Virus record (IMG/VR): IMGVR_UViG_2909246061_000008
Reading direction: 5' to 3' (one strand)
From: a virus
Lineage: Duplodnaviria > Heunggongvirae > Uroviricota > Caudoviricetes
DNA length: 12,432 bases
Shown here: positions 1-12,432 of the stretch, in pieces
Layout of the letters: every line of letters begins with the position of its first letter
How positions within the stretch are numbered: position 1 is the first letter of the stretch
Position numbers and translations under genes: made by a program
The notes under the pieces: model-generated
What the model was told of the DNA's origin: nothing
The model's input: the letters and a program-made list of their open reading frames with translations, nothing else
The model's database searches: none

Positions 1-411
1 ATGCCTGCCCCCGTCGTCCTGATCCTTGCGGCCGGGCGTGGAGAGCGCTTTCTCGCCTCCGGGGGAAATACCCATAAGTGTATCGGCTGGCGTCAGTCCC
101 CGGAGGTTGCGCCTTATCGCTGGCCATTTGAAGAAAACGGGAGAACTTTCGACCTTGCGATTGAACCGCAGATTACGACTAATGATCTGCGTCTGATGTT
201 GAGGCTGGCTCTTGCCGGCGGAGGAATAACAATTGCCACTCAGGAAACTTTCAGGCCATATATTGAAAGCGGTAAGCTTGTATCGCTGCTTGATGACTTT
301 CTTCCACAATTTCCGGGCTTCTATCTGTATTTCCCACAGCGTCGCAATATTGCACCAAAGCTCCGCGCCCTGATTGATTACGTCAAAGAATGGCGGCAGC
401 AATTGGCTTAA
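1..411 (+). CDS. LysR-family transcriptional regulator, C-terminal (effector-binding) portion; probably 5'-partial at the window edge
   Basis: ORF runs from base 1 to a stop at 409-411. The C-terminal pattern (FDLAIEPQITTNDLRLMLRLALAGGGITIATQETFRPYIESGKLVSLLDDF...) matches the typical end of a LysR substrate-binding domain. No helix-turn-helix N-terminus is present, so the gene most likely begins upstream of the window. G+C is host-like. Confidence 0.6.
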   Translation: MPAPVVLILAAGRGERFLASGGNTHKCIGWRQSPEVAPYRWPFEENGRTFDLAIEPQITTNDLRLMLRLALAGGGITIATQETFRPYIESGKLVSLLDDFLPQFPGFYLYFPQRRNIAPKLRALIDYVKEWRQQLA

Positions 412-670
412 ATGTCTGCACCTGCACTGCCTGATGTCAGAACAGTATTTTGATGAATTGCCAAGGTTACAATGGCACAAATACGGCACAGGAGGAAACG
501 TGGTGTATTTAAATATGGGGTAACTCTTTGATTTTAATGGTGCGATAATAGGAGTGAATATTACAAGCTAACACATTGATTTGTAATACATTATAATATT
601 CAAAAAATATAACTATACACATATCTATACACACTGCGTGTGTCGCTTGTTTTTCGCACAATTAAAAATA

Positions 671-795
671 AGAAAAAAAATTTTTTTCGAAAGAACTGTT
701 CACACTGTTCACCTTTCTGTTTTCTCCTTTTATTTCAGAGTGATAGGTGGTGAATAATGGGTGAAGGGTGAACATTCGATTCTTCACCTCCGGCA
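671..795. repeat. crr-like direct repeat, copy 1
   Basis: Aligns by eye with copy 2 at roughly 85-90% identity; contains three TGTTCACC-type octamers in both orientations. Confidence 0.7.
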
Positions 796-851
796 TTCTG
801 CCGGTGTGACTCATACCGGTGATTAATCCCCCGTACTGAAATCACTCAGGA

Positions 852-975
852 AGAAAAAAGTTTTTTTTGATTTGATTGTTCACACTGTTCACCTTTCGTT
901 TTTCTCTTTTAATTTCAGTATGATAACGGGTGAATATACGGTGAAGGGTGAACAGTGGATTGTTCACCTGCGGGG
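852..975. repeat. crr-like direct repeat, copy 2
   Basis: Aligns with copy 1; contains TGTTCACC at 886-893 and 961-968 and GGTGAACA at 947-954. Confidence 0.7.
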
Positions 976-986
976 GATATCGGGAT

Positions 987-1011
987 AAAAAAAGACCGGC
1001 AGATGCCGGTC
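987..1011 (-). terminator. Rho-independent terminator downstream of the alpha-like gene
   Basis: Stem GACCGGC (994-1000) pairs with GCCGGTC (1005-1011) around a 4-nt loop. On the minus strand the hairpin is followed by a T7 run (plus-strand A-run 987-993). It sits 17 bp past the alpha-like stop at 1028. Confidence 0.6.
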
Positions 1012-1027
1012 AGGTGGGTCATGAGGG

Positions 1028-2674
1028 TCAGGTTGTTGCAGGGTCGTCACATTTTGGCAGCCAGTCGCCGTAGCTTTCCTCTTTCAGCGTCAGGTTGGTC
1101 TGTATCCCCTGTTTGGTATGGCGCTTCTCGTAATTCAGTCCGTATTCCTTCAGCATCACCGGCAGCCCCAGCCCGAACATTTTCAGACTGAGTACATTCC
1201 GGTAGCCGTTTGCCTCCATGTAGGCCAGATAGGCGTGATAGAGGTATTTACGGTAATTACGCGGGATGATACTGGCGTTCCCCATATACATGCCGCTGGT
1301 CTGCGGCAGGGTTTCCAGATAGCCGATAAAATCAAACGTCGGGTCGGCATCCCGTTTGATGTTCAGCGCCTCGTCTGAGTTCTGCTGGGACTGAAGCAGT
1401 GACCGGGCGAGCATCGGGTCGCTGAACTTCTGCATCAGGTGACGCACGATGACCGCCAGCTCGCGGGTGATTTTGTCCTTAAGCTGCGGGTCGCGCTCCT
1501 GCGGGGCTATCTGTTCCGGGAAGTGAATAATCACCCGCCGGCGTGACACGCCGCCGCTGCGGTCGGTGAAGCGCATCGGGTTATTGTTCACGGCCAGAAT
1601 TACCGCCGGGATATGCGTGGAGTACGCATCCCGGTATTTCGGGTCCACGGACACCGCATCGCCGCCGGTGATGGCCTTGAGTCCGGCACCGTCGCCGCTC
1701 CATTTTTCCTGGTCCGGCAGGCGTATCAGTGAGAAGCCAGTTAACGCGGCACGTTCACGCGGGGATTCCAGCGTCTCGATGGTGGCCGACGTGGCGTTAT
1801 CCTCCCCGGCCAGCAGGGTGGCTATTTCGGCCATGATACTTTTGCCGCTGCCGCCGGGACCGGTCACCTCCAGAAAGAGCTGCCAGTCGTAGCGGTTTGC
1901 CAGCACCATAAACAGTGCGGCCAGAATCACGTCGCGTTTTTCCGCACGGCCACCGGCGGCACGGTCAAGCCAGCGCCAGAACGCGGGGGCGTGGGTTTCC
2001 AGCGTTTCCCCTTCCACCGGCGGGGTGAAATCCACATCGCACAGGGTGCGCATCCAGTGTGACGGACTGTGCGGGTGGAACGTGCCGTTCTGCGTGTCGA
2101 GCACGCCGTTACGAAAGCCAATCAGGCGGCGGGAGGGGGCTTCCTGCTGCGGAATAATCAGCTTCAGGGTGTCCACCACGGAGGCCACCTTCCCGGAGGA
2201 GAACGGCGCACGCAGCCGCTGAAACAGCCCGGCCACATCCCGGGCAAAGTCCTGTGGCGGCAGCACCTTCCAGACACCATTTTCATAGCGGGACAGAAGC
2301 TGGCCGTTGGCATCGACCGCGAGCGCCTCGCCGTAATGCTCATAGATACGCATGGCCTTTTCGCTGGTACTCATGGCGGAAAACTCCGCTTCGCTCATGG
2401 TGTCGAACGGGCTTTCAGCCGGTGGCCGGATGGCATCATAAATGGCCTTACGGGTGGCTTCCCCGCCGTACTGCGTGAAGGCATCATTCCAGTCACCGAA
2501 GACCGGCGGCAGGGCAACAACACCCTCACACGCATCTGCGGCTGCGGCGGCTTTTTTCTGGCCGTCACCGCTGAGGTCACGGTCTGCGGCAAGGACAATC
2601 TGACAGGCCGGATGCTTCTGCCGGGCAAGGCTGGCCAGAGAAAGGAGGTTCACGGAAGAAAGCGCCACCATCAC
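1028..2674 (-). CDS. P4 alpha-like primase/helicase, N-terminally truncated (TOPRIM remnant + SF3 helicase + C-terminal domain); possibly a pseudogene
   Basis: 548-aa ORF with a TOPRIM-like LAADRD motif near its start, Walker A GPGGSGKS, and an SF3-type motif C (ILAVNNNP). The reading frame stays open upstream to a stop at 2759-2761 (about 28 more codons) without reaching a primase N-terminal domain or a convincing start; the annotated start is GTG/ATG at 2674/2671. High G+C (~60%+). Adjacent to TGTTCACC iterons. Confidence 0.75.
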   Translation of the reverse strand: MMVALSSVNLLSLASLARQKHPACQIVLAADRDLSGDGQKKAAAAADACEGVVALPPVFGDWNDAFTQYGGEATRKAIYDAIRPPAESPFDTMSEAEFSAMSTSEKAMRIYEHYGEALAVDANGQLLSRYENGVWKVLPPQDFARDVAGLFQRLRAPFSSGKVASVVDTLKLIIPQQEAPSRRLIGFRNGVLDTQNGTFHPHSPSHWMRTLCDVDFTPPVEGETLETHAPAFWRWLDRAAGGRAEKRDVILAALFMVLANRYDWQLFLEVTGPGGSGKSIMAEIATLLAGEDNATSATIETLESPRERAALTGFSLIRLPDQEKWSGDGAGLKAITGGDAVSVDPKYRDAYSTHIPAVILAVNNNPMRFTDRSGGVSRRRVIIHFPEQIAPQERDPQLKDKITRELAVIVRHLMQKFSDPMLARSLLQSQQNSDEALNIKRDADPTFDFIGYLETLPQTSGMYMGNASIIPRNYRKYLYHAYLAYMEANGYRNVLSLKMFGLGLPVMLKEYGLNYEKRHTKQGIQTNLTLKEESYGDWLPKCDDPATT

Positions 2675-2895
2675 CGTTTCACCGGTCAGGTGATGTACGG
2701 TACCATAACTGTAGTGAATGTCTGTTATGAGCGAGGGGCGGAAGTTCGGAATGCATACTTACTTCGATGTGTGTTAAGCAATGGGGGCAGGTCGGCAATT
2801 TATTGTAAAAGCGATAACACTAACAGCATTAGTGAAGAGGCTAAAGATTTGTTTAGAACCCGCCCCCTTAAGAGGCGGTATTCTTGGCAAACATT

Positions 2896-5800
2896 TTATT
2901 TACTGTTTATCAATTGCAATAATGGGATCTCAGCTACATCACTAGGAATATAGGGGTCATCTTCTTTTAAATTAACCCCAATACAATCAACATCATTTAA
3001 CCCAATTTCCCAAGCCCACCTAACATCTAACGTACTCATTTCTATCCCTAAACTATCTCTTTGTGGATGCTCAGGAACAATATTTTTTAACATCGCATCA
3101 CATCCAAGATAGAATTTTCCACAGGCCTGATACGCAGCAAGAAATCTTTCTAAATTGACGTTACTATCAGGAGTCATCGTATTAATTCTACTGATCATTG
3201 TCATTCTTTTAGTTAATGGCGTTGTCATCATATTTTCAGATATCAGCACTCTATAATGATTTGGGTTTTTAACTGAAATACCCTTGACAATACAAACCCG
3301 TAATCTGGCTTTACTATCTACCAAGCCTACTGATGATATAAGATCTTTAAAAATATCCTCACCTATATTGGGGTGTTTAAATAATAGATATAACCCTGGA
3401 TAACACGATTTTAATTGAGCGAAGCCTACTCCTTGCCAGCGTGTTCTATCCCATAGACGAGGCTTGATTAGACTTTGTATTGAATAATCTTTATGCGTTA
3501 TATTTTCGGAATTAAGTTCCTCTTCAGGCATTATTCCTTTACCAGGTGTTGGAACATTTACATCCTCGATCTCCAACACTTTCGGAAATTCACTATCCCA
3601 GGGTTTATCTCTTAAAAGAGGGTAAGTTTTCTTTTCAGCACTGGTGGAATAAATTTTCTTAATTTGTTGATCAATATCATTTCCAAGAACATTTTCAATA
3701 GCTTTGATACAGGCACCGAAACTAATTGCTCTGTCAAATGCAGCATCTTCGAATATCATTCTTTCAATGTATTCTGTATTTTTTGTAAAAAATAACTCAG
3801 GGAGAAGATCAAATACTATTTTCTTGAATTCATTAGTAATTTTTTGTTGAGCATCGACTCTAAATGAACTTGTTTCAAAACCATTGCAATTTATAGTAAG
3901 GTTTAGTTTTCCATTATTGCTATTTATTTCATGTGATAAGGAGAAGTCATCTTCATCATCTGCTATTACTTCAATAATTAAAAATGCTTCTTTCAGATGG
4001 ATGTTATCAATCGTACAAGTTGCAAAAGCACTCTCTAAAAGCGCTAAGATACTAGTTGAAAACTCTATAAATGGTGACCGATTCGGAAAGTTAATTTCTA
4101 TAGTGCATCCAAAAATAAAAGATGTATATATTCCTCGTTTATCATAGTTATCTTTTATGCCTTTACTATTGAATCCAGCATCAAAGTCACGTATTTCTTG
4201 CAAGAAATCATTATGATCTTTATCGGCAGTAACTTCATACTCATGTTCAAAATTTTCAATATAACCTAAAGCATATTTAAGACATCCAGATGATACAAAA
4301 AGACCTAATCTATCGAGTTCATCGGGAATATTACTCTGTCGATTTATTCCATTTAGGTCAGTGTTCAAAATGAGTTGACTTATGTAAAAATCAACTTGCT
4401 GATTTTCTTTATCGCCGAACGAACTTTCACTGATATTTTGGTTAATTATTAAAAACAGTTCATACCATAAAAGAGCATGTGCTAATTTCCCTAGTTTTAT
4501 TTCTGCCAGGCATAAACTATAATAAATCTCAGCCTGCTTTAATGATATCTCATCATACTTCCAGTAGTTATCTGTAATCAAAGAAGCGGATAGAAGCAAG
4601 CATGAACGTGAACTCCATAGCAACCCAATGGATTCGTAAGCATAAGCAATAGCTTTTAATGCTAATATAAATTTATCTCGTGATTCCTCTTTATAGAGTG
4701 GTATAAATGATTTTCCTAAATACTTGATTGCCTGATAAGGGTGACCATTTTGAATCCTCTTTATACCTCTTCGTAGATTTAATAATGCCCCTTTAACTTC
4801 ACCACCTCTAACAGCAGATTGCTCAGTCATATAGTCTAATAAATTTTCATATGCATCTACCTCGAAAAAAATGTCATCCAGTTCGTTCAAAAGTTGGAAG
4901 TTCTTCTCAAAGGAATAGCCTATTAAATTCCCACTATTTTTAAAAATTTCATGTAACTCTTCAAATACAACCGAAGCATCTTCTACATCTGAAAACGTTG
5001 TCAATTTATAAATAGCTTTGTGAGTTCTCGCTGTGAGTGCATTACTGGGACGTGATTCATCGTCAGCTATCTCATCTAGTTTAGCGAGCATGTTACGTTC
5101 AATATTCTCAATATCGATTGTAGATGTTGCGTTGTTAAGTCTAATATAACTTTTATGAACGGTTACTAAATTTAAAACTTTCTCCCATTTTGAGGAATTA
5201 GTTGATGATGCAATACTTTCATATGCAAATTGAAGATTTTCTTCAAAGAGATTAAAATCTTCCATCCAAAAATGAGACTTCCAGGCATATTGATAATACG
5301 CATCTAGCAATTGTTGATTAGTCCCGAATTTCTTTGATATTTTTATAGCTCTTTCAAATAGACCTTGTGTTTCAATTAGTGGTTTCTCAAGTTCAGCGCT
5401 TAACTCTGCAATTTCTAAAAAAATATCCACCTGTTCATATGAAATTTCAGCAGGGTTTATTTTCTCTCTAATATACTCGGTTAACTCTTCATATTTTTTA
5501 TGCTTTTTATAATCATTTTCTCCAAAAATAACTTCTCTTTTATATTGCGTTGGAACTGACAATGAATCAATGGCCAATTGCTCAAAATTATTTTTGTAAA
5601 TTTGATCTAATAGCCAATTAATATCTAATATACGAACATCTATTCCAGTTTTTGTTTTTAGTGTATCCTCAACCTCTGAACGAATATTGGACTTTGCAGA
5701 CTGGTTCGTTACGCAAAATACTTTAGCATACCCACGTTCTGTTTCTTTTATCTTAAGTACATCTTCATGGCATTTTTTCTTCCAGTCTTTACGTGTACTT

Positions 5801-6147
5801 ACCGCAAAGGCCCAGCGTTCTCTATTTGATGCTTCATTAACGCCTTCGAACCAAAGAAGCTTATTCTGTTCTGAAACAGGGAATGTTTGTGTGTCAGTTT
5901 TACCATCCCCCCCTGCTACAGGGCCAGTTTGTTCAAGGAGATTAGGGCAAATTATTTTTTCACATATTTTTTTTGCAAAATCTTCGAATTGTAGTTCTTG
6001 ATTTCTTGTATTTAGCGTAGAGAGGAAGTGTTCCAGTACAACTCTGTCTAAAGTACCAGTCTCTCTGATTGTTGAATCAGAAAATTTTTCAGGGCGACGG
6101 CGCCTTAGAAATTCTTTAGATGAAAATTTGGTTTTCTGTACATTCAT
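2896..6147 (-). CDS. Large hypothetical protein (1083 aa) encoded in a low-G+C cargo block; function unknown, candidate stand-alone defence/abortive-infection protein
   Basis: Single uninterrupted 3252-nt ORF. G+C is about 30-35% against ~55-65% in the flanks. A GAGGAG Shine-Dalgarno lies ~10 nt upstream of the ATG at 6147-6145, which overlaps the stop of the truncated stf (ATGA). Composition is Lys/Glu/Asn/Ile/Phe-rich, with helical repeat-like stretches in the middle. No Walker A (GxxxxGK[ST]) was found. The N-terminus carries GPVAGGDGKTD (aa 75-85), weakly reminiscent of an Mrr-type nuclease motif. Confidence 0.8.
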   Translation of the reverse strand: MNVQKTKFSSKEFLRRRRPEKFSDSTIRETGTLDRVVLEHFLSTLNTRNQELQFEDFAKKICEKIICPNLLEQTGPVAGGDGKTDTQTFPVSEQNKLLWFEGVNEASNRERWAFAVSTRKDWKKKCHEDVLKIKETERGYAKVFCVTNQSAKSNIRSEVEDTLKTKTGIDVRILDINWLLDQIYKNNFEQLAIDSLSVPTQYKREVIFGENDYKKHKKYEELTEYIREKINPAEISYEQVDIFLEIAELSAELEKPLIETQGLFERAIKISKKFGTNQQLLDAYYQYAWKSHFWMEDFNLFEENLQFAYESIASSTNSSKWEKVLNLVTVHKSYIRLNNATSTIDIENIERNMLAKLDEIADDESRPSNALTARTHKAIYKLTTFSDVEDASVVFEELHEIFKNSGNLIGYSFEKNFQLLNELDDIFFEVDAYENLLDYMTEQSAVRGGEVKGALLNLRRGIKRIQNGHPYQAIKYLGKSFIPLYKEESRDKFILALKAIAYAYESIGLLWSSRSCLLLSASLITDNYWKYDEISLKQAEIYYSLCLAEIKLGKLAHALLWYELFLIINQNISESSFGDKENQQVDFYISQLILNTDLNGINRQSNIPDELDRLGLFVSSGCLKYALGYIENFEHEYEVTADKDHNDFLQEIRDFDAGFNSKGIKDNYDKRGIYTSFIFGCTIEINFPNRSPFIEFSTSILALLESAFATCTIDNIHLKEAFLIIEVIADDEDDFSLSHEINSNNGKLNLTINCNGFETSSFRVDAQQKITNEFKKIVFDLLPELFFTKNTEYIERMIFEDAAFDRAISFGACIKAIENVLGNDIDQQIKKIYSTSAEKKTYPLLRDKPWDSEFPKVLEIEDVNVPTPGKGIMPEEELNSENITHKDYSIQSLIKPRLWDRTRWQGVGFAQLKSCYPGLYLLFKHPNIGEDIFKDLISSVGLVDSKARLRVCIVKGISVKNPNHYRVLISENMMTTPLTKRMTMISRINTMTPDSNVNLERFLAAYQACGKFYLGCDAMLKNIVPEHPQRDSLGIEMSTLDVRWAWEIGLNDVDCIGVNLKEDDPYIPSDVAEIPLLQLINSK

Positions 6148-7571
6148 GATTTTGACGCTCCTCTTGCTATCCCCTTTTTCGTCGTACTTGCATCCTCAAG
6201 CGCCACGGCGGATGCAATATCCTCTGCCCGTTTTGCCGCTGTCTCGGCGCGCGTTGCCGCGGATTCCGCCGTACTTTTGCTCTGTGCTGCCGCCGTCGCA
6301 CTGCCAGCTGCCTCTGTCGCCTTCGTGGATGCTGTCGTGGCGCTGCCCTTCGCTGCGGACGCTTGTCTGGTCGCCTCATCTTTTGAAGCAGACGCCGATG
6401 ATGCCGATGACGCCGCCGAACTGGCGGACGATGCCGCTGCCGTTTTTGAGGATTCTGCGCTGGTTTCCGACGCTTTCGCGTTCGTCTCGGATGTCTTCGC
6501 TGCGGAAGCAGACCTCGCTGCTGCGCTGGCCTGTTCAGTGGCTTCGCCAGCCTTCGTTGTGGCTGTTGAAGCAGACGATGCGGCACTTTCTGCCGATTTT
6601 CCGGCGGCGGTGGCACTGGCTGAGGCCTGCCCGGCACTTGTTGACGCGGCACTGGCAGACGACGCAGCCGCTGTTTTTGAGCCTGCCGCAGCCGAGGCGC
6701 TCTGTCCCGCTGCCGTTTCAGAAGACCTGGCGTTTGTCTCAGACGTCTTTGCCGCCTTCGCGGAATTGCCTGCCGCCGTTGCCGAGGAAGCGGCACTACT
6801 GGCGCTTGATGATGCGTTCGTTTCTGATGATTTCGCTGCCTCTTTTGAGGCCGCCGCATCCCGGGCTGAGGTGGCTGCTTCTGACGCCTTCGTGGTCGCG
6901 GCGGATGCAGAAGTGGCTGCTGATTGTTGTGACGCTGCCGCATTCGTTTCTGACGTTTTCGCCGCACCGGCACTGGTAGCTGCCGCGCTTTTTGAGGACT
7001 CTGCAGCAGCAGCACTTTTCGATGCTTCACTGGCCTTTGTTGATGCCGTTCCTGCGCTGGAAGTCGCTGACTGAGCCGACGACGCGGCCTGTCCGGCTGA
7101 CGTGCTGGCTGCGCGTGCTGAGCCTGCAGCATCAGTCGCATGGGTTGCCGCCTCACGGGCTGATGTGCTGGCATCACTGGCTGACTTCTTCGCGGCTGCC
7201 GTGTTCTGTGCCACCACGGACGCGTTACGCGCCACCTCTTCCACCATCAGCTCAAAACGGCGCAGTGCCTCCGGACGGGCATCATCCTCCGTCATGGCAC
7301 CGAGAAAATCATTCAGCGTACCGGGTCGGGAATCTTCATACACGGTAATGGTCCCGGCATGTGACGGCGGGAATCCTTCCACCAACAGACTGACGCTGTA
7401 CTGACCGTACTCAACGTCCATACTGTAACGCCCGGCTTCATCCGGATTTTCTGAGGCCAGCGTATTCACCACCACCGTGGTGCTGTTACGTTTTGCTTTC
7501 AGCTGGATTGTGCAGTTCTGTACCGGTTTTCCTGTGCCGTCTTTCAGTACACCTGAAATCTTTACTGCCAT
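6144..7571 (-). CDS. stf: Lambdoid side tail fibre protein Stf, N-terminal fragment, C-terminally truncated with 7 novel terminal codons
   Basis: N-terminus MAVKISGVLKDGTGKPVQNCTIQLKA... matches my recollection of lambda Stf, followed by an Ala/Ser/Thr-rich low-complexity region. Similarity ends after ...EDASTTKKGI; the tail ARGASKS is encoded by the junction sequence. ATG at 7571-7569 is preceded by a GGGGTGA Shine-Dalgarno; the ORF track's longer form starts at GTG 7577. Confidence 0.8.
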   Translation of the reverse strand: MAVKISGVLKDGTGKPVQNCTIQLKAKRNSTTVVVNTLASENPDEAGRYSMDVEYGQYSVSLLVEGFPPSHAGTITVYEDSRPGTLNDFLGAMTEDDARPEALRRFELMVEEVARNASVVAQNTAAAKKSASDASTSAREAATHATDAAGSARAASTSAGQAASSAQSATSSAGTASTKASEASKSAAAAESSKSAAATSAGAAKTSETNAAASQQSAATSASAATTKASEAATSARDAAASKEAAKSSETNASSSASSAASSATAAGNSAKAAKTSETNARSSETAAGQSASAAAGSKTAAASSASAASTSAGQASASATAAGKSAESAASSASTATTKAGEATEQASAAARSASAAKTSETNAKASETSAESSKTAAASSASSAASSASSASASKDEATRQASAAKGSATTASTKATEAAGSATAAAQSKSTAESAATRAETAAKRAEDIASAVALEDASTTKKGIARGASKS

Positions 7572-7582
7572 ATTCACCCCAC

Positions 7583-7609
7583 AAAAAAGCCCGCCTGAAC
7601 CGGCGGGCT
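7583..7609 (-). terminator. Rho-independent terminator between lom and stf
   Basis: 8-bp GC-rich stem (AGCCCGCC 7588-7595 with GGCGGGCT 7602-7609) around a 6-nt loop. On the minus strand it is followed by a T6 run (plus-strand A-run 7583-7588). Confidence 0.55.
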
Positions 7610-7635
7610 GTCATAACACTGTGTTACCTGGCTAA

Positions 7636-8235
7636 TCAGAATTTATAACCGACACCCATGATGAAACCGTCAGTGCGCCAGTCGCCACTGCCGGAGCCTT
7701 CATAAGCAATATCAATGGCCACGGATTCGGTCGGGTTAAACTGCACGCCAGCTCCCCACGCCAGAGACGTGTTGCTGTGGCGACCGTCATCACTTCCGGT
7801 CAGCACGTCGTGCGTTTTCCCCTTGTTGTCAGTTACGCGGAGATAATCCCCGGAGAAAGTCGACACACGGCTGTAAGCCACACCCGCCATCGCATACGCG
7901 CTGAACCATTCATTCACGCGCACAGACGGCCCCGCCATCACGCTGAACCAGCGGTTACGAACGGAATCTTCATGCCAGCGGGTATCGCTGTAACGGGTAA
8001 GCTGGCGATTCTTGTCTCCTGCATAGCTGAATGACGTCACTATCCCCAGTGTGTCCGTAAACTCATAACGGTATTTCACGTTAATCCCGTTCAGATCATC
8101 ACTGCCGGGAACGTTGGTCCGGGCATGAAGATACCCCGCGCTCAGCGTGGACTGATGTTCAGATGCCCATGCAGGCGCACCGGATACGGCCAGACAAATG
8201 GCTGCGGACAAAATGGCGGCATAAAGTTTACGCAT
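7636..8235 (-). CDS. lom: Lom-like outer membrane protein (Ail/Lom family)
   Basis: 199-aa ORF with a signal peptide ([24 protein letters not shown]) and the C-terminus ...[25 protein letters not shown] typical of Ail/Lom beta-barrels. A GAGAGG Shine-Dalgarno lies 6 nt upstream. Its position between the I fragment and stf mirrors lambda J-lom-stf order. Confidence 0.9.
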
Positions 8236-8257
8236 AATTACCTCTCGCTTTTCTGCA

Positions 8258-8284
8258 ATAAAAAAGGCACCATTTCTGGTGCCC
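8258..8284 (-). terminator. Rho-independent terminator upstream of lom and downstream of the I fragment
   Basis: Stem GGCACC (8266-8271) pairs with GGTGCC (8278-8283) around a 6-nt loop. On the minus strand it is followed by TTTTTTATT (plus-strand A-run 8258-8265). Confidence 0.5.
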
Positions 8285-8304
8285 TTATATGGGTTATAAC
8301 AATT

Positions 8305-8697
8305 TCAACGAATACTGATGCCGGAAGCGACTTTTTTGGTCACAATCACCGTACAGTCGGTGATATTACCTGCCCACTGATTGCCTTTATGGAAAACCTT
8401 AAACTCCAGAGTGACGCTTCCCCTGCCACTCGGCATATCAATAATCGCACTGTAGCTACCGGGAAGACGGGCTGATAATTCATTTTCGCCTGCATCACGC
8501 CCGGCAATGCGCACCTGATACCAGCCCTCATTCACTTTCTGGCGAAACGACGGAAGCTGCGTGGCCAGCGCCCGGATGGCTTCGGCCCCCGTTTTCACAC
8601 GAAGGTCGATGCGGTGGCCAAATCGTTGTAAATCCCCGTAAAGGCAGATGCGTGCCATGCCCGGTGACGCCAGAGGGAGTGTGTGCGTCGCTGCCAT
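8305..8697 (-). CDS. Lambdoid tail assembly protein I, N-terminal ~80 aa joined to an unrelated ~50-aa C-terminus; J is absent
   Basis: The first ~80 residues (MAATHTLPLASPGMARICLYGDLQRFG...WYQVRIAGRD) match my recollection of lambda gpI, then the sequence diverges (AGENELSARLPGSY...VASGISIR). The ORF is 130 aa against ~223 expected. No J-sized ORF lies between it and lom. Confidence 0.65.
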   Translation of the reverse strand: MAATHTLPLASPGMARICLYGDLQRFGHRIDLRVKTGAEAIRALATQLPSFRQKVNEGWYQVRIAGRDAGENELSARLPGSYSAIIDMPSGRGSVTLEFKVFHKGNQWAGNITDCTVIVTKKVASGISIR

Positions 8698-9347
8698 TTG
8701 TCGGTATACCTCTCTCGTTTGCTCAGTTGTTCAGGAATATGGTGCAACAGCTCGCCGTCGCCGCAGTAAATGGCGGCATGATTCGGCACCGATGAACCAA
8801 AACAGCACAGCAGCACATCGCCCGGTTGTGCTGATGACAACGGCACCTGATACAGCCCTGTGGCCTCCAGATTATCCAGATAGAGATTCTGACCGTGACG
8901 CCACCAGTCATCCCCGCGATGAAAATCCGGCATCTCAATTCCCGCCAGATGGTAAGCATCCCGGAACAGCGTGTAACAGTCCGTCACCCCGTGCTCAAAG
9001 CGCCGCCCGGTGAGATGCGGCACACAGCGGAATTTATGAATCGCCCCCCGGCAGACCAGCCACCACGGCAAATCACTCTGCACCTGCAGCCGCCGGTCGG
9101 TCTCACTCAGCCAGGGCAGACCACCGGGGTGGCTGTGGACCAGCGCCACAATCTCACCCTGCATCTCTGCCCGCAGCCAGTCCTCCGGCGACATCCGGAA
9201 ATACTCCTCCGGCTCACCGGAGATATTCACGCAGGGAAAATATCTTTCCCCCTCCGGTGTTCTCACCACGAAGCCGCACGACTCCGCTGGCGCACATCGC
9301 CGGGCGTGCGCCAGAATCGCTGATTCTGTCTCTGTCATGGGATTCAC
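8595..9347 (-). CDS. Lambdoid tail assembly protein K (JAB/MPN + NlpC/P60 domains)
   Basis: HSHPGG (JAB-like) motif and a Cys/His pair (..DCYTLF.., ..PNHAAIY..) typical of NlpC/P60. Near-lambda-like by recollection. GTG at 9347 overlaps the L stop (GTGA); an alternative ATG lies at 9338. The 3' end overlaps the I start by ~100 nt, as in lambda. Confidence 0.85.
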   Translation of the reverse strand: MNPMTETESAILAHARRCAPAESCGFVVRTPEGERYFPCVNISGEPEEYFRMSPEDWLRAEMQGEIVALVHSHPGGLPWLSETDRRLQVQSDLPWWLVCRGAIHKFRCVPHLTGRRFEHGVTDCYTLFRDAYHLAGIEMPDFHRGDDWWRHGQNLYLDNLEATGLYQVPLSSAQPGDVLLCCFGSSVPNHAAIYCGDGELLHHIPEQLSKRERYTDKWQRRTHSLWRHRAWHASAFTGIYNDLATASTFV

Positions 9348-9718
9348 TGCGAAAGTTTGTTAATGGAAAGGAAGCCGCCAAAGTTGCCGACGTTATTGCG
9401 AAACTTACAGCCGCTCAGGCATTTGCTGCATTTATCCTTCGTGATATCGGACGTCGGCTGATCATATTCATCCGCGACCGCCGGACCGTGATAACCGCAC
9501 TCATCACCGCGATAGGTCCAGGTGCAGGTGTTGGCCAGCATGATACGTCCCGGAAAAACGGCACCGTCCGTTTCCGTCGGCGTGGACAGTACAAAAGAGG
9601 CACTCACCGCGCTCAGTTCGCTGCACTGCTCGATGCGCCAGCGGCTGATCACCTCCTGCTCCGGATCGGCGTCACTGTTTCCGTTGACGAAGTTCACCGC
9701 ATCCAGATACCGTCCTTT
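9344..9718 (-). pseudogene. Lambdoid minor tail protein L, 5'-truncated (C-terminal ~125 codons only)
   Basis: Translation (K)GRYLDAVNFVNGNSDADPEQEVISRWRIEQ...FGGFLSINKLSQ matches the C-terminal part of lambda L as I recall it. An in-frame stop at 9719-9721 cuts off the N-terminal half, and the similarity ends exactly where the inverted repeat begins. Confidence 0.7.
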
Positions 9719-9720
9719 TT

Positions 9721-9809
9721 ACAAAACAGAGAAGAGCATCACCGGACGACGGGCTCATAACCCAATCCATCCGGGCGGCAGTCACCGCAGGTGTTCTTCT
9801 CTGTTTTGT
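9721..9809. repeat. Perfect 15-bp inverted repeat (ACAAAACAGAGAAGA / TCTTCTCTGTTTTGT) flanking a 59-bp spacer
   Basis: Arms at 9721-9735 and 9795-9809, read directly. It abuts the L truncation point and lies ~50 bp upstream of the yfdP-like start. Confidence 0.8.
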
Positions 9810-9857
9810 GGAGAAACTAACCGACCTTGCAGGGTCGATATGATGAGGAGCAGCAAA

Positions 9858-10220
9858 ATGGCTAGCGAACGCAGTACTGATGTGCAGGCATTTATCGGGG
9901 AGCTGGACGGCGGCGTATTTGAAACCAAAATCGGCGCAGTTCTCAGTGAAGTCGCTTCCGGTGTGATGAACACGAAAACCAAAGGTAAGGTCTCGCTCAA
10001 CCTGGAAATCGAACCGTTTGATGAGAACCGAGTGAAAATCAAACACAAACTCTCATATGTTCGCCCGACTAACCGCGGGAAAATTTCCGAAGAAGACACC
10101 ACCGAAACGCCGATGTATGTCAATCGCGGTGGTCGCCTGACTATTCTGCAGGAAGACCAGGGACAGTTACTGACTCTTGCCGGTGAACCTGACGGAAAAC
10201 TCCGCGCAGCAGGTCGTTAA
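9858..10220 (+). CDS. yfdP: YfdP-like prophage protein (120 aa), function unknown
   Basis: ATG at 9858 is preceded by GAGGAG at a suitable spacing. Length and gene order (followed by yfdQ/R/S/T-like genes) match the E. coli CPS-53 block as I recall it. The ORF track's longer form (from 9522) runs through the inverted repeat and is unlikely to be real. Confidence 0.6.
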   Translation: MASERSTDVQAFIGELDGGVFETKIGAVLSEVASGVMNTKTKGKVSLNLEIEPFDENRVKIKHKLSYVRPTNRGKISEEDTTETPMYVNRGGRLTILQEDQGQLLTLAGEPDGKLRAAGR

Positions 10221-10285
10221 TATCGTTTTTAATTAACTGATTATTTATCTCATCACTGAATATCTTTATATAGTGAGGACTTATT

Positions 10286-11110
10286 ATGTCTCAGAACTTA
10301 GACGCAACCGCAATTAATCAAATCCATGCCCTTATTTCTGCTCAGGGTGTTAATGAAATTATCAGTAAGATTGGTGCCGATGCTGTGGCATTGCCTGAGA
10401 ATTTCCGCATTCATGATCTGGAAAAATTTAATTTAAATCGCTTCCGTTTCCGTGGTGCGCTTTCCACTGCCAGCATCGATGACTTTACCCGTTATTCTAA
10501 AGATCTTGCAGATGAAGGCACCCGCTGCTTTATCGATGCTGATAATATGCGTGCCGTCAGTGTGCTTAACCTGGGTACTATTGATGAACCAGGTCACGCA
10601 GATAACACCGCCACACTCAAACTGAAAAAGACAGCACCGTTCTCTGCTCTGTTGTCTGTTAACGGCGAGCGTAACTCCCAGAAGTCACTAGCAGAATGGA
10701 TTGAAGACTGGGCCGACTATCTTGTGGGCTTTGATGCTAATGGTGACGCTATTCAGGCAACAAAAGCGGCTGCGGCTGTCCGTAAAATCACGATTGAAGC
10801 AAACCAGACCGCTGATTTTGAAGATAATGACTTCAGCGGCAAACGCTCCCTGATGGAGTCTGTCGAAGCGAAGACCAAAGACATTATGCCAGTGGCATTT
10901 GAATTTAAATGCGTTCCGTTTGAAGGTCTGAAAGAACGTCCGTTTAAATTACGCCTCAGTATTATCACTGGCGATCGTCCTGTACTGGTTCTGCGCATTA
11001 TTCAGCTGGAGGCGGTGCAGGAAGAAATGGCTAACGAATTTCGTGATCTGCTTGTTGAGAAATTCAAGGACAGCAAAGTAGAAACCTTTATTGGTACTTT
11101 CACCGCCTGA
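10286..11110 (+). CDS. yfdQ: YfdQ-like protein (274 aa; DUF2303 family by recollection)
   Basis: Clean ORF with a GAGGA Shine-Dalgarno 6 nt upstream. The 274-aa length matches YfdQ, and its position in the yfdP-T-like block is consistent. Confidence 0.7.
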
Positions 11111-11122
11111 TTTCATTACTGC

Positions 11123-11144
11123 AAATGCCCCTGCGGGGGCATTT
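11123..11144 (+). terminator. Hairpin (possible intrinsic terminator or attenuator) between yfdQ and yfdR
   Basis: 9-bp stem AAATGCCCC (11123-11131) pairs with GGGGCATTT (11136-11144) around a 4-nt loop; the U-tract is short and embedded in the stem. Confidence 0.4.
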
Positions 11145-11237
11145 ATGGAAACGTAATTTACTCAATAATCGCCGGATGGTGAGGGATTCTTTTTGCCAGA
11201 ATTCAGCGCGGTGCAGCGCATATACGTGGAGAACAAA

Positions 11238-11774
11238 ATGTCATTTATTAAAACTTTTTCCGGGAAGCATTTTTATTATGACAGGATAAATAAAGACGAC
11301 ATCGATATTAACGATATCGCGGTTTCCCTTTCAAATATCTGTCGCTTTGCCGGTCATCTTTCGCACTTCTACAGCGTCGCCCAACATGCGGTTCTTTGCA
11401 GCCAGCTGGTGCCGCAGGAATTTGCTTTTGAAGCGTTAATGCATGATGCAACAGAAGCGTATTGCCAGGACATTCCCGCACCACTGAAACGCCTTCTTCC
11501 TGACTATAAACAAATGGAAGAAAAAATAGACGCCGTAATCCGTGAGAAATACGGGTTACCCCCAGTTATGAGTACGCCCGTGAAATATGCCGATCTCATC
11601 ATGCTGGCAACCGAACGCCGCGATCTCGGGCTTGATGATGGCTCTTTCTGGCCTGTACTGGAAGGTATCCCGGCAACAGAGATGTTCAACGTGATTCCAC
11701 TGGCACCGGGCCATGCCTACGGGATGTTTATGGAACGCTTTAACGAGTTATCGGAGTTACGCAAATGCGCATGA
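11238..11774 (+). CDS. yfdR: HD-domain phosphohydrolase, YfdR-like 5'-deoxynucleotidase (178 aa)
   Basis: HD-domain signature (H...H spacing then LMHDATEAY). ATG at 11238 is preceded by GGAG 7 nt upstream; the ORF track's longer form from 11193 lacks a good start context. Length matches YfdR. Confidence 0.8.
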   Translation: MSFIKTFSGKHFYYDRINKDDIDINDIAVSLSNICRFAGHLSHFYSVAQHAVLCSQLVPQEFAFEALMHDATEAYCQDIPAPLKRLLPDYKQMEEKIDAVIREKYGLPPVMSTPVKYADLIMLATERRDLGLDDGSFWPVLEGIPATEMFNVIPLAPGHAYGMFMERFNELSELRKCA

Positions 11775-12127
11775 ATATTTTCGAAATGGAAGGGTTTCTT
11801 CGTGGGAGATGTGTACCGCGAGATCTGAAAGTAAATGAAACAGATGCTGAATACCTGGTGCGTAAATTCGATGCGCTTGAAGCTAAATGTGCAGCACAGG
11901 AAAACAAAGTAATACCAGTGTCAACTGAACTGCCACCAGCAAATGAAAGTGTTTTGTTATTCGATGCTAACGGAGAAGGCTGGCTAATTGGCTGGCGTTC
12001 TCTCTGGTACACCTGGGGACAAAAAGAAACCGGAGAATGGCAGTGGACATTTCAGGTCGGGGACCTTGAAAACGTCAATATCACTCACTGGGCAGTAATG
12101 CCAAAAGCACCGGAGGCTGGAGCATAA
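11765..12127 (+). CDS. yfdS: YfdS-like protein (120 aa), function unknown
   Basis: ORF overlaps the yfdR 3' end by 10 nt, with GGAG upstream. Length and order match YfdS. Confidence 0.7.
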   Translation: MRMNIFEMEGFLRGRCVPRDLKVNETDAEYLVRKFDALEAKCAAQENKVIPVSTELPPANESVLLFDANGEGWLIGWRSLWYTWGQKETGEWQWTFQVGDLENVNITHWAVMPKAPEAGA

Positions 12128-12432
12128 TGACCACTTTTACCGACAAAGAACTGATTAAAGAAATTAAAGAGCGTATCAGCAGCCTTGACGTGCGAGACGA
12201 TATTGAGCGCCGTGCTTATGAAATCGCACTCCTATCTCTGGAAGTAGAACCAGATGAACGCGAAGCTTATGAATTATTCATGGAAAAGCGTTTCGGTGAC
12301 TTAGTAGATCGTCGGAGAGCAAAAAACGGCGATAACGAATACATGGCATGGGATATGACTCTCGGTTGGATCGTCTGGCAGCAACGAGCTGGTATCCATT
12401 TTTCAACAATGTCACAGCAAGAGGTGAAATAA
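12127..12432 (+). CDS. yfdT: YfdT-like protein (101 aa), function unknown
   Basis: Its start overlaps the yfdS stop by one nucleotide (TAATG), indicating translational coupling. A complete 101-aa ORF ends at the last base of the window. Confidence 0.7.
   Translation: MTTFTDKELIKEIKERISSLDVRDDIERRAYEIALLSLEVEPDEREAYELFMEKRFGDLVDRRRAKNGDNEYMAWDMTLGWIVWQQRAGIHFSTMSQQEVK

Follow-up and report, generated by a model that had tools for sequence, protein, structure and literature searches.

The DNA considered here is a stretch of 12,432 nucleotides, referred to below as the window, which carries a viral label in IMG/VR (IMGVR_UViG_2909246061_000008) and is a piece of the Escherichia coli chromosome. 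It belongs to the thrW tRNA island, where paoD, yagP, a 3′ fragment of thrW, the P4-type crr and the alpha gene follow one another in this order. Five complete E. coli genomes match the window from end to end with 99.6–100% identity. In strain PSS-10, the order is paoABCD, a LysR fragment (yagP of K-12), a P4-family primase pseudogene, a gene for a 1083-aa hypothetical protein, truncated lambdoid tail genes, Lom and yfdPQRST-type genes. A partial LysR gene follows paoD both in PSS-10 and in the empty-site strain FWSEC0010, and yagP was present as a fragment in all E. coli examined. Since the gene is also broken in strains with an empty site, where the order is paoD, yagP, thrW (tRNA-Thr) and proA, its condition has nothing to do with the P4 element. 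The coordinates of the features between yagP and the lambdoid DNA are collected in Table 1. As a side observation, the record OP434518.1, deposited as the 'complete genome' of the lambdoid phage phi458, carries at positions 1–411 a CDS that matches host yagP and is annotated as 'tail assembly protein', with IS1 and invertase fragments next to it; this first CDS looks like host flank or a mis-annotation in a phage record.

Table 1. Features of the thrW attR region, crr, the alpha remnant and the adjoining lambdoid arm (window coordinates).
Feature	Position	Strand	Basis and correspondence
yagP, LysR substrate-binding-domain fragment, host gene	1–411	+	Pfam LysR_substrate, E 1.4e-14; same 411-bp CDS as K-12 b0282
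Host intergenic flank, yagP to original thrW 3′ end	412–538	no strand	Sequence identical to K-12 as far as the thrW fragment
thrW 3′-end fragment, attR core (TGGTG-CGATAATAGGAGT)	539–556	-	One C fewer than thrW
Att-proximal arm (P′ arm) of thrW-specific satellite	557–673	no strand	Common to CUVET23-CCU17 and R8 satellites; unalignable to P4 4177–4290
Two tandem 12-mers, ATAACTATACAC and ATATCTATACAC, putative arm-type integrase sites	609–632	+	Repeat search
crr 120-bp direct repeat 1	674–793	+	Octamers at 697 and 706 (+), 749 and 767 (-), 781 (+); P4 4291–4410, annotated 'crr 120bp direct repeat'
crr inter-repeat spacer, 60 bp	794–853	no strand	P4 4411–4470
crr 120-bp direct repeat 2	854–973	+	Octamers at 877 and 886 (+), 929 and 947 (-), 961 (+); P4 4471–4590
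Rho-independent terminator t-alpha	987–1011	-	Hairpin GACCGGCATCTGCCGGTC followed by T7; P4 4604–4628, 'talpha'
alpha primase-helicase pseudogene, 3′ 72%, codons 224–777 and stop	1028–2702	-	BLASTP, Pfam, PGAP
Deletion junction, P4 alpha (P4 position 6310) to lambdoid prophage arm	2701–2704	no strand	2-bp overlap TA at 2701–2702
End arm of lambdoid-type prophage remnant, outside the P4 element	2703–2895	no strand	Also in DETEC-P80 and EC26

A repeat search of the window returned one family, composed of two 120-nt direct repeats that are 81% identical and whose start-to-start distance of 180 nt leaves a spacer of 60 bp between them. Each repeat opens with an A-tract/T-tract (A8T7 at 676–690 and A6GT8 at 853–867) and contains five copies of the octamer TGTTCACC in the orientation order + + - - +. 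With at most one mismatch allowed, this octamer occurs at 23 sites on the two strands of the 12.4-kb window, ten of them inside 697–968, against a mean of 8.96 ± 3.03 in 200 dinucleotide-preserving shuffles, none of which reached 23. An earlier sequence-only reading of this DNA had described two direct repeats of about 125 bp, separated by about 55 bp, at 671–975, which is close to the measured 120 bp, 60 bp and 674–973. It had also recognised the A-tract/T-tract at the start of each repeat and the presence of octamers in both orientations, and only its count of three octamers per repeat has to be raised to five. The same reading had placed the repeats downstream of an alpha-like gene, and the alpha-type gene is indeed found there on the minus strand, with the t-alpha hairpin itself, also on the minus strand, lying between the two at 994–1011.

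The identity of these repeats was addressed by a sensitive BLASTN search with window 600–1030 as the query against 50,697 phage records. Phage P4 was the sole match, window 674–1021 corresponding to P4 4291–4638 with 98.3% identity over 348 bp (E 6e-170), a segment annotated in the P4 GenBank record as crr and the alpha terminator. With a coordinate offset of 3617, the ten octamers coincide with the ten 'ori type 1 repeat' features of P4 crr, and pairwise alignment places the start of homology at the first base of crr and leaves all ten annotated repeats invariant, in agreement with the proposal of the sequence-only reading that the repeats correspond to P4 crr. When the whole window is compared by BLAST with the whole P4 genome, a single segment is retrieved, 674–2702 against P4 4291–6310, with 98.2% identity over 2029 bp. 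The two differ in length (2029 versus 2020 bp) through an indel that gives the window nine additional bases at 1019–1027, between t-alpha and the alpha stop codon. This insertion and a change at the C-terminus of alpha (...DDPAT, against ...DDPTT in P4) are probably without consequence.

The window therefore shares with P4 crr the sequence itself, the layout of two units of about 120 bp set about 60 bp apart, the five type I iterons of each unit in place and orientation, and the position behind alpha and its terminator. Judged by sequence, window 674–973 is P4 crr itself and not merely a crr-like element. What is missing is the origin partner in cis, that is, ori1 with its six type I iterons and AT-rich region, and the window crr is also unlike that of P4 in having neither a full-length alpha nor cnr in cis; without these companions it cannot serve its known role. 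It is thus crr by descent, without a part in a working replicon.

P4 alpha, a protein with primase, helicase and C-terminal origin-binding domains, binds type I iterons in ori1 and in crr, both of which are required in cis for P4 replication. Earlier work is said to have established the binding of alpha to the iterons of the two sites as well as the cis requirement of both, and crr is reportedly the cis-required partner either of ori1 or of ori2, which lies inside alpha. A second P4 replicon, silenced by Cnr, has reportedly been defined that consists of alpha, crr and ori2, the last located in the 'first half' of alpha. A recent preprint gives crr the name 'cis required region for replication' and regards it as indispensable for DNA replication, and a paper on P4 cosmids counts crr and the P4 origin among the cosmid parts.

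The association of such octamers with alpha extends to other Enterobacterales. For alpha homologues with at least 83% amino acid identity, the 600 bp that follow the gene mostly contain 5–11 TGTTCACC-type octamers, compared with less than two per 600 bp in the gene itself, and many of these homologues show a repeat period of 166–180 bp downstream. At 62–74% amino acid identity (Pantoea, Pectobacterium, Serratia, Yersinia and others; loci L059–L090), mostly 0–3 TGTTCACC sites are found in the same 600 bp; the crr equivalents of these homologues, if there are any, must use another iteron, presumably one that co-varies with the origin-binding domain. P4-type alpha and crr with 91–99% DNA identity to the window also appear in short metagenome-assembled contigs labelled Clostridiales, Ferruginibacter, 'bacterium' and Ruminococcus (L011–L014), which are most likely Enterobacterales contigs mis-binned into unrelated genomes.

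The gene that precedes crr is a remnant of alpha. Its stop codon lies at 1028–1030 on the minus strand, and its 554 codons run without a frameshift; in BLASTP, 551 of 553 residues are identical to residues 224–776 of P4 alpha. PGAP labels it 'phage/plasmid primase, P4 family; missing N-terminus'. Pfam recovers D5_N, DUF5906 (the helicase core) and Pox_D5, and Toprim_3 only partially, from profile position 21, and finds no match to Zn_Ribbon_Prim in the fragment, whereas the zinc ribbon and Toprim are both found in full-length P4 alpha. Since the P4 homology breaks off within alpha, at codon 224, the fragment has lost the zinc ribbon together with a portion of Toprim. The C-terminal 100 residues (448–547 of the 547-aa fragment) match PDB 1KA8 (E 5e-64), deposited as 'putative P4-specific DNA primase', which we take to be the P4 origin-binding domain. 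An in-frame stop is located 19 codons upstream of the junction between alpha and the lambdoid DNA, the first start codon of the fragment is an internal GTG/ATG without an evident signal, and a promoter scan detected no promoter-like site upstream of the fragment on the minus strand. In the absence of such a site, there is no case for expression of the fragment.

On the other side of crr, the boundary with the host chromosome has the structure of an attR. In most of 3844 genomes, homology to window 380–700 ends at about position 558. Alignment with K-12 and other strains takes the host homology to about 556–558, where it closes with the 18-nt core, the reverse complement of the thrW 3′ end short of one C. 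This core aligns with the 3′ end of tRNA-Thr in K-12 (ptwF), DETEC-P80 and strain R8 (thrW), and the same thrW core precedes crr in two intact satellites (L005 and L006). It is this duplicate of a tRNA 3′ end, at the limit between element and host, that identifies the site as attR. ARAGORN reported no tRNA gene and Rfam no RNA family in the window; the silence of ARAGORN on the att core is explained by the fact that only 18 nt of the tRNA are left. Nor does the window contain an integrase ORF. The P′ arm that follows the core has no homology to the leuX-type attP arm of P4, so that the attachment arm of the window is thrW-specific whereas that of P4 is leuX-specific. Within it, the two tandem 12-mers belong to a motif, CTATACAC, that occurs four times in the 28-kb R8 locus against 0.38 expected, twice at the positions equivalent to those of the window and twice beside the start of int near thrW. 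The 12-mers lie 53 bp from the core; in attP of P4, the distance between the core and the tandem 12-bp arm repeats is 54 bp, and further repeats stand at the start of int. From this geometry and recurrence, we infer that the 12-mers are probably arm-type integrase-binding sites.

The organization of intact satellites at thrW gives this arrangement its meaning. In those of CUVET23-CCU17 and R8, the flank, thrW′, the arm, crr and alpha (777 aa) are followed by orf106, orf151, epsilon, cI/icd, vis, sid, delta, psu, variable cargo, int, thrW and proA, and the CUVET23 element is collinear with P4 4291–11624 at 97.4% identity. The integrase and the intact tRNA therefore stand at attL, about 11 kb from crr, which is itself the outermost functional feature of the attR end. 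Their attR end is built as in the window, with a flank (yagP or other), the thrW′ core, the CTATACAC arm, crr and alpha; they differ in that they keep everything from alpha to the int gene beside thrW, whereas the window keeps only crr and alpha codons 224–777. According to PMC8628076, nearly half of E. coli genomes carry P4-like satellites. Among 5426 complete E. coli genomes, 447 have the same yagP-att-crr end, counted as a single match covering at least 80% of window 380–700, and crr as such is found in 1077 (about 20%), at 1319 places in all, always on the chromosome and never on a plasmid; its matches adjoin P4-type primase-helicase genes.

Because crr is the last feature before attR, it abuts the host DNA of yagP, and because it is outermost in intact satellites too, its place beside a host gene is the normal one. 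The idea of the sequence-only reading that the repeats were stranded next to a host gene, or captured, is therefore not sustained, as intact satellites show the same order of yagP, att, crr and alpha with int at the far end. That reading had also seen no integrase, att site or tRNA between the repeats and the LysR gene: it was correct as to the integrase and the tRNA gene, and mistaken as to the att site, of which both the core and the 12-mers are present. We also observed that, in the thrW satellites, P4 homology runs from the first base of crr (window 674, equal to P4 4291; 16295 in L005; 14155 in L006) to cos, and that the att arm, int and cargo to the left of crr are all replaced with respect to P4. 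Since P4 homology begins at crr and everything to its left is exchanged, the left edge of crr is a sharp boundary between the core and the integration/cargo module.

At its other end, the P4 segment is cut inside alpha. In alignments, homology to P4 and to an intact relative ends at window 2702, and the two halves of a probe spanning the junction (2560–2850) match different sets of genomes, the joined form being present in 5 of 5426. Past the junction, the window continues with the end arm of a lambdoid-type prophage, which in DETEC-P80 runs about 240 bp further, to its own 45-nt thrW fragment beside yagP, as an origin of the window by deletion in a tandem array would predict. No P4 DNA is present there. 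EC26 carries the same arm and the same 1083-aa gene at a prophage end. A site-specific integration of the lambdoid phage into alpha was considered and rejected, given that the arm of the relatives continues for 240 bp past the junction to its own thrW-type att. For the same reason, the junction is the end-point of an internal deletion, with a microhomology of 2 bp, and not the end of a prophage.

The lambdoid part of the window deserves some comment of its own. The 1083-aa ORF occupies 2896–6147 on the minus strand (WP_039268304.1, 'hypothetical protein'), has a GC content of 30–37% against 55–63% in its surroundings, and found no match in Pfam, PADLOC, NCBIfam, PHROGs or PDB sequences. It sits at the extremity of the lambdoid prophage, past the tail-fibre genes and with the thrW att end a few hundred bp away, a position typical of moron or defence genes. 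From 6144 to 12432, the window is a broken prophage mosaic that comprises an N-terminal tail-fibre fragment, Lom, fragments of J, I and L, and an intact C40 peptidase (K); yfdP-yfdT-type genes follow K on the opposite strand, and several independent deletions have occurred within 6 kb.

Apart from the crr-alpha segment, no other P4 DNA was found in the window or in the 48-kb PSS-10 locus, which contain no ori1, cos, sid, delta, psu, cI, epsilon or int. As regards ori1, the window shows no homology to P4 9086–9809 and no second iteron cluster, and none was found in the 48-kb locus either. The core genes of P4-like satellites are int, alpha, epsilon/ash, alpA, delta, sid and psu (PMC8628076). 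From this set, to which cos was added on the basis of the P4 record, the sole piece remaining here is the 5′-truncated alpha. The element around crr is consequently a remnant and not a satellite. The sequence-only reading had called the element decayed, and this is upheld by the loss of alpha codons 1–223 and by the lack of further P4 DNA in the window and in 48 kb; the call rests on the truncation of alpha and not on the missing integrase. In the sister strain ECCWS199 (NZ_CP032237.1, 19328–23264), the locus is 100% identical over window 1–1767 and then jumps to 7142, so that a further 5.4 kb (window 1768–7141) has been lost, whereas crr and the last ~246 alpha codons have been kept, the latter fused to a tail-fibre fragment. 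This additional loss indicates that deletional decay is continuing.

tRNA islands such as thrW/CP4-6 are classic prophage graveyards. The locus shares with the cryptic P4-type remnants of K-12 (CP4-6 at thrW, CP4-44 and CP4-57) the character of a deletion-ridden mosaic graveyard, and with CP4-6 in particular the same chromosomal island and an end that carries a thrW fragment next to this yagP flank. It differs from CP4-6 in that the latter has intF and other genes at its yagP end, together with a thrW fragment of about 45 nt that comes from a different integrating element, and carries no crr there.

The history that most simply connects these observations, as we reconstruct it, would start with the integration of a P4-like satellite into the 3′ end of thrW. 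A lambdoid phage would then have integrated at the regenerated thrW to give a tandem array, and an illegitimate deletion would have started 240 bp within the arm of the lambdoid prophage, crossed the att between the two elements and reached alpha codon 223. Such a deletion would have eliminated the N-terminal part of the primase, cnr, cI, epsilon, ori1, sid, delta, psu, cos, the cargo and int, leaving 2029 bp with crr, t-alpha and alpha codons 224–777. Among the genomes retrieved, none carries the tandem array in undeleted form. The remnant is recent and restricted to a lineage: the intactness of the iterons and of the alpha fragment is attributable to recency, in view of the near-identity of the five carriers from one end of the window to the other.

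Concerning present function, alpha provided in trans would very probably still bind to crr, since every iteron is identical to its P4 counterpart. As crr is the partner of an origin and not an origin, a plasmid carrying 671–975 would be expected not to replicate when alpha is supplied in trans. With no ori1, no primase-competent alpha and no cos or int, the remnant would sustain neither replication nor excision, packaging or transfer, and crr is most likely functionally inert, an orphaned cis site. Altogether, we hold it very likely that the locus is the remnant of a P4-like satellite at the thrW attR, whose crr is now an inert relic of a recent deletion. Both the identity of crr and the decay around it are already known biology; this is ordinary prophage decay and no new kind of element.

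Other explanations can be weighed against this one. That the repeats might be a generic intergenic repeat of E. coli, or a chance cluster unrelated to replication, finds support only in their intergenic position, and this explanation is refuted by their 98.3% identity to the experimentally defined P4 crr, by the P4-type primase-helicase genes that adjoin the matches in E. coli genomes, by the concentration of octamers after, and not inside, the closer alpha homologues, and by an octamer excess above all 200 shuffles; its probability is practically nil. Equally close to nil is the probability that crr and alpha were captured as a functional module of the adjacent lambdoid prophage. The P4 piece is physically fused to the lambdoid arm, yet no P4 DNA is present in lambdoid relatives that share this arm and the 1083-aa gene, the prophage is itself wrecked, its J, L and tail-fibre genes being truncated, and the P4 piece retains its own attR beside yagP.

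Less remote, and still very improbable, is the possibility that the orphan crr, with or without the alpha fragment or ori2, has a role in satellite infection, either as a decoy or dominant-negative or as a conditional amplification site. In its former version, which is itself improbable to the same degree, crr and perhaps the truncated alpha, with its helicase and origin-binding domains but no primase, would be retained for their usefulness, as a chromosomal decoy titrating alpha or as a dominant-negative fragment, and would hinder the replication of P4-like satellites that enter the cell or already reside in it. All ten alpha-binding octamers and the coding region of the origin-binding domain are intact, and two successive deletions have left both in place; in addition, strain E3, one of the five carriers, has a second alpha-type locus in its genome, so that alpha can meet an orphan crr in nature. 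Against this, the arrangement is confined to five genomes (plus the one further deleted) of 5426, with near-100% identity, so that selection has not had the time to become visible. A single chromosomal copy of the ten sites would moreover be a weak sink for the protein of a multicopy replicon, and a dominant-negative product has to contend with the lack of a promoter-like site, with the in-frame stop that lies upstream of the junction at a distance of 19 codons and with the internal GTG/ATG start without an evident signal. A near-unmutated remnant is predicted by a very recent deletion, yet it would also be seen under selection, and the fact that two independent deletions both spared crr and the part coding for the origin-binding domain carries little weight, as there are only two of them and crr lies at the edge of the element. 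The latter version, rated lower again, is that ori2, if it lies in the retained part of alpha, would be fired in situ, together with crr, by the full-length alpha of a superinfecting P4, with amplification of the neighbouring prophage genes. Alpha, ori2 and crr reportedly do form a replicon in P4, and codons 224–777 include part of the first half of alpha; however, 56% of that half has been deleted, and Cnr is said to silence ori2, while an infecting P4 brings cnr with it. The reading of the locus as a satellite remnant with an inert crr is therefore the one that we retain.

Beyond correct annotation, the finding matters little. In this respect, crr is unannotated in RefSeq E. coli genomes despite its presence in about 20% of the complete ones, and crr, the 18-nt thrW core and the arm repeats together mark the true attR boundary of thrW-type satellites, remnants included. 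The intact satellite, the remnant of the window and that of ECCWS199 form a stepwise series of decay, and strains like E3, in which an orphan crr coexists with a second alpha locus, offer natural material on the effect of orphan alpha-binding sites on satellite replication. Were the orphan crr to act as a decoy or as an amplified site after all, a dead satellite would still shape the conflicts between satellites, helpers and hosts.

Follow-up and report, generated by a model that had tools for sequence, protein, structure and literature searches.

A P4 alpha gene lacking its primase region is probably a recent deletion remnant at thrW in Escherichia coli

Introduction

The alpha protein of phage P4 combines a DnaG-type primase, an SF3 helicase and a winged-helix domain (PMC2777425). 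Elements related to P4 are also found in defective form. Among the core genes of defective P4 islands, that for the primase is the one most often pseudogenised (PMC13586616), and decaying variants of P4-like elements have likewise been described (PMC8628076). Truncation of P4 alpha in a defective P4-like island is therefore a phenomenon already in the literature, and the example described here is already annotated as such.

This example, called alpha′, resides in a stretch of DNA of 12,432 nucleotides that was analysed as a whole (the window). The locus resembles the published defective islands, which include the ‘uncharacteristic genomic regions’ of PMC13586616 and types B/C of PMC8628076, in that an integrated P4-like element at a tRNA site has lost core genes to an internal deletion and carries a primase pseudogene. 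It differs from them in the parts that have survived. The int-proximal defence hotspot persists in the published islands and in strain FCI56 (see below), whereas only the distal end of the element is left in the window, comprising an att remnant, the crr region and alpha′. In addition, the cargo gene adjoining this remnant, which encodes a protein of 1083 aa, belongs to a different, neighbouring island.

Results

Alpha′ corresponds to codons 221–777 of P4 alpha

Alpha′ occupies positions 1028..2702 on the minus strand and consists of P4 alpha codons 221–777 plus the stop codon, as judged by Pfam matches, alignments, a structural-database match (PDB 1ka8) and its RefSeq annotation as a pseudogene. 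The minus-strand frame is open from a stop codon at 2759–2761 to the stop codon at 1028–1030, with the earliest start-like codons being a GTG at 2674 and an ATG at 2671, which would yield proteins of 548 or 547 aa. Between the end of alpha homology and the upstream stop lie 19 in-frame codons of island rather than alpha origin (2703..2761, minus strand), and no start codon is present among them.

The original prediction described this ORF from three motifs, a TOPRIM remnant (LAADRD), a Walker A sequence (GPGGSGKS) and SF3 motif C (AVNNNP), all of which are present. It also held that the frame extends to the stop at 2759–2761 without an N-terminal primase domain, and indeed both the zinc ribbon and the beginning of the TOPRIM domain are absent. 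The predicted loss relative to the 777-aa P4 protein is real, although its estimated size of roughly 200 residues was slightly low, the exact figure being 220.

Pfam searches identify D5_N (3.5e-12), DUF5906, which represents the SF3 P-loop core (1.7e-09), and Pox_D5 (2.1e-16) in alpha′. The NCBIfam model TIGR01613 (‘phage/plasmid primase, P4 family’) is matched with 109.8 bits against a cut-off of 108.7. The C-terminal 100 residues match the P4 winged helix (PDB 1ka8) over 100/100 residues with E = 5.2e-64. The encoded protein thus has D5_N, an SF3 helicase core with Walker A and motif C, and a C-terminal winged-helix origin-binding domain. The Toprim_3 match begins only at profile position 19 of 95, and PADLOC returned no match for alpha′.

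Protein alignment places the first residue of alpha′ at T221 of P4 alpha, and nucleotide homology ends at window position 2702. From T221 to residue 777, the two proteins are 99.6% identical (tblastn against phage records), and the 2–3 substitutions that separate them are also present in intact alleles. With residues 1–220, the protein has lost its zinc ribbon and the first part of its TOPRIM domain, where the EGYATA primase motif lies; in P4, the residues directly preceding T221 end in WIAEGYATAL. Pfam places Zn_Ribbon_Prim at residues 30–66 and Toprim from residue 210 in intact P4 alpha. In alpha′, Zn_Ribbon_Prim was found neither by Pfam nor by alignment, and a complete TOPRIM domain with the catalytic Glu of EGYATA was also not found, only its C-terminal part with the DxD motif.

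Alpha′ therefore shares with P4 gp-alpha (NP_042036) residues 221–777 with Walker A, motif C and the winged helix, together with the terminator and crr architecture, but differs in lacking residues 1–220, the native start codon, the remainder of the operon with its upstream region, and ori. Annotations of the locus vary. RefSeq (PGAP) lists a pseudogene (‘phage/plasmid primase, P4 family; incomplete; missing N-terminus’), and some gene callers report the 547-aa ORF as a protein (‘Nucleoside triphosphatase, D5 family’).

The window retains the distal end of a P4-like element

Beside alpha′ lies a copy of the P4 cis replication region, crr (674..973), composed of two 120-bp direct repeats (674–793 and 854–973) that are 81% alike, are separated by a 60-bp spacer and carry type-1 iterons (GGTGAACA/TGTTCACC). 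There are five exact GGTGAACA octamers where 0.35 would be expected by chance, and all five of those in the 12.4-kb window fall within crr. This region aligns to P4 4291–4590, which is annotated as crr in the P4 record, and more broadly window positions 674–2702 are colinear with P4 4291–6310 at 98.2% nucleotide identity. The predicted arrangement of a helicase and C-terminal domain beside iterons is thus borne out, with the iterons being those of P4 crr and the C-terminal domain being the winged helix of 1ka8.

A rho-independent terminator of alpha (t-alpha; 994..1011, minus strand) is formed by GACCGGCATCTGCCGGTC followed by TTTTTTT. Its P4 counterpart is the annotated alpha terminator at 4604–4628, and it is a strong terminator in the window. 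Farther out, positions 539..557 (TGGTGC-GATAATAGGAGT, read from the sequence) constitute the distal att remnant of the P4-like element and match the 3′ end of tRNA-Thr (thrW) apart from the absence of one base. Where the window is compared with a strain carrying only the island (L004), homology ends at position 555. This att copy was recognized by eye, because its 1-nt deletion meant that an ungapped search with the thrW att core gave no match. An Rfam scan at gathering thresholds and a tRNA scan of the window likewise gave no matches.

The P4 origin, ori, consists of type-1 and type-2 repeat clusters and, in the P4 record, is situated roughly 4.5 kb from crr, across the alpha operon. It is not in the window, and the region that bears it in intact relatives is deleted. 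Of the elements that define a P4 replicon, crr is present and ori is absent.

A deletion joins alpha to the interior of a neighbouring island

The window derives from the E. coli chromosome, at the distal end of an island array at tRNA-Thr (thrW) and beside paoD and a LysR pseudogene. In strains MLI110 and EC-107, precisely the same site next to paoD and the LysR remnant is filled by an intact 11.9-kb P4-like satellite. This satellite carries a gene for a 777-aa alpha and cnr-like, epsilon-region and icd-like genes, along with sid, delta, psu, a Gabija-like hotspot and int, and it abuts tRNA-Thr. Homology of the window to these elements extends from position 1 to 2702 and then ends (blastn). 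From position 2701 onward, the window instead matches another island at 99.9% identity, one that is carried by strains EC26 and DETEC-P80. There, island sequence extends for another 255 bp before reaching its own att boundary, a 46-nt repeat of the tRNA-Thr 3′ end.

The two homologies meet in the middle of the gene. That to intact alpha (loci L002 and L009, and P4) ends at 2702 and that to the island (L003 and L004) begins at 2701, a blastn overlap of 2 nt. A three-way alignment reveals a clean switch at ‘...GATGTACGGTA|CCATAACTG...’, with the dinucleotide TA (2701..2702) alone common to the alpha and island sides. As read from this alignment, the event is an illegitimate deletion with 2-bp microhomology between alpha codon 220/221 and the interior of the neighbouring island, since the switch is clean and the two sides have TA alone in common. 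The same pattern rules out site-specific recombination as the origin of the junction. Insertion into alpha is ruled out by the three-way alignment as well, as nothing has been inserted.

P4 sequence upstream of codon 221 is wholly absent from the window, including the 5′ end of alpha, ori and the other P4 genes. If the ancestor was like the EC-107 element, the lost stretch would amount to about 10 kb, made up of roughly 9.7 kb of P4 and 255 bp of the neighbour. By this estimate, for which intact relatives serve as proxy strains in both size and gene content, the deletion would have removed cnr, orf151, epsilon, cI, ori, sid, delta, psu, the defence hotspot, int and the internal att. The tandem ancestor, with a P4-like element adjoining the island of the 1083-aa gene, occurs in no single genome among the inspected loci, and we infer its arrangement from pieces present in separate strains.

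The junction marks a single young clone

Of 5,426 complete E. coli genomes, 5 contain the junction, and these form one near-clonal lineage. Strains JSMCR1, EC21Z-063 and PSS-10 are among the carriers. In a large public collection, the exact 547-aa ORF occurs on 123 contigs (186 index blocks), and each of the ten contexts inspected proved to be the same locus. One metagenome scaffold is 100% identical to window positions 1–7000.

Divergence of the allele is minimal. Alpha′ and the intact alpha of EC-107 have 0 differences over 1673 nt. Relative to MLI110 and P4, there are 16–22 nucleotide differences, nearly all of which are synonymous, and the few amino-acid differences from P4 also occur in the intact MLI110 allele. 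Among the genomes with the junction, no base substitutions were found over the 3.1 kb compared in E3 and PSS-10. The genomes with the junction show only three differences within this 3.1 kb, namely a 12-bp indel outside the gene in PSS-10, a single-T loss in a T-run at 861 and a further single-T loss at 2552 in strain E3. The last of these shifts the frame of alpha′ and could be a sequencing error. A wider comparison gave about 6 single-nucleotide polymorphisms in 6 kb within the clone, a figure that is biased by the retrieval of loci through their exact protein sequence.

With zero substitutions relative to the intact EC-107 allele and essentially none within the clone, dN/dS and private-substitution analyses are powerless. 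Moreover, nothing about selection can be read from the open frame of an allele that is limited to one clone and does not differ in any nucleotide from an intact one. On this sequence evidence, the alpha′ junction is real and marks one young clone, and an intact frame is what its youth would lead one to expect.

Other alpha remnants have scattered breakpoints

A full-length alpha query matched 1,149 genomes, 1,062 of them at a coverage of at least 80%. The partial matches that were sampled all keep the 3′ end of the gene and begin at alpha nucleotide 858, 1595, 2083 or 2131. In strain MB06022 (selC site), psu is joined to alpha nucleotide 858. In SRY206 (thrW), a fragment of epsilon is joined to nucleotide 1595. 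In FCI56 (thrW), a Gabija-like helicase gene is followed by the winged helix only. All three remnants are pseudogenes in the PGAP annotation and, like alpha′, represent an att-proximal 3′ end of alpha left by an internal deletion. They differ from alpha′ in their fusion partners and breakpoints, which lie at nucleotides 858, 1595 and 2083 compared with 660 in the window. Among these remnants, the whole helicase is kept only in MB06022 and in the window allele.

Survival of the 3′ end follows from gene order: no other gene separates alpha from the distal att, and any internal deletion spares the 3′ end of alpha. The scattering of breakpoints in these sequences indicates random decay and argues against selection for a helicase-only product, in agreement with the decay reported for P4 islands and P4-like elements (PMC13586616 and PMC8628076). 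Records matching the 5′ and 3′ 659 nt of alpha at 95% identity or better number 1001 and 1039, respectively. These counts suggest a modest excess of 5′-truncated loci, but are confounded by unequal divergence of the two ends of alpha.

Signals for expression of alpha′

Through the deletion, alpha′ lost its native start codon and everything that lay 5′ of codon 221, and with it the upstream region of the operon. In P4, this DNA contains the PLE and PLL promoters of the cI–epsilon–cnr–alpha operon. In a consensus-level test, no sigma-70-like site was found on the minus strand at 2700–2900. The best anti-Shine–Dalgarno pairing before the GTG at 2674 or the ATG at 2671 has a value of −3.0 kcal/mol, which is equalled or beaten at 43% of start-like codons in the region and is thus at chance level by the same kind of test. 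For comparison, two real gene starts in the window, those of the 1083-aa gene and lom, have pairing values of −8.9 and −7.1 kcal/mol.

A GC-rich hairpin (2855..2884, minus strand; −20 kcal/mol, z = −2.0) is located directly 3′ of the 1083-aa gene. To judge by its position and sequence, it is likely to be a U-poor terminator between that gene and alpha′. The hairpin has no clean U-tract, and for this reason transcription of the 1083-aa gene may read through into alpha′.

Discussion

Origin and probable fate of alpha′

Sequence comparisons make it very probable that alpha′ was left behind by a recent deletion in a P4 satellite prophage and is, most likely, a silent pseudogene. The ancestral prophage would have occupied the distal end of a series of elements integrated in tandem at tRNA-Thr (thrW). 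One illegitimate recombination at the 2-bp microhomology joined alpha codon 220/221 to the interior of the neighbouring island, at a point about 255 bp beyond the att repeat at which this island ends in other strains. What survives of the prophage is its distal att remnant, together with crr, the terminator of alpha and codons 221–777 of that gene. The open frame, which now has neither the catalytic primase motif nor a start codon of its own nor the upstream operon region, is most likely silent. A locus that has neither ori nor primase cannot replicate, and the frame would still be intact only because the time elapsed has been too short for mutations.

Silence is opposed by the fully intact frame and, by analogy, by the capacity of the retained domains to fold and function on their own in related proteins. 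The P4 winged helix yielded a crystal structure by itself (PDB 1ka8). Fragment 323–785 of poxvirus D5 forms hexamers without the primase, and primase-less fragments of related SF3 helicase-primases are structurally autonomous (PMC9611036).

These features bear on an unlikely alternative, in which alpha′ would be weakly expressed, for instance from transcripts that run on from the 1083-aa gene, with initiation at M231, and would modulate superinfecting P4-like satellites. The fragment might occupy type-1 iterons or assemble with incoming alpha into mixed hexamers, and could thereby interfere with satellite replication or, by way of host DnaG, lend it partial support. Primase-null alpha is reported by Ziegelin and colleagues (1995) to retain helicase and ori-binding activity, which would suit such a role, as would the intact 547-aa frame with all its helicase motifs and the winged helix that matches 1ka8 over 100 residues. 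Cognate iterons adjoin alpha′, which is also co-oriented with the gene upstream, and the hairpin between the two would be a non-canonical terminator.

Several observations count against such expression. There is no promoter-like site upstream in the interval searched, and Shine–Dalgarno pairing is at chance level. An allele that is found in one clone and is nucleotide-indistinguishable from the intact allele gives no sign of maintenance, and one of the five complete genomes carries the 1-nt T-run deletion in alpha′, with sequencing error again a possibility. The breakpoints of other remnants are scattered, most of which lose the helicase too, and the genes that flank alpha′ in the same clone are themselves decaying. 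A still more specific version, slightly less probable again, would have alpha′ translated from read-through beside crr as a decoy, blocking or assisting satellites with the same iterons, and thus representing a fossil of satellite-versus-satellite exclusion.

Two further readings are refuted. An in-frame ATG and the protein annotation by some gene callers might suggest that the ORF is complete and belongs to a helicase-only family of naturally shorter proteins, but the near identity to P4 alpha 221–777, a 90%-identity cluster whose representative has 777 aa, a retained headless TOPRIM fragment, and nucleotide homology that crosses the ATG to codon 221 at the deletion junction before giving way abruptly to unrelated island DNA establish a true 5′ truncation. 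An assembly artefact at the junction, for which nothing speaks except that prophage regions rich in repeats are generally prone to misassembly, is equally untenable, given the identical junction in five independent complete genomes from three continents and in independent draft and metagenome assemblies, including the scaffold identical to the first 7,000 positions of the window.

Thus, of the two possibilities put forward in the original prediction, that of a dead pseudogene gains support from the junction scar, the lost upstream region and the restriction to one clone, whereas nothing found here supports that of an interfering fragment. As a probable silent remnant, alpha′ matters little in itself. 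It offers a clean and datable case of decay of a P4-like satellite, by one illegitimate deletion across the boundary of two tandem elements. It also advises caution, in that a long intact ORF with perfect helicase motifs beside iterons may be a very young pseudogene. Were alpha′ expressed and able to affect incoming satellites, it would become a case of satellite–satellite interference.

The 1083-aa gene and the remainder of the window

The gene on the other, non-P4 side of the deletion (2896..6147, minus strand; 33% GC) belongs to the neighbouring thrW island and encodes the 1083-aa protein. This protein has no Pfam, NCBIfam or PADLOC match, and more than 700 full-length homologues of it occur across Gammaproteobacteria. 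An AlphaFold model, which is confident (pLDDT 84.5), predicts a central TPR array between unassigned alpha/beta domains. Two relatives were inspected in context, one residing in a defence-island-like setting and the other in an integrative island.

The patchwork character of the region as a whole, which resembles a prophage graveyard, is consistent with the pseudogene reading of alpha′. Apart from alpha′ and the 1083-aa gene, the window is a mosaic in which pieces of lambdoid tail genes occur together with a CPS-53-like yfdQ-T module. Within the alpha′ clone, the 1083-aa gene has been knocked out repeatedly and independently, by Q149*, by W904*, by an IS1 insertion and by an N-terminal truncation. 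A further deletion of 746 bp in the window removes the upstream region of this gene and fuses it to a truncated tail-fibre gene.

Repeated inactivation of the 1083-aa gene

The gene of the neighbouring thrW island that lies across the deletion from the truncated P4 alpha remnant (alpha′) has been broken at least four times independently within the near-clonal lineage that carries alpha′, as judged by comparison of the window with loci L011, L013–L015, L017 and L019. This 1083-amino-acid gene is interrupted by a nonsense mutation at Q149 (window 5703, G>A), by a second at W904 (window 3436, C>T), which is a Trp that is invariant in the family, by an IS1 insertion near window position 3363 and by an N-terminal truncation at roughly window position 6050. 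The overall count among the compared loci is only about six SNPs in 6 kb. The pattern suggests that, in the alpha′ lineage background, this gene either carries a cost or serves no use.

Sequence upstream of the same gene has also been lost. Relative to strain EC21Z-063, the window lacks 746 bp at positions 6144–6171; the missing stretch holds a fragment of an integrase and a portion of the tail-fibre gene. As a result, just 24 bp of native sequence remain upstream of the 1083-aa gene, which overlaps the stop codon of a truncated stf open reading frame (6144–7577). An identical arrangement is present in a metagenome scaffold (L010), which shows that the deletion is real.

Lambdoid tail module

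Further deletion scars are observed in the lambdoid tail module at window positions 8305–8697 and 9344–9707. In a single open reading frame of this module, the N terminus of tail-assembly protein I runs directly into J's C-terminal receptor-binding domain, and therefore the body of J has been deleted. Minor tail protein L is reduced to profile positions 89–206 of 206 and adjoins a CPS-53-like yfdQ-T module, and 324 bp of EC21Z-063 sequence are absent from the window where the two meet.

Gabija-like genes in intact relatives

In strains MLI110 and EC-107, the position of the remnant is occupied by intact P4-like satellites whose int-psu hotspot holds a Gabija-like pair encoding an ATP-dependent nuclease and a UvrD-family helicase (L002, 21334–24656; L009, 27335–30657). 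This pair is absent from the window. If the ancestor of the window resembled EC-107, the alpha′ deletion also removed this defence system. The thrW strain FCI56 represents the reverse outcome, wherein the Gabija-like pair and int are kept and nearly all of alpha is lost.

Variation and outer boundary

Across this 3.1 kb, the only differences found among those carrier genomes that were compared are two single-T losses in strain E3 and the absence from PSS-10 of 12 bp (ATACACATATCT) at window 615–626. The latter indel falls within a short repeat, rich in AT, that separates the att remnant from the P4 cis replication region (crr). Directly after paoD lies the C-terminal part of a LysR-type regulator, which retains only the substrate-binding domain (window 73–411) and is annotated as a pseudogene in every strain examined. 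The thrW island array has its fixed outer limit at this fragment.

Follow-up and report, generated by a model that had tools for sequence, protein, structure and literature searches.

A foreign gene in a decayed Escherichia coli prophage mosaic encodes a candidate stand-alone phage-defence protein of a widespread, unnamed family

The analysed window, a stretch of 12,432 nucleotides, carries on its minus strand one large intact gene between two pseudogenes of satellite and prophage origin:

1016 to 2689 (about), minus strand: P4-family primase pseudogene with missing N-terminus, a satellite remnant that flanks the block opposite to the truncated stf gene (RefSeq; ORF 1028-2674)
2701 to 2895, minus strand: 195 nt of native flank on the 3' side of the block, past the stop codon (sequence; shared with other E. 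coli genomes)
2896 to 6147, minus strand: intact gene for a 1083-aa protein, stop codon included (ORF list, RefSeq, homologues)
6148 to 6171, minus strand: the sole native upstream DNA that was kept, 24 nt (sequence; block end in all comparisons)
6141 to 7559 (about), minus strand: lambdoid tail-fibre gene stf, truncated to its N-terminal part and fused to the block by deletion (RefSeq pseudogene transferred from L001; ORF 6144-7577)

The ORF list and the translation confirmed the ATG-start frame at 2896-6147 (minus strand, 3252 nt, 1083 aa) that had been described in a sequence-only reading of the window. The frame is intact, and according to the RefSeq annotation of identical copies its product is identical to WP_039268304.1. 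The longest open frame in the block comprised 1091 codons, against a maximum of 150 in 500 shuffles of the block, thus the ORF is not a product of chance. The ORF has a G+C content of 0.334 and the block 2701-6171 one of 0.341, compared to 0.605 for positions 1001-2700 and 0.577 for positions 6172-9700, the contrast with G+C-rich flanks seen before. Transmembrane segments were not found in the protein (maximal Kyte-Doolittle mean over 19 residues of 1.4). The proposal of a foreign single-gene cargo within prophage and satellite remnants was upheld: the gene is intact and foreign, and the E. coli prophage/satellite mosaic around it has decayed.

Comparison with other E. coli genomes defined the mobile block as the common segment 2701-6171 and revised the first estimate of 2760-6167. 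The left junction lies at 2700/2701, the right end at 6171 in every genome comparison. The 3' flank is 99.6-99.9 % identical in E. coli genomes whose adjoining DNA differs, and the same block occurs at two chromosomal sites of E. coli. At the right junction, two matching segments overlap by 5 nt (6167-6171), which fits a microhomology-mediated deletion. In the strains 6409 and GZ04-0086, the same block is located beside intact stf and tfa genes and an integrase remnant. The truncated stf region has 95-96 % DNA identity to these intact prophages, and in GZ04-0086 no P4-family primase pseudogene separates the block from the chromosomal flank. The sister genomes contain 746 more bases upstream of the block, deleted in the window, with the integrase remnant 62 bp upstream of the 1083-aa ORF. 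EC21Z-063 presents an intermediate form of the arrangement. Thus, the arrangement in the window is the result of successive deletions beside a pre-existing integrase-ORF module, by which the integrase remnant, tfa and the full-length stf were lost. The block did not replace the tail-fibre genes, and the initial interpretation that it had taken the place of the distal tail-fibre genes and the 5' end of the primase gene is not supported by these three genomes; that neither an integrase nor a transposase is encoded in the window was seen correctly, the integrase remnant being present in the sister genomes only. tRNA attachment sites were not found near the block in the window and at four loci. 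As an example for E. coli genomics, an 'orphan' low-G+C gene between two pseudogenes is thereby explained through a series of deletions that can be followed in sister genomes.

The native promoter region is deleted in the window, therefore the expression of the 1083-aa ORF in this strain is uncertain. The window copy could be a silent passenger that is intact only through the recency of the deletions and has no function in the window strain, an explanation we regard as rather unlikely, yet as the strongest of the alternatives. The reduction of the native upstream DNA to 24 nt points in this direction, together with the lack of a promoter-like site upstream of the ORF on the minus strand, a terminator-like hairpin after lom, between lom and the truncated stf, and the decay of the surrounding prophage and satellite genes to pseudogenes. 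The ORF copy in the NWU strains is frameshifted; such frameshifted or truncated copies of the family point to rapid turnover. However, six genomes that have the arrangement of the window share the ORF at 100 % identity, and a Shine-Dalgarno sequence (AGGAG, 6158-6162) is kept 10 nt before the ATG. The truncated stf frame overruns the start of the 1083-aa ORF and ends there, so that read-through transcription and coupling are possible. The silent passenger is a matter of expression in the window and not of the identity of the protein.

The protein belongs to a large family with more than 760 full-length homologues and at least 929 clusters at 50 % identity (E ≤ 1e-30), of constant length and present in several phyla, among them Proteobacteria, Bacillota and Cyanobacteria. 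The 90 % cluster of the window protein covers five enterobacterial genera. Of 50,697 phage records, only one matched, the unverified MT836254.1, and no phage hallmark domains were present in its scanned ORFs. The proposed search for homologues in other mobile or defence contexts was performed, and the family recurs in unrelated genomes: its genes neighbour integrases, are carried by plasmids and prophages and occur in the vicinity of known defence genes. In Providencia, Kluyvera and Photorhabdus, the gene is directly downstream of an integrase gene; Microbulbifer and Pectobacterium have islands of the order integrase, DUF6387, AlpA and primase. The Aeromonas locus contains a Gabija-like pair, Mrr_cat, AbiH and a Cap4-nuclease-like ATPase, all within 9 kb. 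An island splitting thyA in Vibrio encodes SIR2_2 plus DUF87 (SIR2-HerA-type) and AbiH, the Citrobacter locus TerB, BrxD-like and DEAD genes together with a kinase. AbiEii and NACHT are near the gene on a Nostoc plasmid, ParA/ParB genes are adjacent on Cohnella and Nostoc plasmids, and in a lambdoid prophage the gene is inserted between the replication genes O-P and a kinase gene. Among the nearest neighbours at 38 loci, 8 of 148 were integrases and others matched the PADLOC families PD-T4-6, AbiH, LmuB and PDC-S15, all as raw counts. A role in the tail fibre had been doubted from the sequence and a phage structural protein was rejected: the protein has no PHROG match, and the homologues reside in chromosomal islands and on plasmids without tail genes.

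A kinase adjoins the family gene in at least four lineages. As an obligatory partner it was rejected, since most loci lack it and the kinases that do neighbour the gene match PD-T4-6, a stand-alone defence kinase. A conserved protein of about 239 aa accompanies the family in 15 of 16 Pseudomonas/Xanthomonas-type loci, hence the description as a single-protein system may be too narrow for parts of the family. No partner gene is present in the enterobacterial clade, to which the window copy belongs.

An independent machine-learning screen, DefensePredictor, rated the same protein cluster as a defence gene, in line with the first suggestion for this locus. The RefSeq accession of the window protein, WP_039268304.1, is the representative of a cluster listed as 'Predicted novel defense gene' with a mean log-odds of 8.44 at a strict cut-off of 4 (Science 2026, PMC13092281, supplementary file 3). 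This entry is a machine-learning score only, from a study that validated only about 45 % of the tested predictions (PMC13092281); the sequence is in the prediction table and not in the table of cloned units, and neither a domain analysis nor an experiment on it was found. Searches of literature main texts by accession yielded nothing, phenotype data for the family were not found in the literature, and a domain-centric screen (NAR 2026) does not mention TPR or Mrr.

The observation that no named family fits the protein was confirmed. Pfam, NCBIfam, PHROGs and PADLOC gave sub-threshold noise only (FhaA_N, one TPR_2, YrzI), and the HMMs of PADLOC-DB 2.0.0 assigned none of its families to the E. 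coli protein, a member of the Pseudomonas clade or an Agrobacterium relative. Neither the protein nor a 40-sequence profile had a match in the sequences of the PDB at E ≤ 10. For the 40 aligned members, Pfam at E ≤ 10 revealed weak TPR families only; one stray SMEK_N match was set aside. The predicted full-length structure (pLDDT 83.8, pTM 0.75) shows a three-part architecture, in which the fold class of the head and of the middle region is established at the level of the model:

5521 to 6147, minus strand: N-terminal domain, aa 1-209, predicted Mrr-like restriction-endonuclease (PD-(D/E)xK) fold, the most conserved part
5860 to 5928, minus strand: invariant loop, aa 74-96 (TGPVAGGDGKTDTQTFPVSEQ...), which carries D81, K83 and D85 (column counts; conservation)
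4183 to 5520, minus strand: middle region, aa 210-655, predicted all-helical TPR-like solenoid
2899 to 4182, minus strand: C-terminal region, aa 656-1083, two predicted alpha/beta sub-regions (about 660-860 and 885-1083), family-specific and without an assigned fold (secondary structure of the model)

Searches with the whole model were swamped by TPR matches. The solenoid is presumed to be a binding or sensor scaffold. The C-terminal region had no Pfam or PDB sequence match; its residues H885, W899, W904, D944, Y965 and R987 are conserved among 136 diverse representatives. An NTPase fold was present neither in the model nor in the fold searches. The absence of a Walker A motif had been claimed; the pattern [AG]x4GK[ST] is in fact present at one place (AIKYLGKS, aa 473-480), but the conclusion that the protein has no NTPase domain stands, as this string was rejected as a P-loop for its position inside a confidently modelled helix of the purely helical repeat region. 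The hint at a HEPN-like Rx4H motif (RIQNGH, aa 464-469) was not sustained: R464 is conserved, H469 is less than 60 % conserved, and a HEPN RNase was rejected.

The head domain (aa 1-209) has in the predicted structure the alpha/beta core of restriction endonucleases. Seven residues, E55, D81, K83, D85, S117, K125 and D129, reach a conservation of 90 % or more in the 136 representatives with a median identity of 30 %; E55, D81, K83, D85 and K125 are invariant. In the loop, the columns T74-D81, G82, K83 and D85 are conserved in 40 of 40 members, with the same residues at 90 % or more in the diverse representatives; K96 is conserved in only 24 of 40. The loop was modelled at a pLDDT below 50 (AlphaFold) and is of low confidence in both models. 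The motif GPVAGGDGKTD, which had been noticed for its resemblance to Mrr-type nucleases, is indeed at aa 75-85 and invariant or almost invariant family-wide, but a profile link to Mrr_cat and a canonical nuclease site were not borne out. E55 and the loop GGD81-G-K83-x-D85 resemble the FE...gDGGiD of Mrr. The conserved A115-V-S117 is placed at the canonical strand-3 (E/Q)xK position by an alignment by eye, and the correspondence of FE...GGDGKxD / AFAVST / FCVTNQ with Mrr is a by-eye reading only. Pfam Mrr_cat (PF04471) matched none of the 40 members at E ≤ 10. An hhalign comparison of a 109-sequence N-terminal profile with a 121-sequence Mrr_cat alignment, a narrow profile with an Neff of about 2.2, gave a probability of 0.1 %; alignments of the head with single Mrr_cat sequences were not significant. 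The invariant K83 and K125 might act as substitutes. PD-(D/E)xK enzymes in which the lysine has moved to another position are well documented.

In the preferred reading, the head would be a working nuclease. The opposite, a catalytically dead head that serves as a DNA-binding, ligand-binding or regulatory module, while the effector or signalling activity is provided by the C-terminal region or by partners (the kinase, the ~239-aa protein), is in our view unlikely. It would account for the conserved Ala115-x-Ser117 at the aligned QxK of Mrr, the lack of a sequence-profile link to Mrr_cat, the conservation of H885, D944, Y965 and R987, the partner in the Pseudomonas-type clade and the adjacent kinases. 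However, dead domains usually drift, whereas the head exceeds all other parts of the protein in conservation and retains invariant acidic and basic residues; the lysine is known to relocate in active enzymes, the enterobacterial clade lacks a partner, and the kinases belong to a stand-alone defence family. The 430-residue C-terminal region could hold the real effector.

The integrase-adjacent and defence-gene neighbourhoods of this unnamed family make an uncharacterised single-protein phage-defence system the most likely explanation. With slight preference over all other readings, we consider the protein a stand-alone, NTPase-independent immune protein against phages or mobile elements, the first cargo gene beside a tyrosine integrase; the defence function itself is deduced from context. 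In this scheme, the solenoid and the C-terminal alpha/beta region would respond to a cue of infection, in the most plausible case a phage protein, and would keep the nuclease-fold head in check. Binding of the cue, probably with self-association, would release the head to cut DNA, and the invader would be destroyed or the cell killed (abortive infection). The nature of the cue and activation by oligomerisation are likewise our deductions. A more far-reaching version is put forward tentatively: the family would form a class of NTPase-independent single-chain immune receptors that is both new and very widespread, and in which the TPR solenoid and a fold not seen elsewhere gate a re-wired Mrr-like domain. 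The strand-3 QxK would be changed to Ala-x-Ser and the invariant glycine-rich loop (TGPxGGGDxKxD) would supply the chemistry, perhaps not simple DNA cleavage, but an action on, e.g., nucleotides or a modified substrate. Helpers would be clade-specific, with none in enterobacteria, the ~239-aa protein in pseudomonads and a PD-T4-6-type kinase elsewhere.

A Type IV-like modification-dependent restriction enzyme, in which the Mrr-like head cuts and a beta-rich C-terminal region reads modified bases on phage DNA, would require neither protein sensing nor abortive infection. It is improbable: SRA, EVE, PUA or other DNA-reader families were not detected by Pfam in the 40 members, a TPR solenoid of 450 residues typically binds proteins or peptides, the domains follow each other in the opposite order to those of MspJI and AspBHI, and the canonical QxK is absent. 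Least probable is a service to the mobile element, as addiction or stabilisation toxin or as weapon against competing plasmids, satellites and prophages without a role against lytic phages; the constant location on or beside integrative elements, plasmids or prophages and the ParA/ParB neighbours agree with it, but a conserved antitoxin-like small partner is missing, bona fide anti-phage genes are co-located and the DefensePredictor score is high. The line between such service and 'defence' is blurred.

If the immune protein proposed here protects against phages, a large and phylogenetically broad family is added to the known immune repertoire. With Upx as the first example, it would be the second sensor-nuclease that dispenses with the STAND ATPase switch of Avs proteins, and the question would be how the binding of a target can set the nuclease free if no nucleotide is hydrolysed. 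Concrete questions of structure are posed by the non-canonical active site and the 430-residue tail, and the clade-specific partners are a natural experiment in the elaboration of such systems.

Among known systems, MspJI and AspBHI enzymes have about 400-450 aa and begin with an SRA-like reader, which is followed at the C-terminus by the D...QxK catalytic domain. In contrast, the window protein has the nuclease fold at the N-terminus, no detected reader domain, no QxK and 870 further residues. The likeness to TPR receptors of the Rap/RNPP and LGN/Pins type is at fold level only (8-13 % identity) and generic to TPR solenoids; the window protein lacks their phosphatase or HTH modules. With Avs/STAND proteins it shares an N-terminal effector-type head, here a predicted nuclease fold, and a repeat-type sensor, here the TPR-like solenoid, in one chain. 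Membership was rejected, since a central P-loop NTPase with Walker A and B is absent. Unlike Avs4 (AVAST type 4, STAND NTPase; PDB 8dgf), the protein has no STAND NTPase module and no PADLOC Avs match, its sole Walker-A-like string sits in a helix, QxK is not at the canonical place, and an extra alpha/beta C-terminal region of 430 residues is present. The Upx model of PADLOC-DB did not match either, with 0 PADLOC families at E ≤ 1. Still, Upx is the closest working analogy: it is a single-protein, ATPase-less defence with PD-(D/E)xK folds (Gao et al. 2020; PMC13099982; bioRxiv 10.64898/2026.04.30.721860), of which one atypical nuclease fold is auto-inhibited by a middle domain and reportedly released by, or sensing, a phage protein (PMC13099982; bioRxiv 10.64898/2026.04.30.721860).

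The window carries on its minus strand a single long ORF (2896-6147, ATG start) that encodes a protein of 1083 aa, according to the ORF listing and the translation of the window. Its open frame runs to 1091 codons, much more than chance would give in AT-rich DNA, the maximum among 500 shuffles being 150. The G+C content was 0.334 for the ORF and 0.341 for the interval 2701-6171, against 0.605 (1001-2700) and 0.577 (6172-9700) in the flanks. The long ORF, its low G+C relative to the flanks and the richness in Lys, Glu, Asn, Ile and Phe described in the sequence-only reading were all borne out, and Leu is abundant as well. Of 5,426 complete E. coli genomes searched by megablast, 23 contain the block. 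The window flanks were common to six of these; the other 17 matched only window 2701-6171, at 99.6-99.9 %, which places the block borders at 2700/2701 and 6171/6172. The low-G+C block is real, and the comparison of E. coli genomes corrects its limits from 2760-6167 to 2701-6171. A tRNA gene was not found near the block.

Four related E. coli arrangements inform on the history of the locus:

Strain 6409: lambdoid prophage that is still intact (J, lom, full stf, tfa), followed by an integrase remnant, the ORF and an entire satellite-like element (int, DUF6387, HTH, antA, ash, TOPRIM/DUF927 primase)
GZ04-0086: paoD, LysR remnant, ORF, integrase remnant, tfa, stf, lom, J, without the satellite
EC21Z-063: integrase remnant retained, tfa and distal stf gone, an intermediate form
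NWU strains: module of integrase remnant, ORF, int and DUF6387 at a different chromosomal site, beside mscS, with the ORF frameshifted

The proposal that the block had replaced the tail-fibre genes was not upheld, since sister genomes possess the same block together with intact stf, tfa and the integrase remnant, and since the prophage remnants of the window share 95-96 % identity with their intact counterparts in 6409 and GZ04-0086. The arrangements point to an existing int-ORF module beside prophage and satellite, all three of which decayed through deletion. Relative to EC21Z-063, a further ~746 bp have been deleted from the window; the two sides overlap by 5 nt where they meet, and 24 nt of native upstream DNA remain before the ORF. 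At window 8464/8465, one ~3.8 kb deletion relative to the intact 6409 prophage (20837 to 24643 of its locus, L002) has taken out the tail-tip gene J along with part of the neighbouring tail-assembly gene; annotated leftovers are fragments of 162 and 195 nt only. A second mosaic junction is present where CPS-53-type early genes on the opposite strand (9700-12432; yfdP, yfdQ, yfdR, a phage protein, yfdT) directly abut the truncated minor tail protein L gene. The ORF at 1-411 begins MPAPVVLILAAGRGERF, resembles the N-terminus of a MobA/MocA-type nucleotidyl-transferase (1-72) and continues in frame into a LysR substrate-binding pseudogene (73-411); read-through across the paoD-LysR' junction has probably created it as an artefact. 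A stretch of low G+C (0.35-0.38) that directly follows the P4-family primase pseudogene on its downstream side holds a 120-nt direct repeat (674-793 and 854-973, 81 % identity, spacing 180 nt), which may represent the decayed satellite's ori/crr-like iteron region. At 609-632 there is also a 12-nt tandem pair. Elsewhere, a frameshift splits the E. coli NWU_3 copy (L031 8196-11446, mscS locus) into ORFs of 893 and 115 aa, and the copies of Rahnella (896 aa) and Photobacterium iliopiscarium (663 aa) appear truncated too. Such frameshifted or short copies would be a sign of frequent inactivation.

The protein had been described as fitting no known family, which is supported by searches without significant match in Pfam, NCBIfam, PHROGs and PADLOC. 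PDB sequences gave no match to the single protein or to a 40-sequence profile, and Pfam at E<=10 over 40 aligned members returned weak TPR matches only. The family itself is large. A word-indexed search revealed more than 760 relatives, nearly all of the best 120 being ~1085 aa long, and an exhaustive profile search of 1.84 billion representatives yielded 2,471 matches at E<=1e-3, 1,748 at E<=1e-10 and 929 at E<=1e-30. The best 150 profile matches all had E below 1e-193; ~136 of them were 1,000-1,150 aa long, the remainder being shorter, apparently truncated entries. The exact protein sequence occurs on 222 contigs, and its 90 %-identity cluster comprises 1,567 members, all labelled hypothetical, from E. 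coli, Salmonella, Klebsiella oxytoca, Enterobacter hormaechei and Cronobacter. Copies in Kluyvera and Photorhabdus are 93-98 % identical at the DNA level. Full-length plasmid-borne relatives at 27-30 % identity were found in Cohnella (Bacillota), Nostoc (Cyanobacteria), Agrobacterium, Pseudosulfitobacter, Sphingobium, Burkholderia and Cupriavidus.

An AlphaFold2 model built on the 40-sequence alignment (mean pLDDT 83.8, pTM 0.75) divides the protein into three parts:

aa 1-209: head domain with an Mrr-like restriction-endonuclease fold
aa 210-655: TPR-like solenoid
aa 656-1083: alpha/beta regions

Fold searches with the whole model were saturated by TPR matches. The head domain is the best conserved part. 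Both motifs named earlier are present, GPVAGGDGKTD at aa 75-85 and RIQNGH at aa 464-469; the latter was rejected as a HEPN-like Rx4H motif, as it is not conserved across the family. The stretch T74-G75-P76-V77-A78-G79-G80-D81-G82-K83 and D85 are invariant in 40 family members, in which K96 is not conserved. Conservation of E55, D81, K83, D85, S117, K125 and D129 is at least 90 % in a set of 136 representatives drawn from 50 %-identity clusters, whose median identity to the query is 30 %. By eye, the head pattern FE...GGDGK(T/V)D...AFAVST...FCVTNQxAK...RILD parallels FE...gDGGiD...vQaK...lvTTsxFtxxA...LiD of Mrr_cat. This by-eye alignment puts Ala115-x-Ser117 at the QxK position. Hhalign of the head against single Mrr_cat sequences and a 121-sequence Mrr_cat alignment gave the correspondence no statistical support, with probabilities of 0.1-1.3 %. 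The invariant loop (74-96) was modelled at a pLDDT below 50. The fold assignment of the head domain is solid, its catalytic role putative. The stated absence of a Walker A motif needs a qualification: AIKYLGKS (aa 473-480) matches the pattern, but is not a P-loop, because it sits inside a confidently modelled helix of the helical repeat region. A 986-aa relative on an Agrobacterium pusense plasmid (L024:5923-8883) shares the head alone (27 % identity over aa 36-235), and its loop, GGDGGKD, is closer to the canonical form; the head thus also occurs with a different body.

Homologues were located in mobile and defence contexts, as the earlier reading had asked to be checked, among them islands, plasmids and viral contigs:

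Aeromonas: Gabija-like AAA_15/21 and UvrD pair, Mrr_cat, AbiH and a Cap4-nuclease/AAA_22 protein within 9 kb
Vibrio parahaemolyticus: thyA-splitting island with SIR2_2+DUF87 and AbiH
Citrobacter: TerB_N/TerB_C, BrxD-like ATPase, DEAD helicase, kinase
Providencia: gene immediately after a prophage integrase, with pP_pnuc, HNH, Mrr_cat and PvuRts1I genes near
Microbulbifer and Pectobacterium: int-DUF6387-AlpA-(DUF927 primase) islands resembling the 6409 satellite
Nostoc plasmid: AbiEii, NACHT
Agrobacterium: Tn7-like cargo
Further contexts: PAAR-DUF4225 and AIPR; a plasmid-like Pantoea contig

Six viral contigs in IMG/VR carry the gene, in two of them between the lambdoid replication genes O-P and a kinase. 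Among 148 nearest neighbours at 38 non-redundant loci, Phage_integrase was the commonest Pfam domain (8 proteins), and PADLOC models matched include PD-T4-6, AbiH, LmuB and PDC-S15. This neighbourhood evidence for defence is qualitative guilt by association. DUF6387 proteins recur beside an integrase and an AlpA-type HTH protein in gene-bearing islands of E. coli, Pectobacterium and Microbulbifer (loci L002, L004, L021, L031, L034), marking a type of satellite-like or integrative element that is widespread and carries a DUF927/TOPRIM primase.

A conserved neighbour was not found in the enterobacterial clade that includes the window. A small Ser/Thr kinase directly adjoins the gene in Citrobacter, Serratia, Microbulbifer and two related viral contigs, and also the gene of the 986-aa Agrobacterium relative, which has only the head domain in common:

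Adjacent kinases at comparison loci L005:13376-14401, L021:8839-9855, L024:4698-5858, L038:11326-12378 and L010:13377-13664: 338-386 aa, a 95-aa remnant in Serratia

These kinases match PD-T4-6, a stand-alone defence kinase, and mad6 in PADLOC (Microbulbifer kinase to PD-T4-6: E 1e-46, full model covered), and are for this reason read as putative co-located defence genes; a functional coupling with the family protein is possible. In the Pseudomonas/Xanthomonas/Azomonas clade (~33 % identity), 15 of 16 loci encode a ~239-aa protein ahead of the gene, at a distance of 120-200 bp and on its strand (L050-L072, e.g., L053:1573-2292:+), the other neighbours being unrelated. This protein had no match in Pfam or PADLOC. 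The pair looks like a clade-specific two-gene operon, and the ~239-aa protein is likely a clade-specific partner, absent from the window.

A defence or anti-MGE function of the window protein is, in our judgement, quite probable. The best-supported reading, which we favour by a modest degree, is a stand-alone, NTPase-independent sensor-effector immune protein, in which the TPR solenoid and C-terminal region would act as sensor and scaffold and the Mrr-like head as effector; a specific nuclease-release mechanism is a tentative proposal. A Type IV-like modification-dependent enzyme remains a rival, as do a dead head domain with the effector located elsewhere and an element-selfish function. The copy in the window may also be silent, having lost its upstream region and with a terminator-like site located after lom. 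This strong hairpin (7588-7609, minus strand; 8 pairs, 7 G-C, with a T-run) lies immediately after lom, 11 nt ahead of the start of the truncated stf (stf'), and would limit read-through to stf' and the cargo ORF.

The accession WP_039268304.1, whose sequence is identical to the window protein, was absent from searchable main texts. The DefensePredictor supplement (Science 2026, PMC13092281) includes a 1083-aa E. coli protein, WP_021514558.1, with WP_039268304.1 as cluster representative, labelled 'Putative/Predicted novel defense gene' at a mean log-odds of 8.44; another E. coli cluster belonging to the family, of 1079 aa, reaches 6.08, the strict cut-off being 4 (PMC13092281). The best HHblits defence homologue of WP_021514558.1 was a Cas-associated TPR protein (16 % query coverage, 78.9 % probability), and ~45 % of the cloned predictions protected (PMC13092281). 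The table of cloned proteins (PMC13092281) contains neither the accession nor the peptide GPVAGGDGK, thus the defence role is a published prediction. In function, the nearest published counterpart is Upx, a PD-(D/E)xK defence system that consists of one protein, lacks an ATPase and reportedly senses phage proteins or is relieved by them (PMC13099982; bioRxiv 10.64898/2026.04.30.721860); by PADLOC, the window protein is not homologous to it. The window protein is outside every described defence family, and its architecture is distinct: an Mrr-like fold with a re-wired motif, TPR, a tail without assigned fold and no NTPase. The logic of a single-chain sensor-nuclease cargo is familiar in general, and the family has already been flagged by a machine-learning screen; the protein is less a surprise in kind than a strong candidate for experimental work.

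Follow-up and report, generated by a model that had tools for sequence, protein, structure and literature searches.

A truncated stf gene (stf′) and a long cargo gene meet in the window, the 12,432-nt stretch of DNA analysed here (IMG/VR record IMGVR_UViG_2909246061_000008), at a junction that, judged from sequence comparison, is very probably a microhomology-mediated deletion scar in a decaying E. coli prophage, the overlap of the two genes being accidental. Its mechanistic weight is small, as it represents one more cryptic-prophage deletion scar and ordinary genome decay, not designed coupling. As read directly from the sequence, the two ORFs are co-oriented and overlap by 4 nt at the stf′ stop and cargo start:

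6144–7577, minus strand: stf′ pseudogene ORF, 477 aa if started at GTG 7577, 475 aa if started at the lambda-type ATG 7571 (MAVKISG...)
2896–6147, minus strand: cargo ORF, 1083 aa
6144–6147, minus strand: ATGA, the cargo start over the stf′ stop (TGA 6146–6144, ATG 6147–6145), a 4-nt stop/start overlap
6148–6171, minus strand: retained native leader of the cargo gene, 24 nt (GATAGCAAGAGGAGCGTCAAAATC), read in the stf frame as (I)ARGASKS
6158–6163, minus strand: Shine-Dalgarno (SD) sequence GAGGAG of the cargo gene, with an AGGAG core and a 10-nt spacer to the ATG
6167–6171, minus strand: GATAG, the sole remaining copy of a 5-nt direct repeat at the joint of a 751-bp deletion (from alignment with the JSMCR1 locus, L003)

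The minus-strand letters across the junction are ...ACG AAA AAG GGG ATA GCA AGA GGA GCG TCA AAA TCA TGA ATG..., and GC content falls sharply here, the cargo ORF being low in GC and of foreign composition. A sequence-only reading had placed the stop/start overlap, the GAGGAG and the ARGASKS tail, and all of its positions are correct to the base.

The stf′ ORF, which would encode a 49-kDa fragment, consists of 470 Stf residues, a seven-residue read-through tail (ARGASKS) and TGA. It contains a phage_tail_N domain (Pfam, E=1.2e-71), and residues 1–470 (numbered from the GTG start) match the 1134-aa Stf of phage PhiR34_1 at 99% identity. After the shared part PhiR34_1 Stf reads ...KKGIVQLSSATNST and the window reads ...KKGIARGASKS*; at the nucleotide level the match to intact stf, in 19 sequenced lambdoid phages and E. 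coli stfR, stops at window position 6167. These alignments bear out the proposals that Stf similarity ends at about KKGI, giving a Stf part of 470 aa, and that the last seven codons are not stf; they are cargo leader, identical before the same gene elsewhere. The ARGASKS tail and overlap, looked for in the intact-stf alignments as parts of a known stf variant, are native to none. RefSeq labels stf′ a pseudogene without its C-terminus, and exact-protein look-ups gave no record of the fusion in its 475-aa or 477-aa form, an absence that probably reflects differing treatment by gene callers.

The 24 nt upstream of the cargo gene, including the ribosome-binding site (RBS), are native in 21 of the 23 complete cargo-bearing E. 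coli genomes. An identical 24-nt leader stands before the cargo ATG at L002, L003, L006, L007, L016–L021, L023 and L024 and in Kluyvera, the Photorhabdus leader has one substitution relative to the window, and GGAG is found at unchanged spacing in the cargo leaders of Rahnella, Serratia and Snodgrassella. The ATG and the A following it are part of the cargo gene in each of the nine relatives read, with AAT or AAA as the second codon. By these alignments the cargo RBS is a real and conserved feature of the cargo gene, and the suggestion that the gene has its own RBS is upheld by a leader conserved in E. coli, Kluyvera and (with the one substitution) Photorhabdus. Since the 24-nt leader is native to the cargo gene, ARGASKS is read as the stf frame continued through the cargo leader. 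These 24 nt are what is left of a 62-nt integrase–cargo spacer, and approximately 130 nt are alignable even in Snodgrassella.

Comparison with allelic loci in related strains, which the sequence-only reading had proposed, gave alleles that are longer by 751 bp and by more than 4 kb. E. coli strains JSMCR1, E3 and EC21Z-063 contain the same decayed prophage, colinear with the window and 99.9–100% identical on both flanks, with 751 bp extra between stf′ and the cargo gene. Window positions 1–6171 correspond to JSMCR1 L003 2402–8572 (100%) and 6167–9707 to L003 9319–12859, such that the matched segments overlap by 5 nt and 751 bp are missing. GATAG is present at both deletion ends in L003, with one copy left in the window; microhomology of at least 5 nt occurs in 0.66% of simulated random deletions (P = 0.0066). 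Alleles in which stf′ and the cargo gene are separated by more than 4 kb (containing the stf 3′ half, tfa and an integrase fragment) align base for base on both sides, and the intact ancestral layout is found in strain 6409 and several other assemblies.

The host element is a decaying lambdoid prophage located between tRNA-Thr/proA and paoD, and two deletions would account for its present form. The ancestor, with the order of strain 6409, would have contained J–lom–stf–tfa and then a b region with a tyrosine integrase 3′ fragment, the 62-nt spacer and the 1083-aa cargo gene. The first deletion, whose endpoints are mapped by sequence comparison, would have fused stf, near codon 513, to the final bases of tfa, giving the state of JSMCR1, E3 and EC21Z-063. 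The second would have removed 751 bp between two GATAG pentamers, including the remainder of stf′, the tip of tfa, the integrase fragment and the whole cargo leader upstream of −24, giving the state of the window, PSS-10, 2017.11.01CC and GCA_036626575.1. The stf′ frame now reads seven codons of the cargo leader and stops at a TGA formed from the cargo ATG and the first base of its second codon. An upstream ORF can enter the 24-nt leader in three frames, one meeting the TAG inside GATAG, one giving an in-frame fusion and one giving exactly this ATGA overlap, and as a one-in-three outcome the overlap is not above chance. Both parental sequences, the repeat of 5 nt, the origin of the RBS and ATGA in the cargo gene and the one-in-three frame outcome are all directly documented, and the stop/start overlap would be a neutral by-product. 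Further degenerative deletions are present in the same lineage, among them an I′–J′ fusion and truncations of L and of an HTH/integrase end.

Microhomology-mediated (illegitimate) deletions erode the cryptic lambdoid prophages of E. coli, e.g. the stf/tfa remnants of Rac, Qin, e14 and CPS-53. The junction described here is similar in having one copy of a short repeat at the joint, an ancestral allele in sister strains, an stf pseudogene cut short and ending in a brief out-of-frame tail, and more deletions in the same remnant, but differs in that its distal endpoint lies 24 nt before an intact ORF, generating a 4-nt overlap that mimics an operon junction. It is a cautionary case, in that an SD sequence and an ATGA overlap beside a pseudogene resemble designed coupling and allele comparison explains them all. 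An origin of the junction in faulty assembly or sequencing, or in site-specific (integrase-mediated) recombination, is extremely improbable. The deleted segment does contain an integrase gene fragment, but all that remains of this gene is a 3′ part interrupted by a stop codon, one endpoint is within stf coding sequence, GATAG is the sole shared sequence and there is no lambda att core in the window; an artefact is further countered by recurrence of the identical junction in complete genomes sequenced independently and in a draft assembly.

The cargo gene has a history of its own as part of a mobile cassette, two features of which remain in the window:

2701–6171, minus strand: surviving part of the mobile integrase-fragment-plus-cargo cassette, common to other E. 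coli loci (99.6–99.9% match to L002, L006 and L007)
2703–2746, minus strand: 44-nt relic of the lambda b-region end, equal to lambda 27319–27362, between ea59 and attP

The 44-nt relic marks the cassette as lying in the b region of the prophage. In strain 6409, tfa is followed first by a relic of lambda 24.2 kb, then by the integrase fragment and the cargo gene, and last by a relic of lambda 27.3–27.46 kb. The two relics flank the cassette and correspond to lambda 24161–24351 and 27319–27464; in this strain the cassette is thereby placed between tfa and the end of the lambdoid prophage nearest att. The cargo gene is always accompanied by at least about 65 nt of the integrase 3′ end. In five other genera it lies downstream of a tRNA gene and integrase, in Photorhabdus 62 nt past the integrase stop, and this native context is integrase–cargo without tail genes and with no stf nearby.

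These arrangements bear on the model advanced by the sequence-only reading, in which a moron-like insertion brought the cargo gene, together with a 5′ UTR of its own, into stf, so that it is now co-translated from the tail-fibre unit. Travel of the leader and RBS with the cargo gene, the sharp GC drop at the junction and an ATGA-plus-SD geometry competent for coupling (PMC6728339) would all fit an insertion, but there is very little probability that one took place, and the allelic series as aligned here already contradicts this model, the alleles longer by 751 bp and by more than 4 kb being colinear base for base on either side. Against it also stand the deletion-type microhomology at the joint, the tail-gene-free context in the five other genera, and the sequence 3′ of the cargo gene, where the stf 3′ part was looked for in the window and not found, and where a relic of the lambda b region and a fragment of a P4-family primase are present instead. 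The claim that the cargo gene arrived in stf does not stand; it was already downstream of stf–tfa in the b region (strain 6409), and two deletions brought it to the stf remnant.

Accessory cargo genes of the lambda b region and lambdoid 'morons' include lom, bor and ea47–ea59. The cassette is like these in its position between tfa and the attP-proximal b-region end (strain 6409) and in its foreign GC content, but it came as an integrase fragment plus cargo gene that elsewhere lies beside tRNA genes, and no sequenced phage in the phage collection carries the cargo gene. There is also a likeness to the defence hotspots found next to integrases in P4-like satellites and prophages (Rousset et al. 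2022, PMC9122126), with a variable single-gene payload adjoining a tyrosine integrase near tRNA sites and P4-like elements, although the payload here is downstream of and co-oriented with the integrase rather than between psu and int.

The deletion allele is narrowly distributed. The junction 27-mer (GAAAAAGGGGATAGCAAGAGGAGCGTC) is confined to four loci from three assemblies and has no match in metagenome or viral contigs, and the native leader TTTATTGTCGATAGCAAGAGGAGCGTC is found in 15 loci; among the 23 complete genomes with the cargo gene, 21 have the native leader and two the junction.

Whether the overlap couples translation can be considered from E. coli precedents. Four of five tested E. 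coli ATGA pairs are coupled and one initiates de novo, and strict coupling accompanies a structured translation-initiation region (Huber et al. 2019, PMC6728339). The stf′–cargo pair shares with the coupled pairs the 4-nt overlap and a downstream SD sequence inside the 3′ end of the upstream ORF, and because this geometry is coupled in four of the five, some coupling is likely by analogy if a transcript spans the junction. The pair differs from them in that the overlap is not conserved (no overlapping upstream ORF is present in 21 of 23 complete E. coli genomes or in any of seven other-genus loci), stf′ as the upstream partner is a pseudogene, no functional link between the two products is known, and the initiation region is predicted to be unstructured, with a de novo start expected. 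RNA folding predicts the SD and AUG to be unpaired in both the junction and native contexts (z-scores −0.38 and 0.20), and this open predicted fold argues against obligatory coupling. With its own accessible SD the cargo gene would be translatable by de novo initiation from any mRNA covering it, and termination–reinitiation from stf′ would be an optional extra. Translational coupling of stf′ and the cargo gene is possible as an unselected effect, and the description of the two as 'arranged to be co-translated' is overstated, the frame being a one-in-three accident.

The region upstream of stf′ contains three features relevant to transcription:

7588–7609, minus strand: terminator-like hairpin between lom and stf′, an 8-bp stem with seven GC pairs followed by T6, upstream of the whole stf′–cargo unit
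7636–8235, minus strand: lom (Ail/Lom outer-membrane protein), intact, upstream of stf′ (Pfam Ail_Lom, E=1.4e-119)
8286–8263, minus strand: second terminator-like hairpin, flanking lom (sequence scan)

The 65-nt lom–stf′ segment with the 7609–7588 hairpin has a minimum free energy (MFE) of −22.6 kcal/mol. Promoter prediction relies on crude consensus matches; a consensus scan finds no sigma-70-like site on the minus strand from 6148 to 10400, and PWM scores in the 2.15 kb upstream reach at most 4.8 bits, compared with a shuffle-best mean of 8.3. The deleted DNA contains candidate sites scoring 8.06 (TGgTATAGT, −129) and 9.23 by PWM, but consensus and PWM candidates for a native cargo promoter score no better than shuffled sequence, and no clear −35/−10 pair is found in the alignment of cargo leaders. 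An Rfam scan finds no RNA families in the window. Because the prophage remnant lacks the 5′ part of the late operon, hairpins flank lom and no sigma-70-like site is found in the 2.15 kb upstream, expression of the cargo gene from the tail-fibre transcription unit, as the sequence-only reading suggested, looks doubtful; the missing late-operon 5′ part and the hairpins before stf′ also count against the insertion model. With the native 5′ flank gone, cargo transcription would depend on upstream read-through, and it is probably now weak.

It is unlikely that the deletion was selected as an adaptive rewiring, in which a predicted defence gene came under lom/stf′ read-through and reinitiation coupling with a changed dose or timing. 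The junction allele comes from different countries, in at least three assemblies besides the window, and its ORF is mostly intact; the stf′ ORF is open up to the cargo start and would shield a read-through transcript from Rho-dependent polarity; and coupling was found in four of five tested ATGA pairs (PMC6728339). The allele is however rare (2/23 cargo-bearing complete genomes) and absent from metagenome and viral contigs, IS1 lies inside the cargo gene in one of the two complete junction genomes, and the frame is a one-in-three outcome. Furthermore, there is no promoter-like site and there are two terminator-like hairpins upstream, and the lineage has the other plainly degenerative deletions listed above. 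A more specific role is very unlikely, whether the cargo gene is a promoter-less distal cistron, made via lom/stf′ read-through and reinitiation after the 470-residue Stf fragment and acting together with that fragment (e.g. as bait or partner), or the stf′–cargo joint, with phage homology on both sides (L′–stf′ upstream and the lambda b-region relic downstream), is recombined into infecting lambdoid phages. Within the deletion-scar interpretation, IS1 in the cargo gene of sister strain 2017.11.01CC and the split cargo ORF of NWU_3 suggest relaxed constraint on the cargo gene.

The cargo product, of 125 kDa, is an uncharacterised nuclease–TPR protein and a predicted defence gene product. It has no usable match in Pfam, PADLOC, NCBIfam or PHROGs, and a profile search of PDB sequences returned nothing. 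The restriction-endonuclease alpha/beta core fold of PD-(D/E)xK (Mrr/AspBHI-like) nucleases is present, with an invariant GGDGKTD motif (D81, K83, D85) that resembles the Mrr 'GDGGID' motif and lies in a loop with pLDDT below 50; no invariant (E/Q)xK is seen on the next strand of the nuclease domain. A STAND (P-loop) NTPase was sought between the effector and the TPR sensor, and the AF2 model has only helices at residues 210–655; Pfam and PADLOC give no NTPase match either. Avs4 (PDB 8dgf), with an Mrr/AspBHI-type PD-(D/E)xK nuclease head and a TPR sensor, is named among the closest systems, but unlike Avs and other STAND anti-phage NTPases the cargo protein as modelled is without a central STAND NTPase domain. 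Cluster representative WP_039268304.1 has a mean log-odds of 8.44 in DefensePredictor Table S10, a machine-learning prediction only, and is not found in any of the others among the 12 DefensePredictor supplementary files searched. A link to the Tai 'tail assembly inhibition' systems was rejected, Tai being unrelated small proteins that target protein J.

The intact prophage, the first deletion, the second deletion (which strips everything upstream of −24) and the IS1 disruption form a natural allelic series for a predicted defence gene, usable for finding the cargo promoter and for testing expression and protection. The junction allele with an intact 1083-aa cargo ORF is found in strains from Ecuador and elsewhere, a distribution that also fits continued function.

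Read on the minus strand, the sequence across the joint between the truncated tail-fibre gene (stf') and the leader of the cargo gene, at GATAG 6171–6167, is ...ACG AAA AAG GGG ATA GCA AGA GGA GCG TCA AAA TCA TGA ATG TAC.... The reading frames and signals are:

7577..6144, minus strand: stf' ORF, 477 aa, C-terminal end ...TTKKGIARGASKS followed by the stop
Start at 6147, minus strand: cargo ORF, 1083 aa
6146–6144 (stf' TGA) and 6147–6145 (cargo ATG), minus strand: 4-nt ATGA stop/start overlap
6163–6158, minus strand: GAGGAG, with an AGGAG core and 10 nt to the cargo ATG

The stf' product carries the N-terminal domain of prophage tail fibres (Pfam, E=1.2e-71) and is 99% identical over residues 1–470 to the 1134-aa Stf of phage PhiR34_1, which past residue 470 reads ...KKGIVQLSSATNST, unlike the window. 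Alignment of stf' with intact stf genes (19 phages and E. coli stfR) places the breakpoint at window 6167, where nucleotide homology ends. A sequence-only reading had described the end of stf, a seven-codon tail (ARGASKS), GAGGAG and the TGA/ATG overlap, and its description is correct to the base. The GC content is ~33% in the cargo ORF vs ~60% in stf'.

The junction is the scar of an ordinary microhomology deletion in a cryptic prophage. When the window is compared by megablast with 5,426 complete E. coli genomes, the matches break at exactly this position, those on the cargo side stopping at 6171 and those on the stf side starting at 6167; three genomes (JSMCR1, E3 and EC21Z-063) contain both halves with extra DNA between them. 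In the JSMCR1 locus (L003), window 1–6171 corresponds to 2402–8572 (100%) and window 6167–9707 to 9319–12859; the two alignments share 5 nt, and 751 bp of JSMCR1 are missing from the window. The stf copy of the pentamer lies in ...AAAAAGGG-GATAG-TACAGCTC... and the cargo-side copy, directly ahead of the cargo gene, in ...TTTATTGTC-GATAG-CAAGAGGAGCGTCAAAATCATG. Junctional microhomology of at least 5 nt arises in 0.66% of 200,000 simulated random deletions of 200–2000 bp drawn in the same DNA. With this segment went stf codons 471–539, the tip of tfa and a tyrosine integrase gene fragment, ~330 nt from the 3' end, that has a stop codon inside it; of the 62 nt separating the integrase fragment from the cargo ATG, 38 were lost.

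JSMCR1 is also deletion-derived, with stf fused at ~codon 513 to the final ~10 nt of tfa. Strain 6409 and several other assemblies keep J, lom, a full-length stf (1092 aa), tfa, the integrase fragment and cargo, followed by the integrase gene of a P4-like element. Pre-deletion states are thus found both in JSMCR1, E3 and EC21Z-063 and in 6409, and the allelic series gives a history that runs from the intact arrangement through a first deletion, joining stf to the end of tfa, to the 751-bp deletion that made the window junction. The proposal that the cargo gene arrived at stf names the wrong mechanism, since in this series the gene was formerly a neighbour of stf-tfa; 'cargo' is a fair term, but the gene adjoined stf-tfa rather than inserting into stf. 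A later IS1 insertion interrupts the cargo gene of the sister strain 2017.11.01CC (L001 5988–6755), with a 9-bp target duplication equivalent to window 3355–3363.

Fifteen fetched loci have the native 27-mer TTTATTGTCGATAGCAAGAGGAGCGTC ahead of the cargo ATG, and four loci from three assemblies have the junction 27-mer; among complete genomes 21 carry the native leader and two the junction, and the junction 27-mer has no match in metagenome or viral contig collections. Kluyvera has the same 24-nt leader and Photorhabdus a version with one base changed, and more distant genera keep ATGA, and GGAG at the same spacing. Because the native leader lies upstream of cargo elsewhere, ARGASKS is the stf frame read through cargo-leader positions -22 to -2, and by these comparisons it is native to no stf. 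An upstream ORF can enter the retained 24 nt in three frames: one stops immediately at the TAG within GATAG, one is stop-free and would yield a Stf-cargo fusion protein, and the third, which is observed, gives IARGASKS, a stop and the ATGA overlap, so that the prior of this overlap is about one third. An ATGA overlap with an upstream ORF is not conserved anywhere beyond the deletion lineage. The earlier interpretation thus holds for the leader and ribosome binding site, which are the cargo gene's own, and for the non-stf tail, but not for mechanism or function: 'arranged to be co-translated' over-reads a one-in-three accident.

The window closely matches E. coli PSS-10 (99.89%) and GCA_036626575.1 (99.96%). 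At one edge the region is flanked by paoD with a LysR fragment, and at the other by a CPS-53-like early region (yfdP–yfdT), beyond which the less decayed JSMCR1 has an integrase gene, tRNA-Thr and proA. The minus strand of the window is a heavily eroded lambdoid tail module with these components, stf' and the cargo ORF standing between the second hairpin and the primase gene:

9344–9697, minus strand: tail gene L, 5'-truncated
Minus strand: K, in the eroded tail module
8305–8697, minus strand: I-J fusion ORF, 130 aa, the N-terminus of tail assembly protein I and the last ~55 J residues
8286–8263, minus strand: terminator-like hairpin on one flank of lom
Minus strand: lom, intact
7609–7588, minus strand: terminator-like hairpin on the other flank of lom (8-bp stem with 7 GC pairs, then T6), 11 nt upstream of the GTG of stf'
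Minus strand: P4-family primase gene, 5'-truncated

The I-J ORF results from a frame-compatible deletion that took out almost the whole 3.5-kb J gene. Compared with JSMCR1, another 325 bp are deleted at window 9707, which cuts L short at its 5' end and joins it to the divergent yfdP-side DNA. A 12-nt indel at 613–624 (CTATACACATAT, missing from PSS-10) lies in the AT-rich intergenic region between the LysR and primase fragments.

RNA folding predicts the Shine-Dalgarno sequence (SD) and AUG to be unpaired at the junction as well as in the native leader. Huber et al. found four of five native E. coli ATGA pairs to be coupled and de novo initiation at one pair, and tied strict coupling to RNA structure that hides the start site (PMC6728339). 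On any transcript covering cargo, ribosomes would be expected to be able to initiate de novo at the native SD, with termination-reinitiation from stf' a possible, non-essential addition.

Any promoter of cargo has to start transcription 5' of the SD, and 24 nt are too short for -10 and -35 elements; whichever promoter was native to the gene is therefore gone. The best sigma-70-like candidates lay in the deleted DNA (GAGACA-16-TGgTATAGT, ending 129 nt 5' of the ATG, 8.06 bits; a second at -516, 9.23 bits), and these score no better than shuffled sequence, so the scan does not locate the native promoter. A sigma-70 consensus scan of minus-strand 6148–10400 finds no site, and the best score in the 2.15 kb upstream of cargo is 4.8 bits vs a shuffle-best mean of 8.3. 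The position of lom between two terminator-like hairpins is a moron-like layout, as expected for a prophage gene whose expression does not depend on the late operon. Such signals would be passed by Q-modified late transcription in a live lambdoid phage; in this remnant everything 5' of the truncated L is lost. Given the lack of a promoter-like site, the hairpins and the lost upstream operon, the suggested expression of cargo from the tail-fibre transcription unit is doubtful, and the window allele is probably poorly transcribed. In E. coli NWU_3 the cargo gene is split into two ORFs, which, with the IS1 insertion, fits relaxed constraint without proving it.

The cargo family numbers over 760 proteins that vary very little in length (~1085 aa); named members are mostly from Gammaproteobacteria, Snodgrassella being an exception, and all are annotated as hypothetical or 'TPR'. 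The protein has no match in Pfam, PADLOC, NCBIfam, PHROG or PDB sequences. An AF2 model (pLDDT 85, pTM 0.71) contains:

Residues 1 to ~210: N-terminal alpha/beta domain
Residues ~210–655: all-helical TPR-like solenoid
Residues 656–1083: C-terminal alpha/beta region

Assignment as an Avs/STAND protein was rejected because the NTPase domain is absent. In this putative nuclease-TPR protein an invariant 21-residue loop, TGPVAGGDGKTDTQTFPVSEQ (residues 74–94; window 5866–5928, minus strand), stays below pLDDT 50 in each of the two AF2 runs; it resembles the Mrr 'GDGGID' metal-binding motif, but the strand after it lacks an (E/Q)xK. WP_039268304.1, the cargo protein of PSS-10, JSMCR1 and 6409, is a cluster representative listed as 'Predicted novel defense gene' in DefensePredictor Table S10 (mean log-odds 8.44), which comprises 1,041 protein clusters counted as harbouring a predicted, uncharacterised defence protein; it was not found elsewhere among the paper's 12 supplementary files searched (PMC13092281). 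The junction itself is of low interest; the cargo gene would be a sensible subject in its own right.

A 44-nt relic at 2703–2746 is 98% identical to lambda 27319–27362, between ea59 and attP. In strain 6409 this relic reaches the equivalent of lambda 27464, and a second (lambda 24161–24351) lies between tfa and the integrase fragment; the integrase fragment and cargo thus occupy the lambdoid b region, replacing ea47–ea59. The window end with the lambda relic has short matches in several hundred E. coli genomes; in the one record examined (a K-12 MG1655 derivative) the match is ~370 bp from a lambda att core that lies next to an ea59-like ATPase gene.

The cargo gene was not found in the sequenced phages of the phage collection. 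Outside E. coli it is present in Kluyvera, Photorhabdus, Rahnella, Serratia and Snodgrassella, where it follows either a tyrosine integrase gene or part of the 3' end of one, with a tRNA gene (tRNA-Arg, tRNA-SeC or tRNA-Thr) alongside in five of seven loci and no tail genes nearby. In Photorhabdus it starts 62 nt past the stop of a full-length integrase ORF. In NWU_3 (L007 6102–9933) the integrase-fragment and cargo cassette is followed by a P4-like integrase gene, beside mscS and without adjacent tail genes; this different chromosomal site indicates that the cassette moved independently of the lambdoid prophage. Homology 5' of the cargo ATG reaches ~-130 even in Snodgrassella, with unrelated DNA beyond (alignment A3). 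The ~130-nt Snodgrassella stretch would include ~65 nt of integrase 3' end. The resident integrase 3' end is duplicated just 5' of cargo in Rahnella (L014 5599–5653 / 5820–5874) and Kluyvera (L009 5189–5392 / 5671–5874). Together these features suggest that cargo may be exchanged by recombination within integrase 3' ends. Rahnella sp. PCH160 has an 8-nt tandem repeat (ACTCTACA / ACTTTACA; ~10 or more copies) ~230 nt past the cargo stop (L010 9476–9587).

Follow-up and report, generated by a model that had tools for sequence, protein, structure and literature searches.

A lambda-type side tail fiber fragment with the StfR-type coiled-coil rod length in a degraded Escherichia coli prophage

Introduction

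The side tail fiber (Stf) of phage lambda, the closest described relative of the gene examined here, has a modular architecture. The 2025 structural study of Ur-lambda divides gpStf into a collar (residues 1 to 91), a flexible linker (92 to 101), a proximal trimeric coiled coil (102 to 393), and a hinge (394 to 422), with the distal domains thereafter (PMC12617516). The collar domain is a β-sandwich that binds the tail tube/tip, and residues 1 to 94 of gpStfN were resolved by cryo-EM; the rod was described by an AlphaFold3 model placed in cryo-ET density and was not resolved at atomic resolution (PMC12617516). In the lambda literature, the three-chain rod keeps the receptor-binding distal part of the fiber off the tail-tip collar, which is made by the N-terminal domains. 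Lambda Stf also appears in a 2005 list of long coiled-coil proteins (PMC1322226). The coiled-coil rod of gpStf is an already described feature, and the region reported below is nothing new in kind.

We analyzed a 12,432-nt stretch of DNA, referred to here as the window, from IMG/VR virus record IMGVR_UViG_2909246061_000008. The window is E. coli chromosome adjoining paoABCD, a patchwork of degraded mobile elements, and five complete genomes match it from end to end. Our interest was in an Ala/Ser/Thr-rich repeat region within its stf gene, which an initial annotation, made from the letters of the sequence, had flagged as possibly expanded.

Results

Context and extent of the stf fragment

On the minus strand, the annotation of strain PSS-10 lists a P4-family primase without its N terminus, a 1,083-aa hypothetical protein, the stf fragment, lom, a J-I fusion, K, and a truncated L; yfdPQRST-like genes, a CPS-53-type block, follow on the plus strand and abut L. 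Pfam confirms these assignments (Table 1), while Rfam and tRNA scans of the whole window found nothing. The minus-strand order L', K, I'-'J, lom, stf is that of lambda and of strain EC26, with stf downstream of J and lom. A strong terminator-like hairpin lies between lom and stf (7588 to 7609, minus strand; 8-bp stem with seven G-C pairs, and a T-run). A consensus scan for sigma-70-like promoters found no minus-strand site inside the stf fragment. The sole indel between the window and PSS-10 over 12.4 kb is the 12-nt stretch CTATACACATAT (613 to 624), which is present in the window and missing from PSS-10; it was considered as a change in stf and rejected, as it sits in an AT-rich spacer outside the gene.

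Table 1. Features of the window discussed in the text
Feature	Position	Strand	Basis or remark
P4-family primase/helicase without N terminus	1028..2674	minus	Toprim_3, D5_N, DUF5906, Pox_D5
1,083-aa ORF, WP_039268304.1 (hypothetical protein)	2896..6147	minus	not part of Stf
283-aa antisense ORF	6128..6979	plus	compositional by-product
Truncated stf pseudogene	6144..7571	minus	475 codons plus TGA stop; ORF list/translation, PGAP, alignments to PhiR26_1 Stf and EC26
Deletion junction, 5-bp microhomology GATAG	6167..6171	minus	stf codon 468 joined 22 nt upstream of the ATG of the 1,083-aa ORF
336-aa alternative-frame ORF, sense frame +1	6167..7177	minus	compositional by-product
48-heptad proximal coiled-coil rod, aa 121-455	6207..7211	minus	register table, autocorrelation, no Pro, AF2 model, lambda domain map
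265-aa antisense ORF	6277..7074	plus	compositional by-product
105-aa (15-heptad) block, aa 303-407	6351..6665	minus	MAFFT alignment; in StfR-type alleles, not in lambda Stf
Stf N-terminal collar domain, aa 1-94	7290..7571	minus	PF08400; PDB 9e7m/9mgh
Chimeric ORF: N terminus of tail assembly protein I plus last ~55 residues of J	8305..8697	minus	Pfam Lambda_tail_I and Ig_GpJ_C
Minor tail protein L, C-terminal 117 aa left	9344..9707		324-bp deletion relative to JSMCR1

The open reading frame containing stf was called from 6144 to 7577, but the gene truly begins with the ATG at 7571 and has a product of 475 aa. Only codons 1 to 468 are homologous to Stf; codons 469 to 475 (ARGASKS) are read-through and belong to the 5' leader of the gene that follows. 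The N terminus matches the Pfam family PF08400, phage_tail_N (E = 1.2e-71), with residues 1 to 134 covering profile positions 1 to 134 of 134, and residues 1 to 94 match the 94-aa chain named "Tail fiber protein" in PDB 9e7m/9mgh (E = 2.5e-51). At E ≤ 0.01, PF08400 was the sole Pfam match to the fragment, with neither Phage_fiber_2 nor any other curated repeat family detected, and an NCBIfam search of the fragment gave no match. With its collar domain, its gene position, and a proximal heptad rod ending in KRAEDIASAVALED, the gene belongs to the lambda-type Stf/StfR family. Homology to full-length Stf stops at TTKKGI (aa 468), and there is no tfa. By descent, the gene is thus a member of the family, yet it is a pseudogene, from which the hinge, the distal domain, and the receptor-binding tip are missing. 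The PGAP label in PSS-10 agrees: [quoted passage not shown]

Comparison with other strains allows the loss to be broken into steps. Strain EC26 retains the ancestral order of stf (1,092 aa), tfa, an integrase remnant, the 1,083-aa gene, and the integrase of a P4-like element; the int-to-ash part of that element is absent from the window. Strain JSMCR1 has an stf that already breaks off near codon 513, and it has lost tfa. Starting from the JSMCR1 arrangement, two clean deletions yield the window, one of 746 bp between GATAG direct repeats and one of 324 bp that truncated L. The junction left by the former was located in a three-way alignment of the window, PhiR26_1 stf, and EC26; against JSMCR1, its flanks overlap by the 5 bp of the repeat and are 100% identical. 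Comparison with EC26 shows another loss, of 3.8 kb, that took out most of J and left I joined to the J C terminus. The uninterrupted junction between stf and the 1,083-aa ORF occurs in 2 of 5,426 E. coli genomes. Taken together, these alignments show that the stf fragment arose recently, as the prophage eroded step by step, and that it cannot make a fiber.

The deletion also brought stf against an unrelated gene. Positions 6144 to 6171 hold the ribosome-binding site (AGGAG) and 22-nt leader of the 1,083-aa ORF, fused in frame to stf codon 468, and the stop of stf therefore overlaps the start of that ORF (ATGA). Its native upstream region is gone from the window, and its GC content is 32 to 36%, versus 54 to 62% across the adjoining stf fragment. 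Pfam, PADLOC, NCBIfam, PHROGs, and PDB sequence or profile searches gave no match to its product. Homologues number at least 760, of near-constant length, across Gammaproteobacteria, and their neighbors differ by genome; in Vibrio parahaemolyticus these include AbiH and a DUF87 ATPase. An AF2 model (pLDDT 84, pTM 0.71) has an alpha/beta domain at the N terminus, then a TPR-like solenoid, and alpha/beta domains at the C terminus, and Foldseek against the PDB returned TPR proteins alone. These leads, which come from fold comparison only, point to a putative nuclease/TPR gene, whose nuclease-like domain is the N-terminal one and has invariant acidic and Lys residues. It is a plausible candidate for an uncharacterized single-gene defense and is unrelated to the stf repeat, next to which it is the more interesting object in the window.

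An uninterrupted protein-level heptad repeat

The Ala/Ser/Thr richness and degenerate repetition noticed in the initial annotation proved to be real and far above chance. Residues 121 to 455 of Stf are 38% Ala, 24.5% Ser, and 12% Thr, and they follow the consensus x-[T/S]-S-A-x-x-A through 48 heptads (335 residues) with zero phase breaks. Ala fills position 7 in 47 of 47 heptads and position 4 in 34 of 48 (mostly Lys or Glu in the remainder), and 37 of 48 have Ser at position 3. Self-identity of the rod was 0.39 to 0.47 at all lags that are multiples of 7, against 0.23 in composition-preserving shuffles (z = 7.7 to 10.5), and did not exceed background at other lags. Motifs of the type AAKTSETNA are likewise present, three times in that form (aa 203, 273, and 357) and once as AAKSSETNA (aa 245). 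The initial annotation had placed the repeat between 6300 and 7150; the location is right, and the periodic stretch is slightly wider (Table 1).

At the DNA level, the region had been described as GC rich and repetitive. The GC content of 62.6% bears out the first term; the second does not extend to tandem DNA repeats. Tandem Repeats Finder (TRF) reported nothing beyond two trivial arrays (scores of 39 to 43), and the best pairwise identity between in-register 63-nt windows of the heptad DNA is no higher than 67%. Direct-repeat families can be found; most of their spacings are multiples of 21 nt, and their identities are only 62 to 85%. The repeat is a heptad of the protein, cryptic in the DNA, rather than a tandem DNA array.

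The Ala/Ser/Thr region aligns residue for residue with the proximal coiled coil of lambda gpStf, and this identifies it as the shaft of the fiber. The fragment lacks proline from aa 102 to 468 and has no Gly-X-Y pattern. The heptads are uninterrupted, small residues occupy positions a and d, and the sequence is compatible with a helix, as is characteristic of a coiled coil. A single-sequence AF2 model gave a helix over residues 98 to 472 at low confidence (pLDDT 65), and the helix probably extends from about aa 98 to 102 to the truncation at aa 468 (nt 6168 to 7268). The core of such a rod would consist of small residues, with the invariant Ala at d and mostly Ala at a. By analogy with the Ur-lambda fiber (PMC12617516), three parallel chains would make up a rod of this type.

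Rod length among Stf alleles

We measured rod length as the spacing between two conserved anchors, EEVARNA at the start and KRAEDIA at the end; this was preferred to a counter of runs with Ala at every seventh residue, which broke on point substitutions. The spacing is 231 aa, or 33 heptads, in lambda orf401 and 336 aa, or 48 heptads, in the window. The end anchor KRAEDIASAVALED (KRAEDIA) starts at aa 447 in the window and at aa 342 in lambda, in accord with the statement in the initial annotation that this block lies nearer the N terminus in lambda than the position of about 450 seen here. A MAFFT alignment of the window, lambda, and two surveyed loci (L052 and L082) assigned the whole difference in length to a single 105-aa block (Table 1). 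From an assumed rise of 1.48 Å per residue, we infer that these 105 residues lengthen the rod by about 15.5 nm.

We then asked how the two lengths are distributed. A tblastn search of the fragment against the phage collection aligned only aa 1 to 123, as the filter masked the rod, and loci were aligned directly instead; a protein search with the N-terminal domain returned short partial proteins alone (≤214 aa), of no use for heptad counts. For the survey, IMG/VR loci and reference records supplied 135 distinct Stf proteins, and 107 of these carry both anchors. A spacing of 336 aa was found in 88 of the 107 and 231 aa in 14, and spacings of 116, 224, 333, 340, and 441 aa occurred once each, class frequencies that are biased, since loci had been selected for matching two N-terminal queries best. 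Stf classes that lack the KRAEDIA anchor range from 30 to 38 heptads. Because of this bias, complete E. coli genomes were counted as well. The 315-nt block is present in 3,659 of 5,426 at a coverage of at least 80%; the short junction of lambda (full match to a 131-nt probe) is present in 97 of the 5,426, several of which are lambda or DE3 lysogens. The window thus carries the common 48-heptad StfR-type allele, and lambda the rarer, 33-heptad minority form.

The block itself shows no trace of a recent origin from its surroundings. At the DNA level, it matches no other in-register 315-nt block of the gene at more than 53% identity, and it is therefore no recent duplicate of its neighbors. Neither near-identical adjacent copies nor a copy number unlike that of relatives, the marks of recent tandem-repeat expansion, was found. 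As to the polarity of the 105-aa indel, parsimony favors loss of the block in the lambda lineage, without proving it.

True changes in length do occur elsewhere in the family. One locus (L052; IMG/VR 2660237933_000006) has an exact 105-aa tandem duplication that yields 63 heptads; another (L127) has lost 112 aa, or 16 heptads, between K[ST]SETNA motifs to give a 32-heptad form; a third (L099) lacks 220 aa. Two more have small indels, a 4-aa insertion in L024 and a 3-aa deletion in L074, both of which shift the heptad phase. These rare variants are products of recombination within the heptads, are of low frequency in the family, and have no counterpart in the window. A strict quantization in units of 15 heptads, which the 33-, 48-, and 63-heptad forms might suggest, was weakened by the 16-heptad and 220-aa deletions, the +4 and −3 indels, and the classes of 30 to 38 heptads. 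A 105-aa super-repeat was also rejected: self-identity at lag 105 is 0.404 and does not exceed the values at other multiples of 7.

Open frames within the heptad region

As the initial annotation had pointed out, long ORFs occupy at least three other frames of this DNA; we identified one in sense frame +1 and two antisense (Table 1). Codons of the heptad region never carry T in position 2, which leaves sense frame +1 free of stops and accounts for the 336-aa ORF; codon shuffles of this frame likewise contained 0 stops. For the 265-aa antisense frame, one stop was observed against 1.6 to 1.8 expected from codon shuffles. The 283-aa antisense frame is different, with one stop against 7.7 to 8.2 expected (about 8 in shuffles within heptad columns) and an open length that was reached in 0 of 500 shuffles. 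We attribute this deficit to avoidance of T|A codon junctions, of which there are 4 in the heptad region versus 14.2 expected (a 3.5-fold avoidance), together with depletion of TA dinucleotides (4 versus 29 expected). General TpA avoidance, mRNA stability, and mutation bias are possible causes of the TA depletion. Avoidance of T|A junctions is stronger in the heptads than in other genes of the window, where observed/expected ratios are 0.64 to 1.0.

Synonymous divergence was compared between the heptads and the N-terminal domain. Against lambda, dS is 0.40 in the heptads and 0.41 in the N-terminal domain; against PhiR26_1 and EC26, the values are 0.15 and 0.08. The heptad dN/dS is about 0.13 to 0.24. 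The Stf sense frame is under purifying selection, and there is no sign of dual coding. The GC richness and the open frames follow from the codons that the heptad imposes (GCN, TCN, and ACN, with few TA).

Discussion

We interpret the region as the coiled-coil rod of a lambda-type Stf, of the common StfR-type allelic length, with alternative frames that are compositional and in a gene that is dead; we put the probability of this explanation as a whole at about 0.93. An unstructured low-complexity linker, or a nonhelical fibrous fold such as a collagen-like or beta-helical one, would suit the extreme Ala/Ser/Thr composition, the masking of the region by the BLAST low-complexity filter, and the lack of a Pfam repeat family match. 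Such folds are nevertheless highly improbable, given a strict 7-residue period that runs across 335 residues without a phase break, the absence of both Gly-X-Y and Pro, the helix in the AF2 model, and the homologous lambda segment, which is a rigid rod in cryo-ET and was modeled as a trimeric coiled coil. More doubtful still is a real overlapping gene in one of the long alternative frames, for example the 283-aa antisense ORF. Its single stop against about 8 in shuffles, none of 500 of which was as open, is what invites the idea; however, avoidance of T|A and TA explains the deficit, dS in the heptads is no lower than in the N-terminal domain where an overlapping gene would suppress it, the translation is of low complexity, and no such gene is annotated in the records viewed.

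A recent expansion at the DNA level, by slippage or unequal crossing-over, would be one way to the repeat expansion that the initial annotation had suggested for the rod. The rod is indeed 105 aa longer than that of lambda, and recombination events of this sort are known in the family (L052, L127, and L099). The same layout, however, is found in K-12 StfR, PhiR26_1 Stf, and 88 of the 107 anchored proteins; the StfR spacing already refutes expansion for the window copy, and the low identity of the block to other in-register blocks, the lack of a TRF array, and the occurrence of the block in 3,659 genomes all weigh against it, so that we regard recent lengthening of this copy as extremely unlikely. 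With a spacing shared so widely, rod length is an allelic polymorphism and not an expansion in the window. An equal repeat number in reference stf genes had been named in advance as what would speak against expansion; the number is equal in StfR-type references and different in lambda.

The choice of reference matters here. The textbook reference, lambda, has the minority short rod, and a rod "longer than lambda" is therefore not to be taken as expanded. Similarly, a strict Ala-core heptad explains GC-rich DNA as well as long but spurious ORFs, which are to be ignored in gene calling and in a first-pass reading. The stf locus also offers a clean case of stepwise prophage decay via microhomology deletions. 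As to the rod itself, it is the known Stf coiled-coil shaft, of the commonest allelic length and inside a pseudogene, and it matters little. We also considered whether the 33-, 48-, and 63-heptad forms are preferred discrete classes, built from the same 105-aa (~15.5-nm) unit at the same boundary (aa 303). We think this unlikely. If it held, it would imply selection for a fixed reach or superhelical phase, for example to match the depth of a host surface layer, rather than free drift of repeats.

Among known systems, K-12 StfR of the Rac prophage (b1372, 1,120 aa) shares with the window the N-terminal domain, the 48 heptads, and the anchor positions (EEVARNA at 111 and KRAEDIA at 447), and over aa 1 to 468 the two are 97.6% identical without a gap. 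StfR then continues for about 650 aa, with the hinge, distal domains, and receptor-binding tip, and is followed by tfaR, whereas the window copy ends at aa 468 and lacks tfa. The Stf of Escherichia phage PhiR26_1 (XSB42120.1, annotated as 1,025 aa) is near identical to the window through TTKKGI and likewise has 48 heptads; it differs in being full length, with the usual distal part and tfa downstream, where the window copy is truncated. Lambda Stf (Ur-lambda gpStf, or orf401 of lambda PaPa) has the same collar, the same heptad motif, and KRAEDIASAVALED at the end of the rod, but only 33 heptads between the anchors and no block matching aa 303 to 407 of the window. More generally, the rod resembles other long coiled coils with Ala cores in its heptad period, its Ala at both core positions, its lack of Pro, and its few bulky hydrophobic residues.

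What the first reader, a model, noticed from the sequence alone, without database searches (positions are those of the whole stretch)
7636..9718. Decayed lambdoid tail module: 5'-truncated L, intact K, I fragment, J deleted, intact lom with flanking terminators
Seen: L lacks its N-terminal half; K appears intact; the I ORF matches lambda I for ~80 residues and then switches to unrelated sequence, ending 70 bp before lom; there is no room for a J gene. lom is intact, with a signal peptide, good RBS and terminator-like hairpins on both sides. Inference: a deletion removed most of I and all or nearly all of J, possibly fusing I to the 3' end of J; this is a guess, since I cannot recall the J C-terminal sequence. 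The intact lom could reflect selection for retention.
Basis: partly seen in the sequence, partly recalled or inferred. Interest (0 to 1): 0.45.

Follow-up and report, generated by a model that had tools for sequence, protein, structure and literature searches.

The report
Decayed lambda-like prophage tail remnant
This stretch of an E. coli chromosome is the worn-down remains of a lambda-like virus's tail genes, broken by several deletions, and it is an ordinary, already annotated kind of genomic fossil.

Summary
On the minus strand lie a 3' fragment of tail gene L (codons 111-232), an intact K, the first 78 codons of I fused in frame to the last 52 codons of J, then 69 nt with a terminator-like hairpin, an intact lom, and a second hairpin. 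Against the closest phage (Ayreon) the I-J joint is one 3,813-bp deletion across a 2-nt TT overlap. The window is an E. coli chromosome next to paoD. The same joint occurs in 7 of 5,426 complete E. coli genomes, and RefSeq already annotates the I and J pieces as pseudogene fragments. Relatives at the same site range from a full prophage to more eroded versions, so this is stepwise prophage decay. Selection for keeping lom is not supported. Three of ten independent J-removing deletions in other strains also cut into lom, and dN/dS is the same for intact lom/K (0.14) and truncated stf (0.17). One unplanned result: the outer end of the L truncation (window 9708) is a recurrent deletion endpoint. 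Four different junctions end there, inside one arm of a hairpin present in intact relatives. Verdict: real, correctly read, ordinary and already known. Interest is low.

The parts
9344..9707 (-). L' : 3' fragment of minor tail protein gene L (codons 111-232 of 232, with its own stop codon)
   Evidence: It is 98% identical to lambda L 111-232. It matches Pfam PF05100 positions 83-206 of 206 and TIGR01600 positions 100-224 of 224. DNA homology to phage Ayreon ends at 9707.
9707..9708 (.). Deletion junction joining mid-L to a point 150 nt upstream of yfdP. The early-left operon yfdPQRST runs on the + strand from 9858.
   Evidence: Alignments. Sister genomes (JSMCR1, E3, EC21Z-063) keep 325 bp more of L, from nt 9, joined at the same yfd-side base.
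8595..9338 (-). K: intact tail-tip assembly protein gene (JAB/MPN + NlpC/P60), 247 codons
   Evidence: It is 95% identical to lambda K over 199 aa and both Pfam domains are present. The HSHPGGLPWLSETD (HxHx7Sx2D) motif and the DC catalytic cysteine are read from the translation. PGAP calls it intact, WP_072778576.1.
8464..8697 (-). I' : first 78 codons of tail assembly gene I. Its first 103 nt overlap the end of K, as in lambda.
   Evidence: It is 85% identical to lambda I 1-78. It matches Pfam Lambda_tail_I positions 2-63 of 83.
8305..8465 (-). 'J : last 52 codons plus the stop codon of tail-tip/host-specificity gene J, fused in frame to I'. The junction is the TT at 8464-8465.
   Evidence: DNA is 96% identical to the Ayreon J 3' end. 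It matches Ig_GpJ_C positions 76-134 of 135 and lambda_TipJ positions 1090-1163 of 1163. It aligns to lambda J 1080-1131. The deletion is 3,813 bp relative to Ayreon.
8263..8286 (-). Terminator-like hairpin with a U-run between 'J and lom
   Evidence: 10-bp stem, -15.6 kcal/mol, z -2.95. It coincides with the terminator annotated after J in Ayreon.
7636..8235 (-). lom: intact Ail/Lom outer-membrane beta-barrel gene (199 codons)
   Evidence: Pfam Ail_Lom 1-199 of 199, 397 bits. It is 46% identical to lambda Lom and differs from Ayreon lom at 14 of 600 nt. The ribosome-binding site, the signal peptide and the C-terminal GYKF are read. PGAP accession WP_072778574.1.
7588..7609 (-). Terminator-like hairpin with a U-run after lom
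   Evidence: 8-bp GC-rich stem, -20.7 kcal/mol, z -2.85. It coincides with the Ayreon terminator annotated after lom.
6144..7571 (-). stf': N-terminal part of the side tail fibre gene, truncated by a further deletion.
   Evidence: Pfam phage_tail_N 1-134 of 134. PGAP notes it as 'missing C-terminus'. The junction at 6167-6171 has a 5-nt overlap relative to strain GZ04-0086, where about 2.86 kb (stf 3' end, tfa, an integrase fragment) lies in between.

Best explanation
The region is the non-functional remnant of the tail-tip module (L-K-I-J-lom-stf) of a lambda-like prophage. The prophage was integrated at the thrW/paoD-side locus of an E. coli chromosome.

At least three illegitimate, microhomology-type deletions shaped the module:
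1. A 3,813-bp deletion across a TT dinucleotide removed I codons 79 to the end, the I-J spacer and J codons 1 to about 1112. It left an in-frame 130-codon I'-'J chimera.
2. A large deletion removed everything from the start of L through the head, lysis, replication and immunity genes, ending 150 nt upstream of yfdP. In this lineage a further 325 bp of L was then lost, leaving L codons 111-232.
3. A deletion of about 2.9 kb removed the 3' part of stf and tfa.

K and lom are intact simply because no deletion has hit them yet. No tail can be made, because J, M, H and the other tail genes are absent.

Shown: the anatomy, the junctions, their distribution among genomes and the graded series of relatives. 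Inferred: the order of events, and that K and the chimera are silent because the Q-dependent late promoter is gone. lom may still be expressed as an autonomous lysogeny-expressed gene (a 'moron'), as reported for lambda, but no promoter was detected here.
For: - **Junction mapping** against Ayreon and lambda.
- **Domain content:**
- **Existing annotation:** RefSeq gives the I and J fragments as pseudogenes in the identical genome NZ_AP025220.2.
- **Distribution:** the I'-'J junction is present in 7 of 5,426 complete E. coli genomes, all at the same locus.
- **Graded series at this locus:**
  - Full prophage in GZ04-0086.
  - An int-thrW end with a different cro'-'J deletion in CUPS03.
  - L retained from nt 9 in JSMCR1, E3 and EC21Z-063.
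  - The window type, with L from codon 111.
  - Further erosion in PS2Canimalfeces3 and ECCWS199.
- **Independent J-removing deletions** with other endpoints occur in nine other prophage remnants.
- **Analogous decay** is seen in K-12 Rac.
- **Promoters:** no sigma-70-like promoter was found in 7400-9950.
Against: - Nothing contradicts the decay reading.
- The scenario's timing is open. The order of the I-J and L-yfd deletions cannot be fixed.
- It is also unclear whether the 325-bp L loss was a second step or an independent large deletion from a fuller ancestor.
- Expression was not measured, so 'silent' for K and the chimera is an inference. The promoter scan is only a consensus match.
Confidence: 0.93

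Rival explanations
1. lom, and perhaps K, has been domesticated: the host keeps it by selection while the surrounding phage genes rot. Lom would act as an Ail-family adhesin or serum-resistance outer-membrane protein.
For: - lom is intact with a ribosome-binding site, a signal peptide and flanking terminators, which is the layout expected of an autonomous 'moron' gene.
- Lambda lom is reported to be expressed in lysogens and to promote adhesion (PMC7067206, PMC3594210).
- lom is intact in all 7 genomes that carry this remnant.
Against: - Of ten independent J-removing deletions, three also truncate lom (L008, L013, L016). Uniform endpoints would predict no fewer than that, even though my sampling favoured lom-containing hits.
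- dN/dS against Ayreon is 0.14 for lom, 0.14 for K and 0.17 for the truncated stf'. The purifying signal therefore predates the decay.
- The seven carriers are at least 99.9% identical here, so there is no power to see selection after the decay.
- No promoter was detected, and lom promoter regulation is poorly known (PMC2147009).
- K-12 lomR is itself truncated and interrupted by IS5.
Confidence: 0.12
2. The I ORF is a full-length, divergent I allele, and J is simply encoded elsewhere.
For: None found.
Against: - The C-terminal 52 residues match the J C-terminal domain in Pfam and NCBIfam.
- They are 96% identical in DNA to the last 161 nt of Ayreon J, including its stop codon and the downstream terminator.
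- Intact I alleles are 182-223 aa and diverge from the window exactly at 8464.
Confidence: 0.01
3. The joints are assembly or chimera artefacts rather than real deletions.
For: None.
Against: - The I'-'J joint is identical in seven independently assembled complete genomes from different hosts and countries.
- The L'-yfd joint of the window type is present in two further complete genomes and in a metagenome contig.
Confidence: 0.01
4. The I'-'J joint arose by illegitimate recombination between two different co-resident lambdoid prophages, not by an intramolecular deletion in one prophage.
For: - The two flanks differ slightly in identity to Ayreon (97.7% against 96.1%).
- E. coli genomes carry several lambdoid prophages. 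Hits to the 2.5-kb query occur at a median of 5 places per genome.
Against: - Both flanks have the same best phage relative, in collinear order and orientation, and at the distance expected for one module.
- The outcome, a dead module, is the same either way, and the data cannot separate the two routes.
Confidence: 0.1

Closest known systems
Phage lambda tail-tip module L-K-I-J-lom-stf (NC_001416, 13,429-20,855)
   Same: Same gene order and orientation, and the same 103-nt K/I overlap. L' is 98% identical, K 95% and I(1-78) 85%. lom sits between J and stf, flanked by hairpins.
   Different: L lacks codons 1-110, I lacks codons 79-223 and J is reduced to its last 52 codons. The lom allele is only 46% identical to lambda Lom, and the J C-terminus is 39% identical. 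stf is truncated. There is no M, H or other tail gene upstream.
Escherichia phage Ayreon (MF807953), the closest sequenced phage
   Same: 97.7% DNA identity over L'-K-I' and 96.1% over 'J-lom-stf'. Annotated terminators after J and after lom sit at the positions of the two hairpins.
   Different: Ayreon has the complete module. The window lacks Ayreon locus L002 positions 10245-14057 (3,813 bp) and everything upstream of L codon 111.
Cryptic prophage remnants of E. coli, for example K-12 Rac (ynaA-lomR-stfR-tfaR), and the RefSeq annotation of this very locus in NZ_AP025220.2
   Same: Tail modules are reduced by deletions to fragments around lom and stf. In Rac a tape-measure fragment (ynaA) runs into a truncated lomR. 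PGAP lists L', I', 'J and stf' here as 'incomplete; partial' pseudogenes.
   Different: In Rac lom itself is truncated and split by IS5, and K and I are gone. Here lom and K survive, and the I-J joint happens to be in frame.
Phage 'morons': autonomous lysogeny-expressed genes such as lambda lom and bor
   Same: lom is a single gene bracketed by terminator-like hairpins and has its own ribosome-binding site. Lambda lom is described as expressed in lysogens (PMC7067206, PMC3594210).
   Different: No promoter was identified upstream of this lom. Expression from a remnant lacking the rest of the prophage is untested.

Membership tests
Phage minor tail protein L (PF05100 / TIGR01600) | Full-length match to the family profile (about 206-224 positions) | tested here: not met
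   Only profile positions 83-206 of 206 and 100-224 of 224 are present. These correspond to lambda L residues 111-232. It is a fragment of a true member, not a functional gene.
Lambda gpK (tail-tip assembly protein, JAB/MPN + NlpC/P60) | Both domains present, full-length collinearity with lambda K, and catalytic motifs intact | tested here: met
   PF14464 and PF00877 both exceed their cut-offs. Identity to lambda K is 95% over all 199 aa. The HxHx7Sx2D motif and the Cys/His of NlpC/P60 are visible in the translation. Activity was not tested.
Lambda gpI (PF06805, tail assembly protein I) | Complete protein of about 182-223 aa, including the C-terminal part after the N-terminal domain | tested here: not met
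   Only residues 1-78 are I-derived, matching profile positions 2-63 of 83. The rest of the ORF is J sequence.
Lambda TipJ / host specificity protein J (NF049904) | Whole-protein score above the curated cut-off (1950 bits), length about 1130-1165 aa | tested here: not met
   The score is 44 bits, and only profile positions 1090-1163 of 1163 are present. Ig_GpJ_C positions 76-134 of 135 are present.
Ail/Lom outer-membrane beta-barrel family (PF06316) | Full-length profile match, N-terminal signal peptide and C-terminal aromatic residue | tested here: met
   The match covers 1-199 of 199 at 397 bits against a cut-off of 23. The signal peptide [24 protein letters not shown] and the terminal ...GYKF are read. 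Membrane insertion was not tested.
Moron (autonomous transcription unit inside a prophage) | Own promoter upstream and own terminator downstream, with expression independent of phage late transcription | tested here: inconclusive
   Terminator-like hairpins lie on both sides. No sigma-70 consensus promoter was found in 7400-9950. Expression cannot be tested with these tools.
Defective (cryptic) prophage remnant | Phage-derived genes in a bacterial chromosome that lack genes essential for virion production, with more complete relatives at the same locus | tested here: met
   The chromosomal context is paoD to yfdP-T. A full prophage occupies the same site in GZ04-0086 and an int-thrW end survives in CUPS03. 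J, M, H, the head, lysis and immunity genes are absent from the window.

The most novel reading that the evidence does not exclude
Prophage decay here may not be random. The outer end of the L truncation (window 9708) lies at a site-specific fragile point.

- In intact relatives the site sits in the middle of the 3' arm of an 11-bp-stem hairpin followed by a T-run. The hairpin lies between the cI-like repressor gene and yfdP.
- Four different junctions end at that same base: L nt 9, L codon 73, L codon 111 and a holin fragment.
- Three of the four are large deletions that inactivate the prophage but spare the yfdPQRST operon.
- If the effect is real, a hairpin-triggered break repeatedly 'grounds' this family of lambdoid prophages at a predictable position.
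Probability: 0.3. Interest if true: 0.35.

Novelty: already known. Interest (0 to 1): 0.12.

Why it matters
Deletion-driven decay of lambdoid prophages is textbook, similar remnants are known in K-12, and NCBI's pipeline already flags these very fragments as pseudogenes. Its value is as a clean, fully mapped example. It has an exact 3,813-bp in-frame I-J deletion and a graded series of more and less eroded versions at one chromosomal site. It also gives a negative result for the idea that lom is being kept by selection. The only element that might interest a specialist is the side observation that several independent large deletions share one endpoint inside a hairpin upstream of yfdP. That hints at a mutational hot spot for prophage inactivation.

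Tried and rejected
1. **Full-length divergent I allele.** Rejected.
2. **Selection on lom, by dN/dS.** Values are equal for intact and truncated genes, so the test is uninformative about the period after the decay. My first I' segment in that call was out of frame and is ignored.
3. **The CT/TC difference 5 nt from the L'-yfd junction as a repair scar.** Rejected. GTCC is a common natural allele in intact sequences.
4. **Shared endpoints explained as natural mosaic boundaries.** Rejected for J, where 2,092 genomes are continuous across the site. Rejected for the yfd site, where 819 records are continuous and the natural boundaries lie 34-54 nt upstream.
5. **First hairpin test.** I used a slice that cut off the 5' arm, and it was negative. 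Refolding the correct slice gave a strong hairpin at the yfd site. No hairpin was found at the J-side endpoint.
6. **An IS1-end-like 9-mer (GGTGATGCT, recalled from memory) near the junction.** It lies 27 nt from the breakpoint, so it is not the cause.
7. **RNA searches.** tRNA and Rfam searches of the window found nothing. An Rfam search of the repressor-yfdP spacer of an intact relative also found nothing.
8. **Family searches of the neighbouring 1083-aa orphan** against Pfam, PADLOC, NCBIfam, PHROGs and PDB: no hit.
9. **Unavailable paper.** PMC3718152 (lambda ribosome profiling) is not held.
Full report
**What is in the window**

The 12.4-kb window is E. coli chromosomal DNA. It is identical, apart from an IS1 and three base differences, to NZ_AP025220.2 (strain 2017.11.01CC). 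It begins at the end of paoD with a LysR-family pseudogene.

On the minus strand the order is:
- a P4-family primase fragment;
- an orphan 1083-codon low-GC gene;
- the tail-fibre fragment stf';
- lom;
- K;
- a fragment of L.

On the plus strand, diverging from L', lie yfdP, yfdQ, yfdR, yfdS and yfdT.

**Checking the observation**

- L' (9344-9707) is lambda L residues 111-232 at 98% identity. It covers profile positions 83-206 of 206.
- K (8595-9338) is 95% identical to lambda K over its whole length. It has the JAB and NlpC/P60 domains.
- The 130-codon ORF (8305-8697) matches lambda I for exactly 78 residues at 85% identity. It then switches sequence.
- The ORF stops 69 nt before lom.
- lom (7636-8235) is a full-length Ail/Lom gene, matching 1-199 of 199 at 397 bits. 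It has a GAGAGG ribosome-binding site and a typical signal peptide.
- Terminator-like hairpins with U-runs lie at 8286-8263 and 7609-7588. They sit exactly where phage Ayreon has annotated terminators after J and after lom.

**The I-J joint**

The 'unrelated sequence' after I residue 78 is the extreme C-terminus of J.
- Pfam places Ig_GpJ_C (positions 76-134 of 135) on residues 75-129. NCBIfam places lambda_TipJ (1090-1163 of 1163) on residues 60-130.
- At the DNA level, window 8464-9707 aligns without gaps to Ayreon L-K-I at 97.7%. Window 6730-8465 aligns to the Ayreon J 3' end, lom and the stf 5' end at 96.1%.
- The two blocks overlap by the dinucleotide TT (8464-8465), which is present in both parents.
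- The joint is therefore one 3,813-bp deletion with 2-nt microhomology. It is in frame: the ORF runs on to J's own stop codon.
- PGAP annotates the same two pieces ('tail assembly protein, missing C-terminus' and 'phage tail tip protein, missing N-terminus') in the RefSeq record.

**Distribution and history**

The I'-'J junction occurs in 7 of 5,426 complete E. coli genomes, always at this locus. Relatives at the locus form a series.
- **GZ04-0086** has a full lambdoid prophage with intact L, K, I, J, lom, stf and tfa next to the same orphan gene.
- **CUPS03** keeps the int-thrW end and yfdP-T, and has a different big deletion (cro' joined to mid-J).
- **JSMCR1, E3 and EC21Z-063** share the I'-'J joint but keep L from nt 9, joined to a point 150 nt upstream of yfdP.
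- **The window, 2017.11.01CC and PSS-10** lack a further 325 bp of L.
- **PS2Canimalfeces3** has L from nt 9 joined instead to an autotransporter fragment 3.5 kb further on. It also has a 5.4-kb deletion between the primase fragment and stf'.
- **ECCWS199** has additionally lost L and the start of K.

In an intact relative (strain 22-250) the yfd-side point lies between a cI-like repressor gene and yfdP. The L-yfd deletion therefore removed the tail-shaft, head, lysis, replication and immunity genes.

A third deletion of about 2.86 kb, with a 5-nt overlap at 6167-6171, removed the 3' part of stf, tfa and an integrase fragment. It left the stf' stop codon overlapping the orphan gene's ATG.

This is stepwise decay by small-homology deletions. 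The order of the first two events cannot be fixed.

**Is lom kept by selection?**

I looked at ten independent deletions that remove J in other E. coli prophage remnants.
- lom is intact in seven and truncated in three (EC2341, H3 and 2013C-4974). My sampling ranked hits by similarity to a lom-containing query, which favours intact lom.
- dN/dS against Ayreon is 0.14 for lom, 0.14 for K and 0.17 for the truncated stf'. The purifying signal was inherited from the phage phase.
- The seven carriers are at least 99.9% identical, so there is no power to detect later selection. The window's two private substitutions fall in stf' and I', which is not significant.
- No sigma-70-like promoter was found anywhere in 7400-9950.
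- The literature says lambda lom is expressed in lysogens and aids adhesion (PMC7067206, PMC3594210). It also says its promoter is poorly understood and its expression is not always detected (PMC2147009).

Retention by chance is the simpler reading. A functional lom is possible but not shown.

**How it works**

It does not work as a tail module. J, M, H and the rest are missing, L and I are fragments, and the Q-dependent late promoter region is deleted.

K and the 130-aa chimera have no evident promoter and are probably silent (inference). The chimera combines a truncated I N-terminal domain (63 of 83 profile positions) with less than half of the J receptor-binding Ig domain. I see no reason to expect a fold or a function.

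lom is the one gene that could still act on its own. It would be an Ail-family outer-membrane protein, bracketed by terminators like a classical moron.

**Side observation: shared endpoints**

The yfd-side end of the L' junction (window 9708, 'TACCG...') is used by four different junctions:
- L nt 9 (JSMCR1 type, and a metagenome contig);
- L codon 111 (window type);
- L codon about 73, in 13 genomes of the N169 type, which sit at another chromosomal locus and carry alleles about 5% diverged;
- a holin fragment, in a metagenome contig.

Among 117 loci carrying the adjacent 38-mer with enough upstream sequence, 7 have late-gene DNA within 2.5 kb upstream. Six of these, representing the four types, join exactly at this base. 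One (CUPS03) joins 1,449 nt away.

The site is continuous in 819 E. coli records and is not a natural mosaic boundary. Natural boundaries sit 34-54 nt upstream.

In intact sequence the site is the middle of the 3' arm of an 11-bp-stem hairpin followed by TCTTTTT (DNA fold -13.4 kcal/mol, z -3.3). This suggests a structure-linked deletion hot spot.

Two caveats apply. The window type may descend from the JSMCR1 type rather than being independent. The late-gene reference set used was small.

Separately, the J-side end of the window's I'-'J joint lies within 1 bp of the J-side end of an independent K'-'J deletion in strain Z1323CEC0014. No hairpin or mosaic boundary explains this. With about ten endpoints compared, it could be chance (roughly 1%, judged after the fact).

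**Comparison with what is known, and verdict**

The closest known items are:
- the lambda and Ayreon tail-tip modules, with the same order and 85-98% protein identity for L', K and I';
- cryptic prophage remnants such as K-12 Rac, where a tape-measure fragment runs into a truncated, IS5-split lomR next to stfR.

K and lom pass their family tests. L, I and J fail as complete genes and are fragments of true members.

The finding is real and was read correctly. It is an ordinary, already annotated example of prophage decay, so interest is low. The hairpin-associated recurrent endpoint is the only part that might repay a systematic look.

Noticed in passing
window 9708; intact form at L011 2468-2512 and at about L019 16760-16805: The yfd-side end of the L' junction is shared to the base by four different junctions (L nt 9, L codon about 73, L codon 111, a holin fragment). 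In intact relatives it lies inside the 3' arm of an 11-bp-stem hairpin followed by a T-run, between the cI-like repressor gene and yfdP. This may be a deletion hot spot.
   Followed up: partly
window 8464-8465; L009 4066-4067: The J-side end of the I'-'J deletion is within 1 bp of the J-side end of an independent K'-'J deletion in strain Z1323CEC0014, which carries different alleles. The K'-'J junction occurs in 2 genomes. No structure or mosaic boundary was found at the site, so it may be coincidence.
   Followed up: partly
window 2896-6147 (- strand): A 1083-codon gene at about 32% GC has no match in Pfam, PADLOC, NCBIfam, PHROGs or PDB sequences. It sits next to an integrase fragment at the prophage edge in relatives (GZ04-0086, CUPS03) and is split by IS1 in strain 2017.11.01CC. 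It could be an uncharacterised accessory or defence gene.
   Followed up: partly
window 674-973 and 1028-2674 (- strand): A P4-family primase/helicase gene lacks its N-terminus. It is followed by two 120-nt direct repeats (81% identical, 180 nt start to start) that hold all five copies of TGTTCACC in the window (0.37 expected). From memory, this resembles the iteron-bearing cis replication region of satellite phage P4.
   Followed up: partly
window 6144-6171: The deletion that truncates stf leaves the stf' stop codon overlapping the ATG of the orphan gene (ATGA). The junction has a 5-nt overlap relative to GZ04-0086.
   Followed up: no
L011 1949-2500 (strain 22-250); partly window 9708-9857: About 550 nt between the cI-like repressor gene and the hairpin carry no annotated gene. 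Nearly the whole stretch was conserved in about 20 of the 117 sampled loci. There was no Rfam match. The 'hypothetical' 44-66-aa ORF annotated here (phrog_33599) may be spurious.
   Followed up: partly
L003 1282-6486 (strain N169, yjjG-prfC locus): A compact remnant reads int, HNH endonuclease, yfdR-P, L', K, I, J, lom, stf'. It is followed by an S74-peptidase tail fibre gene and a reverse transcriptase + SLATT gene pair (retron-like) beside a DinI-like gene.
   Followed up: no
window 7464 and 8535: Two substitutions are private to the window relative to the four carrier genomes compared base by base (the 8535 difference is also seen against all seven). Both fall in pseudogene fragments (stf' and I', the latter causing L to V). 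The window therefore comes from a strain not in the complete-genome collection.
   Followed up: yes
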